Below are positions 1-64,000 of a stretch of 64,000 nt of DNA, in pieces. Below the pieces are notes generated by a model that had not been told where the DNA came from, searched no databases, and worked only from the letters and a program-made list of their open reading frames with translations. Within the stretch, counting starts at the first letter, position 1; every line of letters begins with the position of its first letter. This DNA comes from Phyllobates terribilis. Its lineage: Eukaryota. A program made the position numbers and the translations under genes. Where the stretch lies: NCBI RefSeq assembly GCF_046119375.1, contig NW_027362769.1:384338001-384402000 (forward strand). The letters run 5' to 3'.

Positions 1-2
1 TT

Positions 3-1412
3 AAAGAGGTAGTTCAGGAAGTTTTGCAATACCGTGAAGACCCTGCCACCAAGAATGAGGTAGAAACTTTGAGAGCCACGTTGGCTGAAGAGCAGAAGAA
101 GCGCCTGGATCTTGAACGGGAAAGAATGGCCCAAGAGGACAAGATCAGACAGAAAGAACGAGAGCTCTCACAGGTGAGAGAGAAGGTGGTACAACAGGAA
201 GTGGTGAAATATGAAGAAGATCCGCTACTGAAATCTGAGGTTAATAGTTTATCAAAGAATATTGAAAGTGAGTTAAAGCAGAAGGATCAACTGCAAGATG
301 AGCTGCGGAAGTTACAGTGGAGGAAGTCTGAGCTAGAGCGTCAGCTGGAAGAACTGGAACGAGAGAGACAGGCTAGACGTGAGGCAGAGCTAGAAATTCA
401 GCGTCTTAAAATCCGGCTGAATGAGCTGGAACAAAGGGAGATCGAGACCAAAGAAAAAGTCACCTTGAAGCAAAAAGTCGTCTTACAACAAGACCCGCAA
501 CAAGAGAAGGAACATAATTTGCTGAAGCTTCAAGTTGAAGAAGAAAAACACAGGAGGCAAATTCTTGAGACCGAGCTGGACGCGCTAAGGAAGAAGCTTG
601 TAACCCTGGACAAGATGGACGTGAAGGAAAAGGTCATCTTCACAGAGAAAATTGAGGTAGAGAAGGATCCAGAGACTGAACTTGAAATAAAAAGGCTTAA
701 GACAGTGTTGGATGAAGAAGGAAAGCGCAGAGTGGAATTGGAATCTGATGTTGACCGTCTCCAATCTAAGTTGTCTGAGTTAGAGTTCAGCAACTCCAAA
801 TCCAACAAGGAGCTTGAATATCTGCGGGAAGAAGTACACAAGCTTCAGATGGATAAGCAAGGTCTTCAGCTGGAGGGCCGCCATCTGCAGTCCGAAATTG
901 AGATCACAATAAAGGAGGCTCAAGGTCTGAGAAGTTTAACTCAAGTGGACAGCGGCACCAATCTAGACTCTCGCTTATCCTCCCTGGAACAAGAACTTCA
1001 GGGGCTGAAGAAAATCTCTCGAGATAAAGACGCAGAAATCGAACAGCTTGAGAAACGTCTGGAAACCATGCAAATCAAAAGGGAACAGAGAGAGAACCAT
1101 CTACGCCGCTCCATCGTCGTCATTGACCCCGATACCGGCAGGGAGATGTCGCCGGAAGAAGCTCGTAAGCTGGGTCTCATCGACTGGAAGATGTTTGTCA
1201 ATTTACAGAGTCAAGAATGCGACTGGGAAGAAACCACCATAAAGGGGCCAAACGGCGACTCCTCAGTGATCCACGATAGGAAGTCGGGCAAGAAGTTTAA
1301 CATCGAAGACGCTTTGCGGAGCGGGCGTATCACCAAACGTCAGTACGAGAGTTACCTCAACAAAGAGATGCCCATCCAAGAATTTGCAGCCTTAGTTTCC
1401 GGGAAGAAGTAA
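3..1412 (+). CDS. PPL: Periplakin, terminal exon (end of the rod plus C-terminal linker domain); 5' part lies outside the window
   Basis: Frame open from position 3 to TAA at 1410-1412. Coiled-coil rod (EKVVQQEVVKYEEDP repeats) ends in RENHLRRSIVVIDPDTGREMSPEEA...QECDWEE...IHDRKSGKKFNIEDAL...QEFAALVSGKK, which matches the periplakin C-terminus. Tail-to-tail with UBN1, as in human. Confidence 0.96.
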   Translation, partial: KEVVQEVLQYREDPATKNEVETLRATLAEEQKKRLDLERERMAQEDKIRQKERELSQVREKVVQQEVVKYEEDPLLKSEVNSLSKNIESELKQKDQLQDELRKLQWRKSELERQLEELERERQARREAELEIQRLKIRLNELEQREIETKEKVTLKQKVVLQQDPQQEKEHNLLKLQVEEEKHRRQILETELDALRKKLVTLDKMDVKEKVIFTEKIEVEKDPETELEIKRLKTVLDEEGKRRVELESDVDRLQSKLSELEFSNSKSNKELEYLREEVHKLQMDKQGLQLEGRHLQSEIEITIKEAQGLRSLTQVDSGTNLDSRLSSLEQELQGLKKISRDKDAEIEQLEKRLETMQIKREQRENHLRRSIVVIDPDTGREMSPEEARKLGLIDWKMFVNLQSQECDWEETTIKGPNGDSSVIHDRKSGKKFNIEDALRSGRITKRQYESYLNKEMPIQEFAALVSGKK

Positions 1413-2116
1413 TCCTTCGGGCTGCCGAGGCGCCGCTCTCTGCGGGCCGTGACACAGACTTTAAACCAGATATCGCTGCCCTTTGGTCTGTTGCCTTCAT
1501 CAATAGCAGAACTTCTACACTTCTGTTATTCTTGGTTGACTCGTGTGCAGGAGATATGTTGTCGAGATAGTGCCATGACGTCCATAAAGCTCTCCAAAGT
1601 CGCAAGGTGTGGTTTGGGGGGTCTTACAAATCTCAAGAGCCAGGTAGTACTGGTCATGGAGGTCATTTTACAGAAGCCATAGACGCCAATTCACCAGCAA
1701 CTTTATGGAAGGTTCCCCAATGCCGCCTTGTCCAATGGCAACGTATTCTACCGCCGAAGCACTAATTGAAAGCATCTCTTAAAGGAACATGCACTGAAAA
1801 TTCGAAACTGTAGTATAAAGCCAAACCACAGAAGCGTTCTCCTTTTATGCCGTGAAAGAGCAAATAGAAATCTTCTATATATACGTTATATGTCATTTGG
1901 TATATGGTTTTAGATAGCAATTTTCATGCTCTGTCTTGTAACACATCTACCGTGGTGCCTTACTCCCCCCCTCCCCCGACACACAGATATAATAATAAAA
2001 AAAAAAAAAAAATAGGGTCCTCGGCCACAATCCGAATCCTGGTTTATGTATGTCTATTTCTATACTTCTGAGTGGGGGGAAAAAGGGAAAAATGTATTTT
2101 ATTTATGATAATGCTA

Positions 2117-2122
2117 AATAAA
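2117..2122 (+). terminator. Candidate PPL polyadenylation signal
   Basis: AATAAA followed by a G/T-rich downstream tract (gcggtggttttg...ttctcttgtccttttc). A second AATAAA at 1994-1999 is an alternative. Confidence 0.5.
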
Positions 2123-2227
2123 GATGCGGTGGTTTTGAACGCTTGGCTTCTCTTGTCCTTTTCTGATGGGATCTCAATCATTCAAAATTTACACAAAAAA
2201 AGACAAAAACTTTCAGAGAAAATTAGA

Positions 2228-2233
2228 TTTATT
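2228..2233 (-). terminator. Candidate UBN1 distal polyadenylation signal
   Basis: tttatt on + strand = AATAAA on -, at the end of a long AT-rich UTR-like stretch and followed on - by T-rich sequence. Confidence 0.45.
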
Positions 2234-3683
2234 ACATTTTTCCTTCCAGCACCAGCAGTTACATAGAAAACTCCCCCCACCCCACCAATCACATTTCTCA
2301 CGTCAAAAATCTCGTACTTACAGAAAACAAACAAAAAAAAAATTTCAGTCCTGAACAACTGACCCTGAGTGTTGAGGTTCCCAATTGTAAGCATACGTGT
2401 GTTTTGCAGCAGCAGTAAAGTACTACTTTCCAATGAAAAAAAACTTCTGATACATCTGAAGAACCGCTGAAATGACAAAGTTGGAAGCCCCCTTTAAATA
2501 ACCAGGGCAACTGACGGCTTTTTTTTTTGGACTGGAGTGTTCCTTTAAGTACTGCCGTTTCTCTGCAGGCGCTTTATTAAATTGCATGGCCGCCTCTGCC
2601 TCGCGATGACCGATTTTTGGGGGGTCAGTGCAGCTGTGGTTAGCGCCTTGTGTATGAAGAATAAAATACTATCGCCCCCTAGTGGTGGTGCATAATACAG
2701 CAGCCCAGATGCAATTCCCGTCTGTGCATTGTACCCTGGATCCTGACGTGCGGCCCTCGGTATCAATGTGTGGGCACGTGCATGTAGGCATCCTTAACTC
2801 CAGCATTTGATAATCCGGAAAGTCCCATAATCCGAACAGACTCTCAACCCTTACAGCATACGTCATTATTCCAGTCTGATAATCCAGAATCTCTTTACAA
2901 TCAAGACCCACTGCTGGCAGATTAAGAGAATTTTATATGTACATGGTACAAGAGGCAAAAAAAAAAAAAAAAATTGTGCATAGGATCATTTTTGTAACGT
3001 TTTGGTTTAGTATTCACACGGGCGTGCTGACTTTTTCCAGTCCAAGAAAAATAAATAAATCCCAAATTGAATGGAATGTGTCTCAAGAAACAAACATGGG
3101 AGAAAAAAAAAAAAGTGCAAATGTTCAATAAAGTAAGAATATCTGAGTACGGGGTGTGTAAACTTATGCCACACATTTCTTTGTATTGCTCCGAGGCATC
3201 TAAAGTGTTAAAAAAAAAAAGGGTCTACCGTTTTGTGCACACAGCTCACGACAGGTCTATGTGTTCCCATAGTAACAGACTACAGACAAACCAACCCAGT
3301 GTAGTCTGATCCTGCAATCGTGAGCAGCTCTACACTCTCGGCCTGCTGGAGCAATAAAAGAACGGTTGCAAAAGTCTACATACCCTTTAAGAAGCAGTTC
3401 CTGTAACTCGGTCCAGCTGCTGATGGATGAAATGTTGTAATAGAGAGGGAGACGCCAGGATGGTGCGGAGTCTTGTCTGATTGTGACGTCATCCTTCATC
3501 TTGACAGGCGTCTTTAGTAATCAGATTTCTTTACACCCAAAATTGCACTTATGTGGATTTTAAAGGGTTTTTCTGGAACGTCTATATTCAGAGATCATGT
3601 TAAATACCATTTATGGGGATCAGGGAGCTTAAATCCCTACCACAGACCGGCAGGCAATGACCCACTGATCATTTTTAAAGGGC

Positions 3684-4105
3684 TTAAAGGGTTATTCTCC
3701 ATCTTTATAGAGGGATATTGCTGGATAGAGCTTGTAAAAACAAGCACTTCTGCAATTTACTGCCAGTTAAAATTTGCAGCCGTTCTTGAGATATTAACAC
3801 TTTTCCTTTGTTTACAACTCGTTGCCTAGGAGACCGACCACCGCTGCCATCTAGCTTGTAAGCACTGAGATGGATTAGCAGGTAACAGCGATCCAGAACA
3901 GCTTCAAAACAGAGCCTACAAAAGAGCCTGTGAACATTCTGCACTTCCTGCTGTCCAGCAGCAGTGGTCGGTCTCCAAGGCGACCAGCCGTAAACAAACA
4001 AAAAACACGTTAATATCTCAAGAACGGCTGAAGATTTTAACAAGCAGTAAATTGCAAAAGTGCTTGTATTTACCAGCTATGACAAAATCCATCTATGAAG
4101 ATGAA
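3684..4105. mobile_element. Palindromic non-autonomous DNA element (TTAA-AGG terminus, Kolobok/T2-MITE-like)
   Basis: Starts ttaaagggtt. Arms pair: catctttatagagggat / atccatctatgaagatg, gccgttcttgagatattaac / gttaatatctcaagaacggc, ggagaccgaccaccgctgc / gcagtggtcggtctcc. Confidence 0.6.
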
Positions 4106-4961
4106 AAAAAAAAAAAAAAACACTTTAAAAAAAAAACATGGCGGCTTTCTTCCAGAAACATCGCCGCATCTGGCCATAGGCTGAGACACAGCCTGTAGAT
4201 CATGATCGGTTTCAGTCTCTATTCACTGACTGCAAGCAGATTATACAGCCATTGAGCTTAATTGTATATAAAACTGGACTTCCCCTTTAAGAAATTTCTG
4301 GATTTGCGGCTCAGACCCCCCTCGACCCCATAAAACTGCACTGCAGCGAGAAGCTCCAGCGGATTTTATCTAAAGCAAACAAAAAAAAAAAACACACTAT
4401 AAAGAGCTACAAAAAAGCACAAACCCACCAAACAGTGCCACCACACATGCCAAAGTGCCAACGTGACCGCAGCAGCAGAACCGTACAAACCTAGTGCAAG
4501 AGACCGAGCCCAGAAATGTCCCGGCGTCATTGGAGAAAGCAATGATTGACAGGTGGGCCCGGTGGAGTTCTGCCTCCTGCGCCAATTTAGGAAAATGCAA
4601 AAATCTCAAAATTTAGGGGAAAAAAAGTCATTTTTTATAAGTGCCTCTAGGGGGCGATGGTGTAAGTGCATAATAATCCACCAATCGCCGGCTCATGGAT
4701 TGTCACCACGTGGAAGACTGTGGTCTGTAATGCTCCTCCCAGGATCCTCCGAGAACGACGCCATTACTGCGCTGCCCCCAGGTGGAGGGGACGGGGATGA
4801 CATCCACTCACCTGTACATAACGCAACCCCTGCGAGGTCAGCGCTGAGTATACCGGCCGCTGACTATGGAGATGGACGCGCCAGGATATATATATCCTGT
4901 ATATTGTAAACAGTCATACATAGGAGGCAGCGGGGTCCGGGAAGGTGCTGCCTGAGGGTCC

Positions 4962-7900
4962 TCAGGGGTTACTGGGCCGGCTGGGTCTCATCTGGGAAGG
5001 CAGTGCTCCTTTGCTCTGAGCATGTGCACCATCTGCTGGACGGAGATAGAAATGCTTGTTAATAAAAACCAATGAAAATAATCATAAAATGTGTACGAGT
5101 AGAAAACCATGGCCGCCGTCTTCCATAAAAAGCACCACACCTGTCCACAAAGGTTATGTTCGGTATTACAGCCACTTATTCACCTCATTTAGCCGAGCTG
5201 CAATACCACACCCGACCAGTGGGTAGGTTGTGGCGCTGTTTGAGGTAGAAAGCGGCCATTTTTTTCATTTTCCTCCCCTTCTTCCAATAGTCATTACTTT
5301 CTTATTTCTCCATCCACGCAGGTGTAGGAGTACAGGCTGCTGCCGATATTTATGCTATGCAGCTGCCCAGGCATGCTGGGAGTTGTAGTTCTGCAACAGC
5401 TGGGGAGCCTCGATCTGATGCTGCTTAGTTATCTATGGGCAGGACTGCCACCCAGTGGTGACAAGTGGTATTACGTGTAAGGTCTCAGGTTTCTGTCCCT
5501 CCACCACCCTGCGGAGCAGCCCTCATCCCTGCAGAGGCTTGTGTGACCCGACTGTACCTGTCGGTGCCGGCTGCAGGTGTCCAGACAAGGATGGGCGGGG
5601 AATCGGCGTGGAATGATGGAGACCGCCGAGGATATCTAGACAGAGAAGGACCAGGGTGGGCACGTTGCACAATCTGTAACCACAAAGCTCCATATGGAAT
5701 AATGACAATGCCAGATGGCGGCACTTACTCCTCGGCAGTCCGTGGTTGAAGGTGCCTGGGGCCGGCCCGGTGACGATGGCGTCTTTCGACGCTCCGGCTT
5801 TTGGTGACTGTTCAGCGGTGAAGGACACGACGCGCAGGGGAAAGCTGTTCAGGGTGGACAGGACGCTCAGGGAGCCCGGGGCGGGCATCTTCCCTCCGTT
5901 CTGCTTGTAAGGTGGGGTCAGGATGGTCAGCGGAGGGGAGAACAGTCCGGGCCCAGTGCCCTTCTGTACCTGCGGGGGATACAAGCCATGTGCACATGGT
6001 CAGCAAATCACCCCCTCCCCCCACACCCTCCAACACACGGGCTGCCACCCAAACCCTCTCGAAACGCGGGCTGCCACCCCCGGCCTCGCTGTCCGCACCC
6101 TCCAATACACGGGCTGCCACCCCCGGCCTCACTGTCCGCACCCTCCAATACACGGGCTGCCACCCCCGGCCTCGCTGTCCGCACCCTCCAATACACGGGC
6201 TGCCACCCCCGGCCTCGCTGTCCACATCCTCCAATACACGGGCTGCCACCCCCGGCCTCTCTGTCCACACCCTCCAATACACGGGCTGCCACCCCTGGCC
6301 TCTCTGTCCGCACCCTCCAATACACGGGCTGCCACCCCCGGCCTCGCTGTCCGCACCCTCCAATACACGGGCTGCCACCCCCGGCCTCGCTGTCCACACC
6401 CTCCAATACACGGGCTGCCACCCCCGGCCTCGCTGTCCACACCCTCCAATACACGGGCTGCCACCCCCGGCCTCGCTGTCCACACTCTCCAATACACGGG
6501 CTGCCACCCCTGGCCTCGCTGTCCACACCCTCCAATACACGGGCTGCCACCCCCGGCCTCGCTGTCCACATCCTCCAATACACGGGCTGCCACCCCCGGC
6601 CTCTCTGTCCACATCCTCCAATACACGGGCTGCCACCCCCGGCCTCGCTGTCCGCACCCTCCAATACACGGGCTGCCACCCCCGGCCATCCTCTCCCCCC
6701 CCCCCGCACCCTACAACACACGAGCTGCCACCCAAACCCTCCCAACACGCGGGCTGCCACCCCCTCTTCCGGGCCACCCGCACCCTCCAACACACGGACG
6801 GCCACCGTCGGCCGCCCCCTCCCCCCGCACCCTCCTACACACAGGCTGCCACCCAAACCCTTCCCCCAACCACGTGGGCTATAACCCCCAAGACCCGGGC
6901 CTCCCCCTCCTACGCCCAGGCCACTTCCGCCCAAACCCAACACACACGCAGGCTGCCAACCCAGACGCCCTGGCCGCTTTCCCCCTCCCGGCACGCTGGC
7001 TGCCAACCCTCTGCGCCCAGACACCAGGGTCGCTTCCCTCTCCACCCCGACTGCTTCCTCCACACCCACTCACTCCCGACACCCAGACCATCCCTCTCCA
7101 CCTCAACACATGGGCTGTCAACCCCGAAGCCCGTGCCGTCTCTCTCCCAACTATAACACGCGGGCTACCACTTCCAGCACCCAGCCACCTCCCCCCACGT
7201 TAGAGGCAGGGGCTGGCTGTATAGCACTGCTGGCACCAGCTGCGTATGGAGGGCTCAGCGGCTCCGTACTCCCACCATGTATAAGTTGAAGACCCTGCAA
7301 TCTTGAAGGCAGGAGCGGGTAATAACCTCCTCTGCCTTCCTGCAGGGCTGTGCACGCATCGGCCGCTGGTCACACTTACGCTCACGTTCGATGCATTGCC
7401 TCCCACCATGGATGACGTTAGTAATTTAGCCACTCCTTGCGTCCCTCCTCCGCAGTCATGAGGAGCCATTAAGGTCAGCTTCTGGGGCGGGCGAGGGGAC
7501 ATCTTCATTGACATGGTGACGGGGTTATGGCTGGCGGGTGACGGGGCTTTGTTCAAAGTCACGGTGGCGGTGTGCAGCGGAGCGGGCGGCCGGTTCACAG
7601 CGCCCCTGTAGACCTGAGCTCCAGGGGGGCCGGGATTATTGGGGGGTTTGGACATGAATGCTGGAGACACTATGAGCTTGTGGCTGGTGCCAGCTGGAGA
7701 TGATGGAGGAGGAACGCCCTGGGGTTTGGGCGGTTTGGTCTGGGGGGCGAGAGGCTGCTGGGAGGGCGACGGTGCGAACACTTTGGCGCCACCGCTTTGG
7801 ATGGGGTGAGTGAAGCTGGCCTTGCTCGCTGGGTGGTTCACATGGTAGACATTGGGCGGCACAGACTGGTTTGCGGCTGGAGTCTTTGCAGGCCCAGTCT

Positions 7901-10900
7901 GGTGCTGGCCTTCAGGTGAGGGCTTCGGACTGGGCACGGACGGCACCGTCTTCTTCTCCGAGCCTGAAGTCATAAACTTCTTATAGAAAACCGGCCGCAC
8001 TGATTGGGCGGTGACAGGAGGGCACAGCTTCTTCTTCTCATCCGCCACCACCACCGCAATGGTGGCTTTCTCAGGCACAGAGGATTTTGAAGGGGCTGGA
8101 AACTCAAAGACGGGGCCGGCGGCTCGGCCGGAAAGGGCCGTCAGGTGCTCGGCGACTCCGTCCAGTGAGGGAGGGTTGTAGATCAGATCTCCATCCAGAG
8201 AGTTGTCCTGAGCGGATACGGGAGAGCCACCCGACGTAGACACCGCGGACAGAGGACTGTCCTTGGCTGCAGCGCTGACCGTACGGGCCGGAGGATCCGA
8301 GGAGGAGCTGGGGACAGACTCGTCTGGCTTCTTACACAAGTCCTATAGTGAGAAGATATCACAATGTGACCAGAGTACGATCGGACTGTCCGAACAGAAA
8401 AGGTGGGCTCATACATTCACCTTCCACACCGAGAAAGGGTCCCACGCCTCCGAAGTAACAGTGAGGTGGTCACATATGCACCTGAACTGAGCAGAGGTCA
8501 TAGAAGGTGTATGGGCCGCCATCACAGAGCTTCTGACTGGCCGGTAGGGACCACCCACTAACACCCAATGGGCCACACAGACATGAAACACTTATCTGCA
8601 TAGGGCCAGTACACCTTCAACAACCGGTCGGCTGAGTAGGAAAGATCGTGGTAGAACCTATACTGCCGGATCTCCCGCATAATTTACCAACCAGATCCCC
8701 GTTTACAGCAATCTACAATAAATAACTTTTTACCTTCGCTTTTGTTCTTGAGGGAATGAAGGTTTTATTCATTGCCCTTAAAAGAGATAAAAAGAAATAT
8801 TTCAATGTCCCATTAAATGCATAAAACACGGGCGCTTTACGGGCGGACGGTACATGGAGGTCCGTGCTGAAAAATCGTATACTCACATCAGCGAGCTGAG
8901 CTGCGGGTACAGACGTCGGCTCTCCTTGAAAAGCGTCCTGCAAATGAGACAGACGGCGTAAGAAAGGGCAACGGAGACATAAATCCCCCCGTGGACCCCA
9001 CATACCGGGCCTGCATCCATCCTCGGGGCCACAAGGGCTTCACCTCCTCGTCCAGGAAGCATTTTAGATAATCCTCCAGATTGGCCATGCCGCTAGTCTC
9101 CGGCTCGTACAGATCCACCTTCATCCGCACCAGCTGGCACAGGAGCTGCCTGCGGAGACAGAGGGGCCCGCGGACAATATGGCTGCTGCTCCTAGACCTA
9201 TAGGGCTGGGAAACCACTTAAGAACACAGGACTTTTTAATTTTTGTGCTTTCATTTTTTTTTCCTACTAGAGCTTTTTTTGTAGTTCTGAATGACATTAT
9301 TCACTTTACAATATGTATACATATATATTTATATTTTTTGGGTTATGTATTTAGCACCTGCAGAGCGGTGTGATTACGACGACACCAAACTTGTCATTTT
9401 TTTTATTTTAGTGGTTAAAAAAAAAAAAAATCCATCAAAATAAAAGATTTGTTTTTTGCCGCACTTTTCGGCAGTAATGTAACCTTTTTATGTTAGTTTT
9501 TTTTGTCATTGGAGCAGTATGAGGACTCGTTTTTATTGCGTGCTAAGCTGGGTATTTAACCCCTTAAGCCCCGCGGGTGGTTTGCACGTTAATGACCGGG
9601 CCAATTTTTACAATTCTGACCACTGTCACTTTATGAGGTAATTACTCTGGAACGCTTCAACGGATCCCCCTGATTCTGAGACTGTTTTTTCATGACATAT
9701 TGTACTTCATGATTGTGGTAAAACTTCTTCAATATGTTTTGAGTTTGTGAAAAAAACGGAAATTTGGCGAAAATTTTGAAAGTTTCGCAATTTTCAAAAT
9801 TAGAATGCCCTTAAATCAGAGCGATAGGTCACACAAAACACTTAATAAATAACATTTCCCACATGTCTACTTTACATCAGCACAATTTTGGAACCAAAAT
9901 TTTTTTTTGTTAGGGAGCTATAAGGGTTAAAAGTTGACCAACGATTTCTCATTTTTACAACAAAATTTACAAAACCATCTTTTTAGGGACCACATCACAT
10001 TTGAAGTCACTTTGAGAGGTCTGTATGACAGAAAATACCCAAAAGTGACACCATTCTAAAAACTGCACCCCTCAAGGTGCTCAAAACCACATTCAAGAAC
10101 TTTATTAACCCTTCAGGTGCTTCACAGGAATTTTTGGAATATGGAAGAAAAAAAATGAACATTTAACTTTCACAAAAATTTTACTTTAGACCCATTTTTT
10201 TTTAATTTTCGCAAGGGTATCAGGAAAAAAATGGACCCCAAAATTTGTTGTGCAATTTTCCCTGAGCACGCAGATACCCCATATGTGGGGAAAAACCACT
10301 GTTTGGGCGCACGGCAGGGTTCGGAAGGGAAGGAGCGCCATTAGACTTTTTGAATGTAAAATTTGCTTGAATGATTAGCGGACGCCATGTTGCGTTTGGA
10401 GAGCCCCTGATGTGCCTAAATAGTGGAAACCCCCCACAAGTGACACCATTTGGAAACTAGACCCCCCAAGGATTTTATCAAGGTGTATAGTGAACATTTT
10501 GAACCCAGAGGTACGACACAGAGTTTGATAACATTAGGTCATCATATTGAATAAGTTGTCATTAGTCTTGAGCGCAAGTGCTCGCTACTTGAGTTTGCAT
10601 CGGGTACTCAGGTATGCACCATGTACAGCGTGTGCTCGAGTGACATGCTCGACTCCCCACCCCGCATGTTTCATGGTTATTAGACACCCAAAAAAAACAT
10701 GCGGGGATCGCTCGTGCATAGCAAGCAATCCCAGCGAGGTTTTTTTGGCTGCGAAGCATATGGGGCAGAGACTCAAGAATGTCACTCGAGCACCCACTAT
10801 ACTAGGTGCATATCCGAGCCCCCGATGCAAACTCAAGTAGCGAGCACTTGCACTCAACAATTTTTTTTTTTTTTTTTTACACTTTTGAAAAATCCCCGAC

Positions 10901-13900
10901 CCTAGCACAGCCCCGACCCTAGCGCAGCCCCGACCCTAGCGCAGCCCCGACCCTAGCGTTCATTTTTTACGGCGTTCCTCGTGCAGTATAAGTGATTGAC
11001 TTCAATTTTTCCATATTTTGGCCGGCAGTCAGTTATTCTTCGGGTCAGTACGTTTACAGCGATACCACATTTATATATTTTTTTTTGTGTTTTGGCGCTT
11101 TTACACAATAAAAACTATTATATAGAAAAAAAGGGAATTAGTCCTACCGGTAATTGGGTTTCCAGGAGTCCAGCCTGACAGCACACCAGGAGGTAGCCCT
11201 TGATGTCCGACAAGGGGCAGGAACACATGAGAGGTTAAAGGCCCCTCCCCACCCTCCATCGCCAGTGTTTTTCCCAAGTACCACACCAGGAGGGATGCAA
11301 CACAATTTTATTGAAACTACCGATACATGTTAAATCCTCACATGCTCTGGCAACTCAAAAAGGGGGAGGGACTATAAGGGTGCTGTCAGGCTGGACTCCT
11401 GGAAACCCAATTACCGGTAGGACTAATTCCCTTTTTCCAGGACGTCCCTCCTGACAGCACACCAAGAGAAATGCCAACTAAATGGTCCTAGGGAGGGACT
11501 ACAGCCTGGAGGACTTTCCTCCCAAAGGCCGTCTGCTGATTGGACAACAAATTCAGTCTATAATGCTTACAAAATGTATTCAACCCTGACCAGGTGGCTG
11601 CATTACATATCTGCTCTGAGGAGGCTCCTGCTCTCTCTGCCCATGAGGTAGATATGGATCTGGTGGAGTGGGCCCTTATGCCTTCTGGCACTAACATACC
11701 CCTAGAAACATAAGCATGGGAAATGGCCGCTTTGATCCATCTGGCCAAAGTCAATTTTGATGCAGTCTTTCCTTTGTTCTTCCCCCAGAACTGGACAAAC
11801 AAACTAGAGTCTTTCCTCCATTCTTTTGTGGCGTCTAAATAGTGGAGAACCGATCGCCTGACATCCACCGAGTGGAAGTTCTGTTCTCCTGGGTTTCTTG
11901 GCTGATCGCAGAAGGCGGGCAAAATGATCTCCCTATTCAGGTTGGAGTCCGACACCACCTTGGGTAAAAAAGAAGGATCTAGTCTAAGGATTAGGCGATC
12001 GTCCAAAATCTGCATATAAGGGAATACTACCGAGAGGGCCTGAATCTCCCCCAGTCGTCTGGCCGAAGTTATGGCCACCAAGAACACGGTTTTAATTGAG
12101 AGTGATCTGATACTAATATCCTGCAGGGGTTCAAAGGGGCTTTTACATAGGGCGTTTAGCACTAAATTTAAGTCCCACGGGGCCACCTTTTCCCTTATAA
12201 AGAGCCTTAATCTACCCACTGCTTTCGAGAATCTGGACACCCACGGATGTTTAGCCAAGGGATAGTCTAAGTATGAACTTAAGGCCGAAATCTGGAACCT
12301 AAGCATGCTGGGGCTTAGTCCCTTGTCATACCCTGCCTGGAGAAATTCTAAGACTTCTGGAACTGGTGGGGCCAGAGTCTCTATTATTGTGTTCCCATAT
12401 ACTGAACAGATCTCTTCCATACCTTTGAATAAATGGCCGTTGTCACCGGTTTTCTACTTGCCTGAAGGGCCGTGATGACCCTATCAGAGAGGCCCCTGGA
12501 CCTCAAGATCCACCTCTCAGGATCCAGGCCGACAGCTGGAGCCACTCCACCGCAGGATGCTTTAGAGGTCCCTGTGACAGAAGGTAGTGTCGCAGCGGGA
12601 GAGGGAAGTGATCTTCTGCTGTCATCAGCATCAAGAGGGGGAACCAGCTTCTTTTTGGCCAGAAGGGGACCACTGCGATCACTGTGGCCCCGTCCTCCCG
12701 TAGCATCCTTGGCATTAAGGGTATGGGAGGGAAAGCGTAAGCTAGCGGCATATCCCAGGTCTGGGACAGCGCGTCAACCCCCGCTGGATTGTCCTCTGGG
12801 CACCTGAAAAAGAACTTTTGGGTTTTCACGTTCTTCCTTGAGGCAAAAAGGTCTATTGAAGGGGTCCCCCATTTCTTTATTAACTGAAGAAAGACTGCTT
12901 GGTGAAGTTCCCACTCTGATGGGTCTATCCTTTCCCTGCTCAGGAAGTCTGCCACCTGATTTTGGGAGCCCCTGAGATGAAGAGCTGAGATGGAGGAAAC
13001 CGTATTTTCTGCCCAAGCGAAAATTTCCTCTGCTATTGCCTGGAGCCATGTATGTTTCGGTCCTCCCTGATGTTGAAGGAAGGCTACCATGGTGGAATTG
13101 TCCAAGAGAATCCTTATGTGTTTGCCTGCTAGTAGCGACTGACTCCTCTGTAGGGACTCCCAGACTGCTCTTAGCTCTCTGTAGTTTGAGGACCGGTGTC
13201 TGATCTCCTGAATCATAGAATCATAGAATGGTAGAGTTGGAAGGGACCTCCTGGGTCATCTGGTCCAACCCCCTGCTCAAAGCAGGATTCACTAGATCAT
13301 CTCAGACAGATGTCTGTCCAGCCTCTGTTTGAAGACGTCCATTGAAGGGGAACTCACCACCTCTCGTGGCAGCCTGTTCCACTCATTAATCACCCTCACT
13401 GTCAAAAAGTTTTTTCTAATATCTAATCTGTGTCTCCTCCCATTTAGTTTCATCCCATTGCTTCTAGTCTTTCCTTGTGCAAATGAGAATAAAGATGATC
13501 CTTCTACAATGTGACAGCCCTTGACATATTTGTAGACAGCTATTAAGTCTCCTCTCAGTCTTCTTTTTTGCAAGCTAAACATTCCCAAATCCTGCAACCG
13601 TTCCTCATAGGACATGGTTTGCAGACCAGTCACCATTCTGGTCGCTCTTCTCTGAACTTGCTCCGGTTTGTCTATGTCTTTTTTAAAATGTGGTGCCCAA
13701 AACTGTACACAGTATTCCAGATGAGGTCTGACCAAAGAGGAGTAAAGACCGATAATGACTTCACGTGATCTAGACTGTATGCTTCTGTTAATACATCCCA
13801 GAATTGTATTTGCCTTTTTTGCTGCTGCATCACACTGTTGACTCATGTTCAGTCTATGATCTATTAGTATACCTAAGTCTTTTTCACATGTACTGTTGCT

Positions 13901-16900
13901 GAGACCAAGCCCCCTCTACATGGGCCCCCCAACCCCACTGGCTTGCGTCCGTGGTAACGGTAATATAAGGGGATTCTATCCACTGGACTCCCCTTCCCAG
14001 ATTTAAAGGGGATACCCACCAGGCTAGGGAGCCTTTTAAGTCTGGAGTTAAGGGCATCTTTTTGTCCAGGCCTGACTGACGTTTGTCCCAAGCGGAGCTG
14101 ATTTCCTTCTGAAGAATTCTGGAATGTGCCTGACACCACTATACACAGGGGATGCATGATGTCATGGTCCCCAGAACACTCATAGCTTCCCTGACCGTTA
14201 CTTCCCTCTTTCTGCAAAAGGAGCTGAATTTTTTTTACTATGTCCCGAGCTTTCTTTTGAAGGAGTTTGGACAAGCCACGGTGCGAATCTAATAGCACTC
14301 CCAAGAATATGTTCTGGTTGCTTGGAGCTAGGTCTGATTTCTCTAAATTTAGAACCCACCCCAAGTCTGACAATACTCGCATTACCCGACGCTGATGAAG
14401 AATTAACTGCGCGTCTGAATCTGCTACTAGAAGAAAGTCGTCTAGGTAGGGAATTATGACTATGCCCTCTCTCCTTAGATGGGAGACTACTTACGTCACT
14501 ATTTTGGTGAAAATACGGGGTGCCGATGACAGGCCGAACGGAAGACATTGGAACTGATAGTGGCTTACGCCACCTTTCCCTCTTGTTGCAAGCCTGAGGT
14601 ATTTCTGTCTTGAAGGGTGTATGGGAATATTGTAATATGCCTGCTTCAAATCCAAGGTACACATCACCGCGTCTTTGGGTACCAGAGGTATCACCAACTT
14701 TATAGACTCCATTTTGAACCTCTTATACTTTACCCACTGGTTCAGGGGTCTGAGGTTTATAATTGTCCTGTACTCTCCCGATGTTTTTTTTATGGAGAAC
14801 AGTCTGGAATAATGGCCCCTGCATCTCTCTGAATGAGGGACCGGTGTTATTGCTCCGTCCTGGAGGAGCTGCTTGATGTCTACTTCCAGCCTTCTGAGGG
14901 CCGCTGTTGAACTGGCTTCCGTGATCTGAAATCGGCGAGGGGGGGGGGGAAATTGAGAAAACTCGATCTTGTACCCGTGTTCTATAAGTTGTAAAATCCA
15001 CTGATTTGGGGTTATTCTCTGCCAACTTCCTAGGAAATGCTGCAGCCTTCCCCTCACTGGTCCGGCGCCATTGACGTGCCTGTCTCTGACTTGGCCCAGG
15101 CAAGTCCCTGCGGCCTCTACCACCCTTCGGGTAGCTCCATCTACCCTCTTTCCTCTATAATTCTGGGACTGGGTGGGGCGGCTTCGAAAGGAAAAGGGGC
15201 ATCTAGGTCTTCCCACCGGAAACCCCGCTTTACTATCGGCCGCCTTCTGCAGAATGCTGTCCAGTACAGGTCCAAAAACCTGTAGGCCGGAAAATGGGAT
15301 AGCACAAAGTTTGTTTTTGGACTGCATATCGCCTGTCCAAGACCTCAGCCAGAGTGCCCTACGGGCCGAATTCGACAGCGCATCATTCCTTGCCGCGAAC
15401 GGGACAGATTCTGCTGACGCATCTGCCCTGAAATTTACTGCCATCCTGACCATGTATAAAGCCTCGGCTATATACTCCCTGGAAACACTCTGTCTCAGTT
15501 TGGCTTCCAGGTCCTCCAACCATAAGCCTGCTGATCTGGCCACGGACGTGGCCACAATATTGGTCTTGATGATAGCAGCTGAAGCCTCCCAGGCTTTCTT
15601 AAGTAGACCGTCCACTTTTTTGTCCATCGGATCATTTAGACTCGCATCCTCAAAAGGGATTGTTCTCTTCTTGGAAACTCGGGCTACTGGTACGTCGATC
15701 TTTGGCACCTCTTCCCAGATTCTGGACTCTTCCGTTTCGAAGGGAAGACGGGACCTAAACTCCCCCGGGATTGATAAACGCTTTTCCGCGTTCTTCCATT
15801 CCTCCAGAATCATGGATCTGATGTGCTTATTAACTGGAAAACATCTACTTTTCCTTGCCTGTAGCCCACTAAACATTTGATCCTGGATGGACTGAGCTAC
15901 CTGCGGCTGTTCAATGTTCATAGTATTGAGTACCGCCTGTAATAGCTCCTCTGTGTCAGCCGAGGAGAAGAGGTATCTTTTATTCTCCTCCCGCTGACCA
16001 CAAGGTAAATGAAAATCCAGCTCCTGGGACTGGTCTGATTTTTACAGGGAGGTTCGCCTGTAGAGGCCTGTGCCGCTAAAAGGGTGGACACCGAAGACTG
16101 CACTTCCTCTTTAATCATAGCCTTTACTTCGGCTCTAAATGTGGCCTGCTCCTCCGCCATAACTTTTGCTATACAGTCCTTGCACAGCTGTTTGTTATAT
16201 GTGTCCAGAAGCCTGGTATTACAAGTTGGGCATCGCCTAGCCCTCTTCTTAGGAACTGATCCCTTTGGGGCCCCTTTATCCTATGGACAGTATCAGACAC
16301 AGGCAGTTTGTCAGGATAAATCACAATAGCTCAGCGACAAAAAGGGGCCCTATAGATGCTCACTTACGTGACCCAGGGAGATGGCCGTGGAATCCGTGTG
16401 CTGTGCGGGGCTACCCTCCATAGCTCACTATAGGTGCAGTGCCTAACCGACAGACACACATGGACAGATTTACCTGTCTGCCGTCTTCGCCGCCATCTTC
16501 CCCAGGCTTCTCCTTCCTGCTGACCTCCTAACCGGAAGTGCGTTCCAGGGTGGAATGCTTGCCGTAGCCGCGTCACCGGAAGTGCGCCGGCCGGCAGCGC
16601 GCCCAGAGCCCTCCGAGGAGGGAAGCGGCACCTTCCAGGAGCTCCGCTCCACTGGGCTGGCTGAGGGACCGGGACGGGTTTCAGCCGGCAGCCTGTCTTG
16701 ACAGCGGGAGGAGACAGGTATGGCAACCCCTCCGCCCCCTGGGCTGCTCCTATGCTTTCAGCGCAGCTGCGCCCTCTCATGTGCCTGTCCGACTAGGGAC
16801 AGGAAAAACACTGGCGATGGAGGGTGGGGAGGGGCCTTTAACCTCTCGTGTGTTCCTGCCCCTAGTCGGACATGAAGGACTACCTCCTGGTGTGCTGTCA

Positions 16901-19900
16901 GGAGGGACGTCCTGGAAAAAAATTTTTTTGCATTGCTTTATTCTGAGCTATAACTTATTTTTCGGATGATGGAGCAGTATGGCGGCTTGTTTTTTGCAGG
17001 ACAAGATGACGTTTTCAGTGGTACCTTTTTTATTTACATTTGTTTTTTTGATCGCGTTTTATTCCATTTTTTATTTTTCGGTATGATGATAAAGAATCGT
17101 TTTTTGCTTCATTTTTTTTTTTTTTTTTTTTTACCTTGTTCACTAAAGGGGTTAACTAGTGGGACAGTTTTATAGATCAGGTCGTTCCGGACGCGGCGAT
17201 ACCAAATATGTGTACTTTTATTTTTTTTTCATAATAATATTTATTGCTGGGTATATTATATTTTTATTTTTTGGGGATAAAATTGTAAAAATAAAAATAA
17301 AAATTATTATTTTATTTTTTTCACTTTCTGACCTTTTACACATTGTCCCACTATGGGACTTTCACTTTTTGCTGCCGGATCGGCTGTATAGCATAGAGAG
17401 CAGCAGCATCCCTGTGCTATGCAGCCTGTCAGCGCTGCACTCAGGGAGGTTACTTTGGTCATGCACTGCGCATGACCAAAGTAACTTCCTGCCTCCTGAT
17501 GACCCGGAAGTTGTCATGACGACATCGAGCCGTCATGACAACATCAGGGACCGTATTCAGACGCTGCTGGACGCTGGGAGAGTAGGTAAGTATCGCGCTT
17601 ACCTCCCCTTGTCCCCGCACTGCTGCGATTGACTTAGATTGCAGCATTGCGGGGGTTAATGTGCCGGGAGCGGTGAGGGACCGCTCCTGGCACATAGCAC
17701 CGGGTGTCAGCTGTAACAATCAGCCGATCATAGCACGCGTAATAGTACGTCCCTGGCCCAATAGGCCCAGGAAGGTTCTATTACTTCAAATGTCATAAAG
17801 GAGTTAACAAATGTCGCATCGATCGTTTACTGTATTTTTTTTTCTAGGAAGTGCGAGAACAGTAAAAGCGCCACGTATGGCGTGAGTTTTATATTTTGAT
17901 ATGGTTAAAAAAAAAAGTTAGACCTAACTATTCACAGGTTTAAGTCCTTCAAGGGGGCGTAAAGTTTTAAAAAAACAAACAAAGTGGAATTGCCCCAATA
18001 AAATTAAATAAAAAAATAAACATTTGGTATCACTGTGTCCCAAATGGTTCAACCTATTGACAATATAATTCAATAGGTTGAACTTTTTGGGACACAGGGA
18101 TGCCGAATATTTATTTATCAAATTTTAACGGGGCAATTCCAGTTTTTATGGTTTTTTTTTTGTTTTTTTTTAATAACTTTACGCCCCCTTTGGAGGACCT
18201 AAACCTGCGAATGTTCGGTTGCTTATACTATATACTGAGGTAGCACAGTATTGCAGTATCTCGTGAAATCGCAGTCTCCAATGAAGGCCCGGCCCGAGGC
18301 TGAGCATCACAGGAGTACCAGGATGGCAGTGACAACCCCTTAGCAGGGGGCACATGACCCCTTTTGCCATGGTGGCTGCTGTCGCCCCACGAGCCCTCAC
18401 CTGATCTCCTCCGTCCACAGGAACTTCTTCCGGGGGCCGGCGGCTACTTTCTTGCTCCCCTTGTTCTCCTCCTCCTTGGGCAGCGTCTTCTGCTCCTTGT
18501 CCTCGCACAGCATCCTGACAGATTGGATGCAAAAACAGAACGGATTCACATTCGGCATTTTACTGTAAAGATCATTTTAACTCTCTACTGTAATAACTTC
18601 CACGGAGAAAAGCTCCACTTCTGCATTAGAAACGAAATAATATCTCTCATCCCTCGTTATTCCAAGACTGCCAGCTGTAGAGGCCAGTGATCAGCTGCAG
18701 TGGTTGGGTGGGTGAACAGAGATGACTTCCCCAGTTTTATGACACTAAAAGTCATTAGTTAAGATCTGTGCAGGCTGTGAGGGAATGAAAACACTTTCGT
18801 ACAGTCCTCTATAACTCCCAGCATGCTTACATGTGTCAGGGAGGCGCAGGTTTTCCAATAGTCGCGGTGTCAGATCGCCCAATACACATGGTCGGTGATA
18901 GGGGGTAGAATGTGGGCATGGGTTGGCGGCTCTTACTTGGCGTACTTGGCTTGATTGTACTCCTTCAGCTCCGCGTGATACTTGCAGACCATTTCCGGCA
19001 TAGACTTCCCCACGGCTTCCTTGAGCTTCCGTAATGGCTCCCGTAACCGCTCGCTCTGCAGAGAAAAATAGGATTTTGTGTCCGCAGCTCCTTTACAGAC
19101 CTATGCGTCTCCATGGTAACAGACTACAGTCTGATCCTATAGTCATTTCCTTCCGTTTCTTACTTGTTTCCCAATGGAAGAAAGCGTGGCTGCGGAGTCA
19201 GATTGTTTGCTGTCTGTTACTATAGAGACATCAGTTTTGCACGGGAGCTGCAGATAATCAGTGGCCTCGGCGTGACGTGCTGCACGAGATCGCTGAGTCT
19301 GGTGATTGGCTGCAGCGGTCATGCTACCGCTGCTGCAGGAACAGGTGAGTAACGCTGGCTGTATTATGGCCGCCGCTCACCTGTTTGTGCATGTAGAGGC
19401 GGCTGGCCCACTTCACCAGAACATCCTTACTGCAGGGGAGGACGGAGGACAGGTGGCTGAAGACGGAGGAGCGCTGGCCCGGGCTCAGCTCCCGACAAAG
19501 CAGGTAAATGCTGCCGCAAAGAAATTGGAGACGTTAGTAAGAGAGTGGGGGTGCTGCGCACACAACACAGAATGTATAAGTGCAGCCAAACCCCCAAATA
19601 ACCAGGTCAGGGGGTGAGGAATAGAGCTGGAGTGACGGAGGCTTCAGATCTTCCCTAGTTCTTCCCCTTCAATTCTTTGTCAATCTCAGTAACAGGATAG
19701 GACCGGCCATGTGAAGGAATAGAAGGACTTGTCACATGTGCATATAAATAGTTTGGGGGGGGTGAAATCCTGCTGACAGGTTCCCTTTAATACGGCAATA
19801 CTCCTGCAATAATCTGCACGTCCCGATATACTCACTCCAGAAGAGACTTGTTCATTTCGGGGGAAAACAACTTTTTCTTGTTGTCGGGTGTCTGAAGCCA

Positions 19901-22900
19901 CTGAAATGCGAGAGGAGAACACTGATTGGGTCAGTGTGAACGATGAATAATAACAACAACAACAAGATAAAAATAAACCCGCAAGAAACAAAAATATAAA
20001 AAAGTATATAAAATTTATATTAATAATAAAAACAAATCTGATTTCAATGTCAGTCAGTCATTCATTTACTTTGGCAAATTCCTTAATCTTCTTCTCGGTT
20101 GCAGGCGGCAGCCCGATCAATAAAGATGGCGGTTTCTTAAACTCTTCCTTGACGCCTTCCCCCTTCTCTGCAGGGACGGACAGGTTTTCCGCTTCCTTCT
20201 TGATGGAGGTGTTCTTGGTGTTGGCAGCTTGAAGGAGTTTGCTCTCAGATACCAGGGTGGACGGTGAGGGATCTGGGGCCGGCTCGGCCTCTCGTGGGGG
20301 TGGTGGCGGCAGAGCAGGAGCGGTCGGAGGGGACGCCGCCGTCTTTGGAGCGGCGATGGTGACGTTGGGCAGCGCGGAGCTCGTCCACGTCTCATATTCT
20401 TTCTTATCCTTTTCAAACTTAGCCAGCATCTCCTGCAGTTTGCCCATCAGCCTCTTCTTCTTTTTCTCCTTGGTGCCGTTCAGAGCCATGAACCTAAAAA
20501 GCAGGAGAGAGTTTAAGCTGCGTTGCGTGACTGTCGACACTTCGCGGCTTCGAGTTTGCAGGGATTTTGAGCCCTCCTGGTCGCCGTGTCAGATGACATC
20601 TTACCCGGATTTGGAGAATTTGCTTTTTTTGCTCTTTTTCTCTTCCTCTCGTTTCCTTCTCTTCACTTTGTCTCCTCGCTCCTTCATTTTCTGCCGGGAG
20701 GAAAGAACAGATCTGTTAGGAGTCAGAAGAAGCTTTCAGCAATTTTGACAACCCTTATAATAAAATTACAGATGTGAATGTCACCCATGGGGCACGGTCC
20801 CCGCAGAATCACATACAGGACCTCACGGCATTAAAGGGGCTGCTCCTACCGCCGGTCGGCCATCTTTGTACACCCATTAGGTTCTCATGCAGGGTATTTC
20901 ACCTCCCATCTACACCCGATACATGCAGGTAGCAGATGACGGTCTCACCTTGGGAGCCTTCTTCTTCTCTCGGGCGGATTCGTCTTCTGATTCTGATGCT
21001 TGTCTGAACTGTAACGTTCCGGTGTTGATGTAAAATCCCCCATGCTTTGTGTTCAGCGAGGCTGGAACCAGTTCATCGTACTGAGGGCGGAAAACCAGAG
21101 AGAGGAACATGCAAAATCTGATATTTACTAAAGAGTCACTAAACTGCAGCTCCGAGGGTCCCTCCGTCAGTTCTCGGAACACATTCACTTTAATAGGAGC
21201 AGCATTGCAGTACCGAGAACGGCCACTGCACAGCTCTGTCCATCTGACTGTGGGGGCGCCGGGTGTCGGACCCCCACTGATCTGATATGTAAAACTCCTT
21301 TAAATATTAACATCATGTTTTGCCATCTTAATCTGACTGTTCAGGGGTTAACTCTCTGGAGACGGATTCAGATTCCAGTGTAATTATAGATTCCGAGATC
21401 CCTCGGGATCCACCATAGACGATTGTTCAGGGGCTGCGAGAGGGAAATCTCAGAACAGGTGGGAACCAGCGCAGCGACTCATATTTATGTGTCCCCCGGG
21501 TACAAGCTGCCACCATCACACAGGCCACATGTAGAGCACAAGGCAGACACCGGGCGCTCCCAGATCAGTCACTTTAAAGGGCCGTACACTGATCAATCTG
21601 TACAACACTCAGCGATCAGGGGCTGACAACCTACCGCCTCCGAGTTGTCGATGAAAGAGTCGGATTCGTCGTACCCATAACCCATGTCAATGAGATCCTG
21701 CGCGCGGTCCCTACGTCGCTTCTGCTTTCCCTGCAGATACATGAGAGGACAATGCGGTGGTCGAATACAGCAGTGACACCCCCCACACAGAACAGAAACA
21801 CACAGAGGTCTACAGATGAGCAGTCCGCCTACAAAACAGTGCGACAAAGACAAAGCTTCACTTCTGCCACAGAACATCCCGGCAACGACGCAGGAGAAAC
21901 GGCCGACACTTACATATCTCTCCTCAAACTTCTTGGATAAAGCTTCAACTTCCTTCCTCTGAGCGTCTTCATCATTGAAAGGATCCAATGGTTTCTTTTG
22001 AGTCTGAAATTAAAAAAGAAAGAAAATATTACCGGGCTCTGAGCAAAATATACACCACGTACATACAGTACTGATTCTGAGTTACATCCTGTATTATACT
22101 CCAGAGCTGAACTCACTATTCTGCTGGTGCAGTCACTGTGTACATACATTACATTACTGATCCTGAGTTACATCCTGTATTATACCCCAGAGCTGCACTC
22201 ACTATTCTGCTGGTGCAGTCACTGTGTACATACATTACATTACTGATCCTGAGTTACACCCTGTATTATACTCCAGAGCTGCGCTCACTATTCTGCTGGT
22301 GCAGTCACTGTGTACATACATTACATTACTGATCCTGAGTTACATCCTGTATTATACTCCAGAGCTGAACTCACTATTCTGCTGGTGCAGTCACTGTGTA
22401 CATACATTACATTACTGATCCTGAGTTACATCCTGTATTATACTCCAGAGCTGCACTCACTATTCTGCTGGTGCAGTCACTGTGTACATACATTACATTA
22501 CTGATCCTGAGTTACACCCTGTATTATACTCCAGAGATGAACTCACTATTCTGCTGGTGCAGTCACTGTGTACATACATTACATTACTGATCCTGAGTTA
22601 CACCCTGTATTATACTCCAGAGCTGCGCTCACTATTCTGATGGTGCAGTCACTGTGTACATACATTACATTACTGATCCTGAGTTACACTCTGTATTATA
22701 CTCCAGAGCTGCACTCACTATTCTGCTGGTGCAGTCACTGTGTACATACATTACATTACTGATCCTGAGTTACATCCTGTATTATACTCCAGAGCTGCAC
22801 TCACTATTCTGCTGGTGAAGGCACTGTGTACATACATTACTGATTCTGAGTTACCGCCTGTATTATACTCCAGAGCTGCACTCACTGTACACACATCCTT

Positions 22901-23132
22901 CTCTCACCTTCTCTGCCGGCTTTTTCTCGTTCCTCTGCAGATTACGCAGTAGTTCTGGGTAGAAGAACTCAGGACATTTCTTCTGATCTGGCTGGAAAAG
23001 CGTCAGCGCGATGCGAACGGTGGCGGCCACTGAGGTCTCCGGGTTGCCACAGCGAGGCTTCTTGGGCGCAGGCGGCTGTATGGGCGCATTGGATGAGGTG
23101 CTGGAGAGCTGCACCCTTCGGGGCTCGGCCAT
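4962..23132 (-). CDS. UBN1: Ubinuclein-1 (HIRA/HUCA histone H3.3 chaperone subunit), 17 coding exons, 3072 nt, 1023 aa
   Basis: Coding exons (- strand, all GT-AG, phases consistent): 23132-22908, 22003-21914, 21730-21635, 21080-20949, 20690-20605, 20493-20070, 19900-19836, 19510-19381, 19055-18937, 18514-18401, 9149-9006, 8937-8887, 8776-8734, 8342-7380, 5969-5729, 5635-5558, 5032-4962 (TGA). Contains [23 protein letters not shown], the HRD/HUN motif [47 protein letters not shown], the middle domain [33 protein letters not shown] and [18 protein letters not shown]. Confidence 0.95.
6040..6860. repeat. 43-bp GC-rich minisatellite in a UBN1 intron (about 14 clean copies plus degenerate flank)
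   Basis: Unit gggctgccacccccggcctcgctgtccgcaccctccaatacac. Explains the overlapping 186-426 aa ORFs at 5812-7203. Confidence 0.95.
10563..10860. mobile_element. About 300-bp palindromic MITE inserted in the TTAA element
   Basis: 37-bp TIR with one mismatch: TTGAGCGCAAGTGCTCGCTACTTGAGTTTGCATCGGG (10568-10604) vs CCCGATGCAAACTCAAGTAGCGAGCACTTGCACTCAA (10821-10857). Further internal pairing gtgctcgagtgacat / atgtcactcgagcac. Confidence 0.8.
11380..11464. repeat. DIRS internal complementary region (ICR)
   Basis: 11380-11431 is the reverse complement of 11133-11184 (3' terminus). 11432-11464 is the reverse complement of the terminus at 16888-16920. The two halves join at a shared T5. Confidence 0.9.
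11488..12420 (-). CDS. DIRS tyrosine recombinase (N-terminus broken by a frameshift)
   Basis: Catalytic motifs present: [13 protein letters not shown] (R), AHSTRS (HxxR), [15 protein letters not shown] (W...Y). Confidence 0.9.
   Translation of the reverse strand: MEEICSVYGNTIIETLAPPVPEVLEFLQAGYDKGLSPSMLRFQISALSSYLDYPLAKHPWVSRFSKAVGRLRLFIREKVAPWDLNLVLNALCKSPFEPLQDISIRSLSIKTVFLVAITSARRLGEIQALSVVFPYMQILDDRLILRLDPSFLPKVVSDSNLNREIILPAFCDQPRNPGEQNFHSVDVRRSVLHYLDATKEWRKDSSLFVQFWGKNKGKTASKLTLARWIKAAISHAYVSRGMLVPEGIRAHSTRSISTSWAERAGASSEQICNAATWSGLNTFCKHYRLNLLSNQQTAFGRKVLQAVVPP
12503..15100 (-). pseudogene. DIRS pol: reverse transcriptase, RNase H and Dam-like methyltransferase domain; frameshifted and split by CR1
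   Basis: RT: [15 protein letters not shown]...[24 protein letters not shown]...[13 protein letters not shown]...[15 protein letters not shown]. RNase H: [10 protein letters not shown]...[17 protein letters not shown]...[17 protein letters not shown]-like: DLFASRKN...[17 protein letters not shown]. Confidence 0.9.
13211..13898 (-). mobile_element. 5'-truncated CR1 LINE (RT C-terminus, 3' UTR and TTCTATGA tail) inserted in the DIRS RNase H region
   Basis: ORF 13846-13292 [22 protein letters not shown]...[21 protein letters not shown]...[11 protein letters not shown]...WNRLPREVV. The 3' end reads ggtcccttccaactctaccattctatgattctatgatt, the typical CR1 8-bp tail. Confidence 0.93.
15100..16421 (-). 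pseudogene. DIRS ORF1 (Gag-like): predicted spliced, exon 16421-16368 joined to exon 16280 onward; internal frameshift near 16000-16040
   Basis: [18 protein letters not shown]|[36 protein letters not shown]...; later [18 protein letters not shown]...[38 protein letters not shown], typical of vertebrate DIRS ORF1. The 3' boundary is approximate. Confidence 0.75.
22060..22887. repeat. 86-bp tandem satellite (about 9.5 copies) in a UBN1 intron
   Basis: Unit tcactgtgtacatacattacattactgatcctgagttacatcctgtattatactccagagctgcactcactattctgctggtgcag. The ORF track repeats every 86 bp (22138, 22224, 22310, 22396). Confidence 0.95.
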
Positions 23133-24039
23133 GGTCTCCGCACAGTTAAGACGAGGGGCTCAGCTGCTCGGTGCCATTGTCTGAATGTAATCAGAGTTTC
23201 GGCCCCGGGGGCCACAGCAGGACAACTCCGGAGAGTGCAGCTCCTCTATTCAGAGGCTTTATAAAGGCTGGACCGGGCCGACAATCTGCTCTTCTCTCAT
23301 TACTGCAACTGGAAGGGTAACAATCACAGCGTCAGGTTATGGGGAGCTGAATGTCAGAATGCAGCTCTGTCCATCCCCTATGATTTACACTGCAGCACTG
23401 CTCCTACCAACTGGCTGTTTATTAAAGGGGTTGTAAAGTCCGGCAAGAAATGGGCTGTAGCGCTCAGTGCAGAGCCGGGGATCAGCGCCACGCTTGTCCT
23501 GCACTGATACACTGTAACAAAGTATCAGGGCAGAAGAAGGAACAGCGCAGCTAACAAAGGTTTGAGGACTGCGCGCTACTGTAACAAACACTCAGCTGCG
23601 ATTAATATTAGGCCTTTATGGTCCTGTTTACTGACAGCAGAGATCTTGAAAATGGACAAGAGTTAAAACAAAAAAGGACGTGGCAGCGCTGGTACTGGGC
23701 ACCCCCATATGCAGTCACCTGCCCGGATACCAGCGTATGCACCACGTATGTAGGTGACTACTATGACGCCATTCGGTGAGGCTGAGCTCAGGGTATATAG
23801 CACCAATCATCTGATAAAGGTGTATTATAGGGGCTGCACAGCGCTGTCAACCAGTGGGGGGTCCCAAAACCCTCCCCCTGGCCTTGATGTGGGTCACTAT
23901 GGACAGTACTAATTCCTGGGAGGGGGACACAAATGGGCATATTGGGCACATGTAGGGGGATTATTACTGTGTACTGGGGCAACCATTACTGCTGGGTTTG
24001 AAAGGAGGACGCAGCGACTGTGGGGGGATAATAGGAGGG

Positions 24040-24416
24040 CGCCGTTACCGCCTTGGGGGGACAATAGGGGGGCGCCGTTACCGTGCGGGGGGGGGGGGGC
24101 GACAATAGGAGGGCGCCGTTACCGCGCGCAGGGGGGGGGGGTCGACGACAATAGGAGGGCGCCGTTACCGCGCGCAGGGGGGGGGGGGGGGGGTCGACGA
24201 CAATAGGAGGGCGCCGTTACCGCGCGGGAGGGGGGGGGGGGGGACGACAACAATCGGAGGGCGCCGTTACCACGCGCAGGGGGGGACGGGGGGACGGACG
24301 ACGACGACAACAACAATAGGAGGGCGCCGTTACCGCGCAGGGGACGATGACGACAATAGGAGGGCGCCGTTACCGCGCGCAGGGGGCGATGACGACAATA
24401 GGAGGGCGCCGTTACC
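24040..24416. repeat. GC-rich minisatellite with variable G-runs in UBN1 intron 1
   Basis: Core gacaataggagggcgccgttaccgcgc repeated about 8 times, separated by poly-G and (gac)n linkers. Confidence 0.9.
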
Positions 24417-24629
24417 ATATATCTCTCGGACAGGCAGGCGGTTGCCATGGGCGCCAGCACCTCAGACACACTGCTCATCCCATGATAACAACCATGTGAC
24501 CGGCCAGTCAGCCTCTCACTGAGGCACAGCCGTCCTATGAGCTTCCTTTTATACTCGCGGGTCACTCCATTACCAGCATCATGGGGGGGGGGTAGGAAGA
24601 GCCCACTAATGTCCGAACACCGGGGATGA

Positions 24630-25200
24630 CCCAACTACCCGGAAGTGCGCTCCCTGAATAAGTCCCGCTTGCGGTCCTCGTCCCTATCAGCCCTCGGACC
24701 GGCTGGTCACTTGTTCCCGGATAACTCACCGCTATGCTGTCAGGGTTCTCGGTGCCGGTCACATGGTCCGTTGAAGCGGCAGAACGTCTCCTCTCCTCCC
24801 CCCCGCCCCTCTTACGTCACGTGACTACACCATCCAGGACGACGACAAAAACAACAACAACCGCTGACAACCGCACGCCGCCCCACGTGACCCAGCTCGG
24901 CCAATGAGCGCGCCGGCGAATCACGTGCGCGCGCATTTGTTCTTTTCCTGGACGCCGCAGCCAGTGAGTAGTCTTCCCGCCTTTTCCTATTGGTGGAGCG
25001 TGCGGTGCGGGGGAGGCCGCGGATTGGTCGTCGTCCTGTACGTGAGCGGCGTCGTGTGACGGGTGTGCGGGGCTGCGTGAGGTGCGAGCACGGCGGGCGG
25101 GGGTGTTTCCTGTTATCCCGGCATCCTCTGCGCAGTCAGTATTCCTTCCTATCCCCACATCCTCCGCCTTCTCCCCGCTCTGCCAGTGTCGGTAAGATGA
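24630..25200. promoter_or_regulatory. CpG-island bidirectional promoter shared by UBN1 and GLYR1
   Basis: CpG-dense and TATA-less. ETS CCGGAAGTG 24639-24647; GTCACGTGAC 24816-24825 overlapping TTACGTCA; CACGTG 24884 and 24922; CCAAT 24901 (+); ATTGG 24989 and 25023; TGCGCGCGCA 24926-24935. Confidence 0.8.
24730..24810 (-). other. UBN1: Probable non-coding first exon of UBN1 (3' edge 24730; 5' edge not determinable)
   Basis: Strong donor GCG|GTGAGT at 24730/24729 on -, inside the CpG island. The matching acceptor (ttacccttccag) opens exon 2 at 23308. Confidence 0.5.
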
Positions 25201-28200
25201 CGGCGACTGTGAGTCTGCGACAAGGAGACCTGGTGTGGTGAGTGCTGGGCGGCGGGAGCGGGCGGGCGGAGACACCGGGCGGGGGCTGGAGACCGAGCAG
25301 AGGCCGCGGTGTGAGGCTGACGAGCTGCGACCACCAGGGCCGCGCAGAGGGGCGTGCTGAGCTGGGGGCTCCGTGTATGAGGACGATCACAGCCGATCAG
25401 GGGATCTGCTGTAAGGGGAGGAAGGATCCAGACAGGGGATCTGGTGTGAGGGACTGGGGAGGAAGGATCCAGTCAGGGGATCTGGTGTGGGGGACTGGGG
25501 AGGAAGGATCTAGTCAGGGGATCTGGTGTGGGGGACTGGGGAGGAAGGATCCAGTCAGGGGATCTGGTGTGAGGGACTGGGGAGGAAGGATCCAGTCAGG
25601 GGATCTGGTGTGAGGGACTGGGGAGGAAGGATCTAGTCAGGGGATCTGGTGTGAGGGAACGGGTAGGAAGGATCCAGTCAGGGGATCTGGTGTGAGGGAA
25701 GGAAGGATCCACTCAAGGGGATCAGGGAATCCTTTAGAGGTCTAGTATCAGGATTGTGTCGGGGGATCCCACGTGGGAGGTCCGCCCAGGATTGCGTTGT
25801 GTGATGCTGTCTGGGGATCTGGTTGTATTAAAGGTTTTTGGTTTAATTAAGGAAATGTGTTTGGGGATCTTGTCCGAAGTGATGGAAAAGGTTTTCAATC
25901 CAGCAAAGCGAATTAAAAGAAAACATTCTTTGTTGAGCCTTCACTAATATAGTAACGCGGGCACAGAAAATGCCTGAGCGACTCTGAATAGTAGCTAAAG
26001 TGATCTAGTCAGGGGATCTAGTATTGGGGATTAGTGATGAATTGTTTTGGGATCTAATATATTGTGTGGGGGGAATCTAATGTAGATCTGGAAGGACTCT
26101 GTTGTCTCTTTGTATTGAAGGGTTTGGTGTCAGTATCCCAGGATCTCACATAGGAGATGTATTTGTAACCTGGATATTCATGTGTTCATTATCTGCTATT
26201 TTAGATTTGTCCCGGATTTTTACCTGCATCTTTTCTTCTTTTTAGGGGAAACTGGGTCGTTACCCTCCGTGGCCCGGAAAGGTGAGTGCGGTGATGAGCG
26301 GATTACGTGCCCGGGAGTCTGACTTTCCCCATATATAGATCAGGGGTGTAGACTGCGCCTGGCATCCAGCTGGAGAGGACTCACTGGCAGGAGATAGCAA
26401 TCATGCAGTAGTTGCTGAGGCTGGAGCAGGGGTCGGCTTTCTGCTCTTACCTCTCTATCTTGCATATAAGATTAGAGACCCCCTTTATGTAAACCTGTGT
26501 GCTTGTGATGTACTGGGGTCCGCCGTCCTCACCTTTCTTTTTATCCGCAGATCGTCAATGCACCAAAAGATTTAAAAAAGCCACGCGGCAAAAATGCCTG
26601 TTCGTGAAATTTTTTTGGAACTGAAGATCAGTAAGTGTCACCGAGACGTGTCACAGGGGCTCGTCCTGATTGGGTATCAGTGATCACATGATAAACCCAG
26701 AATGGGGCTCATTGTCTGGTTATAGATTTATTAACGGTTTGATGGGACTTGTAATGTTATGTTCTCCTGCATCCACAGGGGTTACAGTATGTGTTACCAT
26801 GTATGTGCACAGTGAGTGCAGCTCTGGAGTATAATACAAGATGTAACTCGGGATCAGTAATGTATGTACACTGTGACTGCACCAGCAGAATAGTGAGTGC
26901 TGCTCCAGAGTATAATACAGGATGTAACTCGGGATCAATAATGTATGTACACAGTGACTGCACCAGCAGAATAGTGAGTGCAGCTCTGGAGAATAATACA
27001 AGATGTAACTCAGGATCAGTAATGTAATGTATGTATACAGTGACTGCACCAGCAGAATAGTGAGTGCAGCTCTGGGGTATAATACAGGATGTAACTCAGG
27101 ATCAGTACAGGATCAGTAATGTAATGTATGTACACAGTGACTGCACCAGCAGAATAGTGAGTGCAGCTCTGGAGTATAATACAGGATGTAACTCAGGATC
27201 AGTACAGGATCAGTAATGTAATGTATGTACACAGTGACTGCACCAGGAGAATAGTGAGTGCAGCTCTGGAGTATAATACAGGATGTAACTCAGGATCAGT
27301 AATGTAATGTATGTACACCGTGACAGCACCAGCAGAATAGTGAGTGCAGCTCTGGGGTATAATACAGGGTGTAACTCAGGATCAGTACAGAATCAGTATA
27401 TGGAGTTTCGGGTCCATTATTGGCACTGCCTGACCTCTATTGCGTTTTCTCTCAGCGCATGGATTAAGGTGGAGCAGCTGAAACCTTATCACCCCCACAA
27501 GGAGGAGATGATCAAAGCCAACAAAGGCAAACGCTTCCAGCAAGCAGTGGACGCGGTGGAGGAGTTCCTGAAGAAAGTAAAGGCGAAACAAGAACAGGTT
27601 AATGATAAAGGATTTTCTTCCTCCTTTCTCCAGTATAAGGGATGTCCCTGCACCCAGCGGTCTGGAGGTTTATTTACTTCCTCCATTGTTTCTTCCTTTG
27701 GAGGATAATGTGTCTGGATGGATGAACCGCTGAGGACAGACACTTGGCCACACGTGCGGCCTCTCTGTAGTCACTCCTATGTGGATCATATCTCAGACGC
27801 TTGTGGCGTTTCCTATAGATTTGCTGTATTTCCTTCTAGTTGGGTTTCCACGGTCTTTGCCGCGGTGCGGAGCATTTTCTATCATCTCCGATCTGGGGAA
27901 TTTTACTTTTCTGATGCGAGAGAGGGATGGGGACATTGGGTTACAATGAAATAAGGTGCAGTTTGCTTTATTTTGGCCCTGTCTGTGTTTGCACGTTGCT
28001 CCTTACTGCAGATATTTACTTACTCAACCATTGGGAACTATTGTCACCTCGGTAGCTGCCATCTTGGCACTCCTTTTTATATTTTACCAAGGTATAAAAT
28101 CTAAACAAAAAAAATATGGGGGGGGGGGGGGTTATGGCTCCTGGAAGAAAGGGAGGAAAAAATGTGAAACGGCAAAAACGAAAAATTCTGCTCCGGAAGG

Positions 28201-28933
28201 ATTTAATGTGACCTGATCTCGCACTCGGATCCTGTCAGTCACTACTTTTTTGCCCCATTTTTAGTACGTTTATATTAAAGTCAATGTTTTCTGAATGACA
28301 CGAATCGTCATACGGATTCATCGTTTTTTTTTTTTGTTTCCAGAACGCGAGTGATGACAAAGGCAAGAAAGGGGAGGGCAAAACTAAGAAGCCGGCCGGA
28401 GAAAAGAAGAAGAAAAAGTCGTCAGATGCCGGCTCCAGCAAACCTACAAAGAGGCCCCACGAGCAAAGCCCACGGAAACGCGGAAGACCACCCAAGGATG
28501 ACAAGGTGGGTAACGCTCAACTCGGCTGAAGACGCCGACATCCCCAGGTCGCTCACCGCCCTCCTGATAGGAGTTGTAGTAGTGATGAGAGGGATATATT
28601 TTTGTGATGTAATGTTGGCTCTTTTCTACCATTTTCCTGCTTTTTTAGCACACCAGATCCCCCCAGCCGAGCTCGCTGAAGAAGCTGGCGATGAAGACGG
28701 TGTCTCGGTTCAGTTGGCCTCCACCCACGAGCGAGGTAAGAATAGATCAGCGGTGCCTCCGCTCCTGTGATCGTCACTGCAGGGGGCACGCACTCTTCTG
28801 GCCGCTCTCACTCCTGTGTGCCCACTACAGACACCGCACGGGGGGCCTCAGTATTACAGCCATTCTTACACTATAAAGAATATGATGGATCCGGTAACTA
28901 TAGATATTGGAGAGGACTACTAGAATCCCAGTA

Positions 28934-28966
<33 letters not shown>

Positions 28967-31900
28967 GCACCGATCTCTCATGTAACCTGTGACAGATAGG
29001 CGGCCTCCAAAAGCTCCCCCCCCCCCCAAAAAAAAAAAATGTGACCACGGGGTGGGGCCCATGGGTCTTCATGGCAGCCAGGGGTCCAGTGAAGTCTCCC
29101 CAAGCCTGTGGGACTAATGAGACCTGACAGGACAATACAGAAGTGGTTTGTGTTCATTGTACCAGCGATCGGATGAAATCCGAAATGCTGAACGAGGATC
29201 ATTACAGAAGCGGAAATGCTAAATTAATGCCAGAGGTAAAAAAAATAAATAGATAAGTACTCCCGATGTGCGACCGTCAGAAAATAAAATTATAACCATG
29301 CAAATAACATTTCTTTGTTTTTTTAAATGCTAAAAAAAAAATACCATTTGCGATTTCCTTAACTTTTTTCTGGGGGCCAGAAAATAATCGGGTTCTTATA
29401 GCGCGCCGTGAGCACTTTTGTTCATTGTTATTTTTTATTTTGACCCTGGGAAAAATGCTTTTTAGTGTAAATTAAATGGGGCCATTAAATATGGTGTGTT
29501 GTGACACCAGGAGGGGGCGCCATTGTCATTTTTCTCCCTCCCTGACTTTGGTGCTGGGATTTGTGCCGGGCTCTGATCTATGGCTGAGCCCACAGCGGGC
29601 GAGGCTGTCGTCTCATGTAAGTACCGCTCTTGTGGAACTACCACCCCCAGCAGCCGTGGTTTGCTGTAAAGGGAAGTGGCTCAGTTTCTCTCTGTTCGGT
29701 TGCAGCGTACCTCGGACGACCCGCACTTCAGCCACTTCCTGCTCAGCCGGACCGAGAAGGTAGGCCGCACGCAGCGTGCCCGAGCGGCACCGGAGGACGG
29801 TCCTTGAAGTCTCCTCAGTTCTTTTATTGCTCACGGTCTCTGCAGCGACTTTACGGGGCGTGCGTCACCATGTGCGGCCGTACACGTAACACTCGGGTGG
29901 CGGCTAATACCAGGGGCTGGCGTCCCGATAAGGTGGTCTGAAGCAAACAAACCTATAAGACCTCATGGTCCAGACGATTACCCCGTGATACTGGGCATTG
30001 ATATACATTAGAAATGGGAGCAAAAAGTTTGCGACTAATAGATGGGGCAGAAGACTCTCCGATTGTAACTATGGAGATTCATAGCTCTGAATAGGAGCTG
30101 CGTGCAGAATACGGTGGGCAGTTTATATAATTGCTGCTTTTGTTTCCTCGGTGCCAGTGGCCTGAACGTGTCTCTTTATTATGGCTGCAGGAGGACACAG
30201 CAGGCGACAGCTGGCTGCTACACCACCGGCACAGGACGCTCGGCACCGAGATGGTGTGAAAAGGTACGAGCGGTGAACGCAGCTTGTCAAGACGGTTTAA
30301 GGGTCTGCAGCCCCCTCGGATGGGTGTACCCCTTTAGGTTGCACATTGTGAGGGTCTCTGCCCCGTTCTGCTCCCCTCGTGGGGGGATTACATGTGCTGA
30401 AGGTTTGTCTCAGTGTTTGGTTTTCTGTCCCCAGCCCAGCGTCACTTACCAGGCCATCAGCAAGAGGCTCAAAGTTTCGGAGGAGGTGAGGACGCCCACT
30501 GCTCCATCCGTCATGTGTTCGTGCCTGCGTCTCCATCGCTGACATCGCTCTCGTTTTTCTGTTCACAGGACACAGGATCAACGTCCATCCAGGCAGCCGA
30601 CAGCACGGCCATCAATGGCAACATCACCCCCACAGACAAGAAGTACGTCCGCTGCCGCCGAGCGCCCACCGCTGCCGCCGAGCGCCCACCGCTGCCTTCT
30701 CTGCATTGTTTAGACTCTGTTTCTCAGTTTTTTCACTGTTTTTACAACCTCTGCTTGCCGTCAGTGACTGGAAGATTCTTGCAAAGCCCCAAAACTTGCT
30801 TGAAAGTTTTAGACTCCAGCCTTTCTGCCTTCCTGACCTTTCTGCCTTCCTGACCCATCGCAGGAGAGTACGGTGCAGCTGATGGGGGCACCTGTAACAA
30901 ACCCTCAGCTGTGGAGAAATGTTACATCTATGGGTGGAGAGGAGAAGGTTTTAATTCACTGACCAGGAGCAGTAAATGGCGTCATAAACACTTTCTGGGG
31001 TCTCCACCGTGTGGCCCCCCCCAATACTTTGATATACCCTGATGCTGTGCGGGCGCTGGCAAATCCAGTGTTTAACCCTTTGTGTGAGTCCGGCCAGACC
31101 CGTCTTCTGACCACTTTTTCTCTCCTCTTGTTTTAGGATCGGGTTTCTCGGGTTGGGCTTAATGGGCAGCGGCATTGTATCCAACCTGCTGAAGATGGGC
31201 ACACGGTGACCGTATGGAACCGGACAGCGGAGAAGGTAACGGCCGCCCTGGGATCGGGCATCGCATTCCGTCACACCGATGCGGCGTCCACACTCATTGA
31301 GGGTTGTAGTACCCCACCGGGGCGGGGGGCGTTTTATCGCTGGAGCCGCACAGTCACGTGTGATCTCATACTTCATTGGAATCACTACAGCGCCCCCTGT
31401 GTTCACACCGGTCAGGGCTGAGCGGTGGCGTCCTAGTCTGGTACTGACAGCCCTGAGAATATCCATCTCCGTTATATCTCTAAACTAGAACACGCCTGGA
31501 GGAATTCACAGTGAAGTGTGGGATCAAGACGAGGACAGCAAGGTAAAGACTCTTTCATCTCGTCGCCACCGTCCTCCTCCATCGGCCATTATTTTAGTTT
31601 TGTCTGTTTCTGAGAATGATGGGTAGTCACCACCAATATGGCTGCCACGACTGCGCCTGCCCCAGCTTATCGAGCCCATGTGAGAAAGGGATACCTGAGA
31701 ATCCGTCAGTGAGCTCCTCACAGTCCGACTGTTGCAGGGAGGGCCCTGTAAATGCCGCTGACAGTGAAGGGTTAAACGGCAGCGATCAGAGCTGGCTCCG
31801 AGCACCGGCACTCGCCCCATACACCCTGCACGGGCCCACGGATGAAAATATACGTCACTGGTCATTAAGGAGTTAAAATATATTAAAGACCAATCGTGTT

Positions 31901-34900
31901 TGTTATCATCCTGTCCGATCTATCAAAATCTAATTATTTATCCCATGAGGAGAATGGAAGCTTCAGAGTTGCCATTTTCAGCCGCAGTCGCCCCTTCACC
32001 CTCCGATTATAATGCGTCTTGTGTTCCCAAAAATGGGAAGGGGTCAATCAGTCGCCCTAGGGTCAGCGCTGATGATCCTGCCGAGGCCTTTGTACCTGGA
32101 GACACAAGCTGTGCTATTGGGGAATTCAGCACTACTCGGCCTGACGTGGCTGATAACAGCGAGCCATAGATCGCACCACCGTGTCTTCAGGTCTGAGCTG
32201 TAGTTTTGCATTTGGTGGCCTTTTCTTTAATCCTGACGCGTCTTGTCTCCGTCTCTCGCAGTGCGACCTGTTCATCCAGGAGGGGGCACATTTAGGCAGA
32301 ACTCCGGCCGAGGTGGTCTCTACCTGCGACATCACGTTTGCCTGTGTGGCGGGACCCCACAGCGGCTAAGGACGTAAGTTGTCTCCATGTTGTGACGCTA
32401 TATACAAATGCAAGGGGGTGGCCGCCCTAACATCCATGGGTAATCACTGGGGTCGGACCCCCGGATGGGTGGGTGCGGCGGGATGCTGCTGCTGCTGGAC
32501 TTGTTCATTAATATGGTGGTCTCCTCTGCTTTCAGCTGGTGCTAGGACCCAGCGGGGTGCTGCAGGGGATCCGTCCAGGGAAGTGTTACGTGGACATGTC
32601 TACGGTGGACCCAGAGACGGTGGCAGAGCTGGCACAGGTACCACGCTGTTACCAGTCTGACGTGACTGTCCCCCGGCACTGCGCCCCCTCACCTCTCCCT
32701 CCTCCAGGTCATAGTGTCTCGGGGCGGCCGCTTCCTAGAAGCCCCCGTGGCCGGTAACCAGCAGCTCTCCAACGACGGCATGCTGATGATCCTGGCAGCC
32801 GGAGACCACAGCGTCTTTGAAGATTGTACCAGCTGCTTCCAGGCCATGGGCAGGACGTCCTTCTTTCTGGGTAAGCTGCTGCCATGTCTGGATGTCATAC
32901 TGATACGTCAAAGTGATGGCGCTGGCTGTCCTTGTAGCCGTGATTCTCCCTCGTGACATATAGGCTGGCACATGGAGGGCGGCTGTCGCTTGTGTGTGTC
33001 ATGGAGGCTGGCACATGGAGGGTGGCTGTCGCTTGTGTGTGTCATGGAGGCTGGCACATGGAGGGCGGCTGTCGCTTGTGTGTCATGGAGGCTGGCACAT
33101 GGAGGGCGGCTGTCGCTTGTGTGTGTCATGGAGGCTGGGCACATGGAGGGCGGCTGTCGCTTGTGTGTGTCATGGAGGCTGGCACATGGAGGGCGGCTGT
33201 CGCTTGTGTGTGTCATGGAGGCTGGCACATGGAGGGTGGCTGTCGCTTGTGTGTGTCATGGAGGCTGGCACATGGAGGGCGGCTGTCGCTTGTGTGTGTC
33301 ATGGAGGCTGGCACATGGAGGGCGGCTGTCGCTTGTGTGTGTCATGGAGGCTGGCACATGGAGGGCGGCTGTCGCTTGTGTGTGACATGGAGGCTGGCAC
33401 ATGGAGGGCGGCTGCCGCTTGTGTGTGTCATGGAGGCTGGCACATGGAGGGGCGGCTGCCGCTTGTGTGTCATGGAGGCTGGGCACATTGGGGGGGGGGG
33501 GGGGGGGGGGGGGCGGATGCCGCTTGTGTGTCATGGAGGCTGGCACATGGGGGGGCGGATGCCGCTTGTATGTCATGGAGGCTGGCACATGGAGGGCGGC
33601 TGCCGCTTCTGTGTCATGGAGGCTGGCACATGGAGGGCGGCTGCCGCTTCTTGTGTCATGGAGGCTGGCACATGGAGGGCGGCTGCCGCTTGTGTGTCAT
33701 GGAGGCTGGCACATGGAGGGCGGCTGCCGCTTGTGTGTCATGGAGGCTGGCACATGGAGGGCGGCTGCCGCTTGTGTGTCATGGAGGCTGGCACATGGGG
33801 GGGGGGGGGGGGGGGTGCCGCTTCTGTGTCATGGAGGCTGGCACATGGGGGGGGGGGGCGGATGCCGCTTGTGTGTCATGGAGGCTGGCACATGGGGGGG
33901 GCGGATGCCGCTTGTGTGTCATGGAGGCTGGCACATGGAGGGCGGCTACCGCTTGTGTGTCATGGAGGCTGGCACATGGGGGGGTGGATGCCGCTTGTGT
34001 GTCATGGAGGCTGGCACATGGGGGGGCGATGCCGCTTGTGTGTCATGGAGGCTGGCACATGGGGGGGCGGATGCCGCTTGTGTGTCATGGAGGCTGGCAC
34101 ATGGGGGGGGATGCCGCTTGTGTGTCATGGAGGCTGGCACATGGGGGGGGCGGATGCCGCTTGTATGTCATGGAGGCTGGCTCATGGAGGGCGGCTGCCG
34201 CTTGTTTGTCATGGAGGCTGGGCACATGGGGGGGGCGGCTGCTGCTTGTGTGTCATGGGAGGCTGGCACATGGGGGGGCGGATGCCGCTTGTATGTCATG
34301 GAGGCTGGCTCATGGAGGGCGGCTGCCGCTTGTTTGTCATGGAGGCTGGCACATGGGGGGGGCGGCTGCCGCTTGTGTCTCATGGAGGCTGGCACATGGG
34401 GGGCGGCTGCCGCTTGTGTCTCATGGAGGCTGGCACATGGGGGGGGCGGATGCCGCTTGTGTGTCATGGAGGCTGGCACATGGAGGGCGGCTGCCGCTTG
34501 TGTGTCATGGAGGCTGGCACATGGAGGGTGGCTGCCGCTTTGTGTGTCATGGAGGCTGGCACATTGAGGGCGGCTGCCGCTTGTGTGTCATGGAGGCTGG
34601 CACATTGAGGGCGGCTGCCGCTTGTGTGTCATGGAGGCTGGCACATTGAGGGCGGCTGCCGCTTGTGTGTCATGGAGGATGGCACATTGAGGGCGGCTGC
34701 CGCTTGTGTGTCATGGAGGCTGGCACATTGAGGGCGGCTGCCGCTTGTGTGTCATGGAGGATGGCACATTGAGGGCGGCTGCCGCTTGTGTGTCATGGAG
34801 GATGGCACATGGAGGGCGGCTGCCGCTTGTGTGTCATGGAGGATGGCACATTGAGGGCGGCTGCTGCTTGTGTGTCATGGAGGATGGCACATGGAGGGCG

Positions 34901-37900
34901 GCTGCCGCTTGTGTCATGGGAGGCCGACACATGGAGGGCGGATGCCACGGACTGTATACGTGTATATCTCTCTTCCAGGCGAGGTGGGTAACGCCGCCCG
35001 GATGATGCTCATCATTAACATGGTCCAGGGCAGCTTCATGGCCACGATAGCGGAGGGCATGACCCTGGCGCAGGTGACCGGCAGTCGCAGCAGACCCTGC
35101 TGGACATCCTGATCCAGAGCCAGCTCTCCAGTATTTTCCTGGACCAAAAGTGCCAAAGTAAGTAATAAATAATGCCTCCATCTCCCCCGTGAAATCCCCA
35201 ATGTCACGGCCTCCTTTTCTGCTCCCCTCCTGACCGTCGCTCTCTCCTCAGACATCCTGCAGGGGAACTTCAAACCAGACTTCTATCTAAAGTACATCCA
35301 GAAGGACCTGCGGCTCGCCATCGCATGGGGGACTCCGTCAACCACCCCACCCCTATGGCCGCCGCAGCTAACGAGGTGAGGCCGCTGCCGAGAAGTCAGA
35401 CTGTTGGGGGCGGGGAGGTACTCGGCACGATTTTCATGGCGTTTTAGTTCTGCATCTCACATGGTCACAGATTATAACCGCTGTGCGGAGCCCAAGGCGG
35501 CAGTGCTGGCCCTGCGTCATATACAGACAGCCTGAAAAGGGTGGCCCTGGTCCTCCATTGAAGGGAATAGGACTGAGCTTCAGGACCAACCATCACTTAC
35601 GTTGCACCCTTTTATAGGGCTTACACTACCATGGCTGTTTGCTTTCAGCAGCAGCGCCACCCCTGATGTCAGGTTGTGTCTGTTATGCACCTCAGCCCCA
35701 TTGAAGTGAGCTGAGCCGCCATACTTCAGATAATGTGTACAGCGCCCCCTCTCCTCTCCCTTGCGTGCGGCGCCCCCCTCTCCTCTCCCTTGCGTGCGGC
35801 GCCCCCCTCTCCTCTCCCTTGCGTGCGGCGCCCCCCTCTCCTCTCCCTTGCGTGCGGCGCCCCCTCTCCTCTCCCTTGCGTGCGGCGCCCCCCCTCTCCT
35901 CTCCCTTGCGTGCGGCGCCCCCCCTCTCTCTCCCTTGCGTGCGGCGCCCCCCTCTCCTCTCCCTTACGTGCGGCGCCCCCCTCTCCTCTCCCTTGCGTGC
36001 GGCGCCCCCCTCTCCTCTCCCTTGCGTGCGGCGCCCCCTCTCCCTTGCGTGCGGCGCCCCCTCTCCCTTGCGTGCGGCGCCCCCTCCCTCTCCCTTGCGT
36101 GCGGCGCCCCCCTCTCCTCTCCCTTGCGTGCGGCGCCCCCCTCTCCTCTCCCTTGCGTGCGGCGCCCTCCTCTCCCTTGCGTGCGGCGCCCCCCTCTCCC
36201 TTGCGTGCGGCGCCCCCTCTCCCTTGCGTGCGGCGCCCCCTCTCCCTTGCGTGCGGCGCCCCCTCTCCCTTGCGTGCGGCGCCCCCCTCTCCCTTGCGTG
36301 CGGCGCCCCCCTCTCCCTTGCGTGCGGCGCCCCCTCTCCCTTGCGTGCGGCGCCCCCCTCTCCTCTCCTTGCGTGCGGCGCCCCCTCTCCCTTGCGTGCG
36401 GCGCCCCCCTCTCCTCTCCCTTGCGTGCGGCGCCCCCCTCTCCTCTCCCTTGCGTGCGGCGCCCCCCTCTCCTCTCCCTTGCGTGCGGCGCCCCCCTCTC
36501 CTCTCCCTTGCGTACGGCGCCCCCCTCTCCCTTGCGTGCGGCGCCCCCTCTCCCTTGCGTGCGGCGCCCCCTCTCCTCTCCCTTGCGTGCGGCGCCCCCT
36601 CTCCTCTCCCTTGCGTGCGACGCCCCCTCTCCTCTCCCTTGCGTGCGGCGCCCCTCTCCTCTCCCTTGCGTGCGGCGCCCCCCTCTCCTCTCCCTTGCGT
36701 GCGGCGCCCCCCTCTCCTCTCCCTTGCGTGCGGCGCCCCCCTCTCCTCTCCCTTGCGTGCGGCGCCCCCCTCTCCTCTCCCTTGCGTGCGGCGCCCCCCT
36801 CTCCTCTCCCTTGCGTGCGGCGCCCCCCTCCCCTCTCCCTTGCGTGCGGCGCCCCCTCTCCCTTGCGTGCAGCGCCCCCCCTCTCCCTTGCGTTCAGATC
36901 CCCCTCTCCCTTGCGTGCAGCGCCCCCCTCTCCTCTCTCTTGCGTGCAGCGCCCCCTCTCTCTTGCGTGCAGCGCCCCCTCTCTCTTGCGTGCAGCGCCC
37001 CCTCTCCCTTGCGTGCAGCGCCCCCTCTCCCTTGCGTGCAGCGCCCCCTCTCCCTTGCGTGCAGCGCCCCCTCTCCCTTGCGTGCAGCGCCCCCTCTCCC
37101 TTGCGTGCAGCGCCCCCTCTCCCTTGCGTGCAGCGCCCCCTCTCCCTTGCGTGCAGCGCCCCCTCTCCCTTGCGTGCAGCGCCCCCTCTCCCTTGCGTGC
37201 AGCGCCCCCCTCTCCTCTCCTTGCGTGCAGCGCCCCCTCTCCTCTCCCTTGCGTGCAGCGCCCCCCTCTCCTCTCCCTTGCGTGCAGCGCCCCCCTCTCC
37301 TCTCCCTTGCGTGCAGCGCCCCCTCTCCCTTGCGTGCAGCGCCCCCTCTCCCTTGCGTGCAGCGCCCCCCTCTCCCTTGCGTGCAGCGCCCCCTCTCCCT
37401 TGCGTGCAGCGCCCCCTCTCCTCTCCCTTGCGTGCAGCGCCCCCTCTCCCTTGCGTGCAGCGCCCCCCTCTCCCTTGCGTGCAGCGCCCCCTCTCCCTTG
37501 CGTGCAGCGCCCCCTCTCCCTTGCGTGCAGCGCCCCCCTCTCCCTTGCGTGCAGCGCCCCCCTCTCCCTTGCGTGCAGCGCCCCCCTCTCCCCTCCCTTG
37601 TGTGCAGCGCCCCCCTCTCCTCTCCCTTGCGTGCAGCGCCCCCTCTCCTCTCCCTTGCGTGCAGCGCCCCCCTCTCCTCTCCCTTGCGTGCAGCGCCCCC
37701 CTCTCCTCTCCCTTGCGTGCAGCGCCCCCCTCTCCTCTCCCTTGCGTGCAGCGCCCCCTCTCCCTTGCGTGCAGCGCCCCCTCTCCCTTGCGTGCAGCGC
37801 CCCCTCTCCCTTGCGTGCAGCGCCCCCTCTCCCTTGCGTGCAGCGCCCCCTCTCCTCTCCCTTGCGTGCAGCGCCCCCTCTCCTCTCCCTTGCGTGCAGC

Positions 37901-39591
37901 GCCCCCTCTCCCTTGCGTGCAGCGCCCCCTCTCCCTTGCGTGCAGCGCCCCCTCTCCCTTGCGTGCAGCGCCCCCTCTCCCTTGCGTGCAGCGCCCCCTC
38001 TCCCTTGCGTGCAGATCCCCCCTCTCCCTTGCGTGCAGATCCCCTCTCCCTTGCGTTCAGATCCCCCCTCTCCTCTCCCTTGCGTGCAGCGCCCCCCTCT
38101 CCTCTCCCTTGCGTGCAGCGCCCCCTCTCCCTTGCGTGCAGCGCCCCCTCTCCCTTGCGTGCAGCGCCCCCTCTCCCTTGCGTGCAGCGCCCCCCTCTCC
38201 CTTGCGTGCAGCGCCCCCTCTCCTCTCCTTGCGTGCAGCGCCCCCCTCTCCTCTCTCTTGCGTGCAGCGCCCCCCTCTCCTCTCTCTTGCGTGCAGCGCC
38301 CCCTCTCCTCTCTTGCGTGCAGCGCCCCCTCTCCTCTCTTGCGTGCAGCGCCCCCCTCTCCTCTCTTGCGTGCAGCGCCCCCCTCCTCTCCCTTGCGTGC
38401 AGCGCCCCCCTCTCCCTTGCGTGCAGCGCCCCCTCTCCCTTGCGTGCAGCGCCCCCCTCTCCCTTGCGTGCAGCGCCCCCCTCTCCCTTGCGTGCAGCGC
38501 CCCCCTCTCCCTTGCGTGCGGCGCCCCCTCTCCCTTGCGTGCGGCGCCCCCCTCTCCCTTGCGTGCGGCGCCCCCCTCTCCCTTGCGTGCGGCGCCCCCT
38601 CTCCCTTGCGTGCGGCGCCCCCCTCTCCCTTGCGTGCGGCGCCCCCCTCTCCCTTGCGTGCGGCGCCCCCTCTCCCTTGCGTGCGGCGCCCCCCTCTCCC
38701 TTGCGTGCGGCGCCCCCTCTCCTCTCCCTTGCGTGCGGCGCCCCCCTCTCCCTTGCGTGCGACGCCCCCTCTCCTCTCCCTTGCGTGCGACGCCCCCTCT
38801 CCCTCTCCCTTGCGTGCGGCGCCCCCCTCTCCTCTCCCTTGCGTGCGGCGCCCCCCTCTCCTCTCCCTTGCGTGCGGCGCCCCCCTCCTCCNNNNNNNNN
38901 NNNNNNNNNNNNNNNNNNNNNNNNNNNNNNNNNNNNNNNNNNNNNNNNNNNNNNNNNNNNNNNNNNNNNNNNNNNNNNNNNNNNNNNNNNNGTGCAGCGC
39001 CCCCCTCTCCCTTGCGTGCAGCGCCCCCTCTCCCTTGCGTGCAGCGCCCCCTCTCCCTTGCGTGCAGCGCCCCCTCTCCCTTGCGTGCAGCGCCCCCTCT
39101 CCCTTGCGTGCAGCGCCCCCTCTCCCTTGCGTGCAGCGCCCCCTCTCCCTTGCGTGCAGCGCCCCCCTCTCCCTTGCGTGCAGCGCCCCCCTCTCCTCTC
39201 CCTTGCGTGCAGCGCCCCCTCTCCCTTGCGTGCGGCGCCCCCCTCTCCCTTGCGTGCGGCGCCCCCTCTCCCTTGCGTGCGGCGCCCCCTCTCCCTTGCG
39301 TGCGGCGCCCCCTCTCCCTTGCGTGCGGCGCCCCCCTCTCCTCTCCCTTGCGTGCGGCGCCCCCCTCTCCTCTCCCTTGCGTGCGGCGCCCCCCTCTCAT
39401 CTCCCTTGCGTGCGGCGCCCCCCTCTCATCTCCCTTGCGTGCGGCGCCCCCCTCTCCTCTCCCTTGCGTGCGGCGCCCCCTCTCACCCCCGTGTCTTTTT
39501 TTTTTTTCCCCGACAGGTCTACAAAAGAGCGAAAGCATTGGACCAATCTGACAACGACATGTCCGCCGTGTACAGGGCCTACATCCACTAG
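25197..39591 (+). CDS. GLYR1: GLYR1/NPAC/NP60 (PWWP, AT-hook, LSD2-binding linker, inactive beta-hydroxyacid-dehydrogenase fold), 16 exons, about 527 aa after correcting 7 single-base indels
   Basis: Exons: 25197-25237, 26246-26281, 26551-26630, 27456-27597, 28344-28505, 28649-28735, 29706-29759, 30435-30485, 30569-30642, 31137-31235, 32262-32373, 32536-32637, 32708-32870, 34979-35157, 35252-35375, 39517-39591 (TAG). Motifs [69 protein letters not shown]. As given, the sequence is frameshifted in exons 2, 3, 10, 11, 14 and 15. Confidence 0.93.
25430..25720. repeat. 41-bp G-rich minisatellite (about 7 copies) in GLYR1 intron 1
   Basis: Unit ggggatctggtgtgagggactggggaggaaggatccagtca. Confidence 0.9.
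26807..27390. repeat. Same 86-bp satellite family as 22060-22887, opposite orientation, GLYR1 intron 3
   Basis: Reads gtaatgtatgtacacagtgactgcaccagcagaatagtgagtgcagctctggagtataatacaggatgtaactcaggatca, the reverse complement of the unit at 22 kb. Some units carry an extra cagtacaggat. Confidence 0.95.
32960..34945. repeat. 41-43-bp minisatellite (about 47 copies) filling GLYR1 intron 13
   Basis: Unit ggctggcacatggagggcggctgtcgcttgtgtgtgtcatgga, with variants changing along the array. Source of the 551-aa spurious ORFs. Confidence 0.95.
35745..39485. repeat. 24-29-bp pyrimidine-rich minisatellite (>120 copies) filling GLYR1 intron 15; contains the assembly gap
   Basis: Unit cgcccccctct(cctct)cccttgcgtgc(g/a)g. 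Source of the 1272-1418 aa spurious ORFs. Confidence 0.95.
38892..38991. other. Assembly gap (100 N, placeholder length)
   Basis: Exactly 100 N inside the minisatellite. Confidence 1.
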
Positions 39592-40159
39592 TTCCTCCAT
39601 TTCACTCTCCAGGATCCTTCTTCTTCTGGTTTTCCGCCTCTGTCCTTTTATTTTTCCTCCAGATATATATATTTTTTCTCATTTTTGGCACCAGTGTCTC
39701 GTTGTCGGTGAACTGTCGGCACGTCGGCTCCTGTCCGGGCAGCGGCGCTGGATCCGCTCCGGCCTTGCACTAATGGCAACAGTTCCTCTGCCGCTCTCTA
39801 TATCCGTAGTGACCCGTTCTTACAAAAGTGGACCCTCGTGGTGCGCAGGACTTGTAGTCGGAGTGACCCCCTCCCCACCCCCGGTGCATGCTCATCTCGA
39901 GGATCATTCACTGCTGAAGGACACACGAACGTTACCTTGTGGACACCGGAGCGCCACCTTGTGGACACCAGAGCACCTGTCCTCCAGATGACTACTTTCT
40001 TTTAAGATGATTTGCCTAGTTGTACAGTGCTCAAGATATTTTTTTTTCTTGCTAGCATCTCCCCAGTTTTCTCTGCCGGTCCCTCTGATCACCCGCTTTT
40101 TGTTCTGCCCCCTATAGACTGTATAATTAAGGGCAAGGTATGGTAAGTGCGTGCAGACT

Positions 40160-41405
40160 ACAACCCTGCAAAGCAGTGGCTCTCAGAACTACAACTCCCA
40201 GCATGCCCCGATAGACAAAGACTCTCAAGCTGTTGCAAAACTACAACTCCCAGCATGCTCGGGAATCCATTGGCGCCCCAGCTGTGGCAAAACTACAACT
40301 CCCAGCATGCCTGGAACGCAAATACTTGTCCCGAGCATGCTGGGAGTTGTAGTTTTGCAACAGCTGGAGAGCTGTAGATTGAAAACCGCAGCTTTATAGT
40401 GTCCTCCGCCCATCTCGCCCTCATGGTCTCCTGTTACCAGATGTCGCACTTTTTTCGCCGCCTCTCAAACCTTCGCCCCCCGATCTTCAGTCCCGAGGGG
40501 CCTTCGGCCTTTTCATTACTAGTGGCAGCTAAACCCGTCTCTTCCTGTAGATCCAGATTTTCCCTTGTTTTTATTTTTTTTTGCCTCCGCTTTTTGCTAA
40601 ACGCTTTTTAAAAGAAATCCTGGTTTTATTTATTTATGTTTTTATTGTGCTTTTTTTCTTTTTCCCCTTTTTTATTACAGGATTGAGGTTCAGGTCTAAT
40701 TTAAGCTAAAAGAAAATTATTCACAGTAAAGCTTGGACATGGGGGGGCTTCCTGCTGGATTTCCCGGGGAGGATTCTGGGGTATGGGATGAGTGCATCAA
40801 AAGTTAATCTCCACTTTTTTTTTTTTTTACATTTTTTCTTTCTTTTAATGTCCGGCATTCTGTGCTGATTTTATTGTTTTTTTTTCATATATCTTTATAG
40901 CTGTGATGGATTTTCTGATCAAAAGCTTGGACATAAGTGACGTGAAGCGTTATCCCTGCAGTGACCGCTAGAGGGAGCTCACTGCACAGAGCTAAAGCAG
41001 AGCTCCCTCTAGTGCTGGCTGCAGGAATAACGCGTCCCGTCCCTGGCAGGGGATTTGGAGCTTTGGATCAGATAAAGATATATTATAGGAAAGGGTGGAC
41101 GTTCACTTTCAGGTAGATGTAGCTGCCCCCTGGGAGCCTGGAACTTTAAAGGTGAAAGGTCGCAGGTGACATCTCTTTATAGACCCCCTAGGGTCTCTAG
41201 AGCAGTGCTCTCTGGCTGCTGCAAAACTACATTTCCCATCATGCCCTGCATTCTGTGCACGACAGGAGGTGTAGTTTTGCTGCAACCGTAGAGCCGCAGG
41301 GTGGGGGGCGCTGCTCTAGAGTAATGGACTTTCCAGGTTGAGCAAAATTACAATTCCCATCATGCCCGCACAGCCTATGGCATGATGGGAGCTGTAGTTC
41401 TGCAC
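40160..41405. mobile_element. Cluster of short palindromic MITE-like elements in the GLYR1 3' UTR region
   Basis: ACTACAACTCCCAGCATG direct copies followed by the inverted CATGCTGGGAGTTGTAGT (40160-40380). gcgttatccctgcag...ctagagggagctc / gagctccctctag...ctgcaggaataacgc (40948-41032). Two more ACTACA/TCCCA palindromes at 41205-41405. Confidence 0.65.
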
Positions 41406-42339
41406 CTGCTGGCGAGGACTTTACCAACGTCTTGCTTTCACATTGGGGGTCTCGCGCTGTCGTGAGACTTCAACTCCCACCATGCTGGAGAGCCCTGGGT
41501 TGGAGACCAGTGATGGTGAACCTTGATTTGATTTCCCCTTAATGCAGAAGTCTTCACACCGGTTGATAAATGAACACGGTACCGACACCCAGGTGCGGGA
41601 TGTCCATAAGAGCCCGCGCCGTCCTGTCCGTATACTCGTCTCCACCACTCGCCCACGTTTTTTTCCGCTTTCCCTCTGATCAGAATACCCTGCATTTTTG
41701 GATTTTTTTTTTTCAATTGTTTTGGGGGAGGGGAAGGGGGGTTATTGGGGGAGGGGCCTTGTGAAGGGGGAGGGGCTTTTATGTTTTATAATTCAAAGTT
41801 TTGTCATTGGAAAATAGTGTGGTATATGGGGGAGGGGAGGGGCGGGGGAGGGAGTTTTGTGCAATTAGCAATGCTACTGGCAAATAATAAAGCCTTCCTT
41901 GTTAATTATTTACATGGCGCCTTCTTCATGGAATTAGGTCGTATCCGCTTCTGGGAAAGCTGGGTGACAACCAATATGGCCGCCCGGGTCTTGTGTATGT
42001 AACCGATCAGGAGCCTGATGTACAGGATGTAGGACCCCCAAAAAAATAAATCTGAATCTAGAGCGCCCCCTTCCCAATATGTCTTTCAGTCTCCCTAAGT
42101 AAAGTGGATCCTAGACCAGACCCAGAATGCAAATTCCCACCGCCCCAACCTTTATAGAGATCCCAGATCAGGCCCCTAAATATCCACTAACCCGATTGTG
42201 TGACGTAATGGAGACCCCAGACCCCCTGCCTATACTAATAAATCTTCAAGATCAGACCTCTCCCTTATCTATTACAGCCCCGAGACCAGACCCCATATAC
42301 TGATAGAGCCCTACACTGGACCTCTTATACTAATCCGTA

Positions 42340-45300
42340 CTCAAAGTAAGGAACTCTTCATCTCTCCCTCCATTCTCCCCATTCATCTCACCACCTTCTC
42401 AGAACTATTCCTCAACATTTAATCCTGTGTCTCTAAGCACAGACAGTAACCTCATGCTCTCTTCTGCTCCCACCTGCTAACACTTTCTCTGCTCCTCCTC
42501 ACTGCTGGAGATATCTCTCCAAATCCTGGTCCTCCTCACCACATCCCCACAGTCACTTCCGCCTCCTATCCACGATCTATCACAAACTGTCGCAACCCTT
42601 CGAACCTTATACCCATCCACCCAGGCCCCACTAACAGGAGCTCTATGGAACGCTCGCTCTGTCTGCAACAAACTTTCCTACATCCATGAACTTTTCATTA
42701 CTAACAAACTTTCCTTCCTCGGCATCACTGAAACCTGTCTCACGCCCTCCGACACGGTCTCTCCAGCTGCACTTTCATACGGTGGATTCCACCTTTCTCA
42801 AATCCCCCACCCCAAATGTGGAGGTGTAGGCTTTCTCCTGTCTGATACCTGTGCCTTCACCCAAATCCCACTGCCACCCTCTGATACTCTCCCCTCTTTT
42901 GACGTGCACTATGTGCACATCTACTCCCCCCTCCAATCTCCAACTGGCTGTCATTTACCGCCTCCAGGACCAGCCACCACTTCACCACCTGGCTACTTCA
43001 TTTCCTTTCCGCTGACATCCCCACTATCATCATGGGTGACTTCAACATCCCCATCGACACTTCTCTCTCAGCTGTCTCTAAGCTTCTATCCCTCACTTCC
43101 TCCTTTGGCCTTGCTCAATGGTCTTCAACCCCCACTCACAAAGATGGCCACACTCTGGACTTCATCTTCACCTGCTTTTGTTCCCTATCTAACCTAACTC
43201 ACCTCTCCCTCTCTCTGACCACAACTTACATACATTCGCTACCCTCTCCTCTCCAGGTGCACATGCCCCACTCCACAAACTTGCACACCCTCGCAGAAAT
43301 CTCAAACACCTTGACACCTTGACTTACACTGACTCTCTGAATCCCTCCTCCCTCTTACAGACAAATTCCTTACACAATGCAGATGCTGCTGCCGCTTTAT
43401 ATAACACCACAATAGCTGCAGCTCTCGATTTGGTCGCCCCTCTGTGTGAGCTTTGGTATGTGTCAATCAACAGGTAACCCTGGCACACCAACCTGACTAA
43501 AGAACTGAGACGGACCTCCAGGGTTGCTGAGCGGAGATGGGAAAGGTCCCACCCCAACGAGCACTTCATCACATTCTAACAGACCCTCACTACCTTCAAG
43601 TCCGCACTCACTACAGCAAAACAAACCTACTTCTCATCTCTCATATCCTTCCTGTCTCACAACCCTAAACAGCTATTCAACACTTTCAATTCTCTCCTCC
43701 GTCCCCCAGCGCCACCTCCCTCTCCTCTCAGTCGAAGACTTGGTATCAATCAGACAATGCTTTTACCTAAAGTCCCCCCAGCTCCGACTCAGTCCTCCAA
43801 AACCAGCTTCTCCACCATTACACCATTTCCTCTTTACTCTCCAAATCACACCTCACCACCTGTGAACTTGACCCAATCCTGTCCCACCTCATCCCTAACC
43901 TCACCAGTCTTCATCTCAACCCTAACCTGCCTCATCAACCTGTCACTAACAGCTGGTGTCCTCATGCTTCAAACATGCCTCGATCACACCCATCCTCTCT
44001 AACTAGCTATCCCCCATATCACTTCTTGCTTACGCTTCAAAACTACTGGAACACGTCCACCTTGAACTGTCCTCCCACCTCCCCTCCTGTTCCCTCTTTG
44101 ACCGCCTCCAATCTGGCTTCCGACCGCACCACTCTACTGAAACTGCCCTGACTAAAGTCACCAACTACCTACTAACCGCCAAATCCAAGCGACACTACTC
44201 CATCCTCCTCCTCCTGGACCTGTCATCTGCCTTTGACACAGTGGACCATTCCCTCTTACTACAGACTCTCATCTCTCGGCATCACAGACTTGGCCCTATC
44301 CTGGATCTCCTTATACCTAACAGACCGGACATTCAGCGTCTCCCACTCATGCACCACCTCCTCATCTCACCCCCTATCTGTCGGTGTCCCCCAAGGTTCA
44401 GTTCTAGGACCTCTGCACTTCTCCATCTACACCTTTGGCCTGGGACAACTCATAAGAGTCTCATGGCTTTCAGTACCAACTCTATGCTGACGACACACAG
44501 ATCTACCTCTCTGGACCCGATATCTCCTCCCTACTAACCAGAATCCCACAATGTCTGTCCGCCATCTCATCCTTCTTCTCTGCTAGATTTCTAAAGCTTA
44601 ACATGGATAAAAATGAATTCATCATCTTTCCCCCATCTCACTCAGCACCCCCCGATCTGACCTATCCATCAAAGTCAATGGCTGTTCACCCTCCCCAGTC
44701 CTGCAAGCTCGCTTCCTCAGGGTAACCCTGGACTCTGATCTCTCCTTCAAACCACATATCCAAGCCCTTTCCACTTCCTGCCGACTCCAACTCAAAAATA
44801 TTCCCCGGATCCGCACATTCCTCAACCACGAATCTGCAAAAACACTAGTGCATGCCCTCATCATCTCCCGCCTTGACTACTGCAACCTCCTGCTCTGTGG
44901 CCTCCCCTCTAACACTCTCGCACCCCTCCAATCTATCCTAAACTCTGCTGCCCGACTAATCCACCTGTCCCCCCGCTATTCCCCGACCTCTCCTCTCTGT
45001 CAATCCCTTCACTGGCCCCCCATTGCCCAGAGACTCCAGTTCAAAACCCTAACCATGGCATACAAAGCCACCCACAACCTGTCTCCTCTATACATCTGTG
45101 ACCTAGTCTCCCGGTACATACCTGCACGCAACCTCCGATCCTCACAAGATCTCCTGCTCTACTCCCCTCTTATCTCCTCTTCCCACAATCGCATACAAGA
45201 TTTCTCCCGTGCTTCCCCCCCTACTCTGGAACTCTCTACCCCAACATATCAGACTCTCCTGGACCATGGAAGCCTTCAAAAGGAGCCTGAAGACCCACCT

Positions 45301-45540
45301 CTTCCGACAAGCCTACAACCTGCAGTAACCACCGCTCCACCATACCGCTGCATGACCAGCTCTTCCCTCACCTACTGTATCCTCACCCATTTCTTGTAGA
45401 CTGTGAGCCTTCGCGGGCAGGGTTCTCTCTCCTCCTGTTCCAGTCGCTGCCTTGTATTTGTTCAAGATTATTCTAATTCTTTTTATATGTATACCCCTTT
45501 ATCACATGTAAAGTGACATGGAATAAAGGGCGCTATAATA
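42340..45540 (+). mobile_element. L2-clade LINE, near-complete ORF2 (APE endonuclease + RT), degraded
   Basis: APE: ALWNARSVCNK...GITET...IMGDFNIPID...PTHKDGHTLD. RT: [17 protein letters not shown]...[12 protein letters not shown]...[11 protein letters not shown]...YADDTQIY. C-terminus HALIISRLDYCNLLLCGLP...LHWPPIAQR. L2-type 3' end gtaaagtgacatggaataaagggcgctataata. Many frameshifts. Confidence 0.92.
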
Positions 45541-45839
45541 GAGCCCCGAAACCGGACCCCTTAAGGATCCTGCGGTCGCGGTCATAAGATCTGACACATT
45601 GCGGTTCTCACATTTTCTCTCTGTCGGACTATTCTCCGATCACTGACCGACCATTATACAGAGGAGTCTGACCCCTTTACTGACCGTCACTCCTGGATGA
45701 TGGGAGAAGTTATTCTTGGAGGTTCAGATCCCGTCCTTTCTCAGGGCCGCGGTCTTAGTTAAATTGTGAATGCACCCCTCTATGGACGAGAAGCCCCCGC
45801 ACAGGAGTGGTCTCAGGGTTTCCCAAAAAGTCTGAGGGG

Positions 45840-47345
45840 CCTTCTCATCCCCGGAGGGGATCACTCACAATGTGCGGGGGGCTTCTCATCCATGGAGGGG
45901 ATCACTGACAATGTGTGGGGGGCTTCTCATCCATGGAGGGGATCGCAGACAATGTGTGGGGGGCTTCTCGTCCATGGAGGGGATCACTGACAATGTGTGG
46001 GGGGCTTCTCATCCATGGAGGGGATCACTCACCGTGTGCGGGGGGCTTCTCATCCCTGGAGGGGGTCACTCACAATGTGCGGGGGCCTCTCATCCATGGA
46101 AGGGGTCACTCACAGTGTGCGGGGGGCTTCTCCCCGGAGGGGGTCACTCACAGTGTGCGGGGGGCTTCTCCCCGGAGGGGGTCACTCACCGTGTGCAGGG
46201 GGCTTCTCGTCCCCGGAGGGGATCACTCACCGTGTGCGGGGGGCTTCTCGTCCCCGGAGGGGATCACTCACTGTGTGCGGGGGCTTCTCGTCCCCGGAGG
46301 GGATCACTCACTGTGTGCGGGGGCTTCTCGTCCCCGGAGATCACTCACAGTGTGCGGGTGGCTTCTCATCCCTGGAGGGGGTCACTCACAATGTGCGGGG
46401 GCCTCTCATCCATGGAAGGGGTCACTCACCGTGTGCGGGGGGCTTCTCGTCCCCGGAGGGGATCACTCACCGTGTGCGGGGGGCTTCTCGTCCCCGGAGG
46501 GGATCACTCACTGTGTGCGGGGGGCTTCTCGTCCCCGGAGGGGATCACTCACTGTGTGCGGGGGGCTTCTCGTCCCCGGAGGGGATCACTCACTGTGTGC
46601 GGGGGCTTCTCGTCCCCGGAGATCACTCACAGTGTGCGGGGGGCTTCTCATCCCTGGAGGGGGTCACTCACAATGTGCGGGGGCCTTCTCATCCCTGGAG
46701 GGGGTCACTCACAATGTGCGGGGGCCTTCTCATCCCTGGAGGGGGTCACTCACCGTGTGCGGGGGGCTTCTCGTCCCCGGAGGGGATCACTCACTGTGTG
46801 CGGGGGGCTTCTCGTCCCCGAAGGGGATCACTCACTGTGTGCGGGGGCTTCTCGTCCCCGGAGATCACTCACAGTGTGCGGGGGGCTTCTCATCCCTGGA
46901 GGGGGTCACTCACAATGTGCGGGGGCCTCTCATCCATGGAAGGAGTCACTCACAGTGTGCGGGGGGCTTCTCACCGGAGGGGGTCACTCAGTGTGCGGGG
47001 GGCTTCTCCCCGGAGGGGGTCACTCACAATGTGTGGGGGGCTTCTTGTCCCCGGAGGGGATCACTCACTCTGCGCGGGGGGCTTTTCATCCCCGGAGGGG
47101 GTCACTCTGCGCGGGGGGCTTTTCATCCCCGGAGGGGGTCACTCTGCGCGGGGGGCTTTTCATCCCCGGAGGGGGTCACTCTGCGCGGGGGGCTTTTCAT
47201 CCCCGGAGGGGGTCACACAGTGTGTGGGGGGCTTTTGATCCCCGGAGGGGAGCACTCACAGTGGGCGGGGGGCTTCTCGTCCCTGGAGGGGATCACTCAG
47301 TCATAGTGTGCGGGGGGGCTTTTCATCCCCGGAGGGGCTCGCTCA
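45840..47345. repeat. About 41-bp G-rich minisatellite (about 37 copies), intergenic
   Basis: Unit ggaggggatcactcactgtgtgcggggggcttctcgtcccc. Explains the 413-546 aa ORFs. Confidence 0.95.
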
Positions 47346-47602
47346 CTGTGTGGGGTCTGTATACTGGGTGGTCTCAGTATGCCCCTGGACCTGACTTCCT
47401 TAGCTCCCTCACATGGATCGCTCTGCCCCCGCTCAGCAGCTCAGGCGTTAATAGCGCTGGGGTCTGGAGCCTCTGTGCGGCGCCCCGGTTCCTGTGGGCG
47501 CTATATCTGTGAGGTGCAGCATCGGGGCTGAAGTTAGGACATATTGCAGGGTGCATATACATATCATGCGGTTTTGCTCCGTATTCAGGAGCTATAGCCT
47601 TA

Positions 47603-48277
47603 GGCTGTGTGCCCACGATGCAGAAATGCTGCATATTTCTTCCGCTTCTCCCTGGCAGGAAAAACAAATGTGGATTTTACATGCGTTTTTCCAGCCAGGT
47701 AGAAGCGTTTGTCAAGCGTTTTTGCATGCGGGTTGTCAAGCGCTTTTCCATGCGATTTTAGCATCACTTGGAAAGTGCTTGACAGCTTGTCCACACTATA
47801 TAAATCCATGCAACCGGCATATATAGTGTGACCAAGTAATAGTAAAAAAAAAAAAAGAATAAGAATGGTAAAAAATAAAGCTTATACCCACCTTCTGATG
47901 TCCACCGGTGTTTTCTCCACTCCGTCTGGTCTGCTGTATGGGTCGCGGTGTTGTGAAGGACCTGCGGTGATGTCATTCAGTCATATGTCAGGTCACATGA
48001 CTCAATGACGTCATGGCAGGTCCTTCACAACACCGCGACCCATACAGCAGACCAGACGGAGTGGAGAAAACACCAGGAGGACATCAGAAGGTGGGTATAA
48101 GCTTTATTTTTTACCATTCTTATTCTTTTCTTTTAACTATTACTTGTCCGGTTGCATGGATTTATATAGTGTGAACAAGCTGTCAAGCACTTTTCTAAGT
48201 GATGCTAAAATCGCATGGAAAAGTGCTTGACAACCCGCATGCAAAAACGCTTGACAAACGCATAGTGAGCACGTATC
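47603..48277. mobile_element. Fold-back MITE (PIF/Harbinger-like tta-GGC terminus) containing a 557-bp near-perfect palindrome
   Basis: 47705-47975 pairs with 48000-48261 (gcgtttgtcaagcg.../...cgcttgacaaacgc; tatacccaccttctgatgtcc / ggacatcagaaggtgggtata). Outer ends ttaGGCTGTGTGCCCACGATG and a degenerate CATAGTGAGCACGTATC. Confidence 0.75.
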
Positions 48278-48459
48278 AGAAGTGTAAAATACTTTAAGGG
48301 GATGTCCATACAATTCGGTTTTCGGTAATCGCATCACACCGATAATGAGCACAACCCGTGTCTGATGTAAGCTGTGAGCAGCCGCCGTCCCCCACAGCTG
48401 CTCCGCCGTCTGTGACCTCCCGCACAACTTCCAGCTCCATCTACATCCCCCACTCATCT

Positions 48460-48710
48460 GCCTCCAGCCAATCAGAACACTGAGAAACCAGCACTGGGCG
48501 TGGTTTGAGGGACCTCACAACAACACAGCGCCGCTGCTCCAATCAGCGAGCGGACTGGTAATGATTCTAACCAATGAACTAACGCCTGCCTCTTCGCTCA
48601 GCCAATCAGGGAGCGTTGTTTGATGTCCTCCGTCCAATGGGATGAGAGGGGCTGGGCTTGTACCGATAGCATCGTCTCGGAGGTGTCGTCTGCTTGCAGA
48701 GAAGCGCAGG
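48460..48710 (+). promoter_or_regulatory. ROGDI CpG-island promoter with five same-strand CCAAT boxes
   Basis: CCAAT at 48468, 48539, 48571, 48602 and 48634. CpG-rich, no TATA, 77 bp from the last box to the ATG. Confidence 0.8.
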
Positions 48711-51700
48711 ATGGCGACGGCTGCAGCGGCGGCGAGCGGTGCGGAGCGGGGCGTGCTGGTGAGTGTCCGTGACGTGGATGTGACTGGCCATCACACCCGT
48801 CCTTATTATCAGCCGCTCTTGTCCTGACCCCAAGAGCTGACAATCTATTCCCTTCCACTTGTGCATTATAACCGCCTCTGACCGCCATATTGTCGCCATG
48901 GTGACCACGTTACCGTTTTTCATCCTTGTTTATTTTCGCAGCGGATCCTCGTATCCGTGACGACGACCGCCGTCCGCCTGTGACGGTCACGGTGATGCCG
49001 GCGTGCAGCCACTCGTCCTCTCGCCATATGGCGCCGCTCTATCGCCGTTTCCGCTTTTTTATTACTTTATAGACGGGCGGTCACATGGTATAGGATCAAA
49101 TATGGCGTCCGCGGAGAGATCGGGACCCCCGGACGCCACTTTTCGGCAAATTGGTAAATAAGTCGTCCTCTCGTGGCGTCATGTGACCACATTTAAGGTA
49201 GAATGCCCCCCCACCCTTCACCACCAGGTGGCGAAATGTCAGTAAAAAGGACGGAAAATCCAGATTATTGGAATTCCTGTAATCTGGAATATTCCTAGGA
49301 ACAAGTGGTGCTAAAAAACTACAACTCCCAGCATGCCCTCGCCACCCGCTACTTTGCCGAGAGCTGTCGTTTCGCCAGTTCTCTGGAGTATCAGATGCCA
49401 GTGTAATCCGGCGGCTTTAGAGCGACTGGCCCTTTAAGTAATCTCTGCAGACGAGGCGTTCTCTCACATGCAGCGGCCGTCACATGATGATGAGAGCAGT
49501 AGTGGTTGTAGTTATCGCACAATAGGAGGGGAGCGTTATCCCGCCCCTGATCTCATTGATAATTACTCAAGTGGCTGATAACAGAGAGCAATAAATGGGC
49601 TGAAGTTACTTAAAGCTTTGGTGACAACTCCTTTCCCAGTGGCATTGGAGGGGTCGGTTCATTCAGTCGTTCCCCCTGGGGTTGTGGCACTGGTATATTG
49701 TCCTCCTGGTGGGGGCGCTGCGGAGCCTCGTTCTTCTTTTTTGGATCTGATCTCTGTTTTGTTGCTGCAATTTTGACCCGATCACAACGCTGACTGCGGA
49801 CTACAACCCACAACATGGTGTCTGTGTACACAACACACCAACATGTGCAGACCGGACACATCCGGGCTCCGGGCCGCCCTCCCCGGGAGACGCCTGACAC
49901 CCAAAACACAGCAAAAAGCCTCGCAGAGAGGGATAGAGGAGAGGTGCAGCGCGGGAGAAGCCTCGTAGGAGAGGGATAGAGGAGAGGCGCAGCGCGGGAG
50001 AAGCCTCGTAGGAGAGGGATAGGGGAAAGGTTCAGCGCGGGAGAAGCCTCGTAGGAGAGGGATAGAGGAAAGGTGCAGTGCGGGAGAAGCCTCGTAGGAG
50101 AGGGATAGAGGAAAGGTGCAGCGCTGGAGAAGCCTCGTAGGAGAGGGATAGGGGAAAGGTGCAGTGCGGGAGAAGCCTCGTAGGAGAGGGATAGAGGAAA
50201 GGTGCAGTGTGGGAGAAGCCTCGTAGGAGAGGGATAGAGAAAAGGTGCAGTGCAGGAGAAGCCTCGTAGGAGAGGGATAGAGAAAAGGTGCAGTGCAGGA
50301 GAAGCCTCGTAGGAGAGGGATAGAGGAAAGGTGCAGCGCGGGAGAAGCCTCGTAGGAGAGGGATAGAGGAAAGGTGCAGCGCGGGAGAAGCCTCGTAGGA
50401 GAGGGATAGAGGAAAGGTGCAGCGCGGGAGAAGCCTCGTAGGAGAGGGATTGAGGAAAGGTGCAGCGCGGGAGAAGCCTCGTAGGAGAGGGATAGAGGAA
50501 AGGTGCAGCGCGGGAGAAGCCTCGTAGGAGAGGGATAGAGGAAAGGTGCAGCGCGGGAGAAGCCTCGTAGGAGAGGGATAGAGGAAAGGTGCAGCGCGGG
50601 AGAAGCCTCGTAGGAGAGGGATAGAGGAAAGGTGCAGCGCGGGAGAAGCCTCGTATGAGAGGGATAGAGGAGAGGTGTAGCGCGGGAGAAGCCTCGTAGG
50701 AGAGGGATAGAGGAGAGGTGTAGCGCGGGAGAAGCCTCGTAGGAGAGGGATAGAGGAGAGGTGTAGCGCGGGAGAAGCCTCGTAGGAGAGGGATAGAGGA
50801 GAGGCGCAGCACGGGAGAAGCCTCGTAGGAGAGGGATAGAGGAGAGGCGCAGCGCGGGAGAAGCCTCGTAGGAGAGGGATAGAGGAGAGGTGTAGCGCAG
50901 CAGAAGCCTCGTAGGAGAGGGATAGAGGAGAGGTGTAGCACGGGAGAAGCCTTGTAGGAGAGGGATAGAGGAAAGGCGCAGCGCGGGAGAAGCCTCGTAG
51001 GAGAGGGATAGAGGAGAGGCGCAGCGCGGGAGAAGCCTCGTAGGAGAGGGATAGAGGAGAGGCGCAGCGCGGGAGAAGCCTCGTAGGAGAGGGATAGAGG
51101 AGAGGTGTGGAGAGGGATAGAGGAGAGGTGTAGCGCGGGAGAAGCCTCTTAGGAGAGGGATAGAGGAGAGGTGTAGCGCAGGAGAGGGATAGAGGAGAGG
51201 TGCAGCGCGAGAGAAGCCTCGTAGGAGAGTGATAGAGAGGCGCAGCGCGGGAGAGGGATAGAGGAGAGGTGCAGCGCGAGAGAAGCCTCGTAGGAGAGGG
51301 ATAGAGGAAAGGTGCAGCGTGGGAGAAGCCTCGTAGGAGAGGGATAGAGGAGAGGTGCAGCACGAAAGAAGCCTCGTAGGAGAGTGATAGAGAGGCGCAG
51401 CGCGGGAGAAGCCTCGTAGGAGAGGGATAGAGGAGAGGCGCAGCGCGGGAGAAGCCTCGTAGGAGAGGGATAGAGGAGAGGTGCAGCGCGGGAGAAGCCT
51501 CGTAGGAGAGGGATAGAGAGGTGCAGCGCGGGAGAAGCCTCGTAGGAGAGGGATAGAGGAGAGGTGCAGCGCGGGAGAAGCCTCGTAGGAGAGGGATAGA
51601 GGAGAGGTGCAGCGCGAGAGAAGCCTCGTAGGAGAGGGATAGAGGAGAGGTGCAGCGCGAGAGAAGCCTTTTACACCTGAGATGCTGCAGGGATGACCGT

Positions 51701-54700
51701 TCCTAATCTTTGCCCAGTCGGTCAGGTGATGTGGTGGGTGATAGCGCGGAGATGTCGGTATAATCATTACCCCGGAAACAATGGGCGCAGAGGAGCCAAG
51801 ATTACATCAGGAATGAGTTACAGGATCAGAGCAGGAAGAATGGAGCCAGATCTGCAGCAGGCGGCACAGCGGTCACCGGCTCCTGGATCTACCCTCTGGG
51901 CCTCTGTGACTCCTCCTTATTGGGGGGGCACATACTTTGGGCAATGTAGCCTCAGGGTCTCGAGCTTCGGTTTGCGGTGGGGGAGGCACTGCTGCACTGA
52001 TACACGTCTGATCTATAGCGTCCCCCCACTGGTTTCACTGTTCGCTATTTTGCAGGAGGAAGAGTTCAAATGGCTCCTGAAGGAAGAGGTGCACTCCGTC
52101 CTCAAGCAGCTGCAGGACATCCTGAAGGTCAGCGCACGGACACCGCACGTCACATGACATGTCAGACAAGATGGCCGCCTGGACCTGTGTAGCAGAAGCA
52201 GTTCTTCCAGGGGGTCTCCTGAGTGAGGGAGGGGGGTGGCGGGTTTACCTTTTATAGGCGCCATACACCTTAGAGGAACGTTCTTCCATCTCCCCAATAC
52301 TTGGCTGAGGATTCATATATTCTCAGTGGGAAGAGGAACTGAAGCCCCTGCCAGACCAATGTCCACCCTCCGGGCCCCTGTGCCTGCCCTGCGGACCCCT
52401 TAGTCCGTCCTCCAACCCTCCAGGCCCCTGTGCCTGCCCTGTGGACCCCTTAGTCCGTCCTCCAACCCTCCAGGCCCCTGTGCCTGCCCTGTGGACCCCT
52501 TAGTCCGTCCTCCCACCCTCCAGGCCCCTGTGCCCGCCCTCCGGACCCCTTAGTCCGCCCTCCAGGCCCCTGTGCCTGCCCTCCACACCCCTTAGTCCGT
52601 CCTCCAGGTCCTTGTGCCTGCCCTCCGGACCCCTTTGTCTGCCCTCTCACCTTCCAGGCCCCCCTGTCTGCCCTCCGGGCCCTGTGCCCACCCTGACGTC
52701 TGCAGGATTACTGTGTAGGAGTCTTCGGAGATGAGTTTGTCTTTGTGTCCCTCTCGGTTCTTGTAGGACGCCTCCCGGAGGTTCACCCTCCCCAGCGGAG
52801 CAGCAGACGGCGCCTCCAAGCAGGAGAACTTTGTCCTAGGCAGCTCCAGGTGATAGCCGGGGCCGGGGGGCTACACTGACGCCGTGGCCGTGGACGGCAC
52901 TGACGCTGTAGCACTGACTCTGCCCGTTTTTGGTTGCAGCACAGACCAGGTGAAGGGCGTCCTGACCCTACAAGGAGACACCCTGTGTCAGGCGGTGAGT
53001 ATGTTCCCGTTCACTGACAGCCAGCAGGGGGCTTGTCACTCGCAGTACAGGGGGCATAGATGTGGCCAGGGGGGCTCATCAGTTTCTTGGCTTCACAGGA
53101 AGTGAACCTGAAGGTGGCGAGGACCAATCAGACGCTGCACTTTGCATTCCGGGATGACAAGCAATGGAAGATGCAGCAGGTGGGTGCGCGGCGTCCGGAC
53201 CTCCCTGGGGTCCTGATACATCAGAGCTGGATCCGTCAGCAGCAGCTTTCTCTGCTGCAGATGCTGCGGCGGCTCTTTTCTCGCAGGGAAATGTAAATGT
53301 CTTTGGTTCCTCAGATTCAGGATGCCAGGAACCACGTGAACCAGGCGATCTACCTGCTCACCAACCGGGGCGAGAACTACACCTTCCAGACCGGGTCAGA
53401 GGTGCTGAAGGTGAGCGTGCCCCCCGGGGCGACCCCCACACCAGGGGGCCCAGATCAGGGGATGTGACCCGTCCGTCATCTCTTCTCCGCAGCTGATGGA
53501 CGCCGTGATGCTGCAGCTGACCCGAGCCCGCAATCGCCTCACCACGCCGGCGACCATGACGCTACCAGAGGTGGCCACCAGCGGCCTGACGGTAACACTA
53601 CATGCATCTGCAGCGCGGCTGGGAGGCTGCTGTGGGACTACAAGCCCCAGCATGCACAGATGGGCGCAGATTGTCATGACATGCTGGGACTTGTAGTTCT
53701 GGATCAGCTGGCATAGGCTGAGGAGTGAGCTGAACCCACCTCTTCTCTTCTCTTAGAAAATGTTCTCCCCGTCGCTCCCCGCGGACGTCCTGCTCAACTT
53801 CTATGTGAACGTGAACAAGCTCTGCCTCCTGGTCTACCAGCTGCACGCTCTGCAGCCCAACTCCACCAAGGTGAGACACTGACACGACCCCGCAGCTCTG
53901 CAGCCCAACTCCGCCAAGGTGAGACACTGACACGACCCCGCAGCTCTCCAGCCCAACTCCACCAAGGTGAGACACTGACACGACCCCGCAGCTCTGCAGC
54001 CCAACTCCACCAAGGTGAGACACTGACACGACCCCGCAGCTCTGCAGCCCAACTCCACCAAGGTGAGACACTGACACGACCCCGCAGCTCTGCAGCCCAA
54101 CTCCACCAAGGTGAGACACTGACACGACCCCGCAGCTCTGAAGCCCAGCTCCACCAAGGTGAGACACTGACACGACCCCGCAGCTCTGCAGCCCAACTCC
54201 ACCAAGGTGAGACACTGACACGACCCCGCAGCTCTGCAGCCCAACTCCACCAAGGTGAGACACTGACACGACCCCGCAGCTCTGCAGCCCAACTCCACCA
54301 AGGTGAGACACTGACACGACCCCGCAGCTCTGCAGCCCAACTCCACCAAGGTGAGACACTGACACGACCCCGCAGCTCTGCAGCCCAACTCCACCAAGGT
54401 GAGACACTGACACGACCCCGCAGCTCTGCAGCCCAACTCCACCAAGGTGAGACACTGACATGACCCCGCAGCTCTGCAGCCCAACTCCACCAAGGTGAGA
54501 CACTGACACGACCCCGCAGCTCTCCTCCTCTCACTATTGTTTCCTTCCTCTCTAGAATTTCCGTCCTGCCGGCAGCTCCGTCCTGCACAATCCCGGAGCC
54601 ATGTTGTGAGTATGAGGGGGGCAGATACTTATGTACCAGCAGAGCGACCAGTGCGCTGTGCCGCCTCATCCTCGTTGAGCGGATCGTGCCGCACACTGCA

Positions 54701-55340
54701 GATAGGGGGGTCTCATCTCAGCATGTGAGGGGGTGTTACTAGTATATGATCTCTGGGGGTCCGGTCTTTGGGACCCCACTAATCCTAAGAATGAAGGACC
54801 CCAGTGTTGCCCTGGTGCTTTTCAAGTGACTGGACTTCAAAGAGCGAGCGCTGCTCAGCAGGAAAAAACAACCGCACTGTGGCTTCTTCATTCACAGTAG
54901 GGGTCCCAGTGGTCGGACCCCCAGGGATCATTAAGTATCAGTATCATGTCCCGGACTGAGATGGGAACGCCCCTTTAAAGGGTGAGAGCCCGGTTCTGCC
55001 CTGAGTGGAGCCACTGTTATTTTACCAGCAGCTTTGGCTGTGACTGGAGGGGCTGCTTTCTGCCTACAGCTGTGTTTTCTGCCTCCTCACAGCGAGCTGA
55101 ACACCCAGCGCTTCGAGGTCAGCCATGTCCACAAGGTGGAGTGCGTGGTCCCGTGGCTGAACGACGCCCTGGTCTTCTTCACCGTCTCGCTGCAGCTCTG
55201 CCAGCAACTCAAGGACAAGGTGCGTGTCCTCCCATCTGTCGCCACAGACCTCCCGGCCTCCGGGGGCGCTGCTGACCGGCGCTGTTTCTCCTCCACAGAT
55301 CTCCATATTCTCCAGCTACTGGAACTTCCGAGCGTATTGA
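48711..55340 (+). CDS. ROGDI: Protein rogdi homolog (Rabconnectin-3/RAVE-associated), 11 exons, 867 nt, 288 aa, intact
   Basis: Exons: 48711-48758, 52056-52127, 52767-52849, 52940-52994, 53099-53179, 53315-53410, 53493-53591, 53757-53870, 54556-54605, 55093-55219, 55299-55340 (TGA). Motifs [84 protein letters not shown]. Confidence 0.96.
49915..51670. repeat. 43-bp purine-rich minisatellite (about 40 copies) in ROGDI intron 1
   Basis: Unit agaagcctcgtaggagagggatagaggagaggtgcagcgcggg. Explains the 443-661 aa minus-strand ORFs. Confidence 0.95.
52370..52690. repeat. About 50-bp C-rich minisatellite in ROGDI intron 2
   Basis: Unit ccctccaggcccctgtgcctgccctgtggaccccttagtccgtcctccaa, about 6 decaying copies. 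Confidence 0.85.
53847..54523 (+). repeat. 48-bp minisatellite spanning the ROGDI exon 8/intron 8 junction (14 donor copies)
   Basis: Unit gctctgcagcccaactccaccaag|gtgagacactgacacgaccccgca. AAG|GT at 53870 + 48n, up to 54494. Confidence 0.97.
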
Positions 55341-56042
55341 GTCTGGCTGACGGCAGCCATGATGGGAGAAGCGCGGCGGCGCCTCCTCGGGGGTATGTCT
55401 GCTCCCAGCATGGACTGTGGTTCGCTGGATGGGGCTGGCCCTGGCCTGTAGGACCCTCAGTGTGTAACGTCCTCACGTCGGCGACCCTCTGCGTCCGGGC
55501 CGAGCATGCACGTCGTCATGTGATGTACATTCCTTATTATTTATTACATTCAGCGGGTAAGAAGGGAATCGTCCATATTCTCAGTGCAATACGGGGTCAG
55601 CGGGGCGGCCACCGCTCCTGCACAGGTAGTCGTCCGGCTTTCCCAAACTCCTGCGTGTCACATCTGCAGCAGACATACCCTACTCCCTGCCAGGGGGTCG
55701 CTCTCATTCATAGCCATAAATGCTGGAAAGTGATCTCTACTTTGTGCTGCAAATCTCGAGCATGCTTGCTGTAAAGCTGCAGTTACCATGTTCTGACACC
55801 AGGTGGCGCCAGTGTAGTTTTTTTTTTCCCCTTCTATTGTCTGTGTCCATGCCCCTCCTGTTCTCTGTATACTGTCTGTCCTTTTATATACAGTAGAGCT
55901 GTCTTTATGTAGCCACGAGGAACAAGATGACACCTGCACTCCCCTCCCCCGACCGCGCGGCACTATTCACCATCACTTTTATCGTCACCGTCCGCTCACT
56001 TATGTTCTTCCTTTGTAAATAGAGTAATGGAAATGTGCTTGA

Positions 56043-56048
56043 AATAAA
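56043..56048 (+). terminator. ROGDI polyadenylation signal (probable)
   Basis: First AATAAA about 700 nt after the ROGDI stop, followed by a T-rich tract. Confidence 0.65.
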
Positions 56049-56500
56049 GAGACGAGTCTCCGCTTATGAATCTTTTATTGTCTCCGGTCCTGAAGTTGCA
56101 CCTGGTTCCCCCTGCGCCGAACAACGAGAGGGAGACAATGGCGAATTACAACAGAGCGGTATGAAGAGGGTGCGGGGGTTCAGTCTAAGGGCTGATGTGA
56201 TGTCCAAAATCACGTGGAATAATCAGTGAGATATTATAACATATGTGTAATTCCTGCAGCCACCACCAGGGGGAGCTCATTGCTGCCACCTGAATAGGAC
56301 AGTGTGCGTGGGCTCCCTCTGGTGGTGGCTGCAGGTATGGAGAATTATATCTTCCCTCTATGCAGGAGATTTGGAACTAAAAACGGAGCGATAAATATAT
56401 ATTAGGACATAGTATTTGCTTTAAAGTTGGAATTACACTTTACATACAGCTTCATCCATGCGGAACCAACACCCGATACGGGAGGTAGTGCTCTGATAAC

Positions 56501-56711
56501 TTAAAGGGGTCATTCAGGATTAGAAAAAAAAAATATGTGGTGGCTTTCGTCTAGAAACAGCACCACCCCCTGTCTACAGGTTGTGTCTGGTATTGCAGCT
56601 CGCCTCTACAGGTTGTGTGTGGTACTGCAGTTTATTCCCATCCACTTTTATAGACAGGGGTGGCGCTGTGTCTGGAAGAATAAAGCTGTTTTTGTAATCC
56701 TGGAAACCCCC
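56501..56711. mobile_element. Kolobok/T2-MITE-like element
   Basis: ttaaaggggtcattcaggatta ... taatcctggaaacccccc imperfect TIRs with a TTAA-AGG start. Internal ctacaggttgtgt duplication. Confidence 0.55.
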
Positions 56712-58158
56712 CGACCTTCTGGCATTTTCCAATCACATCCAAAACGGGTTTTTTTCACTTTAGCTTTCTGTGTGAACAGAGGGCAAGATCTGATCTGGTA
56801 TAACGGGTTTTCTTAGTGTGGATAATTAACACTCACGTATAACATTTCTCCCACCTCCTCCACATTCCTGCTGCTTTATCGCTGCCGCTGACCTTTGATT
56901 TGCAGCTCGATCTTTCACTTTCCTTCCCCCTCCACCATCCGCTTCCTAAATCTGATCTCCATGTGCATTCAGATAGAAGGAACTGCCTGCGCTCTCTTAC
57001 ACCGCCTAGTGGTGAATACGGGAATTGCAGCCCTGTGTTTCTCATTGGAGCCTGGATTCTCCTCTAAGGGGATGTGAAAAATGATCTGTAAAATCCAATC
57101 ATCCCAAAATAGCAATAATTAAGGAATTATCCAGTGGGTGGGGTGGGGTGTGCCGTCCCTTAAACAGGCATGAATCAAGAAGAAATTTCATTAACTGCAT
57201 CCTTAAATGAAGGTGGTGAGGAGGGTACATTTTAGTGAGGGGCAGGAGTAAAACCCCTCACACATTCCTCTGCCCAGTGGGGGCATCCTGGCCGATCTCT
57301 TAAAGGGGTGATCTACTTTATTAAACCCTTTGTTTTATTGTAAAGCTGTGGGGTGATTGGGTTCAAAGAACTCTTTGGCCTATGCAATTTTTGATTTCAT
57401 TAAGAATTGTGTAAATGCCTCATTTTTCCTGTAGGGGCGCTGCAGCTACAGTGAACTCTGATCACAATAGCGGGAGATCATGTGATCAGGACATTTTTTA
57501 CTGTCCAAAAAAAAAAAAGACTACCCCTTTAAGGCACCCCTTTAAATGTTAAACATTGTTTTGCTTCCCAGAGGGCTCAGCGTCAGTATGGCATGGCCCG
57601 GCACGGTCCCGAACGCTAATTGTTGACTTCCAGCCAAGAAGTGGTTAACACAAAACTTGCTGTTATCACTTACAAATCAGAGTCCTCGTCACATGATGGC
57701 GGCTGAACGGATTCACATTAATGTCATTTTCTACTTTTTTTTTATTTTTTCCTCTCCACGCTATTAACCCCTCATTCCCCAACTCTTCTCTGTGCATGAA
57801 GCTCCTCCCCCTTTTTTTAAGGCTCCTCCCCTCTACATCTATGCAACAGATCTGGAGGGTCTTCAGGGGGATCAAAAGTCGCCTTCTGATTAGTCACAAA
57901 GTAGATTTTTGCACTCCCACAGGCCATGCATCTAACCAATCATAGTTGTGTCCTATCGGAGAAGAGATGCAGTGTAAAGCATGGTGGAGGGACCAAGCAG
58001 CATCATGAACTTCTGAAGGGGGAATTTTCGACTACCCTGCACCCAAATTGACAATGTAGCTGCCTCTATGGTTAAAGGGAAGTTTTCACAAATTCATAGG
58101 CAGATTTGACATTAAAAGTAAAGAAGTGAACCCCCCCGTTAAAAGACACTTGGGCCCC

Positions 58159-59270
58159 TGTGACGCGCCCCCTTGGCCGTTGGGTACTCGGCAGCCGGGC
58201 CTCTGGCTGCTTGCAGGGGATATCACGGTAGCTGGCCCGGTCCGTGACCCAGGGTAGTCAGGGAAAAGGGGTCCTTCTATTATATGTGGTTTTTGGGATT
58301 ATTCGTGACGCCACCTGTGGAATGCGGCTAAGGGGGGCCGCCGCTGCGGAGCAGTCCTCTGAGGCAGATGGTAGGGCAGCTTATGATGGAACGGCTCCCC
58401 ACAGGTGGAGAGGGCCTCAGGACAGCGTGGGGAATGTACTGGATGGTGTTGCTGGGGAGAGACGGCAGGACGGTCCCGGAGGAAGGACGGACACTCACAC
58501 GGGGGTAAGCTTCAGTACCTTTACTGGTGATGCTGCAGGCACGGTCCAGGGTACTCCAGGTGAAGGGCGCACTTCTGGACTCTCCCCAGTGAGCAGGTAT
58601 AGGGCCTCCTGATCCGTTGCTTTATTCTCTAAGCTTCTGACCTGCCTGGAACTAGGCCTAGGTCTTACTGTCTCTCTCTGCACCTGCTGACTTGGTGGTA
58701 GGGCCTTCTCTTTGGAGATCACTCTCCCTGGACGCTGAGAGCTCCGTGACTCCTAGCCCTGGTACTTTAGTCAGCTTTTGGTGAACCTGGAACCTGTAGT
58801 CCTCCAGGGGTTCCGGTGGTTCCTACTGGGTGTAAAGAGTCCCTGTAGGCGCGGACCCGGTGTCCGGTATATATACTGGGGTGAGCCTGGTATGCTCCTC
58901 TGCCCCCTCGCTTCTTCTTCCTTCTCCTCTCGCCTTCGGCCCACTCAGGGCCCTCACTAGGCCTTCACACGTGCTGTAGGCCTTGGCTCGCCTAAGCACA
59001 GCAGCCAGCGTGCTGCTCTCTTCACTGCTCTCTGAGTGTCAGCACGCTCTCTGCTCAACTCTGAGCTGTGTTCCTCTCTCTCTGAACACTAAACTGAAAC
59101 TCAACTGAGCTGCCTGGCTCCACCCTCCCTTTATATATCTCTAACGGGCTCCCTCTGCTGGTCTGAGGTGGTAGGGTGGAGGTGTGTGAATGTGTGAGGG
59201 CCTCTTGTGGAGAAGTCCATCCATGCACCCTACTGGGTTCTGTGGCACCAATGCACAGCAGGGCGCCACA
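58159..59270 (-). mobile_element. Probable solo LTR (Gypsy-like), 1112 bp
   Basis: TG...CA ends with short inverted termini (TGTGACGCG...GCGCCACA). GC-rich with no ORF. On the - strand: a TATA-like gatatataaagg near 59135 and an AGTAAA near 58520. TSD not matched. Confidence 0.55.
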
Positions 59271-60009
59271 CCTGCACTGACAGTAGGGGGTAACGGAAGG
59301 AAAAAGCCTCGGTGCCCTTCTATCCTGCAAGGCATCATGGGACCCCGCTTCTCTCTGTACTTCTTAGTCCTTTCATACAAATTGAAAAAAAGTTTTGAAA
59401 GTTTTCTAAAACTTTTATTTTTCAGTAGAATAACTTATTTGCTTTTATATATATGTTTTTTTTTTTCCATCGATTTTGACTTTAAAGCTCCCTTCACACC
59501 CAAAGCTGCATCTACAATCCTCTAAGCACAGCCAGCGGTTCTGCTTCACCCCTGATGTAACCGCACACTAACATGTGAGCCCCGATCATGCATCGTTCTC
59601 TCGCAGGAAATCCTGAATGCAGCTCTGGGTGTGAGTGGAGTAAACCACGAAGAGTGCGGTGAAAAAGATACAACATTTACAAGACACAAAATCTGAGGAC
59701 ATCTATAAGAAATCAAATTGTCTCCATCAATGAAAGATGTGATTGCGCCCTCTAGTGGTGAATAAGGTTATGGCAGCATAAATTGTAATAATCAATATCT
59801 GTTCTATTTATACAATCAATGATATTACGTCCTACATGTGATAATAATCATCACTGCGCATGAGAAAACCTCAGCGGTTCTGTTTCATTGGCTCCATTAG
59901 CTTTCTGTCAACCCAGGGATGGGTGAGATTATGGCTCCAGAGCGAGATTGTCAACCCCAACTTTCTGTTTATATTTTCTCTGTAAAAAAATGAAAAATGA
60001 CTACATTAC

Positions 60010-61735
60010 ATTACTGCTCCCTATGTACAAGAATATGACTACTATAATACTGCCCCTATGTACAAGAATATAACTACTATAATACTGCCCCTATGTACAA
60101 GAATATGACTACTATAATACTGCCCCTATGTACAAGAATATAACTACTATAATACTGCTCTCTATGTACAAGAATATAACTACTATAATACTGCTCCTAT
60201 GTACAAGAATATAACTACTATAATACTTCCCCCTATGTACAAGAATATAACTACTATAATACTGCCCCCTATGTACAAGAATATATCTACTATAATACTG
60301 CTCCTATGTACAAGAATATAACTACTATAATACTTCCCCCTATGTACAAGAATATATCTACTATAATACTGCCCCCTATGTACAAGAATATAACTACTAT
60401 AATACTGCCTCCTATGTACAAGAATATATCTACTATAATACTGCTCTCTATGTACAAGAATATAACTACTATAATACTGCCCCCTATGTACAAGAATATA
60501 TCTACTATAATACTGCCCCCTATGTACAAGAATATAACTACTATAATACTGCCTCCTATGTACAAGAATATAACTACTATAATACTGCTCTCTATGTACA
60601 AGAATATAACTACTATAATACTGCCCCTATGTACAAGAATATAACTACTATAATACTGCTCCCTATGTACAAGAATATGACTACTATAATACTGCCCCTT
60701 TGTACAAGAATATAACTACTATAATACTGCTCTCTATGTACAAGAATATAACTACTATAATACTGACCCTATGTACAAGAATATAACTACTATAATACTG
60801 CTTCCTATGTACAAGAATATGACTACTATAATACTGCCCCTTTGTACAAGAATATAACTACTATAATACTGCTCCTATGTACAAGAATATAACTACTATA
60901 ATACTGCCCCTATGTACAAGAATATAACTACTATAATACTGCCCCTATGTACAAGAATATAACTACTATAATACTGCTCCTATGTACAAGAATATAACTA
61001 CTATAATACTGCTCCTATGTACAAGAATATAACTACTATAATACTGCTCCTATGTACAAGAATATAACTACTATAGTACTGCTCCTATGTACAAGAATAT
61101 AACTACTATAATACTGCCCCCTATGTACAAGAATATAACTACTATAATACTGCCCCCTATGTACAAGAATATAACTACTATAATACTGCTCCTATGTACA
61201 AGAATATAACTACTATAATACTGCCCCTATGTACAAGAATATAACTACTATAATACTGCCCCTATGTACAAGAATATAACTACTATAATACTGCCCCTAT
61301 GTACAAGAATATAACTACTATAATACTGCTCCCTATGTACAAGAATATGACTACTATAATACTGCCCCTATGTACAAGAATATAACTACTATAATACTGC
61401 CCCTATGTACAAGAATATAACTACTATAATACTGCTCCCTATGTACAAGAATATGACTACTATAATACTGCCCCTATGTACAAGAATATAACTACTATAA
61501 TACTGCCCCTATGTACAAGAATATAACTACTATAATACTGCTCCTATGTACAAGAATATAACTACTATAATACTGCTCCTATGTACAAGAATATAACTAC
61601 TCTAATACTGCTCCTATGTACAAGAATATAACTACTATAATACTGCCCCTATGTACAAGAATATAACTACTATAATACTGCCCCCTATATACAAGAATAT
61701 AACTACTATAATACTGCCCCTATGTACAAGAATAT
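60010..61735. repeat. 35-36-bp AT-rich satellite (about 48 copies)
   Basis: Unit tatgtacaagaatataactactataatactgcccc. Confidence 0.97.
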
Positions 61736-63049
61736 AATACTATCTTCTCATTGTGTCCATGTACTGGACTCTCTTTTGTCTCCTCTTGTCCTCTCGTTAT
61801 CATTAGTGAGTTATTATGAGCTGTTATCTGTCAGTTGATTACACATTATTACGGTACATATTATTACGGTACTGATATCGCAGGCAATTTCTTGTCCTGT
61901 TTCCGCTCTGAGATAAGTCAGGCTTTGTTAGGATTGTGCTGTATGTACTGGGATGTGGCGGCACTGGAGAGCTTCCTCCTTATCTGTTATACCTGTTACT
62001 ACCTGTCGGCATTTCCTCTTGCTCCCCTCCCCCATACTCATGTGCTTTCATATGTTTATTGGGGGTTTGTCCGGGATGATGAGATTTTCGGTCATTATCC
62101 TCTCACTGATATCAATATTTCCTCCAGTCTCTGCAGCCAGAATCAAATTATTTTTTTCTATGGCTGAATGACTTGGAGAACAGAAATTGCAGCATTACTG
62201 GGAGGGTGGCGTGATATGGCGGCACTCTTTCTAGATTTATGGTATATGGTCCATGTGTCACTGGGGATTTTAATATTTCATTAGTCCTAGAATTTACTCA
62301 ATATTTTGGAGTTAGTACATCTGACTATGATAGAGTGGAAATATGGAGTAAAGACTTCCATATCGAGGGGAGGTCACAGCGTGGAGGTCACAGCGTGGCG
62401 GTCACAACGTGGAGGTCCTTGGCATCCGGGCACAACCATCAGCTTCAACAGTCCTGGATACTTTGAGTATAGGAGCTATATGGTGGTATTCCTTTTAAGT
62501 ACGGTATTTTATAGCATTGTGATTTCAGCACTCTGATGTGGAGCGATCTGGAGAGTGTACATTATGGCGGTAGTAATTGGAAACTGCGTTGTACTCTTAT
62601 TTTGGCACCAGATGGTGGCATTATTTAGGTTATTGTTTTGCAGTATTTTGGGGATAGTGTGTGACACAGTTTGGCTTTTCAAGGACCTCCTTTTCCACCA
62701 TTTCTTCTATGCTCTCAGTATGTGGCACTGTATGGCGGTTGCACGTTGGTACTCTGTCCTACACTTTATATGGCACTCTATGGCTGTATTACATGAGGGC
62801 TCTGTTCTATGGTTATTTCCGCAGTACTCTATTTGAGATTTTTTTGTACTGTATGGTGTTCTTAGGTGCACTATACTTCATTTACTTTACTCTATATGGT
62901 GGTATTCTATCAGTTTTTGGCACTGTATAGTGGTATAACATAAGTGCTATATGATACTATTATTTAGTAATGTGTGGTAGTATTAAATGGCTGCTCTACT
63001 CTACTGTTACTTTACACTCTATAGTGATACCTGGTGCTTTCTTTTACCA

Positions 63050-63530
63050 TCATTTGGTACAGTATGGCGGTATTATGTAAGTGCGCTATTCTTCTGTTAT
63101 TTACTACTTTATTTGGTACTGTATGGCGGTATTATGTAAGGGCTCTATTCTTCTGTTTACTACTTTATTTGGTATTGTATGGCGGTATTACGTAAGGGCT
63201 CTATTCTGTTTACTACTTTATTTGGTACTGTATGGCGGTATTATGTAAGGGCTCTATTCTGTTTACTACTTTATTTGGCACTGTATGGCGGTATTATGTA
63301 AGCGCTCTATTCTTCTGTTATTTACTACTTTATTTGGTACTGTATGGCGGCATTTAAGGGCTCTGTTCTGATATTTACAACTTTATTTGGTACTGTATGG
63401 CGGTATTATGTAAGTGCTCCTTTCTTCTGTTATTTACTACTTTATTTGGCACTGTATGGCGGTATTATGTAAGCGCTCTATTCTTCTGTTATTTACTACT
63501 TTATTTGGTACTGTATGATAGTAATATTTA
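63050..63530. repeat. About 55-58-bp tandem repeat; conserved core of a wider degenerate array (about 62450-63800)
   Basis: Unit tactttatttggtactgtatggcggtattatgtaagggctctattcttctgttattta, about 8 clear copies. Flanks keep tatggcggtatt-like remnants. Confidence 0.8.
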
Positions 63531-64000
63531 TGGGACATCTTGCACTGTATAGTGGTATTACTTTGGGATTGTGTCTACATCTAGTTGGTGGTGTATGGCG
63601 GTTTTATTAAGGACTCTATTCTACGGTTATTTTGGTGCTGTATAGTGGTACTAATCAGGTGCCCTATTGTGCTATTTTAGGCATGTTATGCTTGTATTAT
63701 TTGGCTGCTCTATACTACTGATATTTGGGTAAGGTATGGCGGTTACACAAATAATCAGTGTGTGGTATTTGAGCACTATGTGGCGGTATTATTTGCGCAC
63801 TATATTGCACTGATGACATCTCATACAACATAATGTGTAATTTCCCCTAAAATCCTGGAGTGTCGAGACCTAATCCAATATGGCACCCTAGGGGCGAGGT
63901 GTCTCCTCCGCCGGCGAGGCTGGCATGTCCTGTGTCTCGGTGTGCGCCAGGAATTCATTGCTTGCAGTTTGTGTCTTAGCGGAGCTGACAGATCGGTCAG

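What the first reader, a model, noticed from the sequence alone, without database searches (positions are those of the whole stretch)
53847..54555. Minisatellite built from an exon-intron junction: 14 tandem copies of the ROGDI exon 8 splice donor, each followed by a stop
Seen: the 48-bp unit is the last 24 nt of exon 8 plus the first 24 nt of intron 8, giving near-identical CCAAG|GTGAGA donors at 53870, 53918, ... 54494. Reading past the first donor gives GTG AGA CAC TGA (stop at codon 220), so any downstream donor yields a premature stop upstream of later junctions. Each unit also has two AGs (ccccgcag, ctgcag), defining potential 23-nt or in-frame 15-nt (PNSTK) micro-exons. Without the 13 extra units the intron would be only 61 nt. 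Inference: 13 identical decoy donors compete with one productive donor, so repeat number could act as a heritable dial on ROGDI output via NMD. It is also a snapshot of exon/intron gain by junction duplication.
Basis: partly seen in the sequence, partly recalled or inferred. Interest (0 to 1): 0.7.

Follow-up and report, generated by a model that had tools for sequence, protein, structure and literature searches.

The report
Silent splice-donor repeats in frog ROGDI
An intron of a poison frog's ROGDI gene is padded with 13 extra tandem copies of the preceding exon end and its splice signal, but the RNA I could inspect splices only at the first copy, as in repeats of this kind already known from human genes such as F7, so it is real but ordinary.

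Summary
A 48-bp unit repeats 14.1 times at 53847-54523 with 98% identity and no indels. It starts 24 nt before the end of ROGDI exon 8, so the donor AAG|GTGAGA occurs 14 times, each followed by an in-frame TGA.

All 11 exon translations match the Phyllobates terribilis RefSeq ROGDI protein exactly. A 1629-nt spliced RNA contig from the same species joins the first donor (53870) directly to the final acceptor (54556). It carries no extra unit and no PNSTK micro-exon. The RefSeq model has the same junction.

Array-containing RNA sits at the level of unspliced intron. DNA contigs break at the array edges and show about 10-12 times single-copy depth, so an assembly artefact is unlikely.

The kind is already described. 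Minisatellites whose first monomer spans an exon-intron boundary occur in human F7, 6-16/IFI6, CBS, LMNB2 and PDGF. In F7 only the most upstream donor is used (PMC1557585).

Minisatellites fill 23% of this window. The scan has already found the same kind of array on other DNA of this genome (EMC1, NKAP, BSPRY, WDR62, rnf40).

The NMD-dial idea is untested. What RNA evidence exists points against it. Low interest.

The parts
48642..55340 (+). ROGDI coding region, 11 exons: 48642-48758, 52056-52127, 52767-52849, 52940-52994, 53099-53179, 53315-53410, 53493-53591, 53757-53870, 54556-54605, 55093-55219, 55299-55340. The conserved MATAAAA start is at 48711.
   Evidence: Nine GT..AG joints in RNA contigs of X8 and X10. 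Every exon translation is an exact substring of P0126, XP_073504663.1, Phyllobates terribilis rogdi homolog.
53757..53870 (+). ROGDI exon 8 (114 nt, phase 0), ending ...LQPNSTK
   Evidence: Pfam Rogdi_lz positions 157-192, E 9.6e-8; joints 53590>53756 and 53868>54554.
53847..54523 (+). 48-bp minisatellite, 14.1 copies. The first unit spans the exon 8/intron 8 boundary.
   Evidence: TRF, 98% matches, no indels; unit table.
53868..53876 (+). Productive 5' splice site AAG|GTGAGA, cut after 53870
   Evidence: X8 spliced contig skips 53871-54555 (685 nt, GT..AG); the RefSeq protein has the junction K|N.
53880..53882 (+). In-frame TGA, 4th codon past the first donor. It is repeated in every unit.
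   Evidence: Read directly (ORF 53760..53882).
53916..54500 (+). 13 further identical AAG|GTGAGA donor copies, cut sites at 53918 + 48n up to 54494. They are silent in the RNA seen. Each unit also has CTGAC (branch-point-like) and two AGs.
   Evidence: no variant in any donor 9-mer; no joint from any of them in 4 runs.
54519..54523 (+). GCTCT, the same 5 nt that open the unit at 53847-53851. This microhomology flanks the original 48-nt segment and is the likely slippage point of the first duplication (inference).
   Evidence: the 15th register matches only in its first 5 bases.
54524..54555 (+). Unique 3' end of intron 8: pyrimidine tract and acceptor ...ttccttcctctctag|
54556..54605 (+). ROGDI exon 9 (50 nt), [16 protein letters not shown]
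   Evidence: Joints on both sides; exact match to P0126 residues 240-255.

Best explanation
This is a young, locally made minisatellite that began as a duplication of a 48-bp segment spanning the exon 8/intron 8 boundary of ROGDI, in a poison-frog genome that makes such arrays very readily. The first duplication probably arose by slippage between two GCTCT pentamers 48 nt apart (inferred). Later expansion would be by unequal exchange or slippage (inferred). The spliceosome takes the most upstream of the identical donors, the one that closes the properly defined 114-nt exon 8. All 13 extra units are therefore removed as part of a 685-nt intron and the protein is unchanged (shown for the dominant mRNA). 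The extra donors, the in-unit TGA and the weak internal AGs are passengers. The array is a tolerated, probably length-variable, neutral insertion of the F7-IVS7 type and not a regulatory device.
For: The array structure, the 14 identical donors and the microhomology come. The X8 1629-nt spliced contig joins 53870 to 54556, and exon 8 and exon 9 are adjacent in the record (record positions 971-1083 and 919-970), so no extra unit or PNSTK copy is present. No joint starts at any other donor in the two RNA-like runs. No joints at all appear in the two DNA runs. The RefSeq protein of Phyllobates terribilis is identical exon by exon and has ...LQPNSTK|NFRPAG. No member of its 90% cluster carries a +5n-aa insert at that junction. 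The X10 array contig has depth 27.6, against 2-2.9 for single-copy intron and about 900 for exons (depth is a weak measure). The internal acceptors have poor pyrimidine tracts, unlike the real one. Micro-exons of 15 or 23 nt are poorly defined (established knowledge). The RNA is structure-poor (z +6.2 against shuffles), so the decoys need no masking to be explained. Minisatellites cover 22.9% of the window and 37% of the gene span. The chance that at least one of the gene's three arrays engulfs a whole donor is about 0.23. For precedent, F7 IVS7 pseudo-sites are functional but only the most upstream donor is used, and LMNB2 and PDGF behave the same way (PMC1557585). The same kind of array was noted in several other genes of this genome (AI notes, treated as leads only).
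Against: All RNA evidence comes from assembled contigs, which drop rare isoforms. NMD would also deplete decoy-donor products, so a few percent of unproductive splicing cannot be excluded. In human 6-16 and CBS the second and third donors are used as well as the first (PMC1557585). The other introns of this gene are 79-165 nt, which suggests intron definition, and that could favour donors nearer the acceptor. Copy-number variation between individuals was not measured. The ancestral intron length of 61 nt is inferred, not observed, because orthologous frog loci could not be fetched.
Confidence: 0.85

Rival explanations
1. Decoy-donor dial. A meaningful fraction of transcripts splice at one of donors 2-14, include the TGA and are destroyed by NMD, so array length tunes ROGDI output heritably.
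For: All 14 donors are identical and match the consensus at 8 of 9 positions. The TGA lies upstream of two later exon junctions, so such products would be NMD targets (50-55-nt rule, established knowledge). The other introns are short, which hints at intron definition. For the human CBS boundary VNTR, a paper title reports an association with reduced enzyme activity (Lievers 2001, seen only as a citation).
Against: The dominant mRNA uses donor 1 and RefSeq has a single model. Array RNA is at the unspliced-intron level in X10. F7 minigene work shows that identical downstream sites do not compete.
Confidence: 0.08
2. Micro-exon cassette. Units act as complete mini intron-exon modules (GTGAGA donor, CTGAC branch point, AG), so some mRNAs carry one or more in-frame 15-nt PNSTK exons and give ROGDI isoforms of variable length.
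For: Each unit holds the donor, a CTGAC branch-point-like motif 21 nt before the second AG, and a 15-nt in-frame segment. Donor-to-acceptor distances of 81, 129 ... nt across units are spliceable (inference).
Against: No such joint occurs in any run, and exon 8 and exon 9 are adjacent in the X8 contig. No +5n-aa ROGDI appears in the protein cluster. The first AG after the branch point would give the frame-shifting 23-nt version. The pyrimidine tracts are poor. Exons under about 50 nt need special enhancers (established knowledge).
Confidence: 0.03
3. Assembly artefact. The array, or its length, is a mis-assembly of a single junction.
For: The exact copy number of 14 rests on the assembly only. 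Short-read contigs cannot span 677 bp.
Against: Four units carry private substitutions at distinct places. Contigs from two DNA samples of two studies end exactly at the array edges, at 53876 and 54494. X1 array unitigs have depth 37-44 against 3.5-3.8 for single-copy sequence. A 78-nt contig in a third sample (X10) spans more than one unit head to tail.
Confidence: 0.03

Closest known systems
Human F7 intron 7 (IVS7) 37-bp VNTR minisatellite (Borensztajn et al. 2006, PLoS Genet, PMC1557585)
   Same: The first monomer spans the exon-intron boundary, and the authentic donor is followed by identical pseudo-sites. Only the most upstream donor is used in normal mRNA, and use of a later site retains intron sequence.
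   Different: F7 has 5-9 copies of 37 bp holding only 4 nt of exon. Here there are 14 copies of 48 bp holding 24 nt of exon plus a branch-point-like motif and two AGs. F7 pseudo-site function and polymorphism were shown experimentally; here neither was tested. Every ROGDI decoy gives a stop codon, whereas some F7 ones do not.
Human 6-16 (IFI6) intron 2 and CBS intron 13 boundary minisatellites (Turri 1995; Yang 2000; Lievers 2001; as summarised in PMC1557585)
   Same: A boundary-spanning minisatellite reiterates the donor: 25 pseudo-sites in 6-16, and 15-20 repeats in CBS.
   Different: [quoted passage not shown] No such use is seen here in the assembled RNA. The original papers were not held in the library, so the details are second-hand.
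Human LMNB2 (100-bp, 10-15 repeats) and PDGF intron 4 (81-bp, 16-18 repeats) boundary minisatellites (PMC1557585)
   Same: Many copies are present and only the authentic donor is used.
   Different: The units are longer and the genes are human. No sequence relation exists.
Other junction-derived arrays of this same frog genome noted by the scan (EMC1 introns 16 and 20, NKAP, BSPRY, WDR62, rnf40)
   Same: They share the architecture and the genome. Where RNA was seen, the first donor was in use (AI notes that I did not re-test).
   Different: The genes, unit lengths (33-60 bp and more) and copy numbers (7-107) differ. In rnf40 the extra donors are GT>GC. All of these arose independently.
Intron gain by tandem duplication of an AGGT-containing exon segment (Rogers model; Zhuo et al. 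2007 PNAS 'introns from tandem arrays', known here only through citations)
   Same: A tandem duplication carries splice signals.
   Different: No new intron is created here; a pre-existing GT..AG intron is lengthened.

Membership tests
Exon-intron-boundary (splice-donor) minisatellite, F7 IVS7 type | Tandem array whose first monomer spans an exon-intron boundary | tested here: met
   The array starts at 53847, 24 nt before the RNA-verified exon end at 53870.
Exon-intron-boundary (splice-donor) minisatellite, F7 IVS7 type | The authentic donor sequence is reiterated unchanged in the intron | tested here: met
   All 14 donor 9-mers are AAG|GTGAGA.
Exon-intron-boundary (splice-donor) minisatellite, F7 IVS7 type | Normal mRNA uses the most upstream donor (or the first few) only | tested here: met
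   X8 spliced contig joint 53870>54556 with no extra unit; the RefSeq model has the same junction. This holds for dominant RNA only, because the evidence is contigs.
Exon-intron-boundary (splice-donor) minisatellite, F7 IVS7 type | Copy number varies between individuals (VNTR) | tested here: inconclusive
   A second DNA sample (X5) holds array words, but contigs collapse the repeat and depth is not a copy number.
Exon-intron-boundary (splice-donor) minisatellite, F7 IVS7 type | Pseudo-sites are functional when upstream ones are inactivated | not testable with these tools
   This needs minigene mutagenesis as in PMC1557585.
NMD-coupled unproductive splicing switch (poison site/exon) | A stop-containing isoform made by the alternative site is detectable in RNA | tested here: not met
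   No joint from donors 2-14 or to internal AGs in the two RNA-like runs; the array contig is at the unspliced-intron level. Rare isoforms cannot be excluded from contigs.
NMD-coupled unproductive splicing switch (poison site/exon) | The isoform rises when NMD is blocked, and the element is conserved among related species | not testable with these tools
Intron gain by tandem duplication (Rogers model) | The duplication creates an intron where the exon was continuous | tested here: not met
   Removing the 13 extra units leaves an intact 61-nt GT..AG intron with its own pyrimidine tract and acceptor.

The most novel reading that the evidence does not exclude
The 13 extra units are not fully silent. 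A small share of ROGDI pre-mRNA would splice at downstream donors and be degraded by NMD, or would include in-frame 15-nt PNSTK micro-exons. If so, alleles with different copy numbers would give heritably different ROGDI output or protein length. Together with the many similar arrays in this genome, that would make Phyllobates terribilis a natural allelic series for testing how the spliceosome chooses among identical donors.
Probability: 0.08. Interest if true: 0.45.

Novelty: new member of a known kind. Interest (0 to 1): 0.2.

Why it matters
For ROGDI itself it matters little, because the protein and the main mRNA are unchanged. The locus is one more natural instance of the "many identical donors, one acceptor" arrangement that was used in human F7 to argue for 5'-to-3' oriented selection of splice donors. 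Here there are more copies (14), a longer exonic part per unit and a stop in each unit. This frog genome seems to hold many independent examples, so it could serve as a natural test set for splice-site choice, for minisatellite birth at microhomologies and for intron lengthening. As an annotation warning, gene predictors and short-read aligners may misplace the exon 8-9 junction among 14 equivalent sites.

Tried and rejected
**Orthologous intron 8 in other frogs.** I tried to fetch it for Anomaloglossus and Ranitomeya with the look-up of encoding contigs.

**RNA structure masking the downstream donors.** I rejected this. The 849-nt exon 8-intron 8-exon 9 RNA folds worse than shuffles (-175.7 against -224.5 kcal/mol, z +6.2).

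**PNSTK-insert isoforms among database proteins.** None turned up. The longer dendrobatid ROGDI entries owe their length to N-terminal extensions (P0121, P0126) or to a retained intron 6 (P0015), not to the exon 8/9 junction.

**Original papers.** Zhuo 2007 (PMC1783408) and Turri 1995 (PMC306954) are not held. A link between F7 repeat number and expression, which I recall from Pinotti 2000, could not be verified and I do not rely on it.

**Copy number in a second individual.** Contig depth could not give it, because the contigs collapse the array.

**Searches left out.** Exons were checked one at a time by reference, and the whole-protein comparison used the database protein P0126. The large representative-protein search was not used, because the word search and Pfam settled the gene.

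Full report
**What is there**

The window holds a 48-bp tandem array at 53847-54523. It has 14.1 copies, 98% matches, no indels and a TRF score of 1319.

- In the register, nine units equal the consensus.
- The remaining units carry five private substitutions: unit 2, unit 3, unit 7 (two changes) and unit 13.
- None of these substitutions falls in the 9-nt 5' splice-site window. AAG|GTGAGA therefore occurs 14 times, with cut sites at 53870 + 48n up to 54494.
- After the 14th unit only GCTCT still matches. The same pentamer opens the unit in the exon. The original 48-nt segment was thus flanked by a 5-nt direct repeat, which is a plausible slippage point for the first duplication (inference).

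**The gene**

The exon ending at 53870 translates to [38 protein letters not shown]. It scores above Pfam's gathering threshold for Rogdi_lz.

A word search used the stop-free ORF that contains exon 10, scored on that exon only. It returned vertebrate ROGDI proteins. The 90% cluster of the best hit contains XP_073504663.1 of Phyllobates terribilis (P0126).

Each of the 11 exon translations of the window, taken one exon at a time, is an exact substring of P0126. Anomaloglossus, Ranitomeya and Dendrobates proteins differ at a few residues. I therefore take the window to be P. terribilis ROGDI on the + strand.

- Introns are 3297, 639, 90, 104, 135, 82, 165, 685, 487 and 79 nt, and all are GT..AG.
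- The array's exon is exon 8.

**RNA and DNA reads**

Twenty public runs of the same species hold part of the stretch. I laid two DNA-like runs (X1, X5; different samples and studies) and two RNA-like runs (X8, X10; different studies) on 52000-55900. All are Logan contigs.

- *Main splice form.* X8 has one 1629-nt contig (depth 70.7) with nine GT..AG joints, none of which appears in the DNA runs. One joint skips 53871-54555 (685 nt). In the record, the exon 8 piece (positions 971-1083) abuts the exon 9 piece, so the mRNA has exactly one copy of the exon-8 tail and no micro-exon.
- *Other donors.* No joint starts at any of donors 2-14 or ends at any internal AG in either RNA run.
- *Array RNA level.* X10 has a 78-nt unspliced array contig (53951-54028) at depth 27.6. 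Nearby single-copy intron contigs sit at 2-2.9 and exons at about 880-920. That ratio is what pre-mRNA alone gives when 14 copies collapse. The tool warns that contig depth is a poor measure, so I use this only as a hint.
- *DNA support for the array.* X1 and X5 contigs stop at 53876 and resume at 54494, the array edges. X1 array unitigs have depth 37-44 against 3.5-3.8 for flanks. Together with the private substitutions, this makes an assembly artefact unlikely. The exact number 14 still rests on the assembly.

**Why the first donor**

The first donor is the only one that closes a normal exon: 114 nt, behind a strong acceptor (cttctcttctcttag). The other 13 have only 24 nt of exon-like sequence upstream.

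The internal AGs follow purine-interrupted tracts. They would define 15- or 23-nt exons, which are poorly recognised (established knowledge).

The RNA is unusually unstructured (z +6.2), so masking by structure is not the explanation.

The closest experimental system is the human F7 IVS7 37-bp minisatellite. It showed that identical downstream pseudo-sites are functional yet do not compete. The most upstream intact donor is always chosen, and exon skipping grows as that donor moves away (PMC1557585). The same paper lists further boundary minisatellites:

- LMNB2 and PDGF, where only the authentic donor is used.

**Is it more than chance**

Minisatellites (period 15 or more, 4 or more copies) cover 22.9% of this window and 37% of the ROGDI span. 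Arrays lie in introns 1, 2 and 8. With ten donors in about 4.7 kb of de-expanded gene, the chance that at least one of three seeds engulfs a whole donor is about 0.23.

Earlier notes of this scan list the same architecture in EMC1 (twice), NKAP, BSPRY, WDR62 and rnf40 of this genome. Where RNA was seen, the first donor was in use. These are unchecked AI notes that I used as leads. The human precedents they named I verified in PMC1557585.

**Verdict**

This is a new member of a known kind and most likely a tolerated by-product of repeat-prone DNA.

Four things remain open:

- low-level decoy or micro-exon use;
- copy-number polymorphism;
- the age of the array;
- whether the ancestral intron was really 61 nt.

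Noticed in passing
window 1-64000 (blocks at 6067, 22060, 24060, 25415, 26811, 32962, 33511, 35753, 45836, 49916, 52365, 53847, 60012, 63052): Fourteen minisatellite blocks (periods 23-242 bp, up to 146 copies) cover 22.9% of the window. The ROGDI junction array is the most homogeneous of them (98%).
   Followed up: partly
window 49916-51669 and 52365-52676: ROGDI introns 1 and 2 each hold their own unrelated minisatellite (43-bp and 50-bp units). Both lie inside their introns and do not touch a splice junction.
   Followed up: partly
window 48642-48758: The RefSeq ROGDI model of P. terribilis (311 aa) starts at an upstream in-frame ATG (48642). This adds 23 residues that no other frog ROGDI has apart from a similar extension in Dendrobates tinctorius. 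The conserved start MATAAAA is at 48711, so the extension is probably an annotation choice.
   Followed up: partly
window 35753-39488: A 3.7-kb array of a 23-bp C-rich unit (about 146 copies) contains a run of N, seen as about 34 X in the translations.
   Followed up: no
window 54533: One X5 DNA contig leaves the reference after 54533, inside the pyrimidine tract of intron 8, with 13 unmatched letters. It may be an allele with a different array flank or a contig error.
   Followed up: no
window 52687, 53347, 55380: There are single-base differences between the window and other individuals: C>T at 52687 in intron 2 (X5), G>T at 53347 at the third base of an Ala codon in exon 6 (X5), and C>G at 55380 in the 3' UTR (X5 and X10). 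They could serve as markers for allele-specific expression.
   Followed up: no
P0015 (Ranitomeya imitator, 316 aa): This 'unnamed protein product' carries a 28-residue insert between the exon 6 and exon 7 sequences, which looks like a retained 84-nt intron 6. The RefSeq model of the same species (P0124, 288 aa) lacks it.
   Followed up: no
window 42900-45400: Several + strand ORFs (for example 44233-44490 and 44848-45399) look like pieces of a decayed retrotransposon with reverse-transcriptase-like motifs. I did not check them against any family library.
   Followed up: no
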